DNA of 64,000 bases from NCBI GenBank assembly GCA_963800385.1, contig CAWDAU010000009.1:721264-785263 (forward strand). Direction: 5' to 3'. Positions 1-64,000 of this stretch are shown in pieces. This DNA is from an uncultured Gammaproteobacteria bacterium (lineage in GTDB: Bacteria; Pseudomonadota; Gammaproteobacteria; Steroidobacterales; Steroidobacteraceae). A model generated the notes under the pieces. It was given only the letters and a program-made list of their open reading frames with translations. It did not search any database and was not told the DNA's origin. Positions within the stretch are counted from its first letter, which is position 1; every line of letters starts with the position of its first letter. Made by a program: the position numbers and the translations under genes.

Positions 1-479
1 GAAAGATTCTGTATCTCGCGCCGGGCGCGGGAAAGTGGCGCGAGGTGGCAAGGGACCTCAATTATGCCAACGGCATCGGCATCTCGCCGGATCAGAAAAC
101 ACTTTATGTCAGCGAAACAGTCGGCAATTGCATCTTGAAGTTCGCGGTCAATCGGGACGGCACGCTCAAGGATCGCTCGAATTTCGCCTTGCTGAATCTG
201 CTGACGCCGAACAAGGCAACTTCCTGGTGGCTGGGTCCCGACAGCATGAAGATCGACGCCCAGGGGAACATGTATGTCGCACAATGGTTCGGCGGAAAGA
301 TCCTGAAGATATCTCCCGAGGGGAAGCTTTTACGGCAGTTCGACATAGCCGCAGGAGACGGGACAACCAATGTTGCATTCGGTCCCGGAGAAAAAGACTT
401 GTATGTCACGGTTGTCAAGGATCCGAATGATCCGCAAGCCAGAGGCAGCGTCGTCAGAATCCCCAATAGCCAAAATTAA
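1..479 (+). CDS. SMP-30/gluconolactonase/LRE-like beta-propeller protein, C-terminal part (5' end lies outside the window)
   Basis: The frame is open from the window edge (KILYLAPGAGKWREVARDLNYANGIGISPDQKTLYVSE...). The NGI..SPD..LYV.E repeat pattern is typical of the family. The stop TAA at 477-479 shares a TTAA with the stop of the convergent MFS gene. Confidence 0.75.
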   Translation, partial: KILYLAPGAGKWREVARDLNYANGIGISPDQKTLYVSETVGNCILKFAVNRDGTLKDRSNFALLNLLTPNKATSWWLGPDSMKIDAQGNMYVAQWFGGKILKISPEGKLLRQFDIAAGDGTTNVAFGPGEKDLYVTVVKDPNDPQARGSVVRIPNSQN

Positions 480-1684
480 TGAGCCAGCGCCGGCTGCGGC
501 CGGGGCCGAATACGCAGCAACAGCAGGCTCAACAGCAGGCACGCCGTCAGGCTGACGCAGGCATCCACGACATAGCTGCCGCCGACGCCCCGCCACGCAT
601 AGCCCCAGCCATCGACCACCAGCATATAAGTGTTCGCGACATTGAATGCCGACACCATCAGGCAATAGGTCGTCGCGGCAAATGGATTGCTGCGTCCGAT
701 GGTCGCAAAAGTAATCGCGGTCGAGGCGGTGATGGAGAGAGACTGAAAGACGTTTTCGCCTATCAGCGCCGCCGCAAACGCCCAGGGGGTGCGCGGCAGC
801 AGCAGCAGCAGCAGGGTAAAAATCGATCCGACCGCGCCGACGGCGAGATACAAATAGCGCACGGGCAGCAATCGATCGACCAGCGGAAACATCAAACAAC
901 CCGCGATGCCGGCAATCAGGACCCCGGCGCCTCCCACGAGTCCCACGAAGCGGCTGGAGGTGTGAAAATCATTGCCCAGGCCGCCCAAGATGTTGACCAA
1001 GGAAAATGTTGACGCCGGCGCGATGAACAAGACGATGGCGATGAGAATTTCGCGCCGCCTGAGCAAGCCGATCACATCGGCGAAGAACTGCGAAAAACTC
1101 TCGCGCGCCAGGCGCCGATCCGGTCCCGGCGCCGGCATCCAGCAGAAAATCACGGTCGGCACCAGAACGATCGCGGCCAGCACGATGGCCGCGGCCGTGG
1201 GGGACAAGCGCTGCACGATCTCACCGGTCATCATGGCCATGGCGCCGCCGCCGCTGATGTTGGCGATGGTCACCCAGACGCTCAAGGCGTGCTCTTCGCC
1301 GGCGGTGATGATGCTGGAGAGCCAGCCTCCCAAGGCGCTCTGATACAGATTGGCGAAAAAGAAACCGCTCACCAGACAGATTTCCACCAAGACCAGATGT
1401 TCCAGATTGGTCAGCGCCAGCGCCAGCAGCAGCGCGGACAACAGCGCCGTCAGCAACGAATACCACCGGCGGCTGAATCGAACATCGAGGACCGGACTGA
1501 GCAAAAAGGTCCAGAAGCCCGGCGAGATCGCCGCCGCGGTCATCCCCGCGATCGTCGCCTCCGCAACGTGGCGCGCGCTCAAGAGTTGCGGCACGGCGAT
1601 CACCAGAATGCCGCCATACATCCCGAACAGCGCGTTGGTGAGACCGAGCAGCCAGACCGGCGCGCGGCGCCTTGGCCGCCTCAC
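476..1684 (-). CDS. MFS transporter
   Basis: Multi-TM hydrophobic ORF. The first 43 aa of the track ORF are an Arg-rich shadow. The in-frame GTG at 1684 forms a GTGA overlap with the stop of the upstream oxidoreductase. Confidence 0.75.
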   Translation of the reverse strand: MRRPRRRAPVWLLGLTNALFGMYGGILVIAVPQLLSARHVAEATIAGMTAAAISPGFWTFLLSPVLDVRFSRRWYSLLTALLSALLLALALTNLEHLVLVEICLVSGFFFANLYQSALGGWLSSIITAGEEHALSVWVTIANISGGGAMAMMTGEIVQRLSPTAAAIVLAAIVLVPTVIFCWMPAPGPDRRLARESFSQFFADVIGLLRRREILIAIVLFIAPASTFSLVNILGGLGNDFHTSSRFVGLVGGAGVLIAGIAGCLMFPLVDRLLPVRYLYLAVGAVGSIFTLLLLLLPRTPWAFAAALIGENVFQSLSITASTAITFATIGRSNPFAATTYCLMVSAFNVANTYMLVVDGWGYAWRGVGGSYVVDACVSLTACLLLSLLLLRIRPRPQPALAH

Positions 1685-2685
1685 GGCGCCTCCCACCGGC
1701 CGGAAGCGGCGGATCGGTACAGTGCATCGATGCAGCGCATGGTCGCGACGCCGTCTTCGATGGGGAACTCCTGCTCGGCTTCGCCGAGAAACACGGCGGC
1801 CGCCGCGTCGCATTGCAACGCATATTGATCCACCGCCGGGAACTGCTCGAATTGCGCTGTGCTGCCGTCCAGGCTCTTGCCGCTGTCGATGCTGATTTTG
1901 CAGGCAAAATCCTTCGATGGGGTGAACGGCACGGGCATGTCGATGCGCCCCTCGGTGCCCAAAATCGTCACGCGTTGATAGGCGGCCGCTCGAAATGCGC
2001 AGCTGAACAGCAGTTGGCCTCCGCCGGGAAATTCGAGCAACCCGCTGGTGAGCGTATCGACGCTTAAATCCGCGTCGCGCTGGAGCAGAGCCATCACCCG
2101 CGTGGGCTCGGCGCCAAAAACGTAGCGGGCGGTGACCAGCGGATAGCAGCCCACGTCAAAGAGCGCGCCGCCGCCCAAGGCCGCTTGATTGCGGACATTG
2201 TTCGAATCCAACATGGTGAACAGAAACGCCGACTGGATGCTGCGCACGGCGCCGATGCGGCCGGTGCGCGCCAGCGCGCGGACTCGATGCCATTGAGGAT
2301 GATGGCGCACCATGAAGGCCTCGATGACCCGCTTGCGGCTGCGGTCGCGCGCCGCGACGATGGCCTGGGTTTGGGGCGCGTCGATACCCAGGGGCTTTTC
2401 GCACAGAACGTGCTTGCCGGCATCCAGAGCCTTGACTGTCCATTCAACATGAAGATGATTGGGCAACGGATTGTAAACGGCATCGACCTCGGGATCGTTG
2501 AGCAGCTCCTCGTAGCTTCCATAGCTGCGTGGAATGGCAAAGCGCGCGGCCACGCCGTCCGCCCGGGAGGCATCGCGCGATGCGATGGCGGCTATTGTGC
2601 CCCGCTCGCCGCTCAAGATGGCGGGTATGACGCGCTTGATGCCGATGTTGGCCGTGCTGAGTATGCCCCACTGGATTTTCCGCAT
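1681..2685 (-). CDS. Gfo/Idh/MocA family oxidoreductase
   Basis: N-terminal Rossmann segment IQWGILSTANIGIKRVIPA, and the LCEKPL motif characteristic of this family. Confidence 0.85.
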   Translation of the reverse strand: MRKIQWGILSTANIGIKRVIPAILSGERGTIAAIASRDASRADGVAARFAIPRSYGSYEELLNDPEVDAVYNPLPNHLHVEWTVKALDAGKHVLCEKPLGIDAPQTQAIVAARDRSRKRVIEAFMVRHHPQWHRVRALARTGRIGAVRSIQSAFLFTMLDSNNVRNQAALGGGALFDVGCYPLVTARYVFGAEPTRVMALLQRDADLSVDTLTSGLLEFPGGGQLLFSCAFRAAAYQRVTILGTEGRIDMPVPFTPSKDFACKISIDSGKSLDGSTAQFEQFPAVDQYALQCDAAAAVFLGEAEQEFPIEDGVATMRCIDALYRSAASGRWEAP

Positions 2686-2752
2686 GAATGCAGCCGCCGT
2701 TCAGGTTTAAACGCCTATACTTTGCCTGAGACTCGCGCGATGAGGAACGCCG

Positions 2753-4171
2753 TTGACCAGCACCGCAGCTGCAGCCGATACATTGGCCGGCCTCGCCCCG
2801 CCGCCGCTGAAGCCGGCATCGTTCCTGAAGACCCTGCGGGCTTCCAGGGGCAACGCCTTTGAAGTGATTCCCCTCGAAGCCTACGAAAAGCCGGTCTACT
2901 TGGCGAAATCGATGCTCGGCAAGGTGCTCATGGTCAATGACCCGGAAGGCATACGCCGCGTTCTGCTGGACAACGTGGCCAACTATCCGAAAAACGACTT
3001 GGAAATCGCATTCTTTTCGGCGATGTTCGGCGAAGGCCTATTGAGCGCCCCTCACGCCAAGTGGCGCGCGCATCGAAAAGTGATGGCGCCCTCCTTCGGC
3101 ACACGCACGGTCGAATCGTATGCGCCGGCGATGGTCGAGACCACGGTGGCATTTGCCCGGCAATGGGACGCGCTGCCCGAAAACGCGGAAATCGACATCG
3201 CCGAGGAAATGAAGGCCCTGACGCTCAAGATCATCTGCCGCACCATGTTCTCGGCCGACGCGGATGAGCTCGCAACCCATTCGCGCGAGGCTCTCGACTT
3301 CGTCCAGTCCTCGCTGGAGTTCGGCTTGCTGGACGTGCTGCCGATCATTGGTCCGCGGCGCATCAAGCGCACGGTGGAAGCCATCCGAGCCCACTTCAAA
3401 GGCATGGATGCGGCGGTTTATCGCCTGATCAGCGAGCGCGAAAAGATCCGCAACGAGGCCCCCAGGGATTTCCTGACGCGGTTGGTCGCCGCGAAGGATC
3501 CGGATGATGGCGTCGGAATGAATGCGGCCGAGGTGCGCGACGAGGTCATCACCATTTTCGTCGCCGGCTACGAAACCACCGCCGTGAGCATGACCTGGGT
3601 GTGGTATTTGCTGTCGCAGCATCCGGCCGAGGAGTCGAAGCTGCACGAAGAATTGGATGCCGTGCTCGCCGGCAGACCGCCGAGCGTCGAGGATCTGCCG
3701 AATCTGCCGTACACGCGCATGGTTATCGAAGAGGCGATGCGCCTGTATCCGCCGGCGCCCGGGATATCCATTCGCGAGGCTCAGCAGGCCGACGAAGTAT
3801 GCGGCTTCAAAGTGACGCCCGGACTGCAGGTGTTGATATCGCCATGGGTGATGCACCGTCACCGCAGCATTTGGAATAATCCCGAGCAGTTCGATCCAAC
3901 GCGATTCAGCACGGAGGCCAGCGAAAAGCGCCCGCGCTTTTCATACCTGCCCTTCGGGGGCGGTCCTCGCGTCTGCATCGGCGCGACGCTCGCCATGACC
4001 GAGGCGACATTGATTCTTGCCGTGCTCGCCCAGCGGTTTCGGCTGCGCCTCAAAGAGCACCAGGAAATCAAACTGCAAACGCGCATCACCCTGCGCCCGA
4101 AGAACGGCATGAAGACCATCTTGGAGCGCCGCCGTGCCGCGCACTCGGCCGGTGCAGCCGCGCGCTCATGA
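2753..4171 (+). CDS. cytochrome P450
   Basis: Heme Cys-loop FGGGPRVCIGATLA, I-helix AGYETTA and ExxR (EEAMRLYPP). The start is a TTG, so its position is uncertain. Confidence 0.9.
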   Translation: MTSTAAAADTLAGLAPPPLKPASFLKTLRASRGNAFEVIPLEAYEKPVYLAKSMLGKVLMVNDPEGIRRVLLDNVANYPKNDLEIAFFSAMFGEGLLSAPHAKWRAHRKVMAPSFGTRTVESYAPAMVETTVAFARQWDALPENAEIDIAEEMKALTLKIICRTMFSADADELATHSREALDFVQSSLEFGLLDVLPIIGPRRIKRTVEAIRAHFKGMDAAVYRLISEREKIRNEAPRDFLTRLVAAKDPDDGVGMNAAEVRDEVITIFVAGYETTAVSMTWVWYLLSQHPAEESKLHEELDAVLAGRPPSVEDLPNLPYTRMVIEEAMRLYPPAPGISIREAQQADEVCGFKVTPGLQVLISPWVMHRHRSIWNNPEQFDPTRFSTEASEKRPRFSYLPFGGGPRVCIGATLAMTEATLILAVLAQRFRLRLKEHQEIKLQTRITLRPKNGMKTILERRRAAHSAGAAARS

Positions 4172-4349
4172 CGCACGCAAATCGCGCGGAGTGCATGCGC
4201 AGCGCCGATTACCTCGGCAACTCTTCGAAGGCGGTCACACTTTCGTCACATCTCCGATGAAATGAATTGCCACGCAAGCGATTCTTTATCACCCGGCTTC
4301 AGTGTCGCTCTTATAGAATGAGCCGCGGAACTGCTTGCGAGACTGAACT

Positions 4350-5180
4350 ATGAGCGAACCATCGGCCAAGCATTACTTGCTGGCTTCCGACTTTGATCAA
4401 ACCTTGAGCTTCAAGGACTCGGGCGTGGTGCTGAGCGAGCTGCTCGGCATATCCGGATTCGAGCAGCGCGTTGCCGGGCTCGCCCGGACCAACCTGGTTC
4501 AGCAGGGCGGCGAGTTGGCCTACTTGATTCGCCACGACCCGGAATTCCGCGGCGTACGCCGCGAACATCTGCTCGAGGCGGGGCGGCGCGTGCGGCTCAA
4601 AAGCGCCATTCCGGCGCTGGTGGATTTCATGCAGCGCGGCGCGGCGGGTCATCGATTTTCATTTTTTGTCATTTCAGCCGCGCCGCGCGAAATCGTCACC
4701 TCGGCGTTGGCCGGCATCATCCCGGCCGAGAACATTTACGGTACGGAGCTGGCATTCGATGCGCATTCGCGCGAGGTGAAGGCGATCGATCGGGTTCCCG
4801 CCGGCTACGGCAAGGTCGCCGTCATCGAAGAGCTGCAGCAGCGCCTGGGGATAGCCGCCGACCGCGTGATTTACGTCGGCGATGGCGGATCGGATGTGCA
4901 TGTAATGCTGCACGTCAACAATCACGATGGCTTCACCATTGCGGTGTCCGAGAACAAGCAGCTCGCGCGGATCGCGAAACGCGTGGTGTTGAGCGATAAC
5001 GCCTTCAGCATCATGGTGCCGATACTCGACCAGTTGCTGCATTGGCGAACCGGCGAGATCCGCGGGCTGTTCGAATCCTACGGCCTCACCCTGGACGAAT
5101 GGGAAAAGGACCGAACCGATCGGCTGAAGATCGGCGACGCGCTGTCCCTCGGTGCCGTGGCGCAGAGCGGCGCGGCATGA
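4350..5180 (+). CDS. HAD-superfamily (subfamily IB-like) hydrolase
   Basis: DxDxT nucleophile motif SDFDQTL and distal GDGGSD motif. Confidence 0.75.
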   Translation: MSEPSAKHYLLASDFDQTLSFKDSGVVLSELLGISGFEQRVAGLARTNLVQQGGELAYLIRHDPEFRGVRREHLLEAGRRVRLKSAIPALVDFMQRGAAGHRFSFFVISAAPREIVTSALAGIIPAENIYGTELAFDAHSREVKAIDRVPAGYGKVAVIEELQQRLGIAADRVIYVGDGGSDVHVMLHVNNHDGFTIAVSENKQLARIAKRVVLSDNAFSIMVPILDQLLHWRTGEIRGLFESYGLTLDEWEKDRTDRLKIGDALSLGAVAQSGAA

Positions 5181-5419
5181 ATCACTTCTGGATTGAAGGC
5201 CTGGGGTGGGCCGCCACCTCGGTATTCGTCGCCTCGTACTTTTTTGCCAAACCCGCGCGGCTGCGAGGCTTGCAGATGGCCGGCGCGGTGCTTTGGATGA
5301 TCTACGGCGTACTGATCGGCGCGCTGCCGGTCATTAGCGCCAACCTGCTGGTTTTTGCAGCCGCGGCCTGGACCGCGCTTCGCGGTCCTTCCTCCCTGGG
5401 AAGCGGCACGCCGGCCTAG
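5177..5419 (+). CDS. small membrane protein (about 80 aa, two or three TM helices)
   Basis: The ATG at 5177 forms an ATGA overlap with the HAD gene stop. Hydrophobic sequence MNHFWIEGLGWAATSVFVASYFF...; the upstream part of the track ORF is a shadow of the HAD gene. Confidence 0.5.
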   Translation: MNHFWIEGLGWAATSVFVASYFFAKPARLRGLQMAGAVLWMIYGVLIGALPVISANLLVFAAAAWTALRGPSSLGSGTPA

Positions 5420-5480
5420 TCCCGCCGCCGCGGCGCAGAAATGGCCGCACCGCTGCGCGGCGGCGCGCGGTTCGCATACA

Positions 5481-6263
5481 ATGGCGCATCATTCACCGCG
5501 TTGCCGCGCCATGGACAAAGCACTGCGTCCTGAAAACCAAACTCCTCGACCTTCGCCAGGCGCTTACCGGCGGATGATTCTGCCGCATCCGGTGTCGCTG
5601 CTTGGCACCGGACAACCCGATGTAGAGACGGCGATGATGGGACAGCTGGGGCCGGATACCCTATTCATGATGGGCGACAATCCGGCGCTCTCGAAAATGC
5701 CCGAGCGGCCGCAGCTGCTGGATTTTTTTCGCCAACGGTTTTCCCCGTTCACCCGCAATCATCTGCTGCAAAGCGCCCTGGTCGCGCTCAAGAGCGGCAT
5801 GGAAGAAAAAGTGGTGCTGGCGTGTTTGCTGCATGACATTGCCAACGGCGCCCTGATTCGGGTCGATCATGGATATTGGGGCGCCCAGCTCATCGAGCCC
5901 TACGTATCCGAAGAGATCGCTTGGGCGGTCCGCAATCATCAGGCATTGCGGTTTTTCGCCGATGAGTCGGTGGGCTATCAGTATCCGGAGGCTTACATAA
6001 AATTCTTCGGTCCCGACTACCAGCCTGCCGAGTACATCAAGCAGGCCTATGCGCAGGCCCGTGGGCATCGTTGGTACATGACCTCGCGCCTCATTACGTT
6101 GAACGACCTGTACTCGTTCGACCCGAACGTGACCGTGGAGCCCGAGTTGTTCGGCGACATCATCGGCAGGCATTTCAAGCAGCCCAAAGAGGGACTGGGA
6201 TTCGACGGCTCCGCCGTGGCGCATATGTGGCGAACGATGATTTGGCCGAACAACTTGTTGTAA
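5481..6263 (+). CDS. HD-domain metalloprotein with a PhnZ/MIOX-like six-ligand pattern
   Basis: NHLLQSAL..x..LLHDI, then DHGYWG, RNHQAL and a distal D. Start is uncertain; alternative ATGs lie at 5511 and 5574. Confidence 0.7.
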
Positions 6264-6294
6264 GACGAGAATCGGAGCGGGTGACACTCGCATC

Positions 6295-6774
6295 ATGCAG
6301 GAGATGGGGATGGAACTGCAGATCAACGACAAGACAGTGACGATCGAGGCCGAGCCGGATCTGCCGCTGCTGTGGGTATTGCGCGATTTGCTGGGAATGA
6401 CCGGCACGAAATTCGGTTGCGGCATGGCGCTCTGCGGTGCATGCACCGTGTTGGTCGACGGCCAGGCGCTGCGCTCATGCGTGCTCCCGGTCGCGCAAGC
6501 CGCAGGAAAAAGGCTCACCACCATTGAAGGCGTCGGCGCGACCGCCGTGGGCGTGGCGCTGCAAGGGGCATGGCAAGAGATCAACGTGCCGCAATGCGGC
6601 TACTGTCAGGCAGGACAGATCATGTCTGCCGCCGCACTGCTTCAAGTCAAACCCGATCCGAGCGACGCCGACATCGACGCCGCCATGTCCGGGAATATCT
6701 GCCGTTGCGGCACCTACCCGCGCATACGCGCGGCCATCAAGCAGGCTGCCAAGCATGCGGAGCACGCCAAATGA
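6295..6774 (+). CDS. (2Fe-2S)-binding small subunit of an aldehyde-oxidase/isoquinoline-oxidoreductase-type enzyme
   Basis: Cys clusters [12 protein letters not shown] and CRCGTY. The start could instead be the ATG at 6304 or 6310. Confidence 0.85.
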
Positions 6775-9080
6775 GCGCGGTAACGGTGGATTTCGCGGCG
6801 TCGACGGGCTTGAGCCGCCGGGATTTCCTGCGGCAACTTCAAGCGCTGGGCGGCCTCTTGCTCGTCGCCGATGGGCTGCACATCGCAAAGGCCGCGGATG
6901 CGCCCAAGTACGGCGCCGAGGGCATGGAGCATGGCACGGTCGACAATCCTCTGGTGTTCCTGGCCATCGGCGATGACGGCTGGGTCACCATCGTCGTGCA
7001 TCGCTCGGAAATGGGCCAAGGCGTGCGCACGGGCATGCCTCTCATTGTCGCGGATGAGCTGGAAGCCGACTGGAGCAAGGTCCGCGTCCAGCAGGCACCG
7101 GCCGACGAAGAAAAATACGGAAACCAAGACACCGACGGATCCCGCAGCACGCGGCATTTCATCGACCCGATGCGCCGCTGCGGAGCCGCGGCGCGAATGA
7201 TGCTGGAACACGCCGCGGCATTGTCCTGGAGCGTGCCGGTCAGCGAAGTTCACGCGGTCAATCATGAAGTGGCGCATCAAAAAACCGGCCGCAAGCTCTC
7301 CTACGGCACCCTCGCCGCGCGAGCCAGGAAGCTGCCGGTGCCGGCGGCAAGCGCCCTGCGCTTGAAATCCTCCGAAGAGTTTCGCTATGTCGGCAAAGGC
7401 GGCGTGCCGATCGTCGACGGACACGACATCGTCACGGGGCAGGCGCAGTACGGCATCGACCCTTGGTTCAAGGACATGAGCTTCGCGGTCATCGCACGCT
7501 CACCCGTGCTGGGCGGCAGCGTCAAGCAATTCGACGGCAACGCAGCCGCCGCGGCGCCAGGCGTCCAGAAAGTGCTGCAGATGGCTGCGCCGGTCGCGAA
7601 GGCCACGTTTCATCCGCTCGCCGGCGTTGCGGTCATCGCCAATTCCACGGGGGCGGCGATCGCCGCGCGCAAGCTGCTGAAAATCGAATGGCAGGATGGC
7701 GCCAACGGCAGCTACGATTCCGATGACTATCGTGCCTCGATGCAGCAATCCGCCCAGAAGCCCGGCAAGCTGGTGCGCGAGGCCGGCAACGTCGATGCAG
7801 CGTTCAAATCCGCTGCCAAGTCGATCGAGGCGCAGTACTACATTCCGCACATAGCCCATGCGACGATGGAACCGCCGTGCGGCGTTGCGCGCATCGTGGC
7901 CGGCAAGGTCGAAGTATGGGCGCCCACCCAAGCCCCGCAAGTCACCCGCGAGGACGTCGCGAAGCACCTTGGGGTCCCTTGGGAAAATGTGACCGTGCAT
8001 GTGACGCTGCTCGGCGGAGGATTCGGACGCAAGTCGATGCCGGACTTCGCGATCGAGGCCGCGCTGTTGTCGCAAGCCATGGAAGGGCGCCCGGTCAAAG
8101 TGACCTGGACCCGCGAAGATGACCTGCATCATGATTTCCTGCACACCGTGTCGGTCGAATACATGAGGGCGGGTGTCGCGGCCGACGGCAAGGTTTCAGC
8201 GTGGCTGCATCGAAGCGTGGCGCCCTCGCTCGCCACGAGCTTCGCGGCCGGCGTCGATCACGAAGTGGACGCCGAGCTTGGAATGGGCTTCATCAACATG
8301 CCCTACGACATTCCCAACCTGCGGCTCGAAAATCCGCAGGCGAGCGCGCATTGCCGCATTGGTTGGTTTCGCTCGGTGTCCAACATACCCCACGCATTTG
8401 CCGTGCAGTCGTTCGTGTCGGAGCTGGCGGCGAGCGCCAACCGGGATCACCGCGACTACTTGCTCGAACTCATCGGGCCGGCGCGCAAGATCGATCCCAA
8501 CAGCCTTCAGGACCACTGGAATCACGGCGAATCGCCGCAGCGCTATCCGGTGGACACCGGCCGCCTGCGCCGCGTGGTCGAAACCGTCACCGAAGAAGCC
8601 GGCTGGGGCAAGAAATTCGCTCCCGGCCGCGGGCTGGGACTGGCCGCGCACTATAGTTTTTTGAGCTACGCCGCGGCGGTGGTGGAAGTGGACATCGATG
8701 CACAGGGGCGAATCGCGGTGCCGCGCGTCGATGTCGCATTCGACTGCGGCCCGCAAGTCAATCCCGAGCGCATTCGCTCGCAACTCGAAGGCGCCGTCAT
8801 CATGGGGCTGAGCCTCGCGATGTTCGGAGAGATCACTTTCAAGAAGGGCCGGGCGCAGCAGAATAACTTCCACCAGTATCGCGTCACCCGGATGAATGAA
8901 GCGCCCGCCGAAATCCGGGTGCACCTCATCCCGGCGCGGGATTGGACGGTGCCATTGGGGGGCGTGGGTGAACCCGGCGTGCCGCCGATTGCGCCTGCGC
9001 TGTGCAACGCGGTGTTCGCGGCTACCGGCAAGCGGATTCGCAGCTTGCCCATCAAGGATCAAGCCAAACGCCCAACTTGA
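6771..9080 (+). CDS. molybdopterin-binding large (beta) subunit of the same oxidoreductase, Tat-exported
   Basis: The ATG at 6771 forms an ATGA overlap with the small-subunit stop. Tat motif SRRDFLRQL. Size and sequence are typical of IorB-like subunits. The 67-aa N-terminal extension in the track ORF overlaps the previous gene. Confidence 0.85.
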
Positions 9081-9124
9081 GCATCCGGCAGCCCGCGCGA
9101 GCTGGGAATGCTGAGAACCGGCCG

Positions 9125-10891
9125 CTAGGAGAGCGGGTTCTGCCAGCGCGCCTCAGGCCTCGATAGAACTGAATTCAGTTGAGCCGCGAGATCGCTCAAC
9201 GTGTAGGGCTTCGGCAGCAACGGAATCCCTTCATCCTCGGCATCGCGTTTGGCGGCGGCGGAGAAGCCGCTGACCAGAAGTACGGGCAATGAAATTTTGC
9301 GCTGGCGCATCTCTCGCACCAATGCCATTCCATTCATGCCGCCGGGCATCATGACATCCGACAGCACCAGTCCGATGCCGGGCGTTGCCGCAAGTTCGTT
9401 CAATGCGGCCTGTCCGGTCGTCACGGGTATCACCTCGTAGCCCAGCTCGGCCAACATCGCGCTGGTCAGCGATGCGACCTGAACATCGTCTTCGACCAGC
9501 AGCACCCGGCAGGGCGCGGAAGCGCATGTCGATGGCGCGCGGCGCGGCTCCCGGCGCCGTGTTGCGGCACTGGGCGACTCACTCGACCGCGGCAGCAAGA
9601 GCAATACCTTCGTGCCTTCTTGGGCCCTGCTTTCAATTTCCACCGAGCCGCCGGATCCGCGCGCGAAGCCATACACTTGCGCGAGCCCCAGCCCCGAGCC
9701 TTTGCCAATGTCTTTGGTGGTGTAAAAAGGCTCGAGGCAACGCGCCACCGTCGCAGTATCCATCCCCACGCCGGTATCGCTCACCGACAGCTCCACGAAA
9801 TCGCCTGTCAGCCCGTATTCGCCGATGTCGGCGCGGTTCACGGCGGCGATCGTGATCGTACCGCCTTGGGGCATGGCATCGCGGGCATTCACGCAGAGAT
9901 TCAGCAGCGCGATGCCGAGTTCGCCCTCATCGACGCGCACCGGCCACACGTCCGCAGCAAAAACTGTCTTTACCGTTACCGATCCGCCCAGCGAACCATC
10001 GAGCAGCTCTCTCATGCCCTCCACATGCCGAGGTATCGCGATCGGCTTCGCATACAGCTCCTTTTGTCGTGAGAAGGCCAGGAGCTGGCGCGTGAGAGCC
10101 GCGCCGCGCTGCGCCGCTTGACGCATCCCTTCCCGCACCTTTTGCCGTCGCTCGGTCGTCGGCTCGCGGTCCAAGATGGAGAGACCGCCGCTGATGACCA
10201 TCAAAAGATTATTGAAATCGTGCGCGATACCCCCGGTCAGCTGACCGACCGCCTCCATCTTCTGGCTTTGGCGCAGCAACCGTTCGGTGCGCTCGCGCTC
10301 CTCGACCTGAGCCAACAGGGCGGCATGCGCGCCGCGCAGCCGATCGGCCGCGATCCGTTGCTCGGTCAGGTCGGTGATGATGCAGCAAAAGATCTCCTCG
10401 CCATGCAAGCCGTCGCTGCGCAACGCGCTGAAGGACACGTGAGCCGGAATGACGCGTCCCCGCTCGGTCTTGACGCCAAGTTCGCCTTTGGATTCGGAAG
10501 CGATCATGTCGAGCGCATCGGGCCAATCGGCCGCGGCGATGAAACGCGCCAGCGATCCGCCGATTACCCGTTGAGGTTCGGTCTCCACCAGCTCTGCGAG
10601 GCGTCTGTTGCAATAAAGAATGTCGCCGCTGCGGGTCAGGGTCAATGCGCCTTCCTGCATTTCCTCGACCAACAGCCGATAGGTCTGATCCGCCGTCTCG
10701 AGGGTGTAGATCCGGGGTACGCTGTCGGCGCCCGTGACCACGACCGCGTCCACGTCGCCACCGCGGATGGCGTCGAGGGTTTCTTCGGCCTCGCGCAGTT
10801 TCTCCCAAAGGGCAGTATTTTCCATGCGCAGCTGCTGCGCGGTCTGGTCCGCAGCGGCATCGGGAAAATCATGACCAACGGGCGGGTTCAT
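9125..10891 (-). CDS. PAS-domain hybrid sensor histidine kinase/response regulator
   Basis: PAS regions, H-box GIAHDFNNLL, HATPase G-boxes (DTGVGM, GSGLGL), and a C-terminal receiver domain (LLVEDD ... SDVMMPGGMNG). ATGA overlap with the kaiB stop. Confidence 0.85.
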   Translation of the reverse strand: MNPPVGHDFPDAAADQTAQQLRMENTALWEKLREAEETLDAIRGGDVDAVVVTGADSVPRIYTLETADQTYRLLVEEMQEGALTLTRSGDILYCNRRLAELVETEPQRVIGGSLARFIAAADWPDALDMIASESKGELGVKTERGRVIPAHVSFSALRSDGLHGEEIFCCIITDLTEQRIAADRLRGAHAALLAQVEERERTERLLRQSQKMEAVGQLTGGIAHDFNNLLMVISGGLSILDREPTTERRQKVREGMRQAAQRGAALTRQLLAFSRQKELYAKPIAIPRHVEGMRELLDGSLGGSVTVKTVFAADVWPVRVDEGELGIALLNLCVNARDAMPQGGTITIAAVNRADIGEYGLTGDFVELSVSDTGVGMDTATVARCLEPFYTTKDIGKGSGLGLAQVYGFARGSGGSVEIESRAQEGTKVLLLLPRSSESPSAATRRREPRRAPSTCASAPCRVLLVEDDVQVASLTSAMLAELGYEVIPVTTGQAALNELAATPGIGLVLSDVMMPGGMNGMALVREMRQRKISLPVLLVSGFSAAAKRDAEDEGIPLLPKPYTLSDLAAQLNSVLSRPEARWQNPLS

Positions 10892-11217
10892 TTGACGGCG
10901 GCGGCGCTATCTTTGGGACTCAAACCCAGACCGACCAGTACCCGCTCTTCGTTGGCAAGATCACCGATGATTCGCCGTAGCGGCAATGGCAGCATCTTGA
11001 CCAAGGTGGGAGCGGCCAATATCTGATGTTCTTGCGCTGCGGCAGGATGCTGGTAAATATCGACCACTTCGAGGTCGTATTCGCCGCTCAGCCGCTCCTC
11101 GCAAACCCGCCGCAGATTCGCGATCGCTCGCGCTGAGCGCGAGGTCGTACCGGTGATGAACAGACGCAGCACATAAGGCGGACCCTTCGGCAGCACAGGC
11201 TTCGGCGTCTCGCTCAT
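10888..11217 (-). CDS. kaiB: KaiB-family protein (distal copy)
   Basis: 109 aa. [30 protein letters not shown]...P..A....I.A.PTL.K..P.P.RRIIGDL matches the KaiB thioredoxin-like signature. ATGA overlaps at both ends. Confidence 0.85.
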
Positions 11218-11543
11218 GGCGCCGAAACCTGGCGTAAATCCAACCCCACCAAAACCCGTTCCATGTTCGATAAGTTGCCGATGATTCGCTTCAGGGGCTG
11301 CGGCAGGCGGCGCACCAGCGTCGGCACCGCCAGGATCTGGTCGCCCGCCGCCAGTTGCGGTTGTTCGAGCAGATCGATTACCTCGATTTGATAGCGCCCC
11401 ACCAGATGCTCCTCGCAAACCTTCTTCAAATTCGCGAGCGCCGTGATCGATTTCGGCGTCTGCCCCGCCACATACAGGCGCAAATTGTAAATACCGCCGG
11501 GACGCACCGATTCCCCCATCGCCGTATTCATCGCTTGATTCAT
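11214..11543 (-). CDS. kaiB: KaiB-family protein (proximal copy)
   Basis: 109 aa. [74 protein letters not shown] overlaps with kaiC and with the second kaiB. Confidence 0.88.
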
Positions 11544-13246
11544 GACGCAGTCCCTCCACGCTGAATGGCCATCGCGCGTCTCTCAGCTTGCATGCGCTTC
11601 TCGAGTTCCTCATCGTGTTGCAGCAGCTTTCGAGCTTCTTCTTCCTCCGATTCAAGCTCTGCGCGCAGCTCCGCGATTTGCCGCTCCAGCGCCGCACGCT
11701 TTCGTTGCAGCTCGCGCTGTCTGCGCTCATTGCCCTGGCGGCGTCGAACCGCCGCTGCGGCGTCGACCATTTCTTGCGCAATGCGCGCCGACCCGGTCAA
11801 GACGCCGCCGCCGCCGAGGTAGGCATCGACGAGCTTGACGCCTTGCGAGGTCAATTGATACTCGCGAATCTGATTGGAATGGTTCATGCCGCGCGACTTG
11901 AGCACATAGATCCCGCGATTGCGCTCGCCGTTGCTTTCGAGTTGCACCAGCGACACCCAGGTGTCCATGAGCGATGACATGCCGGCATCGGCCTTGTCCA
12001 TTCCCGCCACGGAGAGCAGGTCGGTCAGAAATGCCGTGATGCCGCGGCTCTTCAGCAGGTCGATTACCCGCAGCAGCATTGAATGCACGTCGCCGGACTC
12101 GCCCCGCAACGCAGAGATCGGATCGAGCACCACCGCGGCGGGCGCGAACTCCTCGATTTCCCGATACATGCGCGCCAGGTGCATCTCGAGGCCGAACAGG
12201 CTCGGCCGCGCGGCCTCGAAACGCAGCAGCCCCGCAGCGACGCGCGGCTGCAAATCGAGGCCAATGGAGCGCATGTTGCGCACAATTTGCGCCGGCGACT
12301 CCTCGAACGCGAAATACAGACAGCGCTCGCCGCGCGCGCAGGCCGCCTCGACAAAGTGCGCTGCGAGGCTGGTCTTTCCGGTGCCGGCGCTTCCCGACAC
12401 GAGAATGCTCGTGCCGGCATAGAACCCGCCGACCCCAAGCATCTGGTTCAAGCCCGAAATCCCGGTCGAGATCACCTCATTGGAAGCCGAGTGCGCCAAC
12501 CCCGCCGACGTCACGGGCAGCACGGATAACCCCTGCGCGTCGATGAGAAACGGATACTCGTTGGTGCCATGCGCGGAGCCGCGATATTTCACCACGCGCA
12601 GCCGCCGCGTCGTAATTTGCTCTCTCACCCGATTGTCGAGCAGCATCACGCAATCCGACACGTACTCCTCGATGCCATACCGCGTGAGCGCGCCGTCGCC
12701 TTGCTCGGCCGTGATGATTGCCGTCACTTCCCGCTCCTTCAGCCAGGCGAAAAGACGGCGGATTTCCGCGCGCAAAATCTGTGTGTCGCCCAGCCCCGCA
12801 AACAGCACCTCGAGCGTGTCCAGCACCACCCGTTTGGCGCCCACCGATTTGATGGCGTAGTCCAGACGCACGAACAAACCCTCGAGGTCGTATTCGCCGG
12901 ATTCTTCGATTTCGCTGCGCTCCAGCCGCACGAAGTCGATGGCGATTTTCTTCCGCGCGACCAGCGCACCCAGGTCGTAACCCAGTGAGCGGACATTTTT
13001 GATCAGATCGTCGCTCGACTCTTCGAAACTCATGAACACGCCGGGCTCATCGAACATGACGGCGCCATTGACCAGAAAACTCGTTGCCAGAAGAGTTTTG
13101 CCGCAACCGGGCCCGCCGCAAATGAGCGTTGGACGTCCGGCCGGCATTCCGCCCAAAGTGACCTCGTCCAGGCCATGGATTCCGGTTCTGGCTTTCGCAA
13201 GCGGCCGCGCAGACGATGCGGCGGGTATCGATGCCGTATTGCTCAT
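11540..13246 (-). CDS. kaiC: KaiC circadian-clock/timer ATPase with a C-terminal coiled-coil extension
   Basis: Two RecA-like halves with Walker A motifs GGPGCGKT and GSAGTGKT. Catalytic EE pairs FEESSDD and FEESPAQ. The start taken is the ATG at 13246 (MSNTAS...), which forms an ATGA overlap with the RHH gene stop. Confidence 0.92.
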
Positions 13247-13470
13247 GATTTCTTCTTGTCCTTGAATACCCGTACTTGTCCCCACGGGTTTTGGTGGCGC
13301 GAGACCCCGTTGATGCGCTCGCGCAGCGCAGTTTCGATGAAATTGGTGAGAGACCGATTATCCCTGGCGGCGGATTGCCGAACCTCGGCGAGCAGATCAG
13401 GATTCAGGCGCACCGTGACCGGTGTTTTTAGTTGTGCCATCGCCGCACTCTGGTGCAGGGTGATGCGCAA
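13243..13470 (-). CDS. ribbon-helix-helix (CopG/Arc-like) DNA-binding protein
   Basis: KTPVTVRLNPDLLAEVRQSAARDNRSLTNFIETALRE is a classic RHH beta-alpha-alpha sequence. The start is either the TTG at 13470 (AAGGA 9 nt upstream) or the ATG at 13440. Confidence 0.7.
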   Translation of the reverse strand: MRITLHQSAAMAQLKTPVTVRLNPDLLAEVRQSAARDNRSLTNFIETALRERINGVSRHQNPWGQVRVFKDKKKS

Positions 13471-13604
13471 AGCAATACATCCTTCAACACGTTTCTGCTG
13501 TAAGCCGTATCCTACAGTTCAGGCGCGGACGCGCAGCAGCGGCAGCCAGGGATGGGCGGGTTCGATGGCCTGCGGCTTTTTTCACGCCGAGTCGACGAAC
13601 AGAC

Positions 13605-15344
13605 TCAGCCGGTTTCGGCGACGCTGCTTTGCTCGGCGCCGTCCGGATTCATTTCGACCCGGGGCGGGTGGTCGAAAATCATGGTGGGCACCGTTTCCGC
13701 GGAAAATGCCGGCCAATGCGGCAGCTGCGGGTGATTCGGATCTCCCGTTTTCGCGAACCGGATCCAGGCGTCGCACATCTTTCCCGCCAGCGCGCGCGCC
13801 TCAGCGCCGCCGCTTGTCATCGTATCGCAGCGATCGGTATTGTCGAATACGAATGCGATCTCCGCGCAATGAAACGCGCGCGGCCGTCCGCTCAAGATGG
13901 GAGTCTGCCAGGTAAACCAATACAAGTAGGCCGGTGCCCTGCCCTGCGCCGCCTTCAATTTCGCCTGCTCGATCGCGCTGCCGCGCACGCCGGAAGCGGC
14001 GATATGGGACCAGAGGTCGAACGGCTTTGCGCGCGGCGTTCGCTGACGAAAGGCGCCGATGACGCTCTTGGCCTTCTCGCCATGGATTGCGCGCACACGC
14101 GTTTCGAGCTCCGCCTCGCTCATTGCTTCAAATTCGGGATGATTGATCGCGGTGACGAATTCGTTCAGGGTGGTACCGATGATCATCGGGATATCGGCTG
14201 AGATAGCCGGGGCAACGGGATCGAACGGATGAGCGGGAAGAATCGTGCCGTCGACCACCGGACCAAATCCCAACCATGCCGAGATGTGCCGAAAATCCGC
14301 TATGCCGCCGGCCGGCTTGGGACGCCGTTCCCGCAGTACCTTGTCCGCAGCGGCGATGATCTGTTGAAAGGGCAGCATCTGGATTTGCCCGATCGTCGCC
14401 GCGGTAAGCCCCAATTCGCCGGCGACGGCTTCGGTCAACCGCTCGGCGTTTTCCTGCGCAATGCCCTGCAAGATGGAACCGCTCTCGACAATGGCGCGGT
14501 GAAACAGGCCTTTGGCCGCGGGCATCGCCATGAGGGTGGCTACTTTGCCGCCGCCGCCGGACTGGCCGAATATCGTGACCATGTGCGGATTGCCGCCGAA
14601 GTTTTCGATGTTGTCGCGCACCCACTCGAGCGCGGCCACAATGTCGAGCATGCCGGCGTTGCCCGACGCGCGGTACCGATCGCCGAATTTCGAGAGATCC
14701 AAATAGCCCAGGGCCTGCAAACGGTGATTCAAGGAGACCACCACCACATCGCCGCGGCGCGCCAGATTCTCGCCATCGTAGGAACGCAGTTCTTGACCTG
14801 AACCCGCCGTGTAGCCGCCGCCATGCAGCCAGACCATGACGGGACGATTCTTGGCGTCGCCCACGGCCGGCGTCCAAACATTGACGCGCAGGCAATCCTC
14901 GCTCTGCACGCCATCGTCCCAGGCGAACATGAAGGACTCCTCGTCGTTCGCCCATCCGGCGCGCGGCCCTTGGGGCGCCACATAGCCGTATTGACGTGAG
15001 CTGCGCACCCCATCCCAAGACTTCGGTTTGACGGGCGGCATGAAGCGGTTCGCACCGGCGCTGCTGTCGGCGTAGGGAATGCCTTTGAAGGTAAATATTC
15101 CGCCCCGTATGTAGCCGGCGACGCGCCCTGCGCGGGTGGAGGCGACGGCAACGCCGTCGAGCGCGATCAGCGGCGCGGCGTCTTGCGGGGTCCGAACGGC
15201 TGCCGCCGCAGCCGGCGCATTCGAAACAGCAGCGGAAGTCGCGGCGCCGCAGGCGAAGGCCGCCGCTCCCTGCAGCAGCGCGCGGCGCTGAACGAGCGGC
15301 GCGCCTCCGGGACCAGACTCAGACATAGGCCGCATGGTCTTCAT
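13605..15344 (-). CDS. type-B carboxylesterase/lipase family protein, Tat-signal bearing
   Basis: Nucleophile elbow FGQSGGG and oxyanion WLHGGGY. Twin-arginine motif QRRALLQGAA. The ATG at 15344 is preceded by GGGGGA. Confidence 0.88.
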   Translation of the reverse strand: MKTMRPMSESGPGGAPLVQRRALLQGAAAFACGAATSAAVSNAPAAAAAVRTPQDAAPLIALDGVAVASTRAGRVAGYIRGGIFTFKGIPYADSSAGANRFMPPVKPKSWDGVRSSRQYGYVAPQGPRAGWANDEESFMFAWDDGVQSEDCLRVNVWTPAVGDAKNRPVMVWLHGGGYTAGSGQELRSYDGENLARRGDVVVVSLNHRLQALGYLDLSKFGDRYRASGNAGMLDIVAALEWVRDNIENFGGNPHMVTIFGQSGGGGKVATLMAMPAAKGLFHRAIVESGSILQGIAQENAERLTEAVAGELGLTAATIGQIQMLPFQQIIAAADKVLRERRPKPAGGIADFRHISAWLGFGPVVDGTILPAHPFDPVAPAISADIPMIIGTTLNEFVTAINHPEFEAMSEAELETRVRAIHGEKAKSVIGAFRQRTPRAKPFDLWSHIAASGVRGSAIEQAKLKAAQGRAPAYLYWFTWQTPILSGRPRAFHCAEIAFVFDNTDRCDTMTSGGAEARALAGKMCDAWIRFAKTGDPNHPQLPHWPAFSAETVPTMIFDHPPRVEMNPDGAEQSSVAETG

Positions 15345-15560
15345 CGCATATCCCCCGATTAATTCACGCGCACAGGCGCTCACTGTAGCGCGACCGCCGC
15401 CTGGATTCTCGCCTCGAGATGCTCGCCCCGCAGCGCGCGCAGCGAAGCTGTCCGGCGCGATCTATATTTCTGATTAATAAACCCTTTTTTGACCAACCCA
15501 ATTAAAATGGGCTGGGAGCGCTGCGGCGGCGGCGTATCCGGCAGACGATGCAATCGATTC

Positions 15561-15734
15561 ATGAGGATGAAAGCTGTGGCGTTCGAAATGACCAAACTGG
15601 TGGGGGCCGTAACATACTTCGTGGGCCAGGGCGTCGGATTGATCGACGGCGTGAAATCGGCGGCCCGGGTCGTTCAAGATTTCAAGGAGGATTTTGCGGA
15701 AGCCATGAGTACGGTGATGGCTTGGAGCGAATGA
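15561..15734 (+). CDS. hypothetical small protein (57 aa, amphipathic)
   Basis: ORF MRMKAVAFEMTKLVGAVTYFVGQGVGLIDG.... Its stop overlaps the next ATG (ATGA). There is no convincing SD sequence, so coding status is uncertain. Confidence 0.3.
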   Translation: MRMKAVAFEMTKLVGAVTYFVGQGVGLIDGVKSAARVVQDFKEDFAEAMSTVMAWSE

Positions 15735-16273
15735 ACAAGATCAGCCCCAGAGATTTTCATAACGCCTTCATCGCGGCCATGAAGTCCGAGGAGGATGCCT
15801 TTCGCACGGCCCGCGGTTTTGAGCCCAAGTCTTACAAGTACTTCATGCGGTCGACGATTTACCCCAAGATAGCCCGGCATCTCGGCCTCTCATCCTGGAA
15901 CAAGGAATACTACACGCTGGACGGGATGTTTTATGAGGAGCGCGGCGTCGACGCCACCGGCAAGTTCGCCTCGTATGCCAATTGGGTTTCAGTGGCCATT
16001 GAGCATGAAATCGATGCTTCCCTTGCGCAAGAAACCATGAACAAGCTGCAGCTCTTCAACGCACCGCTCAAGGTGCTGATCAGCTACGCGCCGCCGGGCG
16101 GCGCGAGCGATTCGCTGCTGCGCAAGTACGAGAACATCATTCGAGCCTCGGATGTCTTCAAGGACGTCGCGACCTTGAGGCAACAGCTGGTGATCCTCGG
16201 GACGCCAAAATCCGCCGACTGGCGCTTGTACGCCTATGAGAATGACGGCTTCGTATTGATGCTGCCTGCGTGA
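15731..16273 (+). CDS. hypothetical protein (180 aa), no recognisable domain
   Basis: Protein-like composition and clean ORF. Translationally coupled upstream (ATGA), with its stop 1 nt before the TIR gene ATG. The Arg/Gly-rich upstream extension in the track ORF was rejected. Confidence 0.6.
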   Translation: MNKISPRDFHNAFIAAMKSEEDAFRTARGFEPKSYKYFMRSTIYPKIARHLGLSSWNKEYYTLDGMFYEERGVDATGKFASYANWVSVAIEHEIDASLAQETMNKLQLFNAPLKVLISYAPPGGASDSLLRKYENIIRASDVFKDVATLRQQLVILGTPKSADWRLYAYENDGFVLMLPA

Positions 16274-16274
16274 G

Positions 16275-18281
16275 ATGACCGCCAAGATGGAGACCAACAA
16301 GGCCGTCTTCCTGAGCTATGCCTCGGAAGATGCGCAGGCTGCGCTGCGGATCTGCAGCGGATTGCGCGAAGCCGGAATCGAGGTCTGGTTCGACCAGAGC
16401 GAATTGCGAGGCGGGGATGCCTGGGATGCCTCGATCCGCCGCCAGATCAGGACCTGCGCACTCTTCATCCCGATAATCTCCAAGAATACCCATGCTCGCG
16501 GCGAGGGCTACTTTCGCCTCGAGTGGAAACTGGCCATCGATCGCTCGCATCTGATCGCCGCCAACCTGCCTTTTTTGCTGCCGGTCGCGATCGATGACAC
16601 CCCGAATAACGACGAACGCGTTCCGGAGCGCTTTTGCGAAGTGCAGTGGACCAGACTGCCCGCAGGAGCGATTTCCGCCGCTTTCATCGAGCGCGTCAAG
16701 GGACTGCTCACGCCGCCCGAGGCCTCCAGCAAGCCGGTGGCGGCCGGCAGCGCAAGGGGTCCGAAGCCGACGTCGGCGATCGCGCCGCCGCGAGTCCTGT
16801 GGTCCGTGCTCATTGGACTGGCGGTACTTGGATTCGGTTATGCCGCGATCCAGCGCCTGCTGCCGCAACAGGCAGGGAGGCCTTCGGCGCCGGTGTCGCA
16901 AGCGGAGACTACGGCGCCGGACAGCATCCCTGAGCAATCGATCGCGGTGCTGCCGTTCACCGACGTGAGCCCGCAAAAGGATCAAGCGTACTTTTCGGAC
17001 GGATTGTCCGAAGAACTCATCAATCAGCTCTCGCGCATTCCCACTCTGCGGGTGCCGGCCCGCAGGTCATCGTTTTTTTTCAAAGATAAGCCCGATGATA
17101 TCGCAACTATCGCGCGGCGCTTGCGCGTCGCGCACGTGCTCGAGGGCAGCGTTCGCAAGACCGGCGTGCGCCTGCGCGTCACCGCGGAACTGATACGTGC
17201 CGACAATGGCTACCACATCTGGTCGGAGACCTACGACACGGATTTCAAGGATGTATTCAAAATGCAGGACGAAATCGCCAGCGCGGTGGTTACCGCGCTG
17301 AAGTTGCGGCTTGCGCCGCTGCAACGCACCGCCGCGCAAAATACTTCCAATACCGAGGCATACAACGATTACCTTCTGGCGCGGCAGCTCTATGCGCGCG
17401 GCGCCGGCGATGACTACCTGCACGCCATTCAGTTCTTGCGCAAGGCGATCGCACTGGATCCCAATTATGCCGCGGCCTACGCAGACCTGGCGCTCGCCGA
17501 ATTCGCCTCGGCGGACCGGATCGGCGATCCGGCGGGTACTCGACGGGCGTTGCAAGCCGCGGACAAGGCCGTATCGCTGGCGCCGGAAGCAGCCGCCGGG
17601 TATTCGGCGCGCGGTTTCATCCGCTCCAATTTCGTTTGGGACTGGACTGGCGCGCAAGCTGATTTCCGCAAGGCGCTCGAGCTGGAACCGAGCGACGCCG
17701 AGGTTCAAGACAACTACGGTCAACTCCTGCAGAGCCTTGGGCGGCTGGCCGAGGCGATTGCGGCGGCAAGGAAGGCGACCGAACTGGATCCCCTGTCGGG
17801 TCCTGCATGGGAGAATCTTGCCCGATTTCTGACCGACAATCGCGACTATGCCGCGGCGCGCGCGGCAAACGCTCATGCATTGGAGTTCAGTCCCGAGGGC
17901 ACGTATGCACTCAACAACTTGGGCACGCTGCAGCTGCTCGAAGGCAGCCCGGCCGATGCGCTGCGCACCTTTCGCCAGGTTGGCTTCGAGGGCTTTCGAT
18001 TGCAGGGCGTCGCCATGGCGGAGCACAGCCTGGGCGATGTCAAAGAGTCGCAACAAGCGCTGGATGATCTCATTGCCAAGTATGCGAAGGACGGTCCTTA
18101 TGAGATCGCAGACATCTATGCGTGGCGCGGGGAGAAGGACCAGGCGTTCCAATGGCTGGAGCGGGCGCAGCAGCAGCGTGACGGCGGTCTGGCGAATCTG
18201 AAGTCCGACCCTTTGCTCGCATCGCTGCGCACGGACGCACGCTATCAGGATTTGCTGAAGAGCCTGAATCTACCGCGGTAG
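16275..18281 (+). CDS. TIR-domain protein with one TM helix and a C-terminal TolB-N-like plus TPR sensor region
   Basis: TIR motifs VFLSYASED, VWFD, FIPIIS and YFRLEWKLA (Glu83). TM helix VLWSVLIGLAVLGFGYAAIQRLL. IAVLPFTDVS..YFSDGLSEELINQL module, then TPR repeats to the end. Confidence 0.85.
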   Translation: MTAKMETNKAVFLSYASEDAQAALRICSGLREAGIEVWFDQSELRGGDAWDASIRRQIRTCALFIPIISKNTHARGEGYFRLEWKLAIDRSHLIAANLPFLLPVAIDDTPNNDERVPERFCEVQWTRLPAGAISAAFIERVKGLLTPPEASSKPVAAGSARGPKPTSAIAPPRVLWSVLIGLAVLGFGYAAIQRLLPQQAGRPSAPVSQAETTAPDSIPEQSIAVLPFTDVSPQKDQAYFSDGLSEELINQLSRIPTLRVPARRSSFFFKDKPDDIATIARRLRVAHVLEGSVRKTGVRLRVTAELIRADNGYHIWSETYDTDFKDVFKMQDEIASAVVTALKLRLAPLQRTAAQNTSNTEAYNDYLLARQLYARGAGDDYLHAIQFLRKAIALDPNYAAAYADLALAEFASADRIGDPAGTRRALQAADKAVSLAPEAAAGYSARGFIRSNFVWDWTGAQADFRKALELEPSDAEVQDNYGQLLQSLGRLAEAIAAARKATELDPLSGPAWENLARFLTDNRDYAAARAANAHALEFSPEGTYALNNLGTLQLLEGSPADALRTFRQVGFEGFRLQGVAMAEHSLGDVKESQQALDDLIAKYAKDGPYEIADIYAWRGEKDQAFQWLERAQQQRDGGLANLKSDPLLASLRTDARYQDLLKSLNLPR

Positions 18282-18304
18282 CGCTGTTGAATTCGACCCG
18301 GGTG

Positions 18305-19234
18305 TCAGCGCTGCAGCAGGAATTTTTCCTCGCCAGGACCGATCGAAAAATGCCCCTCGACGACCTGATTGATCCAGCGAGCCGTCTCGAGCGCGCCCCC
18401 GAAGCAGAAGAAATGCGGGGCAATGACGCGAGTCGAGCTCGGCAGCCGCATCAAGCGCATGACGTGCTGCTCCGGCGTCGTGGCAAGTTCGGCGATCCCG
18501 CTCACGGCACTTAAGTTGCGCATCACGGTGCGCAGCGAAGCGCCGATGCCGCAGCGCATGGCAAACTTGATGAGTTTCGGGAGCGGTGCGGGACCTGCGA
18601 TCCCCGCACGAATCGGCAAGCGCACCTCGATCCGGTCGAGTTCCGGCTCCCAGTCCCGCAACGCATTGCCGTTGAAACCGAATTGCGTGACGATGAACAC
18701 GGGCAAACCGGTGCGATCCGCAAAGCGTTGCTTGGCCTGCAGCGCGTTGCCAAGCATCGTGTGGCCGATGCCCCGCTGTCCTTCCGGATATCCCGCGACG
18801 CCGATTCTTTTGATTCCGGACCTCTCGATGAGCCCCGACTCCAGGACATCCAAGGTGCTTTCAAACTCTCCCGCCGGATGCTCGGTGTCACCGGCCACCA
18901 GCAGCACTTGCTCCACACCATGAGCGACCAGCTCGGCAAGCGCGCTGCGCAGTGTTTCGGGATAGCTAATGCGCCGCGCGACAAGATGCGGCGTCGCCTG
19001 AAAGCCGGCGGCCTGCACGGCGAGCGCGGTTTTGACCACCTGCATCAGGGTGGCGCTCGGCACATGCGAAACATAGATCGCCGATGCCGCCGGCAGCAAA
19101 GCGCGCAGCGCCGGTAAATGCTTCGCCTCCGGCGGCGTGATCTCGATGGACGCAGCTCGCATGAAACCGACGACGCGCTCTTTCAGGCCCGCCGTGCCTG
19201 CGGCGACGAGTGCCGGGTGCAGCGGCGAATTCAC
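18305..19234 (-). CDS. methylenetetrahydrofolate reductase (MetF)-like protein
   Basis: TIM-barrel MTHFR-like sequence (IEITPP..., VLLVAGD, GVAGYPEG, IVTQFGF). Start is the GTG at 19234 or the ATG at 19162. The longer track ORF overlaps wrbA. Confidence 0.7.
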   Translation of the reverse strand: MNSPLHPALVAAGTAGLKERVVGFMRAASIEITPPEAKHLPALRALLPAASAIYVSHVPSATLMQVVKTALAVQAAGFQATPHLVARRISYPETLRSALAELVAHGVEQVLLVAGDTEHPAGEFESTLDVLESGLIERSGIKRIGVAGYPEGQRGIGHTMLGNALQAKQRFADRTGLPVFIVTQFGFNGNALRDWEPELDRIEVRLPIRAGIAGPAPLPKLIKFAMRCGIGASLRTVMRNLSAVSGIAELATTPEQHVMRLMRLPSSTRVIAPHFFCFGGALETARWINQVVEGHFSIGPGEEKFLLQR

Positions 19235-19257
19235 GGCACGATCGGCTCGAACGCCGC

Positions 19258-19884
19258 TTAGCTGGATTGGCGGCGATCGCCCGCCGCCAGCCGTGAGGCG
19301 ATGCGCGCCACGTGTTCGCCCTGATAGCGGCACATCTCGAGCTCCAACTTCGTGGGCATGCGCGACTCGCTGCCGGCTCCGGTCACGCAGCTTGCGCCGT
19401 AGGGTGTGCCGCCGGTGATTTCGCGCATCGTCGCAAGATCCTTGAAGGTGTAGGGCAGGCCGACGATGATCATGCCGTGATGGAGCAACGTGCTGTGAAA
19501 CGAGGTGATCGTGGTCTCCTGGCCGCCGTGCTGACTCGCGGTGCTGCAAAAAACACTGCCGACTTTGCCGACCAGGGCGCCGCGGCCCCAGAGCGGCCCG
19601 GTCTGATCCAGGAAATTGCGCATCTGCGCAGCCATGTTTCCAAAACGCGTCGGCGTACCAAAAATGAGCGCATCGTATTGCTCGAGCTCCTCGGGACCAG
19701 CGAGCGGTGCGGCCTGATCGAGCTTGAATCCCGACGCCTTCGCGACATCGATCGGGCACAACTCCGGCACCCGCTTCACCATGACCTGCACGTCCGCCAC
19801 CCGCGCCGCGCCCTCCGCCTGCGCGTAGGACATCGCCTCGATATGGCCGTAGCTGCTGTAGTAAACAACCAGAATCTTAGGCAT
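19258..19884 (-). CDS. wrbA: NAD(P)H:quinone oxidoreductase, WrbA type flavodoxin-like
   Basis: [18 protein letters not shown]..., [14 protein letters not shown] and GGQETT are hallmark WrbA segments. Confidence 0.85.
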
Positions 19885-19971
19885 GGCCGGCTCCCGTGTT
19901 CGCATAGCGAAATATTTTTCGCTTTCAGGCTACGTCTTGCCCGCGATAGCGTCAAGCCGCGTGCGGATTTT

Positions 19972-20781
19972 TCAGGTTTGCGCGCTCAAGGAGAGCCAGG
20001 GAACGACTGCCAGATCGCTCGAAATCTGCCGGCTGACCTGCTGCAGCATGGCGAGACGCTCGCGGATCAACTTGGTCTTGGTGGTGCGGCGTGAGTGGCT
20101 CGACGAATTGAGCGCGGCGACCACGCGCCCCTTTTGATCGAATACCGGCACGGCGAGCGCAATCACGCCGTATGCCAGTTCGTCCTCGACCGCCGAGTAT
20201 CCGCAGCGCCGGCACTCTTCGATCAGTGCGCGCAGCTTCGAAGGATCCGTCACGGTGCGTTCGGTCAGCGCTTCGAGATTGGCATTCTCGAAGTAGCGCT
20301 GCAGCCGCTCGCTGCTGACGCCGGCCAGCAACACGCGCCCGGTCGAAGTCGCATGCGCGGGAAAGCGGCTGCCCACGTGCGCTTCCAGCCGCAGCAAAGT
20401 GCGCACGGAGGTGCGCGCAACATAGACGATTTCCACGCCGTCCAACACGCAGAGCGCGGCGGAGTCCGAGGTGTTGCGGGCAAGTTCCTCCAGATGGTTC
20501 TTGGTGATCTGCTCGATGTTCATCGACTCGAGGTAGGCGGCGCCGAGTTCGAGCACCTTCGGTCGCAGCAGAAAATCGCGGCCGCTGCGCGTGAGGTAGC
20601 CCAATTCCTCGAGCGTGAGCAGACAGCGGCGCGCGGTCGCCGCGGGAATGCGCGCGCTGCGCGCGATCTCGCTGAGGTTCAACGCCGCGTGATCGCGGGA
20701 AAAGGCACGGATCACCGCCAGACCCTTGGCGAGTCCTCCCATGGCCTCGCGGCGCGGCGGCGTGGTTTTGCGGGGCGGCAC
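19972..20781 (-). CDS. IclR-family transcriptional regulator (PcaR/PobR-like)
   Basis: wHTH segment GLAVIRAFSRDHAALNLSEIARSARIPAATARRCLLTLEELGYL plus a C-terminal IclR effector domain. GTG start; alternative ATG at 20742. Confidence 0.85.
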   Translation of the reverse strand: MPPRKTTPPRREAMGGLAKGLAVIRAFSRDHAALNLSEIARSARIPAATARRCLLTLEELGYLTRSGRDFLLRPKVLELGAAYLESMNIEQITKNHLEELARNTSDSAALCVLDGVEIVYVARTSVRTLLRLEAHVGSRFPAHATSTGRVLLAGVSSERLQRYFENANLEALTERTVTDPSKLRALIEECRRCGYSAVEDELAYGVIALAVPVFDQKGRVVAALNSSSHSRRTTKTKLIRERLAMLQQVSRQISSDLAVVPWLSLSAQT

Positions 20782-20792
20782 CCCTTCAGTCT

Positions 20793-20809
20793 ATTTCGAT
20801 ATCCGAAAT
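20793..20809. promoter_or_regulatory. candidate IclR operator box 1 (ATTTCG-N5-CGAAAT)
   Basis: Inverted repeat atttcgatatccgaaat, immediately upstream of the IclR gene in the divergent intergenic region. Confidence 0.5.
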
Positions 20810-20865
20810 CCTGAAAGGGCTCGCCGGAGTTCGCTTGACGATTGCTCGCGGCAGAGTTCAGTATG

Positions 20866-20901
20866 GTTTCGTATATCGACGTCATTTTCGCTATACGAAA
20901 A
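20866..20901. promoter_or_regulatory. candidate IclR operator boxes 2 and 3 (TTTCG-N5-CGA..)
   Basis: gtttcgtatatcgac (20866-20880, half-degenerate) and the perfect dyad ttttcgctatacgaaaa (20885-20901), just upstream of the operon start at 20920. A TTGACG hexamer lies at 20835-20840. Confidence 0.5.
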
Positions 20902-20919
20902 TAATACCGGGGGAAATGC

Positions 20920-21732
20920 TTGAAGATCGGACCTCAGGACCGCCGCAGCTCGGCCTTATCGGCCTCAAACGAGGAGACCATCGTGGTCCGCGGCCGCGAT
21001 CTGGCGCGCGATCTCATCGGTTCGCTGAGCTTCACCGAACATTTCTGGCTGCTCGTCACCGGCGCGATGCCTTCCGCCGCGCAGTGCCGGGTGCTCGATG
21101 CCACGCTGGTCGCCATCGCCGAGCACGGCATGGTGCCGAGCGTGCAGGCAGCGCGAATGACCTTCGCCGCCGCCCCCGAAGCACTGCAGGGCGCGGTGGC
21201 TGCAGGAATTCTGGGATGCGGATCGGTGATTCTTGGGTCGTCCGAGGCGGCAGGCCAATTCTTTGCAGCGATCGCCCAACGCGCCGATGGCGGCGTCAGC
21301 GTCGCCGACGCGGCGCGAACGATCATCCTCGAGTACCGCGGCGCAAAGCGTGCCATCCCGGGATTCGGACATCCTCTGCACAAGCAAGTGGACCCGCGCG
21401 TTCAGCGCTTATTCGAAATCGCCGGCGAGGCCTTCGGCTCGGGCCGGCACGTGGCGATCGCGCGCGAGGTGGAAACTTTGCTTCCGGACCTGGTCGGCAA
21501 GCGGCTCGCATTGAACGTGTCGGGAGCGATTCCCGCGGTGCTGCTCGATGCCGGATACCCGCTCGGGGCGCTCAAGGGGGTTCCGCTCTTGGCGCGGACC
21601 GCCGGGTTGATCGCGCATCTTCTCGAGGAACAGCAACGGCCCATCGGTTTCGTCATGTCGCACGCCGCCGCGCAATCGGTCCATTACGACGGTGAGGTGC
21701 CGCCGGGATTCGAACCGAGCGAGGACACCTGA
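20920..21732 (+). CDS. citrate-synthase-fold protein (citryl-CoA lyase-like)
   Basis: GFGHPLHK..DPR signature of the citrate synthase/citryl-CoA lyase small-domain family. TTG start preceded by GGGGGA. Confidence 0.7.
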   Translation: MKIGPQDRRSSALSASNEETIVVRGRDLARDLIGSLSFTEHFWLLVTGAMPSAAQCRVLDATLVAIAEHGMVPSVQAARMTFAAAPEALQGAVAAGILGCGSVILGSSEAAGQFFAAIAQRADGGVSVADAARTIILEYRGAKRAIPGFGHPLHKQVDPRVQRLFEIAGEAFGSGRHVAIAREVETLLPDLVGKRLALNVSGAIPAVLLDAGYPLGALKGVPLLARTAGLIAHLLEEQQRPIGFVMSHAAAQSVHYDGEVPPGFEPSEDT

Positions 21733-21739
21733 GACCGAT

Positions 21740-22918
21740 ATGCCCACGCAACCCACATTGGCAGGCATCCGCGTCTTGGAGCAGGGAACGTTCATCACCG
21801 GGCCCTGTGCCGGGATGATGCTGGCCGATCTGGGCGCCGATGTGATCAAAATAGAAAGTCCCGAAGGCGATCCGTACCGGGCTTATCAGGGCGCCCAGTA
21901 TTCCCCGCATTTCCAGGCCTACAACCGCAACAAGCGCAGTTTCGCGCTGGACATGAAGTTGCAGGGCGACCGTGCGCTGTTCGAGCGGCTCGCCGCCGAA
22001 GCGGATGTCTACATACAAAACTTCCGGCCCGGGACGGCAGAGCGGCTGGGCGCGGGGGTGGCGCGTCTGCAGGGTTTGAATCCACGCCTCGTGTACTGCT
22101 CGATCAGCGGCTTTGGGTCGAGCGGCCCCTATGCGGATCGCCCGAGCTACGATTCCGTGGCGCAGGCCTTGAGCGGCTTTTTGAGCGTGGTCGTCGATAA
22201 CCGGCGGCCGCAGTTCTTGGGTCCTGCGCTGGCCGACGCGATCACCGGCATGTACGCCTCGCAGGCCGTGCTGGCAGCCCTGGTGCAGCGCGGCCGCACC
22301 GGGCGCGGTTCGCATGTGGAAATCTCGATGCTGGAAGCAATGGCGCATTTTGCCATTGAGCCGTTCGCCGCGTTTTTCGCATTGGGCGAAACGCCCACCT
22401 CGGCGGACCGGCCGCGGCTTGCACAGGCCTACATCCTGCGCACTGCGGACGGCCGCCTCATCGCGATCCACCTCTCTTCGCTGGAAAAGTTCTGGCAAGG
22501 TTTGGTCGCGGCGCTGGATGCCCCCGAACTCAAAGAGGATCCGAGATTCAATCCGCGCGCGCGCCGCATCGCCGAGTACGAAACACTGCGGGCCGAACTC
22601 GATAGGCGTTTCGCGCGCCAGCCGCTCGAACACTGGGTGCGGCGCTTGCAGGCGGAAGATGTTCCCTACGCGCCGGTGAACCTCATCGACGATGTCGTGC
22701 GCGATCCGCAGGTCGAGCATTTGGGCATCGTGGTGCCGATTGAAGCGCCGCACACCGCGACGCGCGCGGTGCGTCCCGCCGCGCAGTTCGACGGGTTGCG
22801 CGCCCGCACCGTGAGCGCGGCTCCGCTGCTGAATCAAGATGGCGATTCGATTCGCGCCGCGCTCGAGGCCGGGATCGCCTGGCCGGAATCTCCGCGGCGC
22901 GCGGCAGGAGAAAATTGA
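21740..22918 (+). CDS. family III CoA-transferase (CaiB/BaiF)
   Basis: LAGIRVLEQGTFITGPCAGMMLADLGADVIKIESPEGDPYR is the canonical N-terminus of the family. Start is the ATG at 21740. Confidence 0.85.
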   Translation: MPTQPTLAGIRVLEQGTFITGPCAGMMLADLGADVIKIESPEGDPYRAYQGAQYSPHFQAYNRNKRSFALDMKLQGDRALFERLAAEADVYIQNFRPGTAERLGAGVARLQGLNPRLVYCSISGFGSSGPYADRPSYDSVAQALSGFLSVVVDNRRPQFLGPALADAITGMYASQAVLAALVQRGRTGRGSHVEISMLEAMAHFAIEPFAAFFALGETPTSADRPRLAQAYILRTADGRLIAIHLSSLEKFWQGLVAALDAPELKEDPRFNPRARRIAEYETLRAELDRRFARQPLEHWVRRLQAEDVPYAPVNLIDDVVRDPQVEHLGIVVPIEAPHTATRAVRPAAQFDGLRARTVSAAPLLNQDGDSIRAALEAGIAWPESPRRAAGEN

Positions 22919-23955
22919 TGCTGCTGCCAACGACGCTGGTCGGCAGCTATCCGCAACCGGAGTGGTTGATCGACCGCCAGCGCCTCGCCGGCCGTTTTCC
23001 GCCCAGGGTGCGTGCCCGCGAGCTGTGGCGAATCCCCGAGCCGTATCTGGCCGAGGCTCAGGACGATGCGACGCTCATGGCCATCAAGGCCCAGGAGGAA
23101 GCCGGTCTCGACATCATTTCCGACGGAGAAATTCGCCGCGAAAGCTATTCGAACCGCTTTGCAACGGCGCTCGAAGGGGTCGACCTCGATAATCCGGGCA
23201 CCGCACTCGATCGAAGCGGGCACCCCAATCCCGTTCCCCGCGTGGTCGGCAACATCCGCAGACGTCACGCGGTTGGCGTCAGGGATCTGCAGTTCCTGCG
23301 CCGCCATACCCATCGGCTGGTGAAAGTGACGGTGCCGGGTCCGTTCACGATGGCGCAGCAGGCGCAGATCGATCATTACGGCGGCAGCCGCGAACTCGCC
23401 GCGATGGATTACGCGGCGGCTTTGAACGCGGAGATTCGCGATCTATTCGCTGCCGGCGCGGACGTCGTGCAAATCGACGAGCCCTATATGCAAGCCCGGC
23501 CCGATGAGGCGCGCGCGTTCGGCTTGACGGCGCTCAATCATGCGCTGGAAAACGTCGTCGGTACCACGGCGGTGCACATCTGTTTCGGCTACGCGGCCAT
23601 CATACATGCCCGCCCCTCCGGCTATTCCTTTCTGCCGGAACTGGCGCAATGCCGTTGCGCCCAGGTGTCGATCGAAACCGCACAGTCGAGCTTGGACTGT
23701 GCCGTGCTCAGGCAGTTGCCCGGCAAGAAGATCATCTTGGGCGTCATCGATCTCTCCGATCCGGCCGTCGAGTCCCCGCAAGTCGTGGCCGATCGAATTC
23801 GCCGCGCGCTGCCCTTCGTGGATCCAAAGAATTTGTTGATCGCGCCGGATTGCGGCATGAAGTATCTGCCGCGCGAGACGGCGTTCGGCAAGCTGCAAGC
23901 GATGGTCGCCGGCGCACAAATGGTGCGCACACAACTGGAAGCCGGAAAAGGCTGA
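22918..23955 (+). CDS. cobalamin-independent methionine synthase (MetE C-terminal domain)-like protein
   Basis: MLLPTTLVGSYPQPEWL..., IDEP and HICFGY segments. AGGAG lies 7 nt upstream. The ATG overlaps the preceding TGA (TGATG). Confidence 0.75.
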   Translation: MLLPTTLVGSYPQPEWLIDRQRLAGRFPPRVRARELWRIPEPYLAEAQDDATLMAIKAQEEAGLDIISDGEIRRESYSNRFATALEGVDLDNPGTALDRSGHPNPVPRVVGNIRRRHAVGVRDLQFLRRHTHRLVKVTVPGPFTMAQQAQIDHYGGSRELAAMDYAAALNAEIRDLFAAGADVVQIDEPYMQARPDEARAFGLTALNHALENVVGTTAVHICFGYAAIIHARPSGYSFLPELAQCRCAQVSIETAQSSLDCAVLRQLPGKKIILGVIDLSDPAVESPQVVADRIRRALPFVDPKNLLIAPDCGMKYLPRETAFGKLQAMVAGAQMVRTQLEAGKG

Positions 23956-23991
23956 GGCTCGAGCCTTTAATAACGAAGAGGGGGATCTCAC

Positions 23992-26286
23992 ATGTTCATC
24001 ATCATGCGCCGAATTCTGTCAATTGCGGCGGCCGCGTTCGCCATCGTTGCGCTTGCCGAACCCGTCTTGGCTCAAAACGCAGCGCCGCCGGCTGCAGCAG
24101 CCGCGCCGGCGCTCGAAGAGATCGTGGTCACGGCGCGCAAGCGCAACGAGAATTTTCAGGACGTGCCGGTCACCATGGATGTGTTCACCTCGCAGGAAAT
24201 TGCCGCGGCCGGAATCGAAACACCCCGCGACTTCATTGCGATGGTGCCGAACATGACCCTGGTCGAGACGCAAAACATCGGCAATTCCTTCATCACGATC
24301 CGCGGCATCTCGCAGGCGCGCAACAGCGAGCCGTCGGTCGCGGTGCTGGTCGATGGCGTCCTGGAGACCAATCCGTACGAGTTCACCCAGGGACTCTACG
24401 ATATTCAGCAAATCGAAGTGCTGAAGGGGCCGCAGGGGGCGCTGTATGGACGCGATGCGATCGGCGGGGCCATCATCATTCGCACCGCGGACCCGTCGGA
24501 TCACTTCGAAGCGAGCACGCGGCTCGGAGTGGGCAATGGGCCGTCGGAGAAGGCCGGTCTCAACTTGAGCGGACCGCTCGACTCGGCCGGGACATTGAAA
24601 TACCGCGCTTCGTTCAACGCCTACAACACCGACGGTTATCTGGAAAATGTCTATCTCGGCCGCAAGGCCGACCCCTACCGGGACTACTCGGGCCGGCTGC
24701 GGCTGTTGTGGACGCCGGCCGACAATTTCAGCGCCGACCTTAGGTTCATGTACGACAAGGCGGAAACCACGGCGTACTACTTCATCATTCCGCGCAGCGC
24801 CGAGTCCAATCCGTTCAGCGATTTCAGCACGCCCGGCAATGCCAACGATACCGCCTCGCCGATCCAGAACAACAACCTGGGCAGCGATAAGCGCGACATC
24901 CTGGATGTCGCGCTCAAGCTCGACTACAACTTGGCGTACGGAACCCTTACCTCGATCACCGACTTCAACCACACCCAAGAGATCGACACGGGCGACGCCT
25001 ACGACTTCCGGCCCGTGACGACCTCCGTGGAATACGCGCTCACCTCGTTTGCCGGCCCCATTCCGACCCCTGCGCAGGGCGGCCCGTTCGACGAGGGTCA
25101 GAGCCAATTCATCGACGTCAGGACGACCAGCCAGGAGCTGCGCTTCACCTCGCCCGTGGTGAACGGCTTCTCCTGGATCGCGGGCGCGTACTTCGTCCAC
25201 ACCAATCGATTCATCTCGACGGGGAATCTGGCGGATCGGGGCGACGGAGTTCCGGCGGTCTTCTATACGCCGATCGTCGATCCGAGCAATCCGTACGCCA
25301 CCAATACCAACCAGACCTTCCTCGCTGACAGCCAGGACAACAACGCCTGGGCGATATTCGGCGACGCCACCTACGAATTCAACACCCAGTGGGAACTCGA
25401 TGTGGCATTGCGCTATGACCAAGATAACCGGGAGAACACCACCCTGACGCCGACCGAGTTCCTGCCGACCACCACGGCCTTTACGGGCGAAGTGCGCAAA
25501 GCGACCTTCAGCGCGACTCAGCCCAAGGGCACTCTGCGCTTCAAACCCAACGATGACTGGACATTCTACGGCGGCTGGAGCCGCGGATTTCGCAGCGGCG
25601 GCTTCAACCAAACCGGCGTCGGGGACGTGGCGCGCGCGAATGCCGTCCTCGGCGTCAACGATCTGTTCCAAGCCGAAATTGCCGACACCTACGAGGTGGG
25701 ATTCAAAAGTCAGTTCCTGGATCGCCGGCTGACCTGGGACATGGATGTTTTCCATACTCAATCCAAGAACGGCTACTTCTTTGTCTACATCGCCGCGGAC
25801 TCGACCCAAAACCTGGGCAATCTCAGCGCGACCTACAAAGGTTTGGAATCCTCCATCACCGCTCATCCGACTGATCGGCTCGACTTGTATGCCGGCGTCG
25901 GCTTCACCGACAGCCGGATCACAGCCATGGCCGATCCAACGGTCATCGGCAACCAGGCTCCGCTCGTGTCGCGCAATACGGTCAATGCCGGAGCTCAGTA
26001 CAAGCAACCCCTGGGCGACGGCCTGCTCGGTACGGTGCGGCTGGACTACAACGAAATCGGACGTACCTGGTGGGAGCCGTACAACATCACCTCGCGCGAT
26101 CCGGTTTCGTTGGTGGATTTGCGCATGGGGCTGCAGGCCAAGAACTGGACAGTCACCGCGTGGTCCAAGAATCTGACCAATAAGATCTATAACGCCGAGT
26201 TTTCGCCCGGGAACGTCGGCGGCGCGGGATTTTTGTGGCGGGCATTGCCGCGGCGCTACGGCGTCGATCTCGACTACAAGTTTTGA
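23992..26286 (+). CDS. TonB-dependent receptor
   Basis: Signal peptide, then plug domain (EEIVVTARKR..., VEVLKGPQGALYGRDAIGGAI), a beta-barrel, and a C-terminal ...YGVDLDYKF. Confidence 0.9.
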   Translation: MFIIMRRILSIAAAAFAIVALAEPVLAQNAAPPAAAAAPALEEIVVTARKRNENFQDVPVTMDVFTSQEIAAAGIETPRDFIAMVPNMTLVETQNIGNSFITIRGISQARNSEPSVAVLVDGVLETNPYEFTQGLYDIQQIEVLKGPQGALYGRDAIGGAIIIRTADPSDHFEASTRLGVGNGPSEKAGLNLSGPLDSAGTLKYRASFNAYNTDGYLENVYLGRKADPYRDYSGRLRLLWTPADNFSADLRFMYDKAETTAYYFIIPRSAESNPFSDFSTPGNANDTASPIQNNNLGSDKRDILDVALKLDYNLAYGTLTSITDFNHTQEIDTGDAYDFRPVTTSVEYALTSFAGPIPTPAQGGPFDEGQSQFIDVRTTSQELRFTSPVVNGFSWIAGAYFVHTNRFISTGNLADRGDGVPAVFYTPIVDPSNPYATNTNQTFLADSQDNNAWAIFGDATYEFNTQWELDVALRYDQDNRENTTLTPTEFLPTTTAFTGEVRKATFSATQPKGTLRFKPNDDWTFYGGWSRGFRSGGFNQTGVGDVARANAVLGVNDLFQAEIADTYEVGFKSQFLDRRLTWDMDVFHTQSKNGYFFVYIAADSTQNLGNLSATYKGLESSITAHPTDRLDLYAGVGFTDSRITAMADPTVIGNQAPLVSRNTVNAGAQYKQPLGDGLLGTVRLDYNEIGRTWWEPYNITSRDPVSLVDLRMGLQAKNWTVTAWSKNLTNKIYNAEFSPGNVGGAGFLWRALPRRYGVDLDYKF

Positions 26287-26300
26287 CTCGGAGGTGACCC

Positions 26301-26837
26301 ATGGCTGACACAACGAAGTTGCCCTCCCGGCTGCATCACACCGCCTATGTCACGCGTGACCTGGAGGCGACGCGCAAGTTCTACGAGGAGTTGATCGGTC
26401 TGCCGCTGGTGGCAACCTGGTGCGAAGTCGATGAGCTGTTCGGCGCCGAACGCGTGTACTGTCACTTGTTCTTTGGCTTGGGAGACGGCGGCGCCCTCGC
26501 CTTCTTCAAGTTTGCCAAGCCGGAGGATGAGCAACTCTTCGGGCCGAAAATGCCCGCCTCTCCCTTCCACCACATCGCCCTCAATGTCGATAAGGAGACA
26601 CAACAGGGAATCGAGGAGCGTCTCGCCGCGGCCGGCTACAAGGAACCGCAAACCTTCGTTCTGGAGCACGGCTACTGCCGCTCGGTGTACGTCACCGATC
26701 CCAATGGGTTGATCCTGGAGTTCACGCTCGACAGTCCGCAGGCTCAAGAAATCAACCGCGTTCGACTCAAGCAGGCACACGCCGACTTGAAGCGCTGGAT
26801 GGCGGGGGACCACACCTCCAACAATACCTATCGCTAG
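26301..26837 (+). CDS. VOC (glyoxalase/bleomycin-resistance/dioxygenase) family protein
   Basis: LHHTAYVTRDLEATRKFYEELIGL and FHHIAL, paired beta-alpha-beta-beta-beta modules. Confidence 0.8.
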   Translation: MADTTKLPSRLHHTAYVTRDLEATRKFYEELIGLPLVATWCEVDELFGAERVYCHLFFGLGDGGALAFFKFAKPEDEQLFGPKMPASPFHHIALNVDKETQQGIEERLAAAGYKEPQTFVLEHGYCRSVYVTDPNGLILEFTLDSPQAQEINRVRLKQAHADLKRWMAGDHTSNNTYR

Positions 26838-26852
26838 CGGCGCCGGCGCTTC

Positions 26853-28004
26853 ATGAAGCACAGCAGCGAGCGAATCTTGACCACGCACGTCGGCAGCCTG
26901 CCGCGCAGCCAGGCGGTGACCGATGTGCTGTTCGCGCGCGAACGCAACGAGGTCAGCGACACCCGGGCCGCCGCCGAAGTAATTACCGGTGCCGTCGCCG
27001 AGGTGGTGCGAAGGCAGGTTGCGGTCGGCGTCGATGTGGTCAGCGACGGCGAGATGAGCAAGATCAGCTATGCCACTTACATCGCCGAGCGCTTGTCCGG
27101 ATTTGGCGGCGATACGCCGCGCGAGCCGGGCCAGGATCTGGTGGAGTTCCCTGGACTGCTGAAGAAACTGGCGGATCGCGGTTCCACCGCCAAGTACCGG
27201 CGGCCGCGCTGCATCGGCGAAATTCGCGTCAAAAATCTCGCGCCCTTGACCGAGGATCTGCAGAACTTCCGCGCGGCGATAACGGCGGCCGCGCCCACGG
27301 AAGGCTTCATGAATGCGGCCTCACCGGGGGTCGTGGCGCTCTTTCAACCGAACGACTTCTATTCCTCCCAAGACGACTATCTAAGCGCGCTCGCCGAAGC
27401 GCTGCGCGTCGAGTACGAGGCGATCGTGAACGCGGGAATCATCCTGCAGATCGACGCGCCGGACCTTGCGATGGGTCGCCACACGATGTACCGCGAACGC
27501 TCGGCCGAGGAGTTCGCCGGCCTCGCGGCGCGGCACATCGAAGTCTTGAACCACGCCTTGAGAAATGTGCCGGCGGACCGTGTCAGGATGCATGTGTGCT
27601 GGGGCAATTACGAAGGTCCGCACCACCACGATGTGCCCATGGAACTCCTGCTGCCCATCGTGCTCAAGGCGAAACCGCAGGGATTGCTGTTCGAGGCCGC
27701 GAATCCGCGCCACGCGCATGAATGGACGGTGTTCGAAAGCGCCCCGGTACCGGACGACAAGATATTGATCCCGGGTTTCTTGGCGACCACGACCAACTAC
27801 ATCGAGCATCCTCTTTTGGTCGCGGAGCGCATCGAGCGCTTCGCGCACATCGTCGGACGCGAGCGCGTCATGGCGGGAACCGACTGCGGCTTCGGCACCT
27901 TTGCCGGATTCGGCCCGGTCGAGCCCGATATCGCCTACTTGAAGCTGCAATCCCTGGCTCAGGGGGCGCAAATCGCCTCCCGCCGCCTGTGGCGTCAGCG
28001 ATGA
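26853..28004 (+). CDS. cobalamin-independent methionine synthase II family protein (second MetE-like paralog)
   Basis: ILTTHVGSLPR..., QIDAPDLA and HVCWGNYEGPHH segments typical of MetE-like Zn alkyltransferases. Confidence 0.75.
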   Translation: MKHSSERILTTHVGSLPRSQAVTDVLFARERNEVSDTRAAAEVITGAVAEVVRRQVAVGVDVVSDGEMSKISYATYIAERLSGFGGDTPREPGQDLVEFPGLLKKLADRGSTAKYRRPRCIGEIRVKNLAPLTEDLQNFRAAITAAAPTEGFMNAASPGVVALFQPNDFYSSQDDYLSALAEALRVEYEAIVNAGIILQIDAPDLAMGRHTMYRERSAEEFAGLAARHIEVLNHALRNVPADRVRMHVCWGNYEGPHHHDVPMELLLPIVLKAKPQGLLFEAANPRHAHEWTVFESAPVPDDKILIPGFLATTTNYIEHPLLVAERIERFAHIVGRERVMAGTDCGFGTFAGFGPVEPDIAYLKLQSLAQGAQIASRRLWRQR

Positions 28005-29200
28005 GCGCGTCTTTAGGTCCAGCCGGAGCGGTTGCCGCACGTTTGGCGGCAGAGCCGCGGGAAGGCGGCAAAGGGGCCGGCACCACTCCGTTTCGCTTTT
28101 ACGACAATCGCCAAAAATATCTTGCCTTCATTACGACCTGCAATGAGAAGTCCGCCATCGCGCGCCGCGCCGCTCATGAGATGACCTTGCTGCGGCCCAC
28201 CCCGCCCGCGCTTCGAATCTTCGACGCCGGCATGGGCGATGGCACGGTGCTCACGCGGGTCATGCGCAGCACGCATCGGCTTTTTCCGACTGTCCCTCTG
28301 TTCGTGGTTGCGAAGGAAATCAGTCTCGAGGATGTCCGCCTGGGACTCGAGAAGTTGCCGGACCGGCTGTTCGAGCATCCGGCGACGGTTTTCGTCGTGA
28401 CCAACCTCAACTATGCGGAGGCGCCGCGCCTGATGCCGCGCGATGCGCATTCGGCGGCGGCGCTCAACTGGCAGGAAGTGCGTTTGACCGGCTCAACCGC
28501 GCATGAGTACGCCGAACAGATCGAAGATCTCGCGCCGGCGCTCGCCAATGGCTGGCAGACCACGCCGAATACCAAAACAGGCAACCCGCAGGTGGTGCGC
28601 CCTTCGGTGCTGACGATTTATCGCGAGGATCATAAATTTCTGCTCGACACGGTCATCCCGAAGCCGGGCAGCATATTCGAGCACTACGACTTGGTGATTG
28701 CCTCGCAGCCGTGGCGCGCGAGAATGGGCGCCGAATTCAAGGTCCGCAAGGTGCTCGCGCCCCTGGCACGCAGTCTGGCTCCAGGCGGCCGGTTGCTCGC
28801 GATTCAGTCGTATGGACATGATCCCGGTCTCGAGATCATCCAGCAATTATGGCCGCAGGAGCATCCGTTTCAGGTCGACCGCCATGAACTTCTGGCGACC
28901 CTGCGCCGCGAACTGGGCCGCGATGCCCGCGATTTCATCCTAACCATACCGCCGGATGAGAAGGCGGTGTTTCGCTACGAGATGCACACGCTTCCCTCCG
29001 AAATCGGCGATCGTATAGGCACGTCGACCTTGTTCGCCGCCTGGAATGCCGCAATCTATGTGAACCAGATCGAAGATGAACGGCTCGATGAAGTTGTTCC
29101 GAATGGCGCCTACCTCGCGGCCACGCAAAGCGTACTGCAGAAGCACGGCGGCCTGTGGTTCAACGATGAGGCCTTTGTGGTCGCGCGTCGGCGCGCGTGA
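28001..29200 (+). CDS. hypothetical protein with class-I SAM-methyltransferase-like motifs and a large insertion
   Basis: The ATG at 28001 forms an ATGA overlap with the previous stop. Motif-I-like LRIFDAGMGDGTV and a later LAPGGRLLAIQS. The N-terminal extension in the track ORF overlaps the MetE-like gene. Confidence 0.55.
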   Translation: MSASLGPAGAVAARLAAEPREGGKGAGTTPFRFYDNRQKYLAFITTCNEKSAIARRAAHEMTLLRPTPPALRIFDAGMGDGTVLTRVMRSTHRLFPTVPLFVVAKEISLEDVRLGLEKLPDRLFEHPATVFVVTNLNYAEAPRLMPRDAHSAAALNWQEVRLTGSTAHEYAEQIEDLAPALANGWQTTPNTKTGNPQVVRPSVLTIYREDHKFLLDTVIPKPGSIFEHYDLVIASQPWRARMGAEFKVRKVLAPLARSLAPGGRLLAIQSYGHDPGLEIIQQLWPQEHPFQVDRHELLATLRRELGRDARDFILTIPPDEKAVFRYEMHTLPSEIGDRIGTSTLFAAWNAAIYVNQIEDERLDEVVPNGAYLAATQSVLQKHGGLWFNDEAFVVARRRA

Positions 29201-29220
29201 GCCGCACCGGGAGAGCCGCC

Positions 29221-30123
29221 ATGAAAGCCTACACACCGCAATCCGTAACCGAGGCCGTGCTCGAGCAAATGGAGGGCACCGCGGATGAGCGGCTCAAAAC
29301 CGTGGTCAAGAGCGCGATCCGCCATCTGCATGCCTTCGCCGCAGAGGTGAACCTGACTCCGGCTGAATGGCTCGAGGCGATCGAATTCTTCACTCGCGTC
29401 GGTAGAACCTGCACCGCCACCCGGCAGGAATTCATTTTGCTGTCCGACGCGGTGGGATTGAGCACCCTGGTGAATACGCTGCACGACGCGACTGCACTCG
29501 AACAGGCGACCTCCACGAGCTTGCTGGGGCCGTTCTTTCGCGAGGACGCGCCGCAGTTGGCGCTCGGAGCGCAGATTTCCAATGCCGATAAATCCGAGGA
29601 AATTCTCTTGTGGGGCACGGTGCGTTCGGCCGCGGGAAAAGCCGTGCCCAATGCCAAGTTGATGGTATGGCAAACGTCGAGTGCCGGGGTCTATGACTTG
29701 CAGGAAGGCGATGGCAGCGCCATCGACTACCGCGGCACGTTTCGCAGCGATGCTGACGGCAATTACCGTCTTCGCACGGTGCGACCGCTCGGCTATTTCA
29801 TACCGATGGATGGTCCGGTCGGGGATCTGGTCCGCGCCCAGCGGCGCCAGGGCTGCCGCCCGGCGCACATTCACTTCCTGATCAGCGCGCCCGGGTTTCG
29901 GGAATTGGTCACCGCGCTTTACTTTCCCGGTCCGTATCTGGAAACCGACGTGGTCTTCGGCGCATCGCCGGAACTTGTGGCGAACGAGAAAGCCGGCGAC
30001 CCGGATGCTCCGGCGCAAGGAATGCCCAGTGTGCACTTCGATTTCGTGCTGGCTCGCGCGGGCTCGGCGGATGCGGCCGGCGGCCGGGTGGGTGCGGACC
30101 CCGGCAAACTCGCCGCTCAATAG
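29221..30123 (+). CDS. intradiol ring-cleavage dioxygenase (hydroxyquinol/catechol 1,2-dioxygenase type)
   Basis: N-terminal helical linker domain (RLKTVVKSAIRHLHAFAAEVNLTPAEW) and a catalytic core with Y..Y...RPAHIHF. GGAGAG lies 5 nt before the ATG at 29221; an alternative GTG at 29197 forms a GTGA overlap. Confidence 0.85.
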   Translation: MKAYTPQSVTEAVLEQMEGTADERLKTVVKSAIRHLHAFAAEVNLTPAEWLEAIEFFTRVGRTCTATRQEFILLSDAVGLSTLVNTLHDATALEQATSTSLLGPFFREDAPQLALGAQISNADKSEEILLWGTVRSAAGKAVPNAKLMVWQTSSAGVYDLQEGDGSAIDYRGTFRSDADGNYRLRTVRPLGYFIPMDGPVGDLVRAQRRQGCRPAHIHFLISAPGFRELVTALYFPGPYLETDVVFGASPELVANEKAGDPDAPAQGMPSVHFDFVLARAGSADAAGGRVGADPGKLAAQ

Positions 30124-30156
30124 CGCCGCCGGCGCGCAACAGCATTTATTCAGACA

Positions 30157-30324
30157 CTAAACCGTCAGATGCACGACCTTCGCCCGGGCACACGCGACGG
30201 AGTGTGCGTCGGGTTGTCCTTGACTGCGCGAGCCGACTACAAAGGTCGCGCCGCCGAGAATCAGACTGTTCACGAACAGCGCGAGAGCGACCGCGCCAAG
30301 TTTGATCGCAAGCCGGGTCTTCAT
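30157..30324 (-). CDS. hypothetical small secreted or membrane protein (55 aa)
   Basis: MKTRLAIKLGAVALALFVNSLILGGATFVVG..., with GGAG 7 nt upstream of the ATG. It falls below the length cut-off of the ORF track. Confidence 0.3.
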   Translation of the reverse strand: MKTRLAIKLGAVALALFVNSLILGGATFVVGSRSQGQPDAHSVACARAKVVHLTV

Positions 30325-30415
30325 TCGATTACTCCGTGGGAGTGAGCTTATATCCGCGACTGTCAGGATGGACTAAGCTCGCCGGCCAAAGTTCCGCTTA
30401 TCCAGCGGCGGCGCG

Positions 30416-32941
30416 TCATTCATGCGCAAACTGCCTCGATGACACGGGACAAGCCTTCACGCCCCAAATATCCTTCGCATATTCGCCGATCGTACGGTCG
30501 CTTGAAAAGCGTCCCGAGCAGGCAACGTTCAAGATGGCCTTGCGCGCCCATTTTCGCGGATCCGCATACCAGTCGCGCATTTGCCGATCGGCCTCCAGAT
30601 ACGGCCGCAAATCCGCCAAGTGCATGTATCGATCTTCATGCATCAGCAACTCGTACAGCGGCTGGAAGAAATTCGGATCAGACCCGCTGAAATGCCCGGA
30701 GGCGATCAGGTCGAGCGCGGCGCGCGTCTCCGGATCATGATCGTAATGCCAGCGCGGGTTGTACCAGCCGCGGCTGCCGCGGATCTGCTGCGCAGTGAGG
30801 CCGAACAGCAGGAAATTCTCCTCTCCGGCTGCAGCGGCCATTTCTATCGTCGCGCCGTCGCGGGTCCCCAACGTCAAGGCGCCGTTCATCATGAACTTCA
30901 TGTTGCTGGTACCGCTGGCCTCATAGCCGGCGGTGGAGATCTGATTCGACACGTCGCTGGCGGGAATCAGCCTTTGCGCCATTGAAACATCGTAGTCGGG
31001 CAAAAATATGACGCGCAGCCGCGCGTTCGCGGCCGGATCCGCCGCAATCGTTCGAGCCACGCTTTCGATGAACTTGATGATGAGCTTTGCAATGTAGTAG
31101 GCGGCCGCTGCTTTGCCGGCGAAAATAAAGGTCCGCGGCGTGTGCAGCGATTGAGGATCGGCCCGCAATCGATTGTAGAGCACGATGATGCGCAGCGCGT
31201 TGAGAAGCTGCCGCTTATACTCGTGGATGCGCTTGACGTGACAATCGAAGATCGTTTCCGGATCGACGCTGAAGCCGAAATTCTTCCCGATCCATTGCGC
31301 ACAGAGTATTTTGTTCCTGCGCTTCACCTGCATGAACTTGTCGAGAAAAGCCGGGTCGCTGGCGAGCGGCTGCAACCGGGTCAATTGCTCGAGATCGGTG
31401 ATCCACGCACTGCCGATGGCTTCGGTAATCAAATCGGCGAGCGCTGGATTGGAGAGCAACAGCCAGCGGCGCGGCGTCACGCCGTTGGTCTTGTTGCTGA
31501 ATCTTTCGGGGAACATCTCGGCGAGATCCTTGACGGTGGTGGTTCGCAACAACTCCGAGTGAATCTTCGCGACCCCATTGGTGCTATGAGCGCCGACGAT
31601 GGCCAGATTCGCCATCCGCACGTGCTGTATGGCGCCTTCCTCGATCAGGCTCACCCGCTGGACGCGGCCCTCGTCGCCCGGATACCGGTTGCGCACCGCC
31701 TCCAGCAGGCGCCGGTTGATCTCGAGAATGATTTCAAGCTGGCGCGGCACGAGCAATTGGAACCACGGCAGCGGCCATTTTTCGAGCGCTTCGGGCAGCA
31801 GGGTGTGGTTGGTGTAGCCCAGGGTACGGCAGCTCAGATTCCACGCCGTGTCCCAGTCCAAGTGGGCTTCATCCAGCAGGATCCGCATCAATTCCGGGAC
31901 CGCGAAGCTCGGATGGGTGTCGTTGAGCTGCAGCGCCGCTTTTTCAGGCAGCAAACTCCAGTCCGTGTTGTGCAGGCGAAAGCGGCGAATGACATCCGCC
32001 AAAGAGCAGGCGACCAGGAAATATTCCTGCACGAAGCGAAGTCCCTGCCCCAGGCTGGTCGAGTCATCGGGATACAGCACCCGGGTCAAGGACTCCGCTT
32101 CAAGCGCCTCAGCCACGGCATCCACGAACTCGCCATGGCTGAAGGCCTGAAAGTCGAAATAGTCCGGCGCCTTGGCCGCCCACAGGCGCAGCGTGGTGAT
32201 CGTATTGCCGCCATAACCCACGGTCGGGCGATCGAAAGGCACTCCGATCAGGCGCGATGGTTTACCGGTAATGGCTTGCAAAGTTCCTTCGCGGACTTCG
32301 AATGAGCAGCCGAGGTGAATCTCGACTTGATCGCGCACCCGGCGTATTTCCCATGGATCGTGGCGCGCCAGCCAGTTGTCCGGACGTTCGATTTGCCATC
32401 CGTCAAGGAGCACTTGCTTGAACATCCCGTACTCGTACCTCAGCCCATAGCCCATGGCGGGAATCTGCAAGGTAGCCAGGGAATCCAGAAAGCAGGCCGC
32501 CAGGCGCCCAAGTCCGCCGCTGCCGAGCCCTGCGTCCGCCTCCTGTTCCAGGGTGGCGATCCAATCAAGATCGATCTCTTCGACAGCGCGGCGGGCATCG
32601 GCATCCAAGAGGAGATTCGCGATATTGTTGGCGAGCGATCGGCCGATGAGAAACTCCATCGAGAGGTAATAAACCCGCTTGGGGTCCTCGCGCTCATACG
32701 TGCTCTCGGTATCCACCCAACGTTTGGCCAGAAACTCGCGCACCGACAGCGCAAAAGCCTCGAAACGCTCATGCGGTGTCGCGCTTGCCAAGCCCACGAT
32801 CTTATCGAGCAGCAAGTGCTCCTCGTACAGCGCCTTGTCGAGCCGCACCGCGTGGGGTGCGCCGCTCTCGTGGTCCGACTTCGCCGTCAAGCGATTGGAT
32901 TGGCCCGCCTGGGCGATTGGTTTCGGCTGCTCATTGATCAT
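30416..32941 (-). CDS. glgP: glycogen/alpha-glucan phosphorylase
   Basis: PLP-lysine region EASGTSNMKFMMNGALTLGTRDGATIEM. About 840 aa with full-length family similarity. Confidence 0.92.
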   Translation of the reverse strand: MINEQPKPIAQAGQSNRLTAKSDHESGAPHAVRLDKALYEEHLLLDKIVGLASATPHERFEAFALSVREFLAKRWVDTESTYEREDPKRVYYLSMEFLIGRSLANNIANLLLDADARRAVEEIDLDWIATLEQEADAGLGSGGLGRLAACFLDSLATLQIPAMGYGLRYEYGMFKQVLLDGWQIERPDNWLARHDPWEIRRVRDQVEIHLGCSFEVREGTLQAITGKPSRLIGVPFDRPTVGYGGNTITTLRLWAAKAPDYFDFQAFSHGEFVDAVAEALEAESLTRVLYPDDSTSLGQGLRFVQEYFLVACSLADVIRRFRLHNTDWSLLPEKAALQLNDTHPSFAVPELMRILLDEAHLDWDTAWNLSCRTLGYTNHTLLPEALEKWPLPWFQLLVPRQLEIILEINRRLLEAVRNRYPGDEGRVQRVSLIEEGAIQHVRMANLAIVGAHSTNGVAKIHSELLRTTTVKDLAEMFPERFSNKTNGVTPRRWLLLSNPALADLITEAIGSAWITDLEQLTRLQPLASDPAFLDKFMQVKRRNKILCAQWIGKNFGFSVDPETIFDCHVKRIHEYKRQLLNALRIIVLYNRLRADPQSLHTPRTFIFAGKAAAAYYIAKLIIKFIESVARTIAADPAANARLRVIFLPDYDVSMAQRLIPASDVSNQISTAGYEASGTSNMKFMMNGALTLGTRDGATIEMAAAAGEENFLLFGLTAQQIRGSRGWYNPRWHYDHDPETRAALDLIASGHFSGSDPNFFQPLYELLMHEDRYMHLADLRPYLEADRQMRDWYADPRKWARKAILNVACSGRFSSDRTIGEYAKDIWGVKACPVSSRQFAHE

Positions 32942-33029
32942 GCGACTTCCGCCTTCGGCAGGAAATCTGCCGTGGCGCGCACGTTACCTCAAGCACATTA
33001 GAATTCTATGAATACGCGCAAAGCCGACC

Positions 33030-33920
33030 TCACTTATCTGCGGCCACTCGCCCGATCCGGTCCAGCGTGGCGAGAACCGCGCTCGGCAGCTCGAGGTGGG
33101 CCGCTGCGAGATTCTCGCGCAGATGATCGACCGACGAGGTACCCGGAATCAGCAGGATGTTGGGCGAGCGCTGCAGCAACCAGGCGAGTGCAACCTGCAT
33201 AGGCGTGACGGCCAGCGCCTGGGCAACTTCCGAGAGCTCGGCCGACTGCAACGGGGTGAAGCCGCCGAGCGGAAAGAACGGCACGTACGCAATCCCGGCA
33301 TCAGCCAGCTCGTCGATCAACGCGTCGTCTTTGCGATGGGCAAGATTGTAGTGGTTCTGTACACATGCAATTTGCGCGATGGCGCGCCCCGCTTCGACCT
33401 GCTTACGCGTCACATTGCTCAGCCCAATATGGCGGACCAACCCTTGGCGCTGCAGGTCCGCCAGTACCGCGAGCGGCGCCTCGATGGGACCTTCGGCGGG
33501 TCCGTGGGCACTGAACATCAGACGCAGATTGACGACGTCGAGCGTGTCCAACTTCAAATTTCGAAGATTGTCATGCACGGCGCTCCTCAGGCTCTCGGCG
33601 GAAAAGGCCGGCTTCCAGGATCCGTCCGCTCCGCGGCGCGCGCCGATTTTGCTGACGATCACCAGGTTATTCGGATAGGGGTGCAGGGCTTCGCGGATAA
33701 GTTGATTGGTGACGTGCGGACCGTAATAGTCGCTCGTATCGATGTGGTCGACCCCGCTCGCCAGTGCCTCGCGCAGCACCGTGAGCGCGTGCTGCGGGTC
33801 TTTCGGCGGCCCGAACACCCCCGGCCCCGCGAGCTGCATGGCGCCATATCCCATGCGCTTCACGCGCCGGTTCCCCAGCGTGAACGTCTCTAGCGTGTTG
33901 ATATCGATCATCGATCCCAC
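33030..33920 (-). CDS. aldo/keto reductase
   Basis: LGNRRVKRMGYGAMQL, IDTSDYYG and GLSNV are AKR signature segments. Confidence 0.85.
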   Translation of the reverse strand: MGSMIDINTLETFTLGNRRVKRMGYGAMQLAGPGVFGPPKDPQHALTVLREALASGVDHIDTSDYYGPHVTNQLIREALHPYPNNLVIVSKIGARRGADGSWKPAFSAESLRSAVHDNLRNLKLDTLDVVNLRLMFSAHGPAEGPIEAPLAVLADLQRQGLVRHIGLSNVTRKQVEAGRAIAQIACVQNHYNLAHRKDDALIDELADAGIAYVPFFPLGGFTPLQSAELSEVAQALAVTPMQVALAWLLQRSPNILLIPGTSSVDHLRENLAAAHLELPSAVLATLDRIGRVAADK

Positions 33921-33951
33921 CGGCGTTGCCCACCGGCAGTTTAACCGACTG

Positions 33952-34821
33952 TCAGGTCAGCCTCGCCAGGGCATCCTTGCTCAAAACCGGCAGCACCAAT
34001 TGCGCTTCGTGCTCAGCCGCCAACGCGCGATCGTCGTGCTGCCAGGGATGAAACCCCGGCCGGAAGAAGGACAGCCACGCCGGAAATATTTGGCGCAGCA
34101 GCCCGGGGTAAATCAACAGATACGAGAACACCCTCAGCCACGTGCCTGGTCCATCGAAGCCGTCCTGGCGGAGGAATTGCCGCATTGCGCGCACCCGGCC
34201 CCGCAGGAAGGTGTAGCTCAAGTTGAGCATCACCAGCGAGCGAAATTTCCAGCGCTTATAGGCGGAGAGCTTTTGCGTGGCGGCGAGAAAAGTGTCGAAC
34301 GCCACGCCTTTGTGCTCGATTTCCTCGATGGCATGCCATTTCCACAATCGCACGGCGTCCGGCGATGCGTTCTTGAAATGACGCTCGCTCTGCAAGCAGG
34401 CGTGCGCGATGATGGCGGTGAAGTGCTCCAATGCAACGGTGGCGACCAGGCCGAAAATCGGCGGCTTGGCCTGCAACTCCGCCAATCGCGAATCCAGATC
34501 GGCGTGCATGGGACGGACGTCGTAGCCCGCCTGCTCCACTTGATTGTTGAGGTGGTTGTGCTCGCGGCTGTGCGCAGCCTCTTGCTTGATGAAGGCATCG
34601 ATTTGCGCCTGCTGCGCCGGCGGCACGCAGTGCCGAAAATTCCTCACGCTGTCGATGAAGAACGCTTCGCCTTTTGGAAAGGTCAGCGAGAGACTGTTGT
34701 AAAAGGCGGTGGCCAGCGGATCGCCGCCGTTCCACCAGCGCTCGGCGGCGCGGCCGCGCGCGAACATCACATTGCGCGGTTGAATACGCAAATCCGCGGG
34801 AGTCGGGGAAGGACGATCCAT
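33952..34821 (-). CDS. predicted metal-dependent hydrolase (COG3687-like)
   Basis: WWNGGDPLATAFYNSLSLTFPKGEAFFIDSVR and several H/E-rich helices (EAAHSREH, HAIEEIEHKG). Confidence 0.6.
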   Translation of the reverse strand: MDRPSPTPADLRIQPRNVMFARGRAAERWWNGGDPLATAFYNSLSLTFPKGEAFFIDSVRNFRHCVPPAQQAQIDAFIKQEAAHSREHNHLNNQVEQAGYDVRPMHADLDSRLAELQAKPPIFGLVATVALEHFTAIIAHACLQSERHFKNASPDAVRLWKWHAIEEIEHKGVAFDTFLAATQKLSAYKRWKFRSLVMLNLSYTFLRGRVRAMRQFLRQDGFDGPGTWLRVFSYLLIYPGLLRQIFPAWLSFFRPGFHPWQHDDRALAAEHEAQLVLPVLSKDALARLT

Positions 34822-34877
34822 GGGACGCTCGCTCGCTGCAAACCAGGGCAGCGTAACGTTAGCTACTATTTATGCAT

Positions 34878-34897
34878 CCGTCAATAACTATTGACGG
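34878..34897. promoter_or_regulatory. perfect palindrome CCGTCAATA-AC-TATTGACGG, candidate TetR operator
   Basis: 9-bp arms with a 2-nt spacer, located between the TetR gene and the downstream hydrolase gene. On the minus strand it overlaps a TTGACG hexamer. Confidence 0.5.
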
Positions 34898-34927
34898 GTA
34901 CATAAATTATGCTTGACGAACAATGAC

Positions 34928-35506
34928 TTAACGCAATGCAGCAAGAGCTTGGGCAAAATAGTCCCGCCGCTTGGCGGCATTTGCGCCCAAAATGTCGCCG
35001 AGCAAAGGCCCCACGGAGGATTCCGCGTAGGCTGCGAAGGCGACAATCAGTGCGACGCGCGCGATACGTTTGGCATCGGTCTTGGAGCGCGGCCGCGCGC
35101 GGCTGGAAATGAAGTCGGTCAGCATGCGATTCACCGGCTCCAGCCGCGAGGTTTCCCCCGAGCGCACCAGCCAGCCCAGTACGCGCCCAAGCCCGTTCTG
35201 GCTGAAGAGATCGAACACCCGGACGACCACCGCACGGTAATCGTGTTCGAGGTTGTCCATCTCCACGTCGACGGACTGCAATCCCGCCAACAGCTCGCGC
35301 ACCAGGTCTTCGGCAATGGCCGCGTGCAATCCCGCGGCCGAGCCGAAGTGATGGCTCAAATTGGGATAGGTGACTCCCGCCGCGTCCGCCACCGCGCGCA
35401 TCGTCAGGACTTCGTCGCTGCCCTCCACGATCAACCGCCGCGCGGCTGCCAGCGCTTGGGCGCGCATGTCGGAAGCCGCGCGTCGAATTCGCGGCGTCCG
35501 CCCCAT
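34928..35506 (-). CDS. TetR/AcrR-family transcriptional regulator
   Basis: HTH segment LTMRAVADAAGVTYPNLSHHFGS. Start taken as the ATG at 35506. Confidence 0.8.
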   Translation of the reverse strand: MGRTPRIRRAASDMRAQALAAARRLIVEGSDEVLTMRAVADAAGVTYPNLSHHFGSAAGLHAAIAEDLVRELLAGLQSVDVEMDNLEHDYRAVVVRVFDLFSQNGLGRVLGWLVRSGETSRLEPVNRMLTDFISSRARPRSKTDAKRIARVALIVAFAAYAESSVGPLLGDILGANAAKRRDYFAQALAALR

Positions 35507-35668
35507 GCTTGTAAACTGTTTCTTCACGGCGACGAAGTCTGCGCGATGCTTGCCATGGCAATCAAGTGCGCCAAAATGGAAAATCACTGCGCAGGAACCC
35601 GACCCCGTATTGGCAGTCCATAGCCAAGCGCACCCTGGTACCTTGAGCGAAATTGGATATTCGAGCGC

Positions 35669-36244
35669 ATGCCGGCAAAATCACAGCGACCCCTCGTCCT
35701 TTTCAGCGTGTTGGCGCTGCACCTCGCAGCGCTGACACTGCTGCTTGCCGGCACCAGAACCCTGATGATTGCGGGTGTTGCTGAACGTCCAATCCAAGTG
35801 CTGGCGATTGCCCCCGTGAAGCCCCCGCCATTGCGAATCAAGAACGCCGTGCCTCAACAGTGGCGCACCAATATTGCCGTAGCGTTCGAACCGCGTTTGC
35901 TCGCCTCCTCCTCTCAAGCCGGACCCGGCTCCGCGCCGGATGGCCAGGGACCCGCAGTGAATTGGGCGGCGGAAGCCCATCGCGCGGTGCGGGCATTCGA
36001 GATCCGCAGCCATCAGACGGCGAACAGGGCTTTGTCGGTATCATCCTCGTTGGATGTGTCAGGGTCGCGCGAACACCATGCGGGCGATCAAATGAAGACC
36101 GCCGGCGGCGACTGGATCGTATGGATCAATGCGAACTGTTATCAAATCGCCGGCTGGCATTCGGACGCGCCGGACTTGAACGCCATGTCGCCGAGAACGA
36201 TCTGCCGGAAACCGGCCGTTACAGCACCGGGCGATGGGCGCTAG
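35669..36244 (+). CDS. hypothetical membrane-anchored protein
   Basis: N-terminal TM helix LVLFSVLALHLAALTLLLAG; no other recognisable motif. Confidence 0.45.
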   Translation: MPAKSQRPLVLFSVLALHLAALTLLLAGTRTLMIAGVAERPIQVLAIAPVKPPPLRIKNAVPQQWRTNIAVAFEPRLLASSSQAGPGSAPDGQGPAVNWAAEAHRAVRAFEIRSHQTANRALSVSSSLDVSGSREHHAGDQMKTAGGDWIVWINANCYQIAGWHSDAPDLNAMSPRTICRKPAVTAPGDGR

Positions 36245-36329
36245 GAGAAAACCGGCTGGCAAATCCGCGGGGCATTGGTATCCTCTAGGAGCCTGTCTCG
36301 GTCTTTCAACTCCAAGAGGATTCGCGCCG

Positions 36330-36662
36330 ATGCAGCCGCCTCCAGGCCACAAGATCACTGAATCGCACGCGAAATTCGCCGATGCGGAGCAAATGGCGGT
36401 GTTTTTAGGAGCCATTCCCGATGCCGATGGGCTCGCAGCACTCTTGATGGAGCGCCGCATGGTTTCTACGCGTACTTTCGACGACGACGCGATGACCGCG
36501 CGGTTCGTGCGCAGCGACGGTACCACGGTCGCCTGCTATACCGTGGAAGACGTGACAATCGATGAGGCCGAAATGATCGCCGCGCAATGCGAGCTGTTGG
36601 ATGATTGGAACGTCGAGAGTTTTTCCAAAGCCGTGCACCTGGCGCTCGATCCGGACCTATAG
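36330..36662 (+). CDS. hypothetical protein (110 aa)
   Basis: Acidic, protein-like ORF starting MQPPPGHKITESH...; no recognisable motif. Confidence 0.4.
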   Translation: MQPPPGHKITESHAKFADAEQMAVFLGAIPDADGLAALLMERRMVSTRTFDDDAMTARFVRSDGTTVACYTVEDVTIDEAEMIAAQCELLDDWNVESFSKAVHLALDPDL

Positions 36663-36715
36663 AGGCAGCGCATGTTCCGCCGCGTCCTCGATTCGAAGGC
36701 TTACGCGGCGCCGCC

Positions 36716-37861
36716 ATGAAATTTCTGCCGTTATTCTGGTCCGGCATCTGGCGAAAACCCGGCCGAACCGCCCTCATTTTCCTTCAGGTCTGTGTCGCAT
36801 TTGCGCTTTTCGGCATGCTGCAGGGCCTGAAAACGGGCGTTGACCACGCTGCTGCCGCGGCGCGCGCCGATCTTCTGATCGTGCATAGCCGCTTGAGCTT
36901 TCTTGCGGAACCGCTGCCCGCGGCCGCGCTCGACCGGATCAAGTCGATACCGGGAGTGCAGCTGGTGGTCCCCGTCGATATTTTCGGGGCGACTTATCAA
37001 AAGCCCACACAGCGCCTGGCCGTGGTCGCCATCGGCATCGGCAAGGATTGGCCGTCTGCTTTTACTTTCACGATCGCGCCCGACTATCTTGCGGCCTTCC
37101 AAAAACTGCGCACCGCAGCCCTGGTCAGGAACGAACTGGCGGAAAAGTATGGTTGGAAGATCGGCGATCGCATCCCGCTCATGTCCAATACGGCGCAAAT
37201 GAACGGATCAACCGACTGGGCTTTCGATGTGGTGGGAACCTTCAGCGACAGCGACGTCGGCGGGGGGCGAGACAATATTCTGATCAACCTGGCCTACCTA
37301 GACGAGGCACGCTTTCTCGGCAAGGGCACTGTTCAGCACTTCAACGTCGCGATAGCGGACCCGAAGCAAGCCGCCGCGGTCGCCGATGAAATCGACCGGC
37401 GCTTCGCCAATTCTTCTCAGGAAACCAAAACCGAATCCTTGCTGGAACTGGCGCAGCAGCAAGCGCAGTCGATCGGCGACATGAACTTCCTCATCCGGGC
37501 GGTTGTCGGCGCAGCTCTGGCGGCGCTGCTTTTCGCCACAGCGAGCATGATGATGCAATCGATCCGCGAGCGTAGGTTGGAACTGGCGGTCTTGAAAGCG
37601 GTGGGCTTCACCGACCGCACCGTGTTCCTGATCGTGGTGGCGGAAGCGTTGCTGGTATGCATTGCCGCAGCGGCGTTCGGACTTGCCCTGGCCACCGCGC
37701 TGCTGCCCATTGCCGGGATCTTTGTGGTTGGGCTTTCGATGCCGAAGATCGTCGTCGCGGCCGGTCTGGCGCTTGCCGTACTGGTGGCGCTGATCAGCGC
37801 CGCGGTCCCGGCCGCGCTGGCCGCACGCCTCAAAGTCGCGGCTGCGCTGGCCGGCGCTTAG
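36716..37861 (+). CDS. ABC-transporter permease, FtsX/MacB-type
   Basis: N-terminal TM helix, a large periplasmic domain, then three C-terminal TM helices (FtsX fold). Start is the ATG at 36716 (MKFLPLFWSGIWRKPGRT). Confidence 0.8.
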   Translation: MKFLPLFWSGIWRKPGRTALIFLQVCVAFALFGMLQGLKTGVDHAAAAARADLLIVHSRLSFLAEPLPAAALDRIKSIPGVQLVVPVDIFGATYQKPTQRLAVVAIGIGKDWPSAFTFTIAPDYLAAFQKLRTAALVRNELAEKYGWKIGDRIPLMSNTAQMNGSTDWAFDVVGTFSDSDVGGGRDNILINLAYLDEARFLGKGTVQHFNVAIADPKQAAAVADEIDRRFANSSQETKTESLLELAQQQAQSIGDMNFLIRAVVGAALAALLFATASMMMQSIRERRLELAVLKAVGFTDRTVFLIVVAEALLVCIAAAAFGLALATALLPIAGIFVVGLSMPKIVVAAGLALAVLVALISAAVPAALAARLKVAAALAGA

Positions 37862-37877
37862 CGGCTGACGTGACGGC

Positions 37878-39041
37878 ATGAATACGCTGCGGCAGTTTTT
37901 CGGCATCTTGCGCGTCAATCTGTCGGGAGCAGCGCAGCGAATGGGGTCGATTTTGACCATCGTCATCGGCGTGGCGTGCGCCGTCGGCGTGCTCATTTCC
38001 ATGCTGGCAATGGGCGTAGGCGTGCAGCGCCAGGCGACCGGCGACGTGCGCCCCGACCGCGTGATACTCAGCAGCACCGGCGCGCGCCGCATGCAGAGCA
38101 GCATCCCCAGAGATGAAGCGGTGATCGCGCGCGACCTGCCGGGTATCAAAAGGGCTGCCGACGGCGCGCCGATTGCCGTATTCGAAGCGTCGATTCCCAT
38201 TGAAGCGCGCCGGCGGGTGACGGGAGCGCGCCTCTTCTTTCCGCTCGTGGGCACGACCGCCAACTTCAGCGAGTACCGGCCGGAGATTCGCCTCGTCGGC
38301 GGCCGCGTGTTTCATCCCGGACTGCATGAACTCATCGCTTCCAACCCGTGCGGGCGCCAATTCGCTGGGTTCGACATTGGCGATCGGCGTTCGATACGCG
38401 GCGTGGACTGGACCATCGTCGGCCGCTTCGAGCAGGGACATTCGCAGCAGTGCATCCTGTACGCAGACGTCGACGCGCTCATGTCCGCCTTCAACCGCAA
38501 TACCTACAACGCGGTTTCCGTGATGCTGCAATCCCCCGCGGCATTCGCTGCGTTTCGCAGCGCATTGCAGGCCAATCCTACGCTGCACCTCGAGGCCCAG
38601 CGCGAAAGCGAAGCGGTGCGGGATCAATTCATACAGCTCAAAGGCATCCTGGATTTCGCCAGCTACTTCGTGGGTGCCATCATGGCGATCGGCGCCACAT
38701 TGGGCGCAGTGAACTCGCTGTACGCGATCGTTGACTCGCGCCGCCGCGAGATGGGCACCCTGCGCGCGATCGGGTTTGGTTCCGGCGCGGTTGTCGCTTC
38801 CATAGTTTGCGAATCGCTGTTGTTTGCCCTCCCGGGAGCGCTGCTGGGAACCGCTCTGGCGTGGATTTTTTTCAACGGCTTATCGGCGAGCCCGTTCGGC
38901 TACAATTTTCGTTTGGCGGTGACGGTGCCTCTGGGACTGATCGGCATCGCGTGGGCGCTGGCGATGGGCTTGGTCGGCGGCGTGTTGCCGGCGCTGCGGG
39001 CGGGCCGCTTGCCGGTCGCGACGGCCCTGCGCGCCACCTGA
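37878..39041 (+). CDS. ABC-transporter permease, FtsX/MacB-type (second copy)
   Basis: Same topology as the previous permease, with the characteristic RRREMGTLRAIGF loop. Confidence 0.8.
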   Translation: MNTLRQFFGILRVNLSGAAQRMGSILTIVIGVACAVGVLISMLAMGVGVQRQATGDVRPDRVILSSTGARRMQSSIPRDEAVIARDLPGIKRAADGAPIAVFEASIPIEARRRVTGARLFFPLVGTTANFSEYRPEIRLVGGRVFHPGLHELIASNPCGRQFAGFDIGDRRSIRGVDWTIVGRFEQGHSQQCILYADVDALMSAFNRNTYNAVSVMLQSPAAFAAFRSALQANPTLHLEAQRESEAVRDQFIQLKGILDFASYFVGAIMAIGATLGAVNSLYAIVDSRRREMGTLRAIGFGSGAVVASIVCESLLFALPGALLGTALAWIFFNGLSASPFGYNFRLAVTVPLGLIGIAWALAMGLVGGVLPALRAGRLPVATALRAT

Positions 39042-39048
39042 TGATCTT

Positions 39049-39556
39049 TCAATTGATTTGCAGCGCTCTCGCGATCCGTGCGGCGATGGCGTGGCTATCG
39101 CCCCGCGGCGCGCGCGGATACACCCGAGGACCGCGATTCCAAGCATCGCCCAAGCGGAACCAATCGACCGGCTTGGCGGAAACCCCGCTGCTCAATTCTG
39201 CATCGAGCGACGTGACGTAGGTCTGCCAGCGAACCCGGCAGCGCACTCGGCGTGGTCCCTTCAATCTTGATGCGCCCGTTCGCGTTTGAAATGCGAAACC
39301 GCTCCGGTCCGCCGCCCGGCTGCAGCGCGCCCGGCTGCAGCGCGCTCAATTCGAACTGCGCGGCTCTCGAACCCAGCAGACGATGCAGCAGCTGCTGTTC
39401 GGGTTTGACGTCGAAGAGAGCGGATCCGGCCGCCTGGGCGGCGAACAGCGCGAGACACAGGCCGAGGGCCGCGAGCGGGCGGCGCGACGGAAACAGGCCC
39501 ATCCAGAGCCGCCGGCCGCGGAATTCGAAATTCATCTTCGGATCCATTCGGCGCAC
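39049..39556 (-). pseudogene. truncated, frameshifted remnant of an alpha-N-acetylglucosaminidase (NAGLU)-like gene (signal peptide plus N-terminal domain only)
   Basis: ORF 39095-39556 has a signal peptide and LLHRLLGSRAAQFEL...ERFRISNANGRIKIEGTTPSAL, resembling the NAGLU N-terminal domain. Similarity then seems to move into ORF 39049-39264. A full enzyme would be several-fold longer. Confidence 0.4.
39315..39344. repeat. perfect 15-bp tandem duplication (cccggctgcagcgcg x2)
   Basis: Read directly from the sequence. It duplicates the pentapeptide ALQPG within the remnant ORF. Confidence 0.9.
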
Positions 39557-39622
39557 TATACGATGAGCCGGGTTTTGCGGTTCGAGGTTGTGGTCGCAGC
39601 CGCGGGCACGCTAGCATGCGCC

Positions 39623-40297
39623 ATGAGACGAGTGCCGCCCAAAGCATTTTTATCCTGGAGCTCCGGCAAGGACAGCGCGTTCGCGCTGTGCGAGGCGCGG
39701 CGACTCGGGCTCGCGGAGGTCGTCGGCATCGTGACCACGGTCAACGAGGCTCATGACCGGGTCGCGATGCACGGCGTGCGTTCCGAGCTGCTCGATCGCC
39801 AGATCACAGCCTTGAACCTGCGCGCGATCAAGGTCCTGATACCCAGCCGCTGCACGAATCAAGTCTATGAGACGCGTATGGCGGACGCCTGCGCGGCGAT
39901 CAAGGCGGCGGGTGTTCAGCACATCATATTTGGCGATCTGTTTCTCGCCGACATTCGCGCCTATCGAGAGCGAACCCTCGCAGATCTCGGCATGACGCCG
40001 ATCTTTCCTCTGTGGGGGCGCAACACGCGGCAATTGGCGGCAGAAATGATCGAGCGCGGAATCGTCGCCCATCTAGTGTGTCTGGATCCGACGCTGCTGT
40101 CCGCGAAGTTCGCGGGGCGCCGCTTCGATGCGGCCCTGCTCGCGGAGATCCCGTCCCAGGTCGATCCGTGCGGAGAGAACGGCGAATTTCATACCGTGGT
40201 GACCGGGGGCCCGATGTTTAGCGCGCCCATCGCCGTCTCGATCGGCCGGACAGTCGAACGCGATGGGTTCGTCTTTACCGACGTCACGCCCGATTAG
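39623..40297 (+). CDS. adenine-nucleotide alpha-hydrolase, Dph6/MJ0570-related ATP pyrophosphatase
   Basis: PP-loop SWSSGKDSAF and a C-terminal GENGEFHT motif. Start is the ATG at 39623. Confidence 0.7.
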   Translation: MRRVPPKAFLSWSSGKDSAFALCEARRLGLAEVVGIVTTVNEAHDRVAMHGVRSELLDRQITALNLRAIKVLIPSRCTNQVYETRMADACAAIKAAGVQHIIFGDLFLADIRAYRERTLADLGMTPIFPLWGRNTRQLAAEMIERGIVAHLVCLDPTLLSAKFAGRRFDAALLAEIPSQVDPCGENGEFHTVVTGGPMFSAPIAVSIGRTVERDGFVFTDVTPD

Positions 40298-40313
40298 CGC
40301 GGCGCCGCATAAC

Positions 40314-41174
40314 TTACTTCGGTCGGTAGGCTTCCGCCAACAGGTCGCCGTCGATGCCGGCATTGTCCTTGCTTCCGGTCGCATAGCGATACAGCGCGGC
40401 AGTGTAGATGGCGTGCAAGGTCGTACTGACCAGTCCCAGCGCGATCATCGTCAATACAAACAGTGCCATTGCCATGAAGATCGATCCGGCCGCCCGTGTC
40501 GAGGTTGCGGCCATCACGAGCAACCAGGCGAGAACGCCGATGGGAATCGCGATCACGGCCACGCCGAGACTGATGCCGCCGTTGCCGATGACGTTCTCGC
40601 CCCAGTTGCGCCGCAGAAGCGCGAGGCTGCGCGAGATCGCTTCAATCGGGCCGACGTTCTCTTCGATCAATACGGGCAGCGTCATCGCCGTCGCGAGAGT
40701 CCAGCCCGCGCCGATGAGCGCGATGACGATGCGGCCGATGAATCCAACCCGATCTTCGATTGAACGCAGAATCGTACCCACCGTGGCGGCCATGACGGCA
40801 TAACCTAAAATGGCCGGCAGGTGTGCGAGCGCCATCTGCAAGCCTTCGCCGACGCTGGCGGATTCGCCGTCGAGCCGCTTGAGGGCGACGCCGATCAGCG
40901 CCGAATTGAAGAACATCATCACGGCGTAGCTGACGAAATAAAAAACATACATCGCGATGTAGAACAATAGCCGGCTGGTGTGGGTCGTGCTGCCGTCCGC
41001 CAGAACCGGTTGCAGGCTGTGATAAAACGCGAACATGGGCAGCGCAAAGGAACCGAGCAGGATCAACAGAACGATGGAGGACAGCAGCGGGAACACCAGC
41101 AGCGCGGGATCTTCCTTGAGTACGTCCCAGCATTGCCCGGCAAGCGACCAACTGCGAGAGATCTTGTCGAACAC
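40314..41174 (-). CDS. multi-pass membrane protein (DUF6159-like)
   Basis: The GTG at 41174 is preceded by GGAGGG at 7 nt (VFDKISRSWSLAGQCWDVLKEDP...). Several TM helices follow. Confidence 0.65.
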   Translation of the reverse strand: MFDKISRSWSLAGQCWDVLKEDPALLVFPLLSSIVLLILLGSFALPMFAFYHSLQPVLADGSTTHTSRLLFYIAMYVFYFVSYAVMMFFNSALIGVALKRLDGESASVGEGLQMALAHLPAILGYAVMAATVGTILRSIEDRVGFIGRIVIALIGAGWTLATAMTLPVLIEENVGPIEAISRSLALLRRNWGENVIGNGGISLGVAVIAIPIGVLAWLLVMAATSTRAAGSIFMAMALFVLTMIALGLVSTTLHAIYTAALYRYATGSKDNAGIDGDLLAEAYRPK

Positions 41175-41297
41175 GGATTGACCCTCCGAGGCTATTTGGA
41201 CATTGCGCCACAGATCAGCCGCTTTTGGGGCGGTCAATTGCTGAAAATGTGACTTGACCGCGCCAGTCCTGGGTAAAGTGTGACTCAACCGACGCTG

Positions 41298-42032
41298 CTA
41301 GCAGCCCAGCCTGCGGCTCGGATGCAAGCCGCACTCGCGCGATTCGCCGCGTTCCCACCACCAGCGTCCGGCGCGTTCGGCGTCGCCCGGCTCTATGGCG
41401 CGCGTGCACGGCGCGCAGCCGATGCTGGGGAAGCCCCGATCGTGCAATGAGTTGTAAGGCAACTCCCTCCTGCGGATATATTCCCAGACCTCCTCTTCGC
41501 TCCAATCGAGCAACGGGCTCACCTTGTGCAGACCGTACTCTCCGTCCCACTCGACGCGTGCAGCCATGGCACGGCTCGCCGACTGACTGCGCCTGATGCC
41601 AGTAACCCAAGCACCCCTCCCCGAGAGCGCGCGTCGAAAGGGCTCGACTTTGCGAATCTTGCAGCACTGCTGCCGCTTTTCAGGCCCCTCGCGGAATCCG
41701 TTGATACCATTCGCGTCAACCCAACTCTCCAACCGATCCGCATGTGGATAGTAAAATCTCAGTCGGCGCGCAAAATGCAGCTCCAGACGCCGCACCAGAT
41801 CGAAAGTTTCGGGGAACAGGCGTCCGGTATCGATGCTGAAAATATCGATTTCCGGCACCTGCCCCCAGATCAAGTCGGTCAGGACCATAGCCTCCGCCCC
41901 GAGGCTGTTTGCGTAACAGACGTTTCCGTATTCCGAAACCGCTGCGCGCAACTGTGAAACACTGTCCGCGGCCCGTGCGCGCAAAGGCGGGGGCAACTCG
42001 GATGAAGACGGGGCATTGGACCGGTTTCGCAT
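41298..42032 (-). CDS. cysH: adenylyl-/phosphoadenylyl-sulfate reductase (thioredoxin-dependent), Fe-S type
   Basis: C-terminal ECGLH motif plus the CC...CxxC cysteines (QQCCKIRK, GCAPCT) typical of APS-type CysH. Confidence 0.85.
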   Translation of the reverse strand: MRNRSNAPSSSELPPPLRARAADSVSQLRAAVSEYGNVCYANSLGAEAMVLTDLIWGQVPEIDIFSIDTGRLFPETFDLVRRLELHFARRLRFYYPHADRLESWVDANGINGFREGPEKRQQCCKIRKVEPFRRALSGRGAWVTGIRRSQSASRAMAARVEWDGEYGLHKVSPLLDWSEEEVWEYIRRRELPYNSLHDRGFPSIGCAPCTRAIEPGDAERAGRWWWERGESRECGLHPSRRLGC

Positions 42033-42157
42033 GCGAAACTGTAGATCGGCCGGAAGCGGATGGAAACGACCGTGAAATCATAAGTTGATGCTGTTTTGTG
42101 CTGGCAGACCTATAGGGAAGCCAACAATTAACCCCGCCGGGCCCCTATAGTGAGCAA

Positions 42158-42928
42158 ATGATCGATTTAGCCCAAACGCTGTCCGGATTCCTCGTGGGAG
42201 TCATCGTCGGACTCACCGGGGTCGGCGGCGGCTCGCTCATGACGCCGCTGCTCGTGCTGTTCTTCGGCATTCATCCCGTGACGGCGGTGGGCACGGATCT
42301 GTTGCATGCAGCGGTCACCAAGTCCGCCGGGACTTATGTACACGCCAAGAAACATCGCGTGGATTGGCGCATCACCGCCTTATTGGCTGCCGGCAGCCTG
42401 CCTGCCGCCATCATCACGCTCCTCAGCCTGCATGCCTTCACCGGCGGACTCGGCAGCTCCAAAATCATCACCACGACGCTTGGCGTCGCGCTCATCTTCA
42501 CCGGCTTGGCGCTGGCGCTGCGCGCACGCATGAAGCGCCTGTCGCAAGCTTATGGCCGCATCGAGCTCCCGCGCCATCCGGGGTTTACCGTGGCGACCGG
42601 AGTGGCGCTCGGCATTCTCGTTTCGCTCTCCTCGGTGGGAGCCGGCGCCCTCGGCATCACCGCGCTGATTTTCCTTTACCCAAGGCTCGCGGCGCAGCGA
42701 ATCGTGGCCTCGGATTTGGCGCACGCAGTGCCACTGACGCTCATTGCAGGTTTGGGCCATTGGCTTTTCGGCAGCGTCGATTGGCGCTTGTTGGCTTCCT
42801 TGCTGGTCGGCTCTTTGCCCGGGATTTATCTCGGCAGTCATCTGGTGGGGCACATACCGGAGAGGATCTTGCGCGTGCTGTTGATACTGATGCTGCTCCT
42901 CATCGGCACGCGCCTGCTGCTGTTTTGA
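42158..42928 (+). CDS. TauE/SafE family sulfite/anion exporter
   Basis: 7-8 TM helices and an N-terminal GLTGVGGGSLMTPLL motif. Confidence 0.85.
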   Translation: MIDLAQTLSGFLVGVIVGLTGVGGGSLMTPLLVLFFGIHPVTAVGTDLLHAAVTKSAGTYVHAKKHRVDWRITALLAAGSLPAAIITLLSLHAFTGGLGSSKIITTTLGVALIFTGLALALRARMKRLSQAYGRIELPRHPGFTVATGVALGILVSLSSVGAGALGITALIFLYPRLAAQRIVASDLAHAVPLTLIAGLGHWLFGSVDWRLLASLLVGSLPGIYLGSHLVGHIPERILRVLLILMLLLIGTRLLLF

Positions 42929-43015
42929 TTGACGGGAGGACTCCTGGGCGTGAAATGCCTGCTCATCTGTGCCACGATGGGCCGGTGCGCAGCGGGCAGA
43001 AATCGGAGATCTTGA

Positions 43016-43222
43016 ATGGACGAAGAAACCCTCAACTTGAGCATCCGCAAATTCCTCAAGGCGGTCGGCATCAATTCCCAGCGGGCAATTGAGCAGGCGG
43101 TGGCCAAAGCCATCGCGGCGAACGGCATTTCTGGCACCGAATCCTTTCCTGCCAAAATGACCCTGGAAGTCGCCGGACTCAACCTGAAAGTGGAATTCAG
43201 CGGCGACATTGCGCTTCAATAG
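43016..43222 (+). CDS. small conserved hypothetical protein (DUF6494-like)
   Basis: MDEETLNLSIRKFLKAVGINSQRAIEQAV.... Family assignment is from memory only. Confidence 0.5.
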   Translation: MDEETLNLSIRKFLKAVGINSQRAIEQAVAKAIAANGISGTESFPAKMTLEVAGLNLKVEFSGDIALQ

Positions 43223-43236
43223 CCGCTCCCTGAGCG

Positions 43237-44367
43237 ATGCTCTTCGAACATGACATCGTCGTGATCGGCGCCGGCATGGCCGGCGCCTCGATCGCCGCGC
43301 ATTTGGCCGAGCATCTCTCGGTTCGACTGCTCGAAATGGAACCCAAGCCCGGTTATCACTCCACCGGCCGATCGGCCGCCGTCTTTGCCGAGTTCTACGG
43401 GAACGATACCGTGCGGGCCTTGACCCGCGCGAGCCGCGAGTTTTTCTTTTCCCCGGATCCTGGTTTCACCGCGGGTCCGCTGATCAAACCTCGCGCAATT
43501 CTGGTCATTGCCCGAGCCGATCAAGGCGATGCGTTTGCGAGCTTCTCGGCTTCCGCCAACGGCATCGAGTTGAAAACCGCGCAGCAAGCGCGGGCGCTCC
43601 ATCCCGTGCTTCGCGCGGATGATCTATGCGGGGGCGCCTATATCAAGAACGCCGGGGATATCGAGGTGCATGAGCTGCATCAGGGGTATTTGCGGCTCTT
43701 TCGATCGAGGCGCGGAGCCCTGACCACCGGGGCACAGGTCACGCATCTGGAATGGAACGGCAGCTCTTGGTCGCTGCGAACGCCCGGCGATGCCTTCCGC
43801 GCCAAGATCGTGGTCAATGCCGCCGGCCCGTGGGCCGGCGAGATCGGCAAGCTCGCCGGCGCGATCGATGTGGGATTGCAGCCGCGCAAGCGCACGGCGT
43901 GCCTGATCCAACCTGCGCCGGAACACAGGGTCCAGGAATGGCCCATGTTGGTGGACGTGCAAGAGCAATTTTATTTGAAGCCCGATGCCGGCATGTTGTT
44001 GCTGTCGCCCGCGGACGAGACGCTATGCGAACCCGGCGATGTTCAGCCCGACGAGATGGACATCGCAGTGGCGGTGGATCGAATCGAACGCGCCACCACG
44101 CTCAACGTAACGCGAATCGCCCACAAATGGGCCGGAATTCGTTCATTCGTCGAGGATCGCGCGCCGCTGGTGGGGTTCGATCCGCATCAACCGAAGTTTT
44201 TTTGGCACGCCGCGCTCGGTGGCTTCGGTATTCAAACCGCGCCCGCGTTGAGTCAGGCGGCGGCAGCGCTGGTCCTGGGGGGATCCCTTGGGGACTCTCT
44301 GCGCTCCTTCGGGGTCACCGAGGCTGCGCTTTCGCCGTCCCGCCTGTCGCGGGCGCTTCCGACTTGA
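43237..44367 (+). CDS. FAD-dependent oxidoreductase (DAO family)
   Basis: Dinucleotide fold DIVVIGAGMAGASIAAHL. Confidence 0.8.
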   Translation: MLFEHDIVVIGAGMAGASIAAHLAEHLSVRLLEMEPKPGYHSTGRSAAVFAEFYGNDTVRALTRASREFFFSPDPGFTAGPLIKPRAILVIARADQGDAFASFSASANGIELKTAQQARALHPVLRADDLCGGAYIKNAGDIEVHELHQGYLRLFRSRRGALTTGAQVTHLEWNGSSWSLRTPGDAFRAKIVVNAAGPWAGEIGKLAGAIDVGLQPRKRTACLIQPAPEHRVQEWPMLVDVQEQFYLKPDAGMLLLSPADETLCEPGDVQPDEMDIAVAVDRIERATTLNVTRIAHKWAGIRSFVEDRAPLVGFDPHQPKFFWHAALGGFGIQTAPALSQAAAALVLGGSLGDSLRSFGVTEAALSPSRLSRALPT

Positions 44368-44965
44368 GCACCGAGTCGACCAAGTCGCCATCCTCGCTGG
44401 TGCAGCCGGAGAGCGCCGAGGCATCATCGCAGCCGGGCCCGAGTAGGTACGCGTGTCCCATCCCCGAATCGATGTACATGCACTGGCCCGCCTCCAGCAC
44501 CACAGGCTCGTAGAACTCCGTGTGCACGGCGACGCGCCCGGTCAGCACGAAAATGAATTCCTCGCCCGCGTGCCGCACCAGCTCGCCGAACTCTTCCAGG
44601 GTCCTCGCATGCGGACGGCCAAATATCGGAATCATCCGCTTCTTGCGCAGGTCCGGGCACAGAAAATAGTAATCGTAGTTGCGCGAGTCGACATGCAGGG
44701 CGCTCTCCAGTGTGCCGATGCTGCGCCTCGTCATGACTCGGGACACACTCTCATCCCCGTACGCCAGCAGCTCGGACATGCGCATTTTGAGTCTCTGGCT
44801 GACCTGCAGAAGCTTGTCGTAGCTCAATGTGAGCTGATCGTGCTCGACTTTGGCGAGCGTCGACAGCGGAATGCCCGTCCTTTCGCTCATCTGCTTGCGC
44901 GTCCAGCCATTGCGAGTGCGCAGGGCACGCATCAGCTTCCCCAGCGTCGGCACATTCTCAGTCAT
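44315..44965 (-). CDS. XRE-family HTH regulator with C-terminal cupin domain
   Basis: HTH segment LMRALRTRNGWTRKQMSERTGIPLSTLAKVEH, and a cupin segment GEEFIFVLTGRVAVHTE. Confidence 0.8.
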   Translation of the reverse strand: MTENVPTLGKLMRALRTRNGWTRKQMSERTGIPLSTLAKVEHDQLTLSYDKLLQVSQRLKMRMSELLAYGDESVSRVMTRRSIGTLESALHVDSRNYDYYFLCPDLRKKRMIPIFGRPHARTLEEFGELVRHAGEEFIFVLTGRVAVHTEFYEPVVLEAGQCMYIDSGMGHAYLLGPGCDDASALSGCTSEDGDLVDSVLKSEAPATGGTAKAQPR

Positions 44966-46535
44966 GCGAGTCGGTGTTCTTGCTGAAATGCAGATCCTGG
45001 AAATCGAAGCTGAAGTCGGTGGCGGGAGACACGGCTTTCATGGTCATGTCGGTTACTTTGGTGTCATAGCCCTGCTCGAAGCGCACGAAGGCGTCCGCGT
45101 TCAGCGTGCGATCGTTCCAATGCACGATGAAAATGTTGCCGTTGTACGGCACCAGCGGCCCCTCGAGATATGGGGTCCGGCTGAACTTCAAGATCAGCTT
45201 GTCGTTCTCGCGGCGCACCGTGGCTTCGCCGCGCCACGGGTCGCGGTAAACGCCCACATACGCATCGAGCGGAAGCGATGGCGGTCCCGCCGCGGCGGCG
45301 GTCTTGGCGGCCGCTTCTTCGACCGCCTGGGCGGCAGTGTCGCCCTTGGCCGCGTACGACACGCCGATTTCGACCCAGTCGCGCCGCGGAGCGCTCAAGT
45401 AGGCGTCGAGGATTTGATTGCCCACCGCGTTCATGGCCATGCCTGATTCTTGATTCGTGAACACCAGCACTCCGAGATCGAGCTCGGGAATCATGGCCAC
45501 CCAGGTGACGCTGCCCAGCACCCCGCCGGTATGCGCAACTTTCTTGTATCCCAGAATGTCCTGGACACCCCAGCCCAAGGCATAGCCGCTGAAATGCGTG
45601 CGATACATCGAAGCGAGCAACGCATTGGGCGGAAGGATGGTATTCATGCTCCACATTTCTTCGCTGCGCTTGGCGCTGAAGAGCTGCCGCCCGGTCGGAG
45701 TCTTGCCGGCGGCGAGCTGGGTCTCGAGCCACTTCGCCATGCCATTGATGCTGCAGTTGATCGTACCTGCCGGTCCAACGGCATCCATTTGCAGGACGGG
45801 AATGGCCTTGAGTTCGCCCTTGACCACGACATGCGGGGCCGCGACGTCGCTGCGGTCCGCAATTCGATCATAGTTCGCCGCACAGGGCCGCATTTGCAGC
45901 GGATCGAGAATCCGTTGCGTGATGAAGTCTTCCCAGGATTTTCCGGTCACCGCCGGGATGATCTGGCCCGCCACCATGTAGAGCAGATTGTCGTAGTCGA
46001 ACTTGCTGCGAAATCCGGATACCGGCTTGAGGTAGCGCAGGCCATGCATGATTTCGTCGCGGGTGAAGTCGGTGGCCGGAAAAAACATCAAATCGCCGGC
46101 GCCCATGCCAAGACCGCTGCGATGCGTGAGCAGGTCGCGAATGGTAAATTCGCGCGTCACATAAGGATCGAACATGCGAAACTGTGGCAAATAATCGATC
46201 ACCTTGCCGTCCCATTGAATCTTGCCTTCGTCGACCAGGATCGCGAGAGCGGCGGCGGTAAAGGCCTTGGTGTTGGAGCCGATTTGAAACAGCGTGTCGG
46301 CATCGACTTGACCCGGCTTTCCGAGTTCGCGCACCCCATAGCCTTTGGCATAGATCAGCTTGCCATCCTTGACGATTCCCACGGCCATGCCGGGTACTTG
46401 GAAGGCCTTCATGGCGTGCGCTACGGTTGCATCGATGGCGGCGGGCGCAATCGGCAGCGTCGATGGCGGGCGGGCCCAGCTTGCAAGCGCCGGCATGGCG
46501 GCAATAAAAAGGATGAACGGCAGGCGTTGCAGCAT
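44958..46535 (-). CDS. serine hydrolase (beta-lactamase/PBP-like, class C fold)
   Basis: SxxK motif FQIGSNTKAF, a signal peptide, and a C-terminal lipocalin-like extension. Confidence 0.85.
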   Translation of the reverse strand: MLQRLPFILFIAAMPALASWARPPSTLPIAPAAIDATVAHAMKAFQVPGMAVGIVKDGKLIYAKGYGVRELGKPGQVDADTLFQIGSNTKAFTAAALAILVDEGKIQWDGKVIDYLPQFRMFDPYVTREFTIRDLLTHRSGLGMGAGDLMFFPATDFTRDEIMHGLRYLKPVSGFRSKFDYDNLLYMVAGQIIPAVTGKSWEDFITQRILDPLQMRPCAANYDRIADRSDVAAPHVVVKGELKAIPVLQMDAVGPAGTINCSINGMAKWLETQLAAGKTPTGRQLFSAKRSEEMWSMNTILPPNALLASMYRTHFSGYALGWGVQDILGYKKVAHTGGVLGSVTWVAMIPELDLGVLVFTNQESGMAMNAVGNQILDAYLSAPRRDWVEIGVSYAAKGDTAAQAVEEAAAKTAAAAGPPSLPLDAYVGVYRDPWRGEATVRRENDKLILKFSRTPYLEGPLVPYNGNIFIVHWNDRTLNADAFVRFEQGYDTKVTDMTMKAVSPATDFSFDFQDLHFSKNTDSHD

Positions 46536-46621
46536 GGCTGACTCCGGCGGGTTGGGGTGTTTACTATTGCTCTATATAGGATCATTCTAACCTAATCAGA
46601 GCGTTTTGAGGGATATCAGGC

Positions 46622-48517
46622 ATGCGAACATCCATTGTCAGATCGGCAGCAGCGGCAACTCTGCTCATCGCGGCCTCGATGGGACCGGCGGCCCTGGCCA
46701 CGGTGCCGGAGCTCACGCAGGCGGACGCCGATGCCTGGCTGGATGGCTTCATGCCCTTCACCCTGGAATCGAACGACATCGCCGGCGCCGTGGTCGTCAT
46801 CGTCAAGGATGGGCAAGTACTGACCCAGCGCGGCTTCGGCTACGCGGACATCGCCGCGCGCAAACGCGTGGACCCGGCGACGACGATGTTCCGAGCGGGT
46901 TCGATCTCAAAATTATTCACCTGGACTGCGGTGATGCAGCTGGTGGAGCAGGGCAAGATCGACCTGGATGCCGATGTGAACCGCTATTTGGATTTCAAGA
47001 TCCCGCCGTATCAAGGCAAAGCCATCACGATGCGCAACCTCATGACGCACACGCCGGGCTTCGAAGAAGCGATCAAGGGCGGCATCCGCTTCAGCGGCGC
47101 GGTGCCGCCGTTGAGCGAGGTATTGAAAAGCCTGCTGCCCGCACGGGTCTATGCGCCGGGCACGACGCCGGCTTACTCGAACTATGGCGCGGGCATCGCC
47201 AGCTACATCGTCGAGCGCGTTTCCGGAATGCCGTTTGCCGATTACGTCGAGCGCAACATATTCGCGCCCCTGGACATGTCTCATTCGTCGTTCCGACAGC
47301 CGCTGCCGGCGCAACTCGCACCTTTCATGTCACAGGGTTATCCGAAGGCCTCGGTCGAACCCAAACCCTACGAACTGATTTCCATACCCGGCGCGGGTTC
47401 GGTGGCCGTGTCCGGCGCCGACATGGCGAAGTTCATGATCGCTCACTTGAATCAAGGCGCCGGGTTGATGAAGCCGGAGACCGCTCTGCTGATGCACGAT
47501 CCCTCGCACGTGACGCTGCCGGGAACCAACCGCATGGCGCTCGGCTTCTACGAGATGCAGCTCAATGGCTTGAGCGCGATCGGACACGGCGGCGATTTGA
47601 ATTTCTTTCACAGCGACATTTGGATCTACCCCACCAAGAACGTCGGCCTGTTCGTTTCCATGAACAGCGCCGGCGAGCATGCCGCAACCGAAACGATTCG
47701 CATCGCGCTGTTCGAGCAATTCGGCGATCGCTATTTCCCGGCGGCGGATGCGGCACCGGTGGAACTGCCGACCGCCAAGGAGCATGCGCGCATGCTGGCG
47801 GGCAACTACATCAGCAGCCGCGGATTCTTCACGAATTTCATCGATATGCTGAACTTCGTCGGTCAAGTGCACATCGGCTTGGATAAGGACGGACGGCCGC
47901 TGGTTCCCGCCATATTGGGCGGCGCACCCAAGAAGTGGATCGAGATCGCCCCCTTCGTGTGGCAGGACGCCTATGGTCACGGCCGTCTTGGCGCCAAGGT
48001 CGAGGACGGACGAGTGGTGCGCTGGAGCATCAATCCGGTGTCGCCGTTCATGGTCTGGGAGCGGGCTCCCTGGTATCGAGACGCGGCGTGGCTCATGCCG
48101 CTGTTTGCGGCAGCCTTGGCCATCGTCGCACTCACGGCCTTGTCCTGGCCGGTGGGGGCCATCGCTCGGCGCCGCTTCGGGGCGGCGATGACGTTGCGCG
48201 GCGCGGATCTGACGGCCTATCGCTGGGCTCGCGCCTTGTCGTGGCTGGTGTTGGCGGCACTTGGCGGGTGGGCATGGCTGTTCGCCTCGCTGGACTCGGA
48301 CAAGAATCTCGACGCCGCAATCTGGCTGCTGGAAATTGCCGGGATCGTGGGCTTCGTGGGTTTGTGCGGCGCCGCGCTTTGGAACCTGCAGCGAGTCTGG
48401 CGCGGCAAGCGCGGCTGGTTTGCGAAACTCTGGAGCGCACTGTTGGTGCTGGCCGCCCTTTTGACCCTGTGGGTCACTTTGAGCTTTCATCTCATCCACC
48501 TCGGTGCCCGGTACTGA
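46622..48517 (+). CDS. serine hydrolase (beta-lactamase-like) with a C-terminal four-TM membrane domain
   Basis: SxxK motif FRAGSISKLF, a signal peptide, and four hydrophobic helices in the last 170 aa or so. Confidence 0.85.
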   Translation: MRTSIVRSAAAATLLIAASMGPAALATVPELTQADADAWLDGFMPFTLESNDIAGAVVVIVKDGQVLTQRGFGYADIAARKRVDPATTMFRAGSISKLFTWTAVMQLVEQGKIDLDADVNRYLDFKIPPYQGKAITMRNLMTHTPGFEEAIKGGIRFSGAVPPLSEVLKSLLPARVYAPGTTPAYSNYGAGIASYIVERVSGMPFADYVERNIFAPLDMSHSSFRQPLPAQLAPFMSQGYPKASVEPKPYELISIPGAGSVAVSGADMAKFMIAHLNQGAGLMKPETALLMHDPSHVTLPGTNRMALGFYEMQLNGLSAIGHGGDLNFFHSDIWIYPTKNVGLFVSMNSAGEHAATETIRIALFEQFGDRYFPAADAAPVELPTAKEHARMLAGNYISSRGFFTNFIDMLNFVGQVHIGLDKDGRPLVPAILGGAPKKWIEIAPFVWQDAYGHGRLGAKVEDGRVVRWSINPVSPFMVWERAPWYRDAAWLMPLFAAALAIVALTALSWPVGAIARRRFGAAMTLRGADLTAYRWARALSWLVLAALGGWAWLFASLDSDKNLDAAIWLLEIAGIVGFVGLCGAALWNLQRVWRGKRGWFAKLWSALLVLAALLTLWVTLSFHLIHLGARY

Positions 48518-48526
48518 AGGATTCGC

Positions 48527-49468
48527 ATGCCAGAAGCGGGTGAAGCGCGCTCTCTATGGCCTGAGTTGCCGCTGCGCGAGTGGCGTGCGACCTACGCCAC
48601 GCTGCACATGTGGTCGCAGATCGTCGGCAAAACGCGCCTTGCGCTCGCACCCATGGAAAATCATTGGTGGCAGGTGGCGCTGTACCTCACCGCCCGCGGA
48701 TTGACGAGCTCTGCCATGCCGCACGGCAGCCAAAGCGTCGAGGTGCAATTCGACTTCATTTCCCATGAACTCCGCGTTCAGGTGAGCGACGGTTCCCGGC
48801 GTTCCTTTCCACTCGCCTCAATGACCGTGGCCGATTTCTATGCGCGCTATAGGGGCGCGCTGCATGAATTGGGGATCGATCCAAAGATCTATGCAGCGCC
48901 GGTCGAGGTGCTGACGGCGATCCCTTTCGCACAAGACCGCGAACATGCGCTCTACGATGCGCCCGCCGCGCATCAGTGCTGGCTGATTCTCCTCAATACC
49001 CAGCGGGTGATGAAGATCTTCCGCGGCGGATTCACCGGAAAGCAAAGTCCGGTGCATTTCTTTTGGGGCAGTTTCGATCTGGCCTGCACCCGCTTCTCCG
49101 GACGGCGCGCGCCGCGCCATCCCGGCGGCGCGCCTCATTGTCCCGACTGGGTCATGGTCGAAGCGTACTCGCATGAATGCAGCAGCTGCGGCTTCTGGCC
49201 CGGCGACGAAAACGCCGAGCCATCCTTCTATGCCTATGCTTATCCGGAGCCGCATGGATACGCAGCTGCGGCCGTGCAACCGGCCGCCGCGCACTACGAC
49301 GCCACAGCGCGCGAATTCCTGCTGCCCTACGAGTCAGTGCGAGCGGCGCCCAATCCTGACGAGGCGTTGCTGCGTTTCTTCCAGACGACCTATGCGGCAG
49401 CCGCCGATCTCGGGCGGTGGGATCGCCCAGGGCTCGATCGTAGCGCGTCGGGCACCGGCGTCTCATGA
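48527..49468 (+). CDS. conserved hypothetical protein (DUF5996-like)
   Basis: EWRATYATLHMWSQIVGKTRLALAPMENHWWQVALYLTARGLTS. Family assignment is from memory only. Confidence 0.65.
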   Translation: MPEAGEARSLWPELPLREWRATYATLHMWSQIVGKTRLALAPMENHWWQVALYLTARGLTSSAMPHGSQSVEVQFDFISHELRVQVSDGSRRSFPLASMTVADFYARYRGALHELGIDPKIYAAPVEVLTAIPFAQDREHALYDAPAAHQCWLILLNTQRVMKIFRGGFTGKQSPVHFFWGSFDLACTRFSGRRAPRHPGGAPHCPDWVMVEAYSHECSSCGFWPGDENAEPSFYAYAYPEPHGYAAAAVQPAAAHYDATAREFLLPYESVRAAPNPDEALLRFFQTTYAAAADLGRWDRPGLDRSASGTGVS

Positions 49469-49495
49469 GGGCGCCCGGCTGGCGCCGCCGGCATC

Positions 49496-51310
49496 TCAAT
49501 TCGGCTTGAGGCGCACGGGGGGAAAGTACCAGCCCACCGATCGACGCTGCCACCACAGACCTTTGCGCTTGTCGGCGCGGGTGGAGAAGGTATAGCTGTA
49601 AAATTGAGCACGGATGTAGCGCGGCGGCTTGACTGCGAAAGGGTTCCTTGCCAGCAGCGCTGTGACGCTGGGTTCGTTTTGCAGCAGCCGCTCCAGAAAG
49701 TGCGCAAACCAGTTCACGCGCCGCGGGTCGTCGAGAGCGGCGAACCACATCTGCCAGTCGAGTCTCGGCTGATGCGGGATGTTCCAGGATGGCCGCCGCG
49801 CCAGGTCGCCCGGCTTGTAGCGAAATTCGTACTCGCGCCAGTCAGCCCCATCATCCGAGCCTTCGATGATGATCTCGTTGCGCTCGGTCGTCATGACCGC
49901 GAACAGTCCATAGCTGCTGACCATGCGCAGCGGCTCGAACAACTGCTCCACGTCGCGAAACGCGGCCGGCGGGGTGCCGCCAAAGCGCTCATCCATCTGC
50001 ACCAAACTCAGGAACACCAGCACCAGCCCGCCCGCGCCGACCGCGATCGAGACGGTCTTTGAGGAGGGGCGCGGGATACGCCGCAACAGCGCCCGTGCCA
50101 GGCGCTGCGGTAGGCACTTCCGCACAGCGGCATCGTCGAATAGCAGCAGACACAGCAGCATCGCCTGCAAATTGAACCAATTGTAGTTGCCGGTGAGCAG
50201 AATGCAGCTTTGCAGCAGCAGGATGCCGAGCGCCGCCAGGAAACGCGGCCGCCGCGGGCAGAAGATCAGAAACGGCAGGATCAGTTCGACGAGGAACACG
50301 CCGCCGGTCGCGAATCGCATCAGCGGCGGCGGCAATTGCGCGGCGTACCAGGCGAGCGGCGTAGGCAGAGGTTGGGTGAAAAAGTGGTACGACAGCGCCG
50401 ACAGGTTCCACCAGTTCGGGTCGCCGCTCAGAAGCTTGACCACGCCCGACATGAACATGAATCGGAACAACAGCCAGCGCAGCAGCCAGATTCCGGGCGT
50501 TTGCGCGAAACTCAGCAGCAGGGCAAGAAAACCGGTCTCCAGCAGAAATGTGTCCCACTGAAAAGACATGAAAGTCTGGCCGCCATAGAGCAGCGAGAGA
50601 TACAACACGTAGAGCGCCAGCAGGCAGAGGCGCGGAAGCACATTGACGATCAGCAGCACCGAGAAGACCGCGCCGGCCCAGCACACCAAGCGAATCGCAA
50701 GATCGCTGTCATTGATCCAAAACAGCATCGGCATCACGAAAAAGCGCTCGAGGCCGGCGCCGCCGCCGCCGCCGATGAGCTTCACCAGCGCGGCAACCGG
50801 CAGGATGCCGCGGCTGCCGATCAGTCCCAACGCCTGTACGCCGAAGGAAACGAAGGCGGATAAATAGATCAGGCCGAGCAGGCGCAGGAATACGCAAGAG
50901 ACCAGATCGTAGCGCGGCGGCGCGAAGTCCTTGCCCCACAGAAACACGGTGGCGCGGTAGGCAGCCGAGCGGTGCGCGGCGATGAAGGCGTAAATCCATT
51001 CCGCGATGGCCGCAAAACCCGGCAGTTTTCGATACAGCGCGAGCCAAAATCCCTTGCCCGGCGCATGGCTCAAGGTGAGAAAGCTGGCTTCGGCGGCGCT
51101 CGCATGGCGCCCATCGGGCGTGATGTATTGCACGCCGCGTTGAAAATCGGCGAGCGCGATTTGCGGATATTGCGGCGCGGCGTCTTGGTACGGCCAGTAT
51201 CTGACGGCCTCGCCCGTCAATTTCTCCCAGTAGCGCGCCCAATAAACGCAAAACCGGCAGTCCGCGTCGTAGACGAGTAGCGGCCGTTGATCCACCGGCG
51301 TTTCGCCCAT
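49496..51310 (-). CDS. fusion of a DCC-type thiol-disulfide oxidoreductase domain and a lipase maturation factor (LMF) family membrane domain
   Basis: N-terminal LVYDADCRFCVYWARYW (CxxC, DUF393/DCC), followed by a multi-TM LMF-like body. Confidence 0.8.
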   Translation of the reverse strand: MGETPVDQRPLLVYDADCRFCVYWARYWEKLTGEAVRYWPYQDAAPQYPQIALADFQRGVQYITPDGRHASAAEASFLTLSHAPGKGFWLALYRKLPGFAAIAEWIYAFIAAHRSAAYRATVFLWGKDFAPPRYDLVSCVFLRLLGLIYLSAFVSFGVQALGLIGSRGILPVAALVKLIGGGGGAGLERFFVMPMLFWINDSDLAIRLVCWAGAVFSVLLIVNVLPRLCLLALYVLYLSLLYGGQTFMSFQWDTFLLETGFLALLLSFAQTPGIWLLRWLLFRFMFMSGVVKLLSGDPNWWNLSALSYHFFTQPLPTPLAWYAAQLPPPLMRFATGGVFLVELILPFLIFCPRRPRFLAALGILLLQSCILLTGNYNWFNLQAMLLCLLLFDDAAVRKCLPQRLARALLRRIPRPSSKTVSIAVGAGGLVLVFLSLVQMDERFGGTPPAAFRDVEQLFEPLRMVSSYGLFAVMTTERNEIIIEGSDDGADWREYEFRYKPGDLARRPSWNIPHQPRLDWQMWFAALDDPRRVNWFAHFLERLLQNEPSVTALLARNPFAVKPPRYIRAQFYSYTFSTRADKRKGLWWQRRSVGWYFPPVRLKPN

Positions 51311-51329
51311 GGGTGTCCCTGAGCCGCGC

Positions 51330-52295
51330 TTAAAAGTTCAAGAGCTCGGGCGTACGACTCCTGAACGGCGCGACGCGCATCTCGGCGCGCAGATCGGCAA
51401 TCGAGCGCCCCAGCAACTTATGCCATTCCACCGACATCAGCGGCGGGGCGCGGCGGCCGTGGCGCCAACCCTCCGAGATGAGCGAGATGAACTGGTCGAT
51501 GTCGACCACGGGACGCAGGCACATCATGGTGGTGGTGGCGGCGAGGAAACGCGTCGAATAATTTTGGCCGAATTGCGCCAGCTGAAACCCGGAAATCGCG
51601 ACCTCTCCCTGGGCCGTGAAGCCGAATCCGCCGACCAAATGCCACACATCGTGCAGCTGCAATATGCGGCGGTTGGTGCGGTTTTGCGCGGCGAAGGCCG
51701 GCGGCAGCATCACATCGTCGGGATTGATCACCTCGAGGTCGTATCCTTTGGAAGTGAGCATGTCGAGAAGATTGGTCCCCAGGCTGTCCTTGGGCCAATG
51801 GCGCAAATCATCGGTCGTCATGCGCACTTCGGGCTGTGCAAGTAGTTTCTTGACGTCTTCATGGAGATAATGCGCGCGTTCACAGCGCATCAATAATTCC
51901 GCATCGTAATGCACGCCGATGAGAACCACTCGGCCGGTAAAATCGAGCGCATTGTCCTTGGCTGCCGCGCTTGTTGGCGCGGCCGGCTCCGCGTCGACGA
52001 CGCTCCAAAATGCATCCCAGACAGCCCGCGGCGTCTGCCATTCTTCAACGGCGGCAGGCGCGTTCAGCCACGCAAGTTGCTGCCGCAAAGACGCGATGCG
52101 ATCGGAATCCTGTTCCAGATCCAGCCACGCGCGGGCGATGGCATCGAAGATGCCAATCTGGCGCTCCGGCTGAACGAAAGCCGCATGGGCCATCAACACA
52201 GCGGCGGCAAGCGGCGGGGGTGCCTCGAGCGGCGGTACGCCGCTGCGGCAGCCAGACTCAAAATCCTCGCGAAACTTCGATGTTGTGAGCGCCAT
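51330..52295 (-). CDS. Coq4-family protein with an N-terminal extension
   Basis: LHDVWHLVGGFGFTAQGE matches the Coq4 HDxxH-x11-E metal motif. Confidence 0.7.
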   Translation of the reverse strand: MALTTSKFREDFESGCRSGVPPLEAPPPLAAAVLMAHAAFVQPERQIGIFDAIARAWLDLEQDSDRIASLRQQLAWLNAPAAVEEWQTPRAVWDAFWSVVDAEPAAPTSAAAKDNALDFTGRVVLIGVHYDAELLMRCERAHYLHEDVKKLLAQPEVRMTTDDLRHWPKDSLGTNLLDMLTSKGYDLEVINPDDVMLPPAFAAQNRTNRRILQLHDVWHLVGGFGFTAQGEVAISGFQLAQFGQNYSTRFLAATTTMMCLRPVVDIDQFISLISEGWRHGRRAPPLMSVEWHKLLGRSIADLRAEMRVAPFRSRTPELLNF

Positions 52296-52395
52296 ATGAA
52301 TCCCGCGGGAGGGCTACTTCAGGCCTGTATACTAATACGGCGATAGCACGATAAATAGTAAAAAACCTTCGGCCCCTCCTCACCGGAAATCTTTC

Positions 52396-53823
52396 ATGGC
52401 GCTGGGCACGATCGGCCTTGGAACCAAACTGCTGTACGGCTTTGGCACCGTGGCCTACGGCATCAAGGACAACGGCTTCAATTTCTTGCTGCTGATTTTC
52501 TACAATCAGCTGCTCGGTCTGCCGGCGCAGCTGGTGGGCCTCGCGATCATGATCGCGCTGATCGTCGACGGCTTTTCCGACCCTTTGATCGGGCACATAT
52601 CGGATCGCTTTCATTCCCGTCTCGGCCGCCGGCATTTCTTCATGTATCTGTCGGCGCTGCCGTGCGCGTTGTTTTACTACCTGCTGTGGAACCCTCCGGC
52701 GACCCTGGGGGCGGCCGCGCTATTCTGGTACCTGCTGATCACGGCCATCGTCGTGCGCATCCTCATTGCGCTCTATGAGGTGCCGAGCGCGGCGCTGCTT
52801 GCAGAGCTGACCGAGGACTACGATCTACGTACCTCGCTGGTCGCCTACCGATTTTTCTTCGGCTACCTGGGTGCGGTGTCGATGGGCGTGATTGCACTGT
52901 CGGTATTTTTGCGGCCGAGCGCCCAGCAAAGCGTGGGACTGCTGAATCGGGCCGGCTATCACGGCTATTCCATTGCGGCCGCCGCCCTCATGTCGGTCTC
53001 CATCCTGATCTCGACCGCCGGAACGCATCACTATATTCCTTATCTGCGCGCGCCCCCGCCGCGGCGCGCATTCAATCTACGCCGCGATTCCCGCGAGATT
53101 CGCGCTGCGCTCGCCAACCGCCCTTTCTTGTCGATGATCGCCTGCGGCTTCTTTTCAGCGATGGCGCTCGGCCTGGTCGCCACGCTCAGCATTTATTTTT
53201 ACACCTATTACTGGCAACTCTCGGCCGATCAGGTTTCGCAACTGCTGCTCTCGGCCTTGTTGTCGGCCGCGGCCGCCCTGGCGCTGGCGCCGCTCATCGT
53301 CAAACGGCTGGATAAGAAACGCGGCGCCATCCTGGCATCGCTCGTGTGCCTGGTGCTGGCGCCCTGCCCCATCATCCTGCGGGAGTGCGGCTTGTTCGTG
53401 GACAATTCATCGCCCGCGTTGCTGCCCATTTTGCTCGGTTTCACCTTGGCGCTCGGCACCATGAGCGTGGTGTCTGGCGCGCTGGTAACGTCGATGCTCG
53501 CCGATACGGTGGAAGAGAACGAGATTCGGACCAGGCAACGCACGGAGGGCCTGTACTTCGCCGCAGCGTTCTTCGTGCAGAAGTGCGTCTCCGGCCTCGG
53601 CATCTTCATGGGCGGGTTGGTTCTAGGCTGGGTCAAATTTCCCGAAGGCGCGCGGCCGGGTTTGGTGCCGGCCGCGGTGTTGCGCAATCTGGCGCTGACT
53701 TACGTGCCGTTGATCGTGGTGCTGCTCGCGATTTCCGTCCTTTGCATCCGGTTTTATCGAATCGGCCGCGCCGGTCACAACGCCAATCTCGCGCTCCTGC
53801 ATGCAGAACAGGGGAAACCCTAG
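52396..53823 (+). CDS. MFS transporter, glycoside-pentoside-hexuronide (GPH) type
   Basis: 12 TM helices and an N-terminal DGFSDPLIGHISDR motif typical of GPH symporters. Confidence 0.8.
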   Translation: MALGTIGLGTKLLYGFGTVAYGIKDNGFNFLLLIFYNQLLGLPAQLVGLAIMIALIVDGFSDPLIGHISDRFHSRLGRRHFFMYLSALPCALFYYLLWNPPATLGAAALFWYLLITAIVVRILIALYEVPSAALLAELTEDYDLRTSLVAYRFFFGYLGAVSMGVIALSVFLRPSAQQSVGLLNRAGYHGYSIAAAALMSVSILISTAGTHHYIPYLRAPPPRRAFNLRRDSREIRAALANRPFLSMIACGFFSAMALGLVATLSIYFYTYYWQLSADQVSQLLLSALLSAAAALALAPLIVKRLDKKRGAILASLVCLVLAPCPIILRECGLFVDNSSPALLPILLGFTLALGTMSVVSGALVTSMLADTVEENEIRTRQRTEGLYFAAAFFVQKCVSGLGIFMGGLVLGWVKFPEGARPGLVPAAVLRNLALTYVPLIVVLLAISVLCIRFYRIGRAGHNANLALLHAEQGKP

Positions 53824-53869
53824 CGGCCTTCGATGCCGGCGCATTCCGGCGGCGGCGGAAAAGCTACGG

Positions 53870-55213
53870 CTAAGCGCGCGCCGCGCTTCCGGCCAGGACC
53901 TGAGCGGCGGCGGCGGCGCCGGCCGCGAGCGCGGCATGCACCGTGCCCCAATGCCCGGCCACATCCGTATGCTCTCCCGCAAAGTACAAGGTGTCCTCGA
54001 CCGCTGTACGTATTTTTTCGGGGGCATCCAAGGCGCCGACCTGCACATAGCTGTAGGCACCCCGGGAGTATTCGTCGCTCTGCCAGTTGTGCAGGTGCCA
54101 GCTCGACAGCATCGCCCGCAGGTCTGACAAAGGCAGCGAGAATATTTTCGCGAGCGTCGCAAGACTCAGATCGCGCAGCGCGCCGGCATCGCCGTCCGCG
54201 GCGACGAGTTCGAGGAGCCGCTCGGCCTTGGGGCCGCCGGCCCACGCGGTGAGCAGGGGCGCTGCATGCGGCGCGGGTGTCCACCAGGTCGGTGGAGATT
54301 CGCCGGGCGCAAAGAGAAAACTCAATCCCGGGTCCCAAAATTTTTGCTTGAATGCCAAAGTCAGGCGCACGACCGCGCCCATCTTGAGGCGATCGGCGTT
54401 GAACAGCACTTCGCCGGGTTGAGGAACGAATTCAATCGTTCGTGCTTGCAGCACTCCCAGGGGAACCGTGATGAGCGCCCGCTTCGACCGGCACAGATGG
54501 GCGCCGCCCGCGCGCGTTGTCTCGACCGACACCGCGCCGCGCGTCCAGACAATCTTCTTCACCGGCGCTTCAAGCATCAACAGGCCGCCGGCGGCAATGA
54601 ATTTCCCGGCCAGGAAATGCGGAATGGCCGCGTAGCCCGCTTCGAGCCGGAACAGGCGATCGGCGGCAATGGCATCCTCCGCAGCCTGCTGCTTCGCGAG
54701 CGCCGCGACGGAGATGCGATTTTGATCGGCCGCGTTGAAGCCCTCGACATAGTTGGCGGCGGCCCCGGCGGCAAGCGCTTCCACCGCATGCGACTTTAGG
54801 TACTCGCCAAAGCTGAGGTCGCCGCCGTGGGGGTGCGCTTGCACCCATTGAGTCATTTCCTCCAGCACGCGTTCGCCGGTCGCGCGGCTTTCGTGCGCCG
54901 CCAGCATGCGGCCGTTTTCGAATCGACGCGATGAACCGTCGATCTCGAAGGTGCTCAAGCCGGCCTGCTTGATGATCGACCAAGTCTCGAGCGGCAAGCC
55001 GTGCACGAATTCAGCGCCCAACTCAACCGGCACCGGCAGCTGCGATCGAGCGAGCGAGATTGACCGGGTCCAGATGCGGCCGCCGATCCGGCCGCGCGCT
55101 TCCACGATGGCGACGCGCCGCCCCGCCTCGGCCAGCAGACATCCCGCTTGGAGTCCCGCGACGCCCGCCCCCACGATGAGCACATCGTATTCAGGGAATT
55201 TGATGATCGTCAC
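53870..55213 (-). CDS. flavin-containing amine oxidase
   Basis: YDVLIVGAGVAGLQAG...VAIVEARGRIGGR dinucleotide motif and a C-terminal YFAGEHT. Confidence 0.85.
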   Translation of the reverse strand: MTIIKFPEYDVLIVGAGVAGLQAGCLLAEAGRRVAIVEARGRIGGRIWTRSISLARSQLPVPVELGAEFVHGLPLETWSIIKQAGLSTFEIDGSSRRFENGRMLAAHESRATGERVLEEMTQWVQAHPHGGDLSFGEYLKSHAVEALAAGAAANYVEGFNAADQNRISVAALAKQQAAEDAIAADRLFRLEAGYAAIPHFLAGKFIAAGGLLMLEAPVKKIVWTRGAVSVETTRAGGAHLCRSKRALITVPLGVLQARTIEFVPQPGEVLFNADRLKMGAVVRLTLAFKQKFWDPGLSFLFAPGESPPTWWTPAPHAAPLLTAWAGGPKAERLLELVAADGDAGALRDLSLATLAKIFSLPLSDLRAMLSSWHLHNWQSDEYSRGAYSYVQVGALDAPEKIRTAVEDTLYFAGEHTDVAGHWGTVHAALAAGAAAAAQVLAGSAARA

Positions 55214-55407
55214 CGCGCAGCACGCGCGCTGATTGGGCCGGCCGCCCTATGTGACGCAATCGGCGTTTTGCAGGCGATCCTGCCTGTCAACCGATCGGCT
55301 TCGCCGGCGTTTTTTACAGGCATATGGAGCTCAAATGAGCTGCCGCGCACCGAAAAGGCTTGGCGCATTTGGTTAACTCAATTTTCTGACGAAGCAAAGG
55401 AGATGTC

Positions 55408-55743
55408 ATGATCAGCAAATTCAAAGCGCCGCTTCTCGCGGGCCTGTGCTTGACGGCATTGGGCAGCTCCGTAGGCGTTGCGCAGACCGTTCCCGATCAT
55501 CCTCGCGTAAACGAGGTCAATCAACGGCTCGACAATCAACAGGCCCGGATCAATCAGGGCGTGGCCAACGGCACCATGACGGGCAAGCAAGCCGCGCGTG
55601 ACGAAGCGCATGACGCCAATATCGCGAAGCGCGAAAGCGTTGACGAGGCCAAGCACAACGGGCACCTGACCAAGGGCGAGCAAAACCGCCTGAACAAATC
55701 CGAGAACAAGAATAGCCGCCGCATTTATAAACAGAAGCATTAG
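55408..55743 (+). CDS. small secreted hypothetical protein
   Basis: Signal peptide MISKFKAPLLAGLCLTALGSSVGVAQ. AAGGAG lies 5 nt upstream. The mature part is polar and low in complexity. Confidence 0.55.
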   Translation: MISKFKAPLLAGLCLTALGSSVGVAQTVPDHPRVNEVNQRLDNQQARINQGVANGTMTGKQAARDEAHDANIAKRESVDEAKHNGHLTKGEQNRLNKSENKNSRRIYKQKH

Positions 55744-55764
55744 GCCCAAGTCCATGGTCGATAC

Positions 55765-55792
55765 GCGCCACAGGTTCAAACGCCTGTGGCGC
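55765..55792. terminator. perfect 10-bp stem / 8-nt loop hairpin between convergent genes
   Basis: gcgccacagg-ttcaaacg-cctgtggcgc. No U-tract follows, so its function as an intrinsic terminator is uncertain. Confidence 0.45.
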
Positions 55793-55801
55793 GTCCATGA
55801 C

Positions 55802-56935
55802 CTAATGGCCCAGTACCTTGGCGAACAGGGCCGACACGCCGGTATTGATCGCAAACCCGCCGAAAATCAGCCAGCCAAACAGCAGCGCCGCCAGCCCGAG
55901 CGGCTTGATGCCGGCCGCGCGAATTGCGGAAAGCTGGGTGCTGACCCCGAGCGCGGCCATCGCCGTTGCCAGGATCAGCGTGTCCACATCGATGGCGGCG
56001 CTGACGAAGGCACGCGGCAAAAAGGCCATTGAATTGAATCCGGCCACCGCGATGAATCCGAGGGCGAACCAAGGTATGACGCCGCGCCACGACGGAGCAG
56101 GCATCGACGGCACATCTTCCGCCGGTTCCGCGGCTGCCTCCGGGTTACGCGACAAATACGCCGACAGCAGAACCAGGAAGGGCGCCAGCATCATGACGCG
56201 CACCAACTTGGTGATCACGGCGGTGTTCGCCGCGGCGTCGGCGACGGCCTTGCCTGCCGCGACCACCTGAGCGACTTCATGCACGGTGGAACCGGTAAAA
56301 ATGCCGTAGGAAAAGGGCGTGAGCGACAGCCAGTGCGCGCGCTCGTTCAAGTGGTAAAGAGCCGGATAAATGAAAATGGCGAGCGTGCCGAAGGCGACCA
56401 CGGTTGAGACCGCGACGCAGACTTCCTCCGCCCGGCCGCGCACCACCGGCTCGGCCGCCATCACCGCAGCCGCGCCGCAAATCGAACTGCCGGCTCCAAT
56501 GAGCATCGCCGTGCGCCGATTCAAACCGAAGTAGCGCGTGCCGGCCCAGCACGCCAGGCAGAAGGTGCTGCTCAAGACGATGGCATCGATCATGACGCCG
56601 GTCACGCCCACCTGCCCGATGTCCTGAAAGGTCAAGCGCAAGCCGAACAAGATGATCCCCAAGCGCAGGAGAATCTGCTTGGAGAAGGCCACGCCGCGGG
56701 CACTATGACTCGAGATGCGCGGATAGATGGTGTTGCCGGCGATCATGCCGCCCACAATGGCCAGCGTCAGCGCGCTGATCCCGTTGGCCTGCATCCAGGC
56801 GCTCTTCGCCAGTACGGTGGCGAGGATGGCGATGGCGCCGGTCAGCAGGACGCCGGGCAGCAAACTCATCAATCGTTGGCCATGCGGACTTCCCGGCTTT
56901 GCCGCCAGCGCCACCGAATTCGCCGCTGCCTGCAT
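55802..56935 (-). CDS. YeiH-family (UPF0324) putative sulfate exporter membrane protein
   Basis: Multi-TM protein paired divergently with a LysR (YeiE-like) regulator. The ATG at 56935 is preceded by GAGG. Confidence 0.8.
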   Translation of the reverse strand: MQAAANSVALAAKPGSPHGQRLMSLLPGVLLTGAIAILATVLAKSAWMQANGISALTLAIVGGMIAGNTIYPRISSHSARGVAFSKQILLRLGIILFGLRLTFQDIGQVGVTGVMIDAIVLSSTFCLACWAGTRYFGLNRRTAMLIGAGSSICGAAAVMAAEPVVRGRAEEVCVAVSTVVAFGTLAIFIYPALYHLNERAHWLSLTPFSYGIFTGSTVHEVAQVVAAGKAVADAAANTAVITKLVRVMMLAPFLVLLSAYLSRNPEAAAEPAEDVPSMPAPSWRGVIPWFALGFIAVAGFNSMAFLPRAFVSAAIDVDTLILATAMAALGVSTQLSAIRAAGIKPLGLAALLFGWLIFGGFAINTGVSALFAKVLGH

Positions 56936-57001
56936 AAGAACCTCGCGCCGCGCTGCATCGCGCCGGCGCACTATGCGCGCAAATCATATACTCGTAAAAT
57001 C

Positions 57002-57019
57002 GATTATTTGTCTATAATC
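57002..57019. promoter_or_regulatory. dyad GATTAT-N6-ATAATC (candidate LysR site) containing a TATAAT hexamer
   Basis: Perfect inverted repeat in the yeiH/lysR divergent intergenic region. A TATAAT hexamer lies at 57013-57018 on the plus strand. Confidence 0.45.
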
Positions 57020-57048
57020 AAGTTGTTTAGTGAGTTAAAGGGAACGGT

Positions 57049-57948
57049 ATGCGGGTGAGCCTGCGTCAATTGCAGATATTTCGCGCCATTGCGCTGAGCG
57101 GCAGCACCACGGCCGCGGCGCTGTCCGTGCCGCTATCGCAATCCGCCGCGAGCGCCGCGCTCAAGGAGTTGGAAAGCGCGCTGGGCGCGCGCTTCTTCGA
57201 CCGCGTGGGCAAGCGGCTGCTGCTCAACGACAATGGCCGCGCCCTGCTGCCGATGGCTCTCGCCGTCCTGGATGGCGCGCGCAGTCTGGAAACCGCTTTC
57301 CTGGCCAACAGCCAAGCCCTGCCCGTCGAGCTGCATATTTTCGCCAGCACCACGATCGGCAATTACATTTTGCCCGCGCTGCTGGCGCGCTTCAAGCAAC
57401 GGGTGCCGCGCGCCCGGCTCGAGCTGCAGATCGGCAATACGCTCGATGCGGTCACCGCGGTGCGCGACTTCGAAACCGATATCGGATTCATCGAGGGGCC
57501 GTGTCATGCGAAGGACATCATTGTCGTTCCCTGGCTGCAGGACGAGCTGGTGATCGTCGCTTCCCCCGCTCATCCGCTGGCGAAGACGGCGAGGCGGCGC
57601 AACCTTCGGGTCGAGGAACTTGCCCAGGCAGAGTGGCTGCTGCGCGAAGCGGGATCGGGCACGCGCGAAACGGTCGAGCAAGCGCTGTTGCCGCATCTGG
57701 TCAATATCCGCGCTTCGATGACGCTCGGCAGTTCCGAAGCGATCAAAAACTCCGTGGCCGAGGGCTTGGGTATCAGCTGCCTGTCGCGCTCGGTGGTGCG
57801 CAATCTCCTGGCCGCCAAGCGCTTGAACGTGCTCGCAACCACCCTGCCGCGCCTGACTCGAAGTTTTTCGATGATTCGGCACGAGAGCAAGGTGCTGTCC
57901 GAACCCTTGCGCCAGTTCGTCGCGCACTGCCAGGTCAGCGGCGCTTAG
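57049..57948 (+). CDS. LysR-family transcriptional regulator
   Basis: LRQLQIFRAIALSGSTTAAALSVPLSQSAASAALKELE HTH segment plus a LysR substrate-binding domain. Confidence 0.85.
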   Translation: MRVSLRQLQIFRAIALSGSTTAAALSVPLSQSAASAALKELESALGARFFDRVGKRLLLNDNGRALLPMALAVLDGARSLETAFLANSQALPVELHIFASTTIGNYILPALLARFKQRVPRARLELQIGNTLDAVTAVRDFETDIGFIEGPCHAKDIIVVPWLQDELVIVASPAHPLAKTARRRNLRVEELAQAEWLLREAGSGTRETVEQALLPHLVNIRASMTLGSSEAIKNSVAEGLGISCLSRSVVRNLLAAKRLNVLATTLPRLTRSFSMIRHESKVLSEPLRQFVAHCQVSGA

Positions 57949-58715
57949 GGCGCCTCGCGGCAGCGGGACGGCGCAAACGCGGGGGTGGCCTCCGCGGGTG
58001 CCACCTCGATCGCATCCTGCAGCAGCTTGAGCGCGCTGCTTGGATCATCGGCAAACGCGAACAGCGTCAGATCCTCGCGGCTGATCACGCCGTGGCGGAC
58101 CAAGGCTTCGAAGTTGATGATCTCTTTCCAATAGCTCGAGCCGTACAAGATGATCGGCAATTTGCGATCGAGCTTGTGCGTTTGCGCCAGGGTCAGCACT
58201 TCCATGAGTTCGTCCAGGGTTCCGAAGCCGCCGGGGAAAGCGACCATGGCCCGCGCCAGATGGGCAAACCACAGTTTACGCATGAAGAAATAGCGGAACT
58301 TGAACAACAGGCCGCGGGTGACGTACGGATTGGGCGCCTGTTCGTGCGGCAGGCTGATATTGAGGCCCATGGTGCGGCCGCCGGCATCCTGCGCTCCGCG
58401 ATTGGCCGCTTCCATGATGCCCCCGCCGCCGCCGGAGCAGATGACGAAGCGGTGCACATGCTGCGCCAAGGATTGCGACCACAAGGTGATCAGCCGCGCG
58501 AGTTCACGCGCCTCGCTGTAATAGCGGCCCAACGGTCCCTGCGCCGTCAAGCGCGCGGAACCGAAGAACACGATGGTGTCGTGCACGCGCTGCAGCCGCA
58601 AACGGCGCAGCGGATCCAAGTATTCGGAGATGATGCGCAGCGGCCGCGCGTCGTCGCTGGCGAGAAAATCCGCATCGAGGTACGCCAACGAATCTTGCGT
58701 TTCGTGATTTTTCAT
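57945..58715 (-). CDS. LOG-family (TIGR00730) nucleotide 5'-monophosphate nucleosidase-like protein
   Basis: GGGGGIMEA and PGGFGTLDEL motifs. Confidence 0.85.
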   Translation of the reverse strand: MKNHETQDSLAYLDADFLASDDARPLRIISEYLDPLRRLRLQRVHDTIVFFGSARLTAQGPLGRYYSEARELARLITLWSQSLAQHVHRFVICSGGGGGIMEAANRGAQDAGGRTMGLNISLPHEQAPNPYVTRGLLFKFRYFFMRKLWFAHLARAMVAFPGGFGTLDELMEVLTLAQTHKLDRKLPIILYGSSYWKEIINFEALVRHGVISREDLTLFAFADDPSSALKLLQDAIEVAPAEATPAFAPSRCREAP

Positions 58716-58721
58716 GTTTGG

Positions 58722-60200
58722 CTAAATTCTCGCAAAGTCGATGAAACCGCGCTCGACATCGGTGTGCAGCAGCATCACGCGCACGCGATCTCCGACGTCC
58801 AGTCCTTCGAATCCCCTGACCACTTTCCCTTCGGTGGTGGGCGAAGAGATGCGCACCCAAGTACCCTTTTGCGATGCGCCGGTGACCAGGGCATCGAACT
58901 TCGCGCCGATGCGCGAGGCCAGCAAGGAGGCGGCGGCCGATTTGTTCACGGCGCGCTCAACCTTGGCCGCGTTGTGCTCCTGCAGAGTGCAATGAGCCGC
59001 CAGATCTTCAAGTTGCGCATCGCTGTACGGAGAGGCTTGGCGGCTCAACGCCGCCTTGAGCACGCGCTGCGTGATGAGATCGGGAAAGCGCCGATTGGGC
59101 GCCGTCGAATGGGTGTAATCGACGATGGCGAGGCCGAAATGGCCCGCAATGACTTGCCCGGGTTTGTCCAAGACGTATTCGCCGGACCCCAAGAGCTTGA
59201 TCACCGACAGCGACAGATCCGGGTAGAGATCCGGAGCCTCCTGGCGGCGCTTCGCGAGAAACGCGTTCAGCGCCGGCGCACTCGGCTCGCGGGGCAATTT
59301 CTCTCCCAGGCTCGCCGCCAGTGCGACGATGCGGTCCCAGCGCTTGGGTTCTCTTAACACTCGGCGCAGTGCGCTGAAGCCGCGGGATGCGAGAAATTGC
59401 GCGGTCGCACCATTGGCGGCCACCATGAATTCTTCGATCAATTGCTTGGCGCGATTCGGCTCATCGGGAGCCAGATCGCTCAACACCCCCGCGCTGAACA
59501 CCGGCTGAGTTTCAATGGTCTCCAGGTCGAGCGCGCCGCGGGCCCGGCGCACCGCGCGCAGCGATTGCGCCGCTTGGTCCTGGGCGCGAAGCTGGAGATC
59601 CATGCCGGCCACCGCCGCGACCCCCGGCGGCATCGGCCCGGTGCCCGCGAGCCACGCTCCGACCGCGTTGTAAGCCAGCTTGGCACGATTGAGCACCCAC
59701 GCACGATACAATTCCGAGTGCACGACGGCACCCGCGGCATCGATCGTCATGTCGCAGATCAATGCCAGCCGTTCCTGGTTTTGGCCCAGCGAGGTCAGGT
59801 CGGTCGAGAGCTTCTCCGGCAACATGGAGAAAATCGCCGCCGGCGTGTAGACCGAGGTCGTATTGATGCGCGCATGCTCGTCGATGGGCGAGCCCGGCTT
59901 GACCACGGCATCGACATCGGCGATCGCCACCAAAATCCTGCTCGCGCCCGAATCGGAGTCGGCGACGCTGAGCTGATCGAGATCGCGCGAATTGTCGTTG
60001 TCGATCGACGCCCACAAGAGATGACGCATATCGCGAATGTCGGGAGCGGAATCGCGCGCCGGTTCGCTGATCGATGCCATCTGCCGCAACGCCGCGGCAC
60101 CAAAATCCGGCAGCAGGCCATTGTTCGTCATGGCCTGGCGCGCAACCCTCATCAGGAGGCTGCTGGAGGCAGCCGGCGCGGTGGTCGTTTGGATATCCAT
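58722..60200 (-). CDS. RNB-domain exoribonuclease (RNase II family) with C-terminal S1-like domain and no N-terminal cold-shock domains
   Basis: RDLDQL, SVYTP and HFGLA..YTHSTAPNRRFPDL RNB motifs. Start taken as the ATG at 60200. Confidence 0.8.
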   Translation of the reverse strand: MDIQTTTAPAASSSLLMRVARQAMTNNGLLPDFGAAALRQMASISEPARDSAPDIRDMRHLLWASIDNDNSRDLDQLSVADSDSGASRILVAIADVDAVVKPGSPIDEHARINTTSVYTPAAIFSMLPEKLSTDLTSLGQNQERLALICDMTIDAAGAVVHSELYRAWVLNRAKLAYNAVGAWLAGTGPMPPGVAAVAGMDLQLRAQDQAAQSLRAVRRARGALDLETIETQPVFSAGVLSDLAPDEPNRAKQLIEEFMVAANGATAQFLASRGFSALRRVLREPKRWDRIVALAASLGEKLPREPSAPALNAFLAKRRQEAPDLYPDLSLSVIKLLGSGEYVLDKPGQVIAGHFGLAIVDYTHSTAPNRRFPDLITQRVLKAALSRQASPYSDAQLEDLAAHCTLQEHNAAKVERAVNKSAAASLLASRIGAKFDALVTGASQKGTWVRISSPTTEGKVVRGFEGLDVGDRVRVMLLHTDVERGFIDFARI

Positions 60201-60210
60201 CGGATTCCGC

Positions 60211-60861
60211 CTAGGCGAACCAGCAATTGGTGGCGACCGTAATACGCGTGTCGCTGCCGTAAAAAGGCGTGACTTCGTGGAATACATACGAGGGGAAAAT
60301 CACCAGCTGTCCCGCGTCGAGTTTGAATTCCACCGGCGCCAAGGCATAGGGCCGCTGCAAGCTTGCGTTGGCGGGATCCAGATACGCGTTGGCGCCCTGC
60401 CTGACATCGAGGAATCGCAGCACGCCGCTGTCGGGGTGCTGCGCCACGCTTTCGCCGGCGCGCACGCAGTAGACGCCGGACCACGACGCCAGCGGGTGAT
60501 TGTGGGCGACGAAGGAACCGGCAAAGCGTGAGATATGAAACCAGGTGTGATTTTGGAAACTCAGCCTGGCGATATCCTGCGGCTTCAGCGAGGTCGTCTC
60601 GATCGCCATCTGCGCCACCGCGTTCAGCATGAAGCTGCGCAGTTCCTGCACGCAGCTTTCAGGCCAACGAAATAGATTGAAGCGGCTTTCGAATGTCTCG
60701 GCCTGCGGCACGTGGCTCGGCGTGGGATTTCGATGCTCGTCGGATTCGCGCTGCAGAAACAACGCGGTCAGCTCGCGATTGAGGCGTTCGCAATTCGCCA
60801 GCCGCGTCTCGCCGAAGGGCGTGGCGAACAGCGGCCGCACCGTCAGCGCGCCGGCTACCAT
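60211..60861 (-). CDS. TIGR02466-like putative 2OG-Fe(II) oxygenase-fold protein
   Basis: AHNHPLASWSGVYCV ... GVLRFLD ... LVIFPSYVFHEV pattern. Start is the ATG at 60861. Confidence 0.7.
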   Translation of the reverse strand: MVAGALTVRPLFATPFGETRLANCERLNRELTALFLQRESDEHRNPTPSHVPQAETFESRFNLFRWPESCVQELRSFMLNAVAQMAIETTSLKPQDIARLSFQNHTWFHISRFAGSFVAHNHPLASWSGVYCVRAGESVAQHPDSGVLRFLDVRQGANAYLDPANASLQRPYALAPVEFKLDAGQLVIFPSYVFHEVTPFYGSDTRITVATNCWFA

Positions 60862-61517
60862 CGGGAAAAGCCTTGCTGGCCCGGCGCGACAAAGCGGCAA
60901 CGGGCGGTGACCAACACCAATTCGCCCGCGGCGCGCAGCAACGCGACCTCATGCGTCAGCGATGCGGGGAAAATCACCAGGTTTCCCGGCGCCGGCCGCC
61001 AGGCATAGTGCGACTGCGAATAGGGTATCCGCAGCGCCGAGTTGGTTGCGTCTTGAAAACTCGAGCCCAGGCGCGATTCGTACAGCCGCACGACGCCGCT
61101 GTCGGGCCGGTCCTCGACGGGCGGCGGCGCGGCCACGCAATAAATGACGCACCAAGCGCTCAGGGGATAGTTTGCCGCAGGCACTGCGCCATGGGTGCGC
61201 ACAATGGTGAACCAGGCGCGCATTTCCAGGCGGCAGGCCCGCAGCTGCGCCTCGTTCAGATCGCTCACCTCGCTCGCCAGCGAGCAAACGGCGCGCGCGA
61301 TTGCCTCCGACAGCTGGCGCGCCGGCAGTTCCGGCCATTCCATGAAGTCATCGGCGCTGCGATAGCGCAGCGGATTGAGCGCGGGCCGGCGATCGGCCGC
61401 GACGCGCTGCGCGAACAGCTCGCGCAAAGCAGGATTCAACTCCTGCGCGCCCGCAACCGCCGCCTGGCCGAGCGGCGTTGCGAGAATGGGCACGACGCTG
61501 GTCAGCACGCTGCTCAT
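60855..61517 (-). CDS. TIGR02466-like paralog lacking both N-terminal His residues of the motif
   Basis: Aligns colinearly with the neighbouring paralog but reads AANYPLSAWCVIYCV. The distal LVIFPASLTHEV is kept. ATGA overlap with the upstream sulfotransferase stop. Confidence 0.65.
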   Translation of the reverse strand: MSSVLTSVVPILATPLGQAAVAGAQELNPALRELFAQRVAADRRPALNPLRYRSADDFMEWPELPARQLSEAIARAVCSLASEVSDLNEAQLRACRLEMRAWFTIVRTHGAVPAANYPLSAWCVIYCVAAPPPVEDRPDSGVVRLYESRLGSSFQDATNSALRIPYSQSHYAWRPAPGNLVIFPASLTHEVALLRAAGELVLVTARCRFVAPGQQGFSRW

Positions 61518-62974
61518 AGGAACTCCGCGAGCTCCCGGCGCAATTCCGTCAATTCCTGCAAGTAATGGCGCGAGCGGCCCGATGATGAGCCGTAGAGCGG
61601 TTCGCGCACCTGCCAACCGCTCGCCGTCCTGATGGCGGCACTGCGCGCCGCGACCTTCGGCACCTGTCCGGGCCACGCAAGCCCCAGAAACTCGCACAAG
61701 GCTTTGAACTGCGGCTCCGGATCCTTCACCAGCGCATCGTAGTTGAACTCGAAGATGTCGCCCGCGAATTCAGCGTTCCAATGCGCCATGAGGCGCCGAT
61801 ACTCGCGGTAGAAGTGTCCGATGTCCTGGATGTTCAATGCGTAACTCATCTGTTGTTCCAGATGCAGAAAGAAAATGGATAAACAATTGTCCAAGGGGTC
61901 GCGCGTCGTATGCACTATCTTGGCGTCCGGAAACAGACGCTTGATGAATCCGACGTACAGGAAATTATCGAGGCGCTTGTCGGTCACGAAGGACGCGCCG
62001 GCCGAGGCACGCAGCAGTTCGGCACGATAGCGCGCCGCGATGCCGTCCAGCCGTTCCACGCTCATCGCGGCCAGGGAGTCAAAAAACGGCACCAGTTCAG
62101 TGTTGATCAGTTGCGGCAGAAAATTGAGTTCGCCGCCCGCGGCGACTCCGGGAACCCCGGCGAGCAATTGTTCGGCCAGCGTGGATCCGGAGCGAAACAT
62201 TCCGACGATGAAGATGGGCCGCGGCGCCAGATCCAGAATGTGCGCGCGGGCGCGCGGCGTTCCCGCGGCAATCAAGCGATCGACGTAGCCGCTGAGTTCT
62301 GCGCGATCATAGGGAGCGAGCCGCGCTCCGGCGCTCGCGAAGCTCGCCGCGTTGGCCGCCGCGTAGGCGGCAAACGCTTCAGGGTAGCGCGCCCTGGCGT
62401 CGAGCAGCCGGCCGAGCGCAAACCCCAGGCTGGCGCGATCGCTCCAGGCAGAGGCTTCGCTCAGTGCGCTTTGCAGACGCTCGATGAGCGCCGCATCGAC
62501 GCTGTCCGCGGGTTGTAGATTGGCGAAACGCGCCAGCGCTTCGAAGCTCTTGGGGTCGATGGCCAGAATTCGCGCGTATAGAGAGCTGGCCTCGGCGCGC
62601 TTGCCCAAGTCCTCGTATAAAATCGCGAGGTTGAGCAGTGCATGCGTATACCCAGGATTGAGCGTGAGGGCGTGCTGCAGTTCCGCAGCCGCCGCGGCGT
62701 GATCGCGCAGGCAATCGCTGTAGATGACGCTGCGATTCAAATGCACTTCTTCGGGACGCGCGATGCCGGCGGCGAGCGCCCGCTGATAGGAATCGAGCGC
62801 GTCTTCGAATCGAGAATTCTCGCGCTGCAGGATCGCCAGGTTGTACCAAGCATCGGCGAATTTCGGCCAGCGGGTGAGAATCGCGCCGTACGCCGCCATC
62901 GCCTCGGCGATCTTGTTCTGGCGGCGCAATTGCGCGGCCCTGCCCATCGCTTCGGAAACTTCGCTCAAGATCAC
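61514..62974 (-). CDS. TPR-repeat sulfotransferase family protein
   Basis: N-terminal TPR repeats, then the PAPS 5'-phosphosulfate-binding loop IFIVGMFRSGSTL. Confidence 0.8.
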   Translation of the reverse strand: MILSEVSEAMGRAAQLRRQNKIAEAMAAYGAILTRWPKFADAWYNLAILQRENSRFEDALDSYQRALAAGIARPEEVHLNRSVIYSDCLRDHAAAAAELQHALTLNPGYTHALLNLAILYEDLGKRAEASSLYARILAIDPKSFEALARFANLQPADSVDAALIERLQSALSEASAWSDRASLGFALGRLLDARARYPEAFAAYAAANAASFASAGARLAPYDRAELSGYVDRLIAAGTPRARAHILDLAPRPIFIVGMFRSGSTLAEQLLAGVPGVAAGGELNFLPQLINTELVPFFDSLAAMSVERLDGIAARYRAELLRASAGASFVTDKRLDNFLYVGFIKRLFPDAKIVHTTRDPLDNCLSIFFLHLEQQMSYALNIQDIGHFYREYRRLMAHWNAEFAGDIFEFNYDALVKDPEPQFKALCEFLGLAWPGQVPKVAARSAAIRTASGWQVREPLYGSSSGRSRHYLQELTELRRELAEFL

Positions 62975-63053
62975 CTCGGCCGCGAGTAATTGCCGATTTT
63001 CCCATATCCGGCCGATTCCGGTAGCCTTGGGCGCAAACTAATGCCGGCACACC

Positions 63054-64000
63054 ATGGCTCGAAATCTTGAAACTGACTTAGAAACTCTGCGTACGGTGCT
63101 GCGCCTGGCGCAAAACCGCGATTTTGCGGCCGCGGCAGCCCTCGCCGAAGAGACTCTGGCGTCGGGGTTCGAGCATCCGATGCTGTTGAATATCGCGGCG
63201 ACGCGCCTCGAGCAAGAAGGCAAGTATCTCGAGGCGCTCGAGTTGCTGGAACGCGCGGTGCGTATTGCGCCAAACGACGTTGGCGCGCGCAATGCCCTGG
63301 CGCTGTGTTTGCTGCGCCTCGACCGGCCTGCCGAAGCTCTTTACCATATTGATGAATTGCTGAAGCAGCACCCCGAGCTGGCGTTCGCCCATGTCAACCG
63401 CGGCAATGCGCTCATGGCGCTCGGCTCCTTGGGAGCCGCCAGGCAGAGCCAGCTGCGTGCCTTCGAACTGGAGCCGAAAAATTTTTCCGCGACCGCGGCG
63501 CTTGCTTCGATCGCCACGCACCGCGGGCAGCACGCCGAAGCCCGCCGCTGGGCGGAGCTAACGCTGGCGGCTGCGCCGGGATTTCCCGACGCCGTCCTGT
63601 CGCTGGCTGCTGCGGAATTGGCCGAGGGGGATCCGGCGTCCGCCGAAAAACGGCTGCGGCGGTTGATCGATGATTCGCGCGCGGGAGCCGCCGATCGGGC
63701 GCGCGCCACCGGGTTGTTGGGCGATGTGTTCGACGCGACCGGCCGTTACGATGAGGCCTTCGAGGCGTACGGCACCTGCAACCTATCCCTGCGTCAAATT
63801 CATCATCGGTTTGCCGCATCGAACCTCTTGGGGTATGCACGCTCCCTGACTCCCGCGGCGAAAATGCTCGAGGCCGCAGGGTCTGCCGAAGCGCCGCCAT
63901 CCTCCACGGCACCGCCGTCCTCCGCGGCCGCGGGCCATGCCTTTCTCATCGGCTTTCCCCGCACCGGCACCACCTTGGTGGAGGTTGTGCTCGACGGCAA
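63054..64000 (+). CDS. TPR-repeat sulfotransferase family protein (3' end lies outside the window)
   Basis: Hand translation from the ATG at 63054 stays open to the window edge. TPR repeats, then AFLIGFPRTGTTLVEVVLDG (PAPS-binding loop). Absent from the ORF track because no stop is reached. Confidence 0.75.
   Translation, partial: MARNLETDLETLRTVLRLAQNRDFAAAAALAEETLASGFEHPMLLNIAATRLEQEGKYLEALELLERAVRIAPNDVGARNALALCLLRLDRPAEALYHIDELLKQHPELAFAHVNRGNALMALGSLGAARQSQLRAFELEPKNFSATAALASIATHRGQHAEARRWAELTLAAAPGFPDAVLSLAAAELAEGDPASAEKRLRRLIDDSRAGAADRARATGLLGDVFDATGRYDEAFEAYGTCNLSLRQIHHRFAASNLLGYARSLTPAAKMLEAAGSAEAPPSSTAPPSSAAAGHAFLIGFPRTGTTLVEVVLDG

Follow-up and report, generated by a model that had tools for sequence, protein, structure and literature searches.

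In this work, five genes on the minus strand (positions 9125-13440) of a 64-kb window, by which the whole stretch of DNA analysed is meant, were found in the order ribbon-helix-helix (RHH) gene, kaiC, kaiB, kaiB and hybrid histidine kinase. It is likely that this operon encodes a chromosomal KaiC2-type, KaiA-independent KaiBC signalling module, which would be autoregulated by the RHH protein and would use the PAS-containing hybrid kinase as its output. The operon is a tidy variant of the known KaiA-independent KaiC/KaiB hourglass and not a new kind of clock. Its features, all on the minus strand, are as follows.

13441..13520: conserved non-coding block 5' of the RHH gene, candidate promoter/operator (ortholog conservation)
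13516-13496 and 13478-13462: motifs TGTAGGATACGGCTTACAGCA and GTATTGCTTTGCGCATC of this block, each unique in the window
13243..13440: RHH gene, 65 aa, Arc/CopG-like, YlcI/YnfO_N subfamily (Pfam and NCBIfam), with a predicted DNA-binding core at about residues 5-44 and a variable basic tail at 45-65
11540..13246: kaiC, 568 aa, KaiC2 subgroup (PDB, Pfam and NCBIfam matches, motif check), with CI at about 13189-12515, CII at about 12493-11777 and a C-terminal extension at about 11776-11543
11214..11543: proximal kaiB, 109 aa, conserved "position-1" type (Pfam KaiB, 91.9 bits)
10888..11217: distal kaiB, 109 aa, divergent "position-2" paralog (Pfam KaiB, 88.0 bits)
9125..10891: hybrid histidine kinase, 588 aa (Pfam), with a conserved N-terminal extension (residues 1-70), PAS at 10681-10355 (residues 71-179), HisKA at 10246-10061 (residues 216-277, AHDFNN), HATPase_c at 9931-9587 (residues 321-435) and REC (Response_reg) at 9505-9176 (residues 463-572)
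10888..13246: span of four ATGA start/stop overlaps, at 13246-13243, 11543-11540, 11217-11214 and 10891-10888 (sequence reading)

The four ATGA overlaps were read directly from the sequence, exactly where the original prediction had placed them. Overlaps of 4 nt occur at 4/4 gene junctions inside the operon, compared with one of the 23 pairs of neighbouring same-strand ORFs elsewhere in the window. Furthermore, all four are kept in the orthologous Steroidobacteraceae loci L002-L005, L008, L009 and L027, and three of them in L001, L007 and L028. Because of this excess over the background and the retention in most orthologous loci, the overlap chain is not a product of chance, and the five genes are predicted to be translationally chained. 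Strict translational coupling and stoichiometry had both been read from the overlaps; the coupling stands, but the strict stoichiometry does not, because 4-nt overlaps imply no fixed ratios. A strong Shine-Dalgarno sequence (GGAGGG) lies upstream of the proximal kaiB, and none was found before the ATG of the kinase. Read-through transcription from the upstream esterase gene is possible, as no terminator lies between it and the operon. The one-strand order of kaiC, kaiB and a PAS signalling gene, by which the purple-bacterial kaiC-kaiB-PAS/HK operons are recognized, is present here with an extra kaiB and the leading RHH gene, and the same order of kaiC, kaiB and PAS gene was also found in 23 related loci.

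The product of kaiC aligns with the R. sphaeroides KaiC (PDB 8DBA) with 55% identity (E=1.9e-193), residues 15-565 of 568 being matched to residues 4-556. Two tandem RecA-like KaiC domains were recognized in two stretches by Pfam PF06745 (348 bits), and the NCBIfam model PRK09302 gave 711.8 bits against a cutoff of 408. Both Walker A loops (GGPGCGKT at residues 44-51 in CI, GSAGTGKT at 285-292 in CII) and both catalytic EE pairs (residues 75-76 and 315-316) are in place, as had been claimed, and the protein is classified by these motifs and matches as a KaiC2-type KaiC with predicted ATPase and kinase motifs intact. It carries a Ser-Ser pair instead of Ser-Thr. By alignment of its GMSSLMDT with GLSSLMDG of the R. 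sphaeroides protein, where the phosphomimetic mutant 8FWI has EE, the phosphosites would be Ser424 and Ser425. The C-terminal extension of about 50 aa aligns without gaps with the tail of 8DBA as far as residue 565. KaiCs of the KaiC2 clade, which has the extension of about 50 aa and Ser-Ser sites, do not depend on KaiA, and in 8DBA the extension forms a coiled coil that is the basis of this independence (Pitsawong et al., 2023, PMC10076222). In agreement with the original prediction, no Pfam match to the KaiA domain was found in the five operon proteins or in the 42 other ORFs of the window, and the alignment with 8DBA, including the extension, supports its reading of the system as KaiBC of the proteobacterial type, which lacks KaiA and has the PAS hybrid kinase as its output.

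The last gene encodes a hybrid sensor histidine kinase with HisKA bearing the phospho-acceptor His, HATPase_c and a receiver bearing the Asp. It had been described as PAS-PAS-HisKA-HATPase-REC, of which HisKA, HATPase and REC were recovered, but Pfam detects one PAS, at residues 71-179, and the reading of residues 1-70 as a second PAS was rejected in favour of the conserved N-terminal extension. Membership of the PRK13557 subfamily was also rejected, as the score of 351 bits is below the cutoff of 631. The gene that follows kaiB retains the module formed by the N-terminal extension and PAS (Nt-PAS) even in distant loci, and the output domains behind this module differ, being HisKA_3, HWE_HK, GAF, GGDEF-EAL or HisKA-REC. 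These varied outputs agree with the context of kaiC-kaiB with a downstream HK or GGDEF/EAL gene described in 2011 (PMC3164672) and 2016 (PMC4794148).

We hypothesize, by homology with the R. sphaeroides KaiBC system (PMC10076222), that the KaiC extension would act as a coiled coil holding the A-loops exposed, which would allow autophosphorylation free of KaiA. KaiB bound on CI would then lead to dephosphorylation of KaiC when ATP/ADP falls, so that the system would work as an hourglass or metabolic switch driven by the environment and not as a free-running clock. The Nt-PAS module may sense the state of KaiBC, which the kinase may then transmit by His-Asp phosphotransfer. From sequence we infer in this scheme that KaiC would autophosphorylate, form a dodecamer and bind KaiB, and that the RHH protein would bind DNA.

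The DNA probably belongs to a Steroidobacteraceae-like gammaproteobacterium of soil that is not phototrophic. With the very same proteins, it is quite possible, if not probable, that the module serves as a stress or energy-state (ATP/ADP) switch in a heterotrophic soil bacterium and not as a day/night timer. The related loci of the host lineage come from Steroidobacteraceae MAGs of soil and peat, the operon is surrounded by ordinary genes of catabolism, genes for photosynthesis or nitrogen fixation are absent from the 64 kb, and in R. sphaeroides it is the ATP/ADP ratio that drives the hourglass (PMC10076222). KaiC-like proteins are moreover linked to stress resistance in a preprint on environmental Pseudomonas. 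For the KaiBC homologs of Legionella and Pseudomonas, a timer function or a link to stress resistance has been suggested, but they are not known to keep daily time. This alternative differs in physiological role and not in mechanism, however, and leaves the molecular interpretation unchanged. A timing function is still conceivable, since soil undergoes daily cycles of temperature, moisture and plant exudates as well. In R. palustris, loss of fitness of the kaiC mutant was seen only under cycling conditions (PMC4794148).

Both genes that follow kaiC encode full-length KaiB domains, as originally stated (PF07689, cutoff 27; 81/82 profile positions covered in each). The top PDB match of both is R. 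sphaeroides KaiB 8fwj_M, with E=1.6e-28 for the proximal and E=4.4e-27 for the distal protein. The cutoffs of the cyanobacterial clock KaiB equivalogs were not reached by the proximal and distal proteins (104.3 and 93.6 against 110 for NF006798, 98.5 and 90.6 against 145.3 for TIGR02654), and both are assigned by these profiles to the KaiB family and not to the cyanobacterial-type equivalogs. The duplication of kaiB is not unusual: kaiC-kaiB-kaiB followed by an Nt-PAS gene was found in 19 of the 23 related loci, across at least six phyla, the groups being Acidobacteriota, Planctomycetota, Bacteroidota, Actinomycetota and Alpha-, Beta- and Gammaproteobacteria, and "kaiCBB" was already named in a 2018 genome paper (PMC5944118). 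In a neighbour-joining tree, the position-1 KaiBs of all phyla form one tight group, and the position-2 copies branch separately and are more divergent. In the loci outside L001-L009, position-1 copies have 64-81% identity to the proximal KaiB of the window and position-2 copies 41-71% to the distal one. Loci with two KaiBs take basal and dispersed positions in the KaiC tree, and those with a single KaiB are nested among them. By phylogeny, the two KaiBs are thus assigned as ancient paralogs, the proximal one conserved and the distal one fast-evolving.

The second kaiB could be a redundant duplicate retained for dosage only, which we regard as unlikely. Both copies are full length and pass the KaiB model, both have the same predicted ground-state fold, and single-KaiB systems such as that of R. 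sphaeroides function (PMC10076222). On the other hand, the separation of the two types holds in at least six phyla and points to an early duplication after which neither copy was lost; unequal rates of this kind are typically seen in sub- or neofunctionalisation, and the proximal-then-distal order is fixed among the loci. The AF2 models show no structural difference between the two: the distal model (pLDDT 75.6) has a TM of 0.73 to ground-state KaiB, the proximal model, which is of low confidence (pLDDT 60.7), has a TM of 0.67-0.70, and to fold-switched KaiB, the thioredoxin-like state in which KaiB binds CI of KaiC, the TM is only about 0.4 for both. Since the models are alike, the argument for functional divergence is a phylogenetic one. 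The anatomy and conservation of the operon suggest non-redundant KaiBs, of which the proximal would be the canonical binder of KaiC-CI and the distal may have a modified role, e.g., that of a modulator or of an adaptor to the output protein.

The RHH protein exceeds the domain thresholds of PF01402 (RHH_1; 23.0 bits, cutoff 20.5) and NF041551 (33.5, cutoff 30), and PHROGs gave matches to Arc-like repressors. Its start is most likely ATG 13440, and not TTG 13470 as had been proposed, the position of that TTG in orthologs being TTA or separated from the RHH start by a frameshift. Its relatives number 160 representatives at E<=1e-3, mostly of 55-100 aa, and the subfamily is narrow, with members in Steroidobacteraceae and allied bacteria of soil or peat. 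Among orthologs, residues 1-44 hardly vary, and differences over the whole gene are commonest at third codon positions, a pattern indicative of purifying selection on the core. In front of the gene, the -80..-1 stretch has 69-94% identity to six of the seven compared orthologous loci (the seventh, L023, has an indel and fails the ungapped comparison), compared with 26-69% for -160..-81. The 80-nt block contains a TTGCG-TTGCG element, and its second motif site reads TTGCGTTGCGCA in most orthologs. Neither RNA-structure covariation nor an Rfam match was found in the block, and neither a sigma-70 consensus promoter nor a clear palindrome upstream of the RHH gene. The block is a candidate promoter/operator, with its function assigned from conservation. 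Together with the anatomy of the operon, this conservation suggests that the RHH protein may be an Arc/CopG-type autorepressor setting the expression of the whole operon.

It is quite unlikely that the RHH gene is instead an unrelated passenger with no Kai role, e.g., an orphan antitoxin or the remnant of a toxin-antitoxin system or mobile element. Such an origin would fit the RHH_1, Arc-like and HicB-like similarities, which are typical of antitoxins and phage repressors, the narrowness of the family and the lack of an RHH gene in the close relatives L006 and L007; the RHH gene is therefore dispensable for the core system. However, no toxin-like gene adjoins it: it is followed by kaiC, and the operon encodes no toxin domain, so that no type II toxin-antitoxin pair was recognized, and PADLOC gave no match for the RHH protein. 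The gene stands 5' of kaiC in 15/15 loci that carry it and overlaps kaiC by 4 nt in 14 of the 15, at kaiC identities from 76% to 98%. Its nearly invariant core with mostly silent changes, the conserved non-coding block that accompanies it and a local composition like that of the neighbouring DNA also speak against a passenger. The preferred reading is thus that of an autorepressor belonging to the operon. The combination of an RHH gene and a duplicated kaiB had been put forward as undescribed. As far as literature searches reach, this applies only to the leading RHH gene, which is confined to one lineage; the kaiC-kaiB-kaiB part of the synteny is common.

By comparison with known systems, the closest is the R. 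sphaeroides KaiBC hourglass (8DBA/8FWJ; PMC10076222). Its KaiC also has 568 aa and shares the Ser-Ser phosphosites and the C-terminal extension; kaiA is likewise absent, here as judged for the window only, its KaiB is the nearest structure to both window KaiBs, and the kaiBC cluster includes or adjoins a gene for a PAS histidine kinase (PMC4794148, PMC10931921). The R. sphaeroides study used one KaiB, whereas the window operon has two paralogs and the leading RHH gene; its hybrid kinase carries REC at the C-terminus, and its host is a soil gammaproteobacterium, probably not a phototroph. The operon of Rhodopseudomonas palustris, which has one promoter, also consists of kaiC, kaiB and a PAS signalling protein and is of the KaiA-less "proto-circadian" type (Ma et al., 2016, PMC4794148), and the same order recurs in the general context of kaiC-kaiB with HK or GGDEF/EAL genes (De Luca et al., 2011, PMC3164672). 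To both, the window adds the distal kaiB, the RHH gene and the complete chain of 4-nt overlaps. The "kaiCBB" of Thiodictyon syntrophicum Cad16T (PMC5944118), an annotation-level mention compared by description only, has kaiC, two kaiBs and an adjoining signalling enzyme, a diguanylate cyclase, with no RHH gene reported. RHH autorepressors encoded first in their own operon (pMV158 CopG, PMC2724298; RelB, PMC2812701) resemble the small leading RHH gene, and operons of the CopG/Arc/RelB type also resemble it in co-translation with downstream genes and in a conserved block over the likely promoter region. The partners here are clock-type signalling proteins, in contrast to replication or toxin genes, and both the operator and the repression are putative. 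Cyanobacterial KaiABC with SasA/CikA has homologous KaiC and KaiB and a histidine kinase output reading the KaiBC state. The window system differs from it in lacking KaiA, in having Ser-Ser instead of Ser-Thr and the C-terminal extension, in KaiBs that fall below the NCBIfam equivalog cutoffs, and in an output kinase with the Nt-PAS module in place of the KaiB-like thioredoxin domain.

In the window, the minus-strand operon (13440-9125) comprises an RHH gene, kaiC, a proximal kaiB, a distal kaiB and the gene of a hybrid histidine kinase. KaiC was identified as a double-domain protein by Pfam and NCBIfam (PF06745, 348 bits in two stretches; PRK09302, 711.8 bits against a cutoff of 408). Its best PDB match was the KaiC of Rhodobacter sphaeroides (KaiC-RS, 8DBA; E=1.9e-193, 55% identity); both proteins have 568 aa, and the alignment spans residues 15-565, the C-terminal tail included. 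The two Walker A loops and two Glu-Glu pairs expected from the original prediction were all located, and a Ser-Ser pair is present:

KaiC residues 44-51 and 285-292: Walker A loops
KaiC residues 75-76 and 315-316: Glu-Glu pairs
KaiC residues 424-425: Ser-Ser pair

The KaiC2 clade is defined by an extension of ~50 aa and Ser-Ser sites; in KaiC-RS this extension is a coiled coil which links a pair of hexamers and leaves the A-loop exposed, so that autophosphorylation is KaiA-independent, and the R. sphaeroides hourglass is driven by the ATP/ADP ratio (Pitsawong et al., PMC10076222). Pfam scans of the 42 further ORFs covering the 64-kb window detected no KaiA domain, in agreement with the earlier statement that the window lacks a kaiA-like gene, and no other Kai or receiver proteins. 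KaiA3-type proteins exist outside cyanobacteria, adjoining other kaiBC clusters (PMC10931921), so one may be encoded elsewhere in the host genome. Judged by its sequence, the locus belongs, in well-preserved form, to the known family of KaiA-independent KaiC2/KaiB/PAS-kinase systems, and its assignment to the proteobacterial hourglass or timer type was essentially right.

Both genes after kaiC, taken for kaiB in the original prediction, are recognised as such by Pfam (PF07689, 91.9 and 88.0 bits). The R. sphaeroides KaiB (KaiB-RS, 8fwj_M) is the best PDB match of both, and both score under the NCBIfam cutoffs for cyanobacterial KaiB equivalogs. Scanning GTDB at one genome per species gave 26 related kaiC loci (numbered L001, L002 etc.). 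By tblastn and ORF mapping, kaiC is followed by two kaiB genes in 19 of the 23 informative loci and by a single one in four, in a sample that was seeded by 8-mers of the window KaiC and is thus biased towards relatives; the claimed rarity of a double kaiB finds no support here. Outside L001-L009 and L019, two kaiB genes were found in 9/13 loci, including those of Acidobacteriota, Phycisphaerae, Bacteroidota, Solirubrobacteraceae, Micropepsaceae, Rhizobacter and Ideonella. In neighbour-joining trees, built on short proteins from the same 8-mer-seeded sample, all position-1 (proximal) KaiBs, those of single-KaiB loci included, form one tight group, and the position-2 (distal) KaiBs branch apart and are more divergent. 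In loci outside L001-L009, position-1 KaiBs share 64-81% identity with their window counterpart, and position-2 KaiBs share 41-71% with theirs. In the KaiC tree, the loci with two KaiBs are basal and dispersed, and those with one, KaiC-RS being an example, are nested between them. The simplest reading would be an old kaiB duplication after which the distal copy was lost repeatedly, and the sampled KaiC2 relatives usually appear to have two KaiBs of ancient divergence. In our literature searches, the arrangement "kaiCBB" was met with one mention, in the paper on the genome of Thiodictyon syntrophicum (PMC5944118), and no functional study of a second KaiB was found.

The idea that one KaiB is locked in the fold-switched thioredoxin-like state was considered by running AF2 on paralog-specific alignments. 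Both proteins were placed in the ground-state fold, at low confidence (distal KaiB, pLDDT 75.6; proximal KaiB, pLDDT 60.7), with TM scores of 0.73 (distal) and 0.67-0.70 (proximal) against KaiB tetramer structures versus ~0.4 against fold-switched KaiB; the idea is unsupported. At the position equivalent to S. elongatus D90, the distal KaiB (10888-11217, minus strand) reads GLGL in the window and its closest relatives (L001, L002 and L004). GLDL stands here in most position-1 KaiBs and in further position-2 KaiBs, those of Steroidobacteraceae and a number of other phyla, and TLGL stands in the Rhizobacter/Ideonella group. The D90/D91 position is one of those to which a part in the fold switching of KaiB has been ascribed (PMC5520375).

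The operon ends with the gene of a hybrid kinase, in which Pfam recognises HisKA, HATPase_c, REC and one PAS domain (residues 71-179). Of the proposed PAS-PAS-HisKA-HATPase-REC architecture, the three C-terminal domains were recovered and the second PAS was not, residues 1-70 being a conserved N-terminal extension. The gene after kaiB opens with the same module in ten loci of different phyla, all ten of which were aligned: about 55 aa with L-x-x-R-L-x-E-A-E-E-T-L-x-A-I-R-x-G-x-V-D-A-x-V-V and Y-T-L-E-G-A-D, then one PAS. In the window kinase, residues 1-70 (10891-10682, minus strand) carry AIRxGxVDAxVV … YTLEGAD; the same region is found in L010-L022, and no Pfam model covers it. The outputs after this extension and PAS domain (Nt-PAS) vary across loci:

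HisKA_3-HATPase
HWE_HK-REC
GAF
PAS-GGDEF-EAL
GAF-HisKA-HATPase-REC
HisKA-HATPase-REC (the type of the window kinase)

Because the input module is conserved while the outputs are swapped, the comparison argues that Nt-PAS would be the part reading the Kai state. A precedent for this is cyanobacterial KidA, whose PAS domains bind KaiB (PMC9478674). A kaiC-kaiB pair with a downstream histidine kinase or GGDEF/EAL gene is a known context (PMC3164672, PMC4794148).

The five ORFs are joined at four ATGA sites, as read from the sequence, each with the downstream ATG overlapping the upstream TGA:

13246-13243, minus strand: RHH gene and kaiC
11543-11540, minus strand: kaiC and proximal kaiB
11217-11214, minus strand: proximal and distal kaiB
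10891-10888, minus strand: distal kaiB and kinase gene

The overlaps lie where the original prediction had put them, and they recur in orthologous loci: all four are also present in L002-L005, L008, L009 and L027, three in L001, L007 and L028, and many in loci of other phyla. A 4-nt overlap occurs at 4/4 junctions of the operon versus 1/23 other same-strand adjacent ORF pairs of the window. The overlap chain is real and conserved. A Shine-Dalgarno sequence (GGAGGG) precedes the proximal kaiB and a purine-rich stretch precedes kaiC; there is little of this kind 5' of the distal kaiB and none 5' of the kinase gene, so the translation of these two probably relies on termination-reinitiation. Strict translational coupling and stoichiometry had been proposed; the coupling stands and the fixed stoichiometry does not, since overlaps give no guarantee of ratios. 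No sigma-70 promoter or terminator brackets the operon on the minus strand, and by eye a weak promoter candidate was seen (CTTACA-19 nt-TGTATT). On the minus strand, the stretch that separates the carboxylesterase gene (end 13605) from the RHH gene has no terminator-like site (13441-13604), and in the relatives L027-L031 an extra 151-aa opposite-strand gene lies there, accompanied in L027 by a 137-aa same-strand gene; therefore, it is uncertain where the transcription unit of the window begins.

The first gene matches RHH_1 (23.0 bits, cutoff 20.5) and YlcI/YnfO_N (33.5 bits, cutoff 30). Its start is ATG 13440. The operon had been drawn from 13470, which would give a 75-aa ORF from TTG; this was ruled out, as TTG 13470 is TTA in L004, L023, L027 and L028, and L023 has a frameshift between that point and the RHH start. 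Residues 1-44 are almost invariant across orthologs and the tail 45-65 is variable; the nucleotide differences across the whole gene are most frequent at third codon positions. A word-indexed search returned 149 homologs, the best 120 of which are at least 68% identical; among the matches listed are soil and peat metagenomes and Steroidobacteraceae MAGs, some named as YlcI/YnfO family. When 1.84 billion representatives were searched exhaustively with HMMER, 160 relatives were obtained at E<=1e-3; they are mostly small RHH proteins (55-100 aa) with 45-65% identity over a 40-aa core, and on this basis the RHH family is of modest size and the window RHH is a branch of it that is specific to this lineage. 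In each of the 15 loci in which the gene was found, it precedes kaiC, with a 4-nt overlap in 14; in L019 a 6-nt gap separates the two, and in L023 the contig ends inside kaiC. The RHH-kaiC-kaiB-kaiB-kinase order was found in the five metagenomic contexts opened and in eight genome loci (L001-L005, L008, L009 and L019). Since the RHH gene is missing in two close relatives (L006 and L007) and other phyla have different small upstream genes, sequence comparison places it as accessory and outside the core system. A conserved 73-aa ORF (…LRRELLETV.ALQRRRADLVSEALIADYVALYWLEWNGGTLQLTQTGKNVCDQMRAEARLP) lies just 5' of kaiC in Rhizobacter and a related MAG (L014 5617-5838 and L024 5617-5838), and single-REC genes lie there in Acidobacteriota and Bacteroidota loci (L016 5252-5638 and L017 5455-5847). 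The slot 5' of kaiC seems to recruit varied accessory regulators. A role as antitoxin was rejected, as there is no toxin partner. Literature searches found nothing on RHH or CopG together with Kai. Of the combination that the original prediction did not know to be described, the RHH leader is new as far as searched and restricted to one bacterial family, and the double kaiB is common.

The 80 nt 5' of the RHH gene are 69-94% identical in 6/7 orthologs versus 26-69% for the next 80 nt; L023 fails this ungapped comparison owing to an indel. Two motifs of the block, TGTAGGATACGGCTTACAGCA and GTATTGCTTTGCGCATC, occur nowhere else in the window; for the second, most orthologs have TTGCGTTGCGCA. It contains no sigma-70 consensus. 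An RNA element was rejected (no Rfam match, covariation term -0.23), as was an inverted-repeat operator (no palindrome of 8 nt or more). The most economical reading would be that the RHH protein acts as an Arc/CopG-type autorepressor on this putative operator block, with CopG (PMC2724298) and RelB (PMC2812701) as precedents for RHH autorepression.

The closest loci (78-98% KaiC identity) belong to Steroidobacteraceae or uncultured Gammaproteobacteria MAGs. A genomic island was ruled out, because the local GC and composition of the operon are like those of its flanks and synteny with metagenomic relatives extends to the carboxylesterase and Mo-cofactor oxidoreductase genes that flank it. The window neighbours are catabolic and transport genes, and the locus is, by these comparisons, chromosomal and vertically inherited in Steroidobacteraceae. 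In L019, a Gammaproteobacteria MAG, kaiC (6007-7372) is split into ORFs of 89 and 389 aa, with residues equivalent to ~72-185 missing, beside an intact RHH gene, both kaiBs and kinase gene; it is a pseudogene or an assembly error. Elsewhere in the window, a 241-aa ORF of lower GC (about 56-59%) without Pfam, PHROG or PADLOC match (15548-16273, plus strand) is followed, one base past its stop, by a 668-aa TIR_2 and TPR protein (16275-18281, plus strand), whose TIR part weakly matches defence-system TIR models; the two may form a TIR defence or signalling pair.

We hypothesize, while regarding it as unlikely, that KaiC2-type systems in many phyla have the distal KaiB as a third core component, conserved and with a function of its own, either an adaptor coupling the KaiC/KaiB state to the Nt-PAS output or a competitor tuning KaiB binding, and that in this lineage an RHH repressor closes a transcriptional feedback loop on the operon. 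With the distal KaiB and the RHH loop together, the dynamics of a KaiA-free system would be richer than those described for the R. sphaeroides hourglass with its one KaiB. The double KaiB with Nt-PAS, as the common layout in the sampled KaiC2 relatives, makes the role of the second KaiB a testable question, and in the RHH-led version one can ask, in a simple setting, whether direct transcriptional autoregulation is connected to a post-translational hourglass. Current understanding is extended by this and not overturned. KaiA-less KaiBC is the widespread form of the bacterial clock and is thought to be older than the KaiA-containing form. To our knowledge, the KaiA-less versions studied so far (R. 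sphaeroides, R. palustris and Legionella) are of the single-KaiB kind only. The most interesting by-product is that two KaiBs that diverged long ago are apparently usual in this KaiC clade, while the known biochemistry has all used single-KaiB systems.
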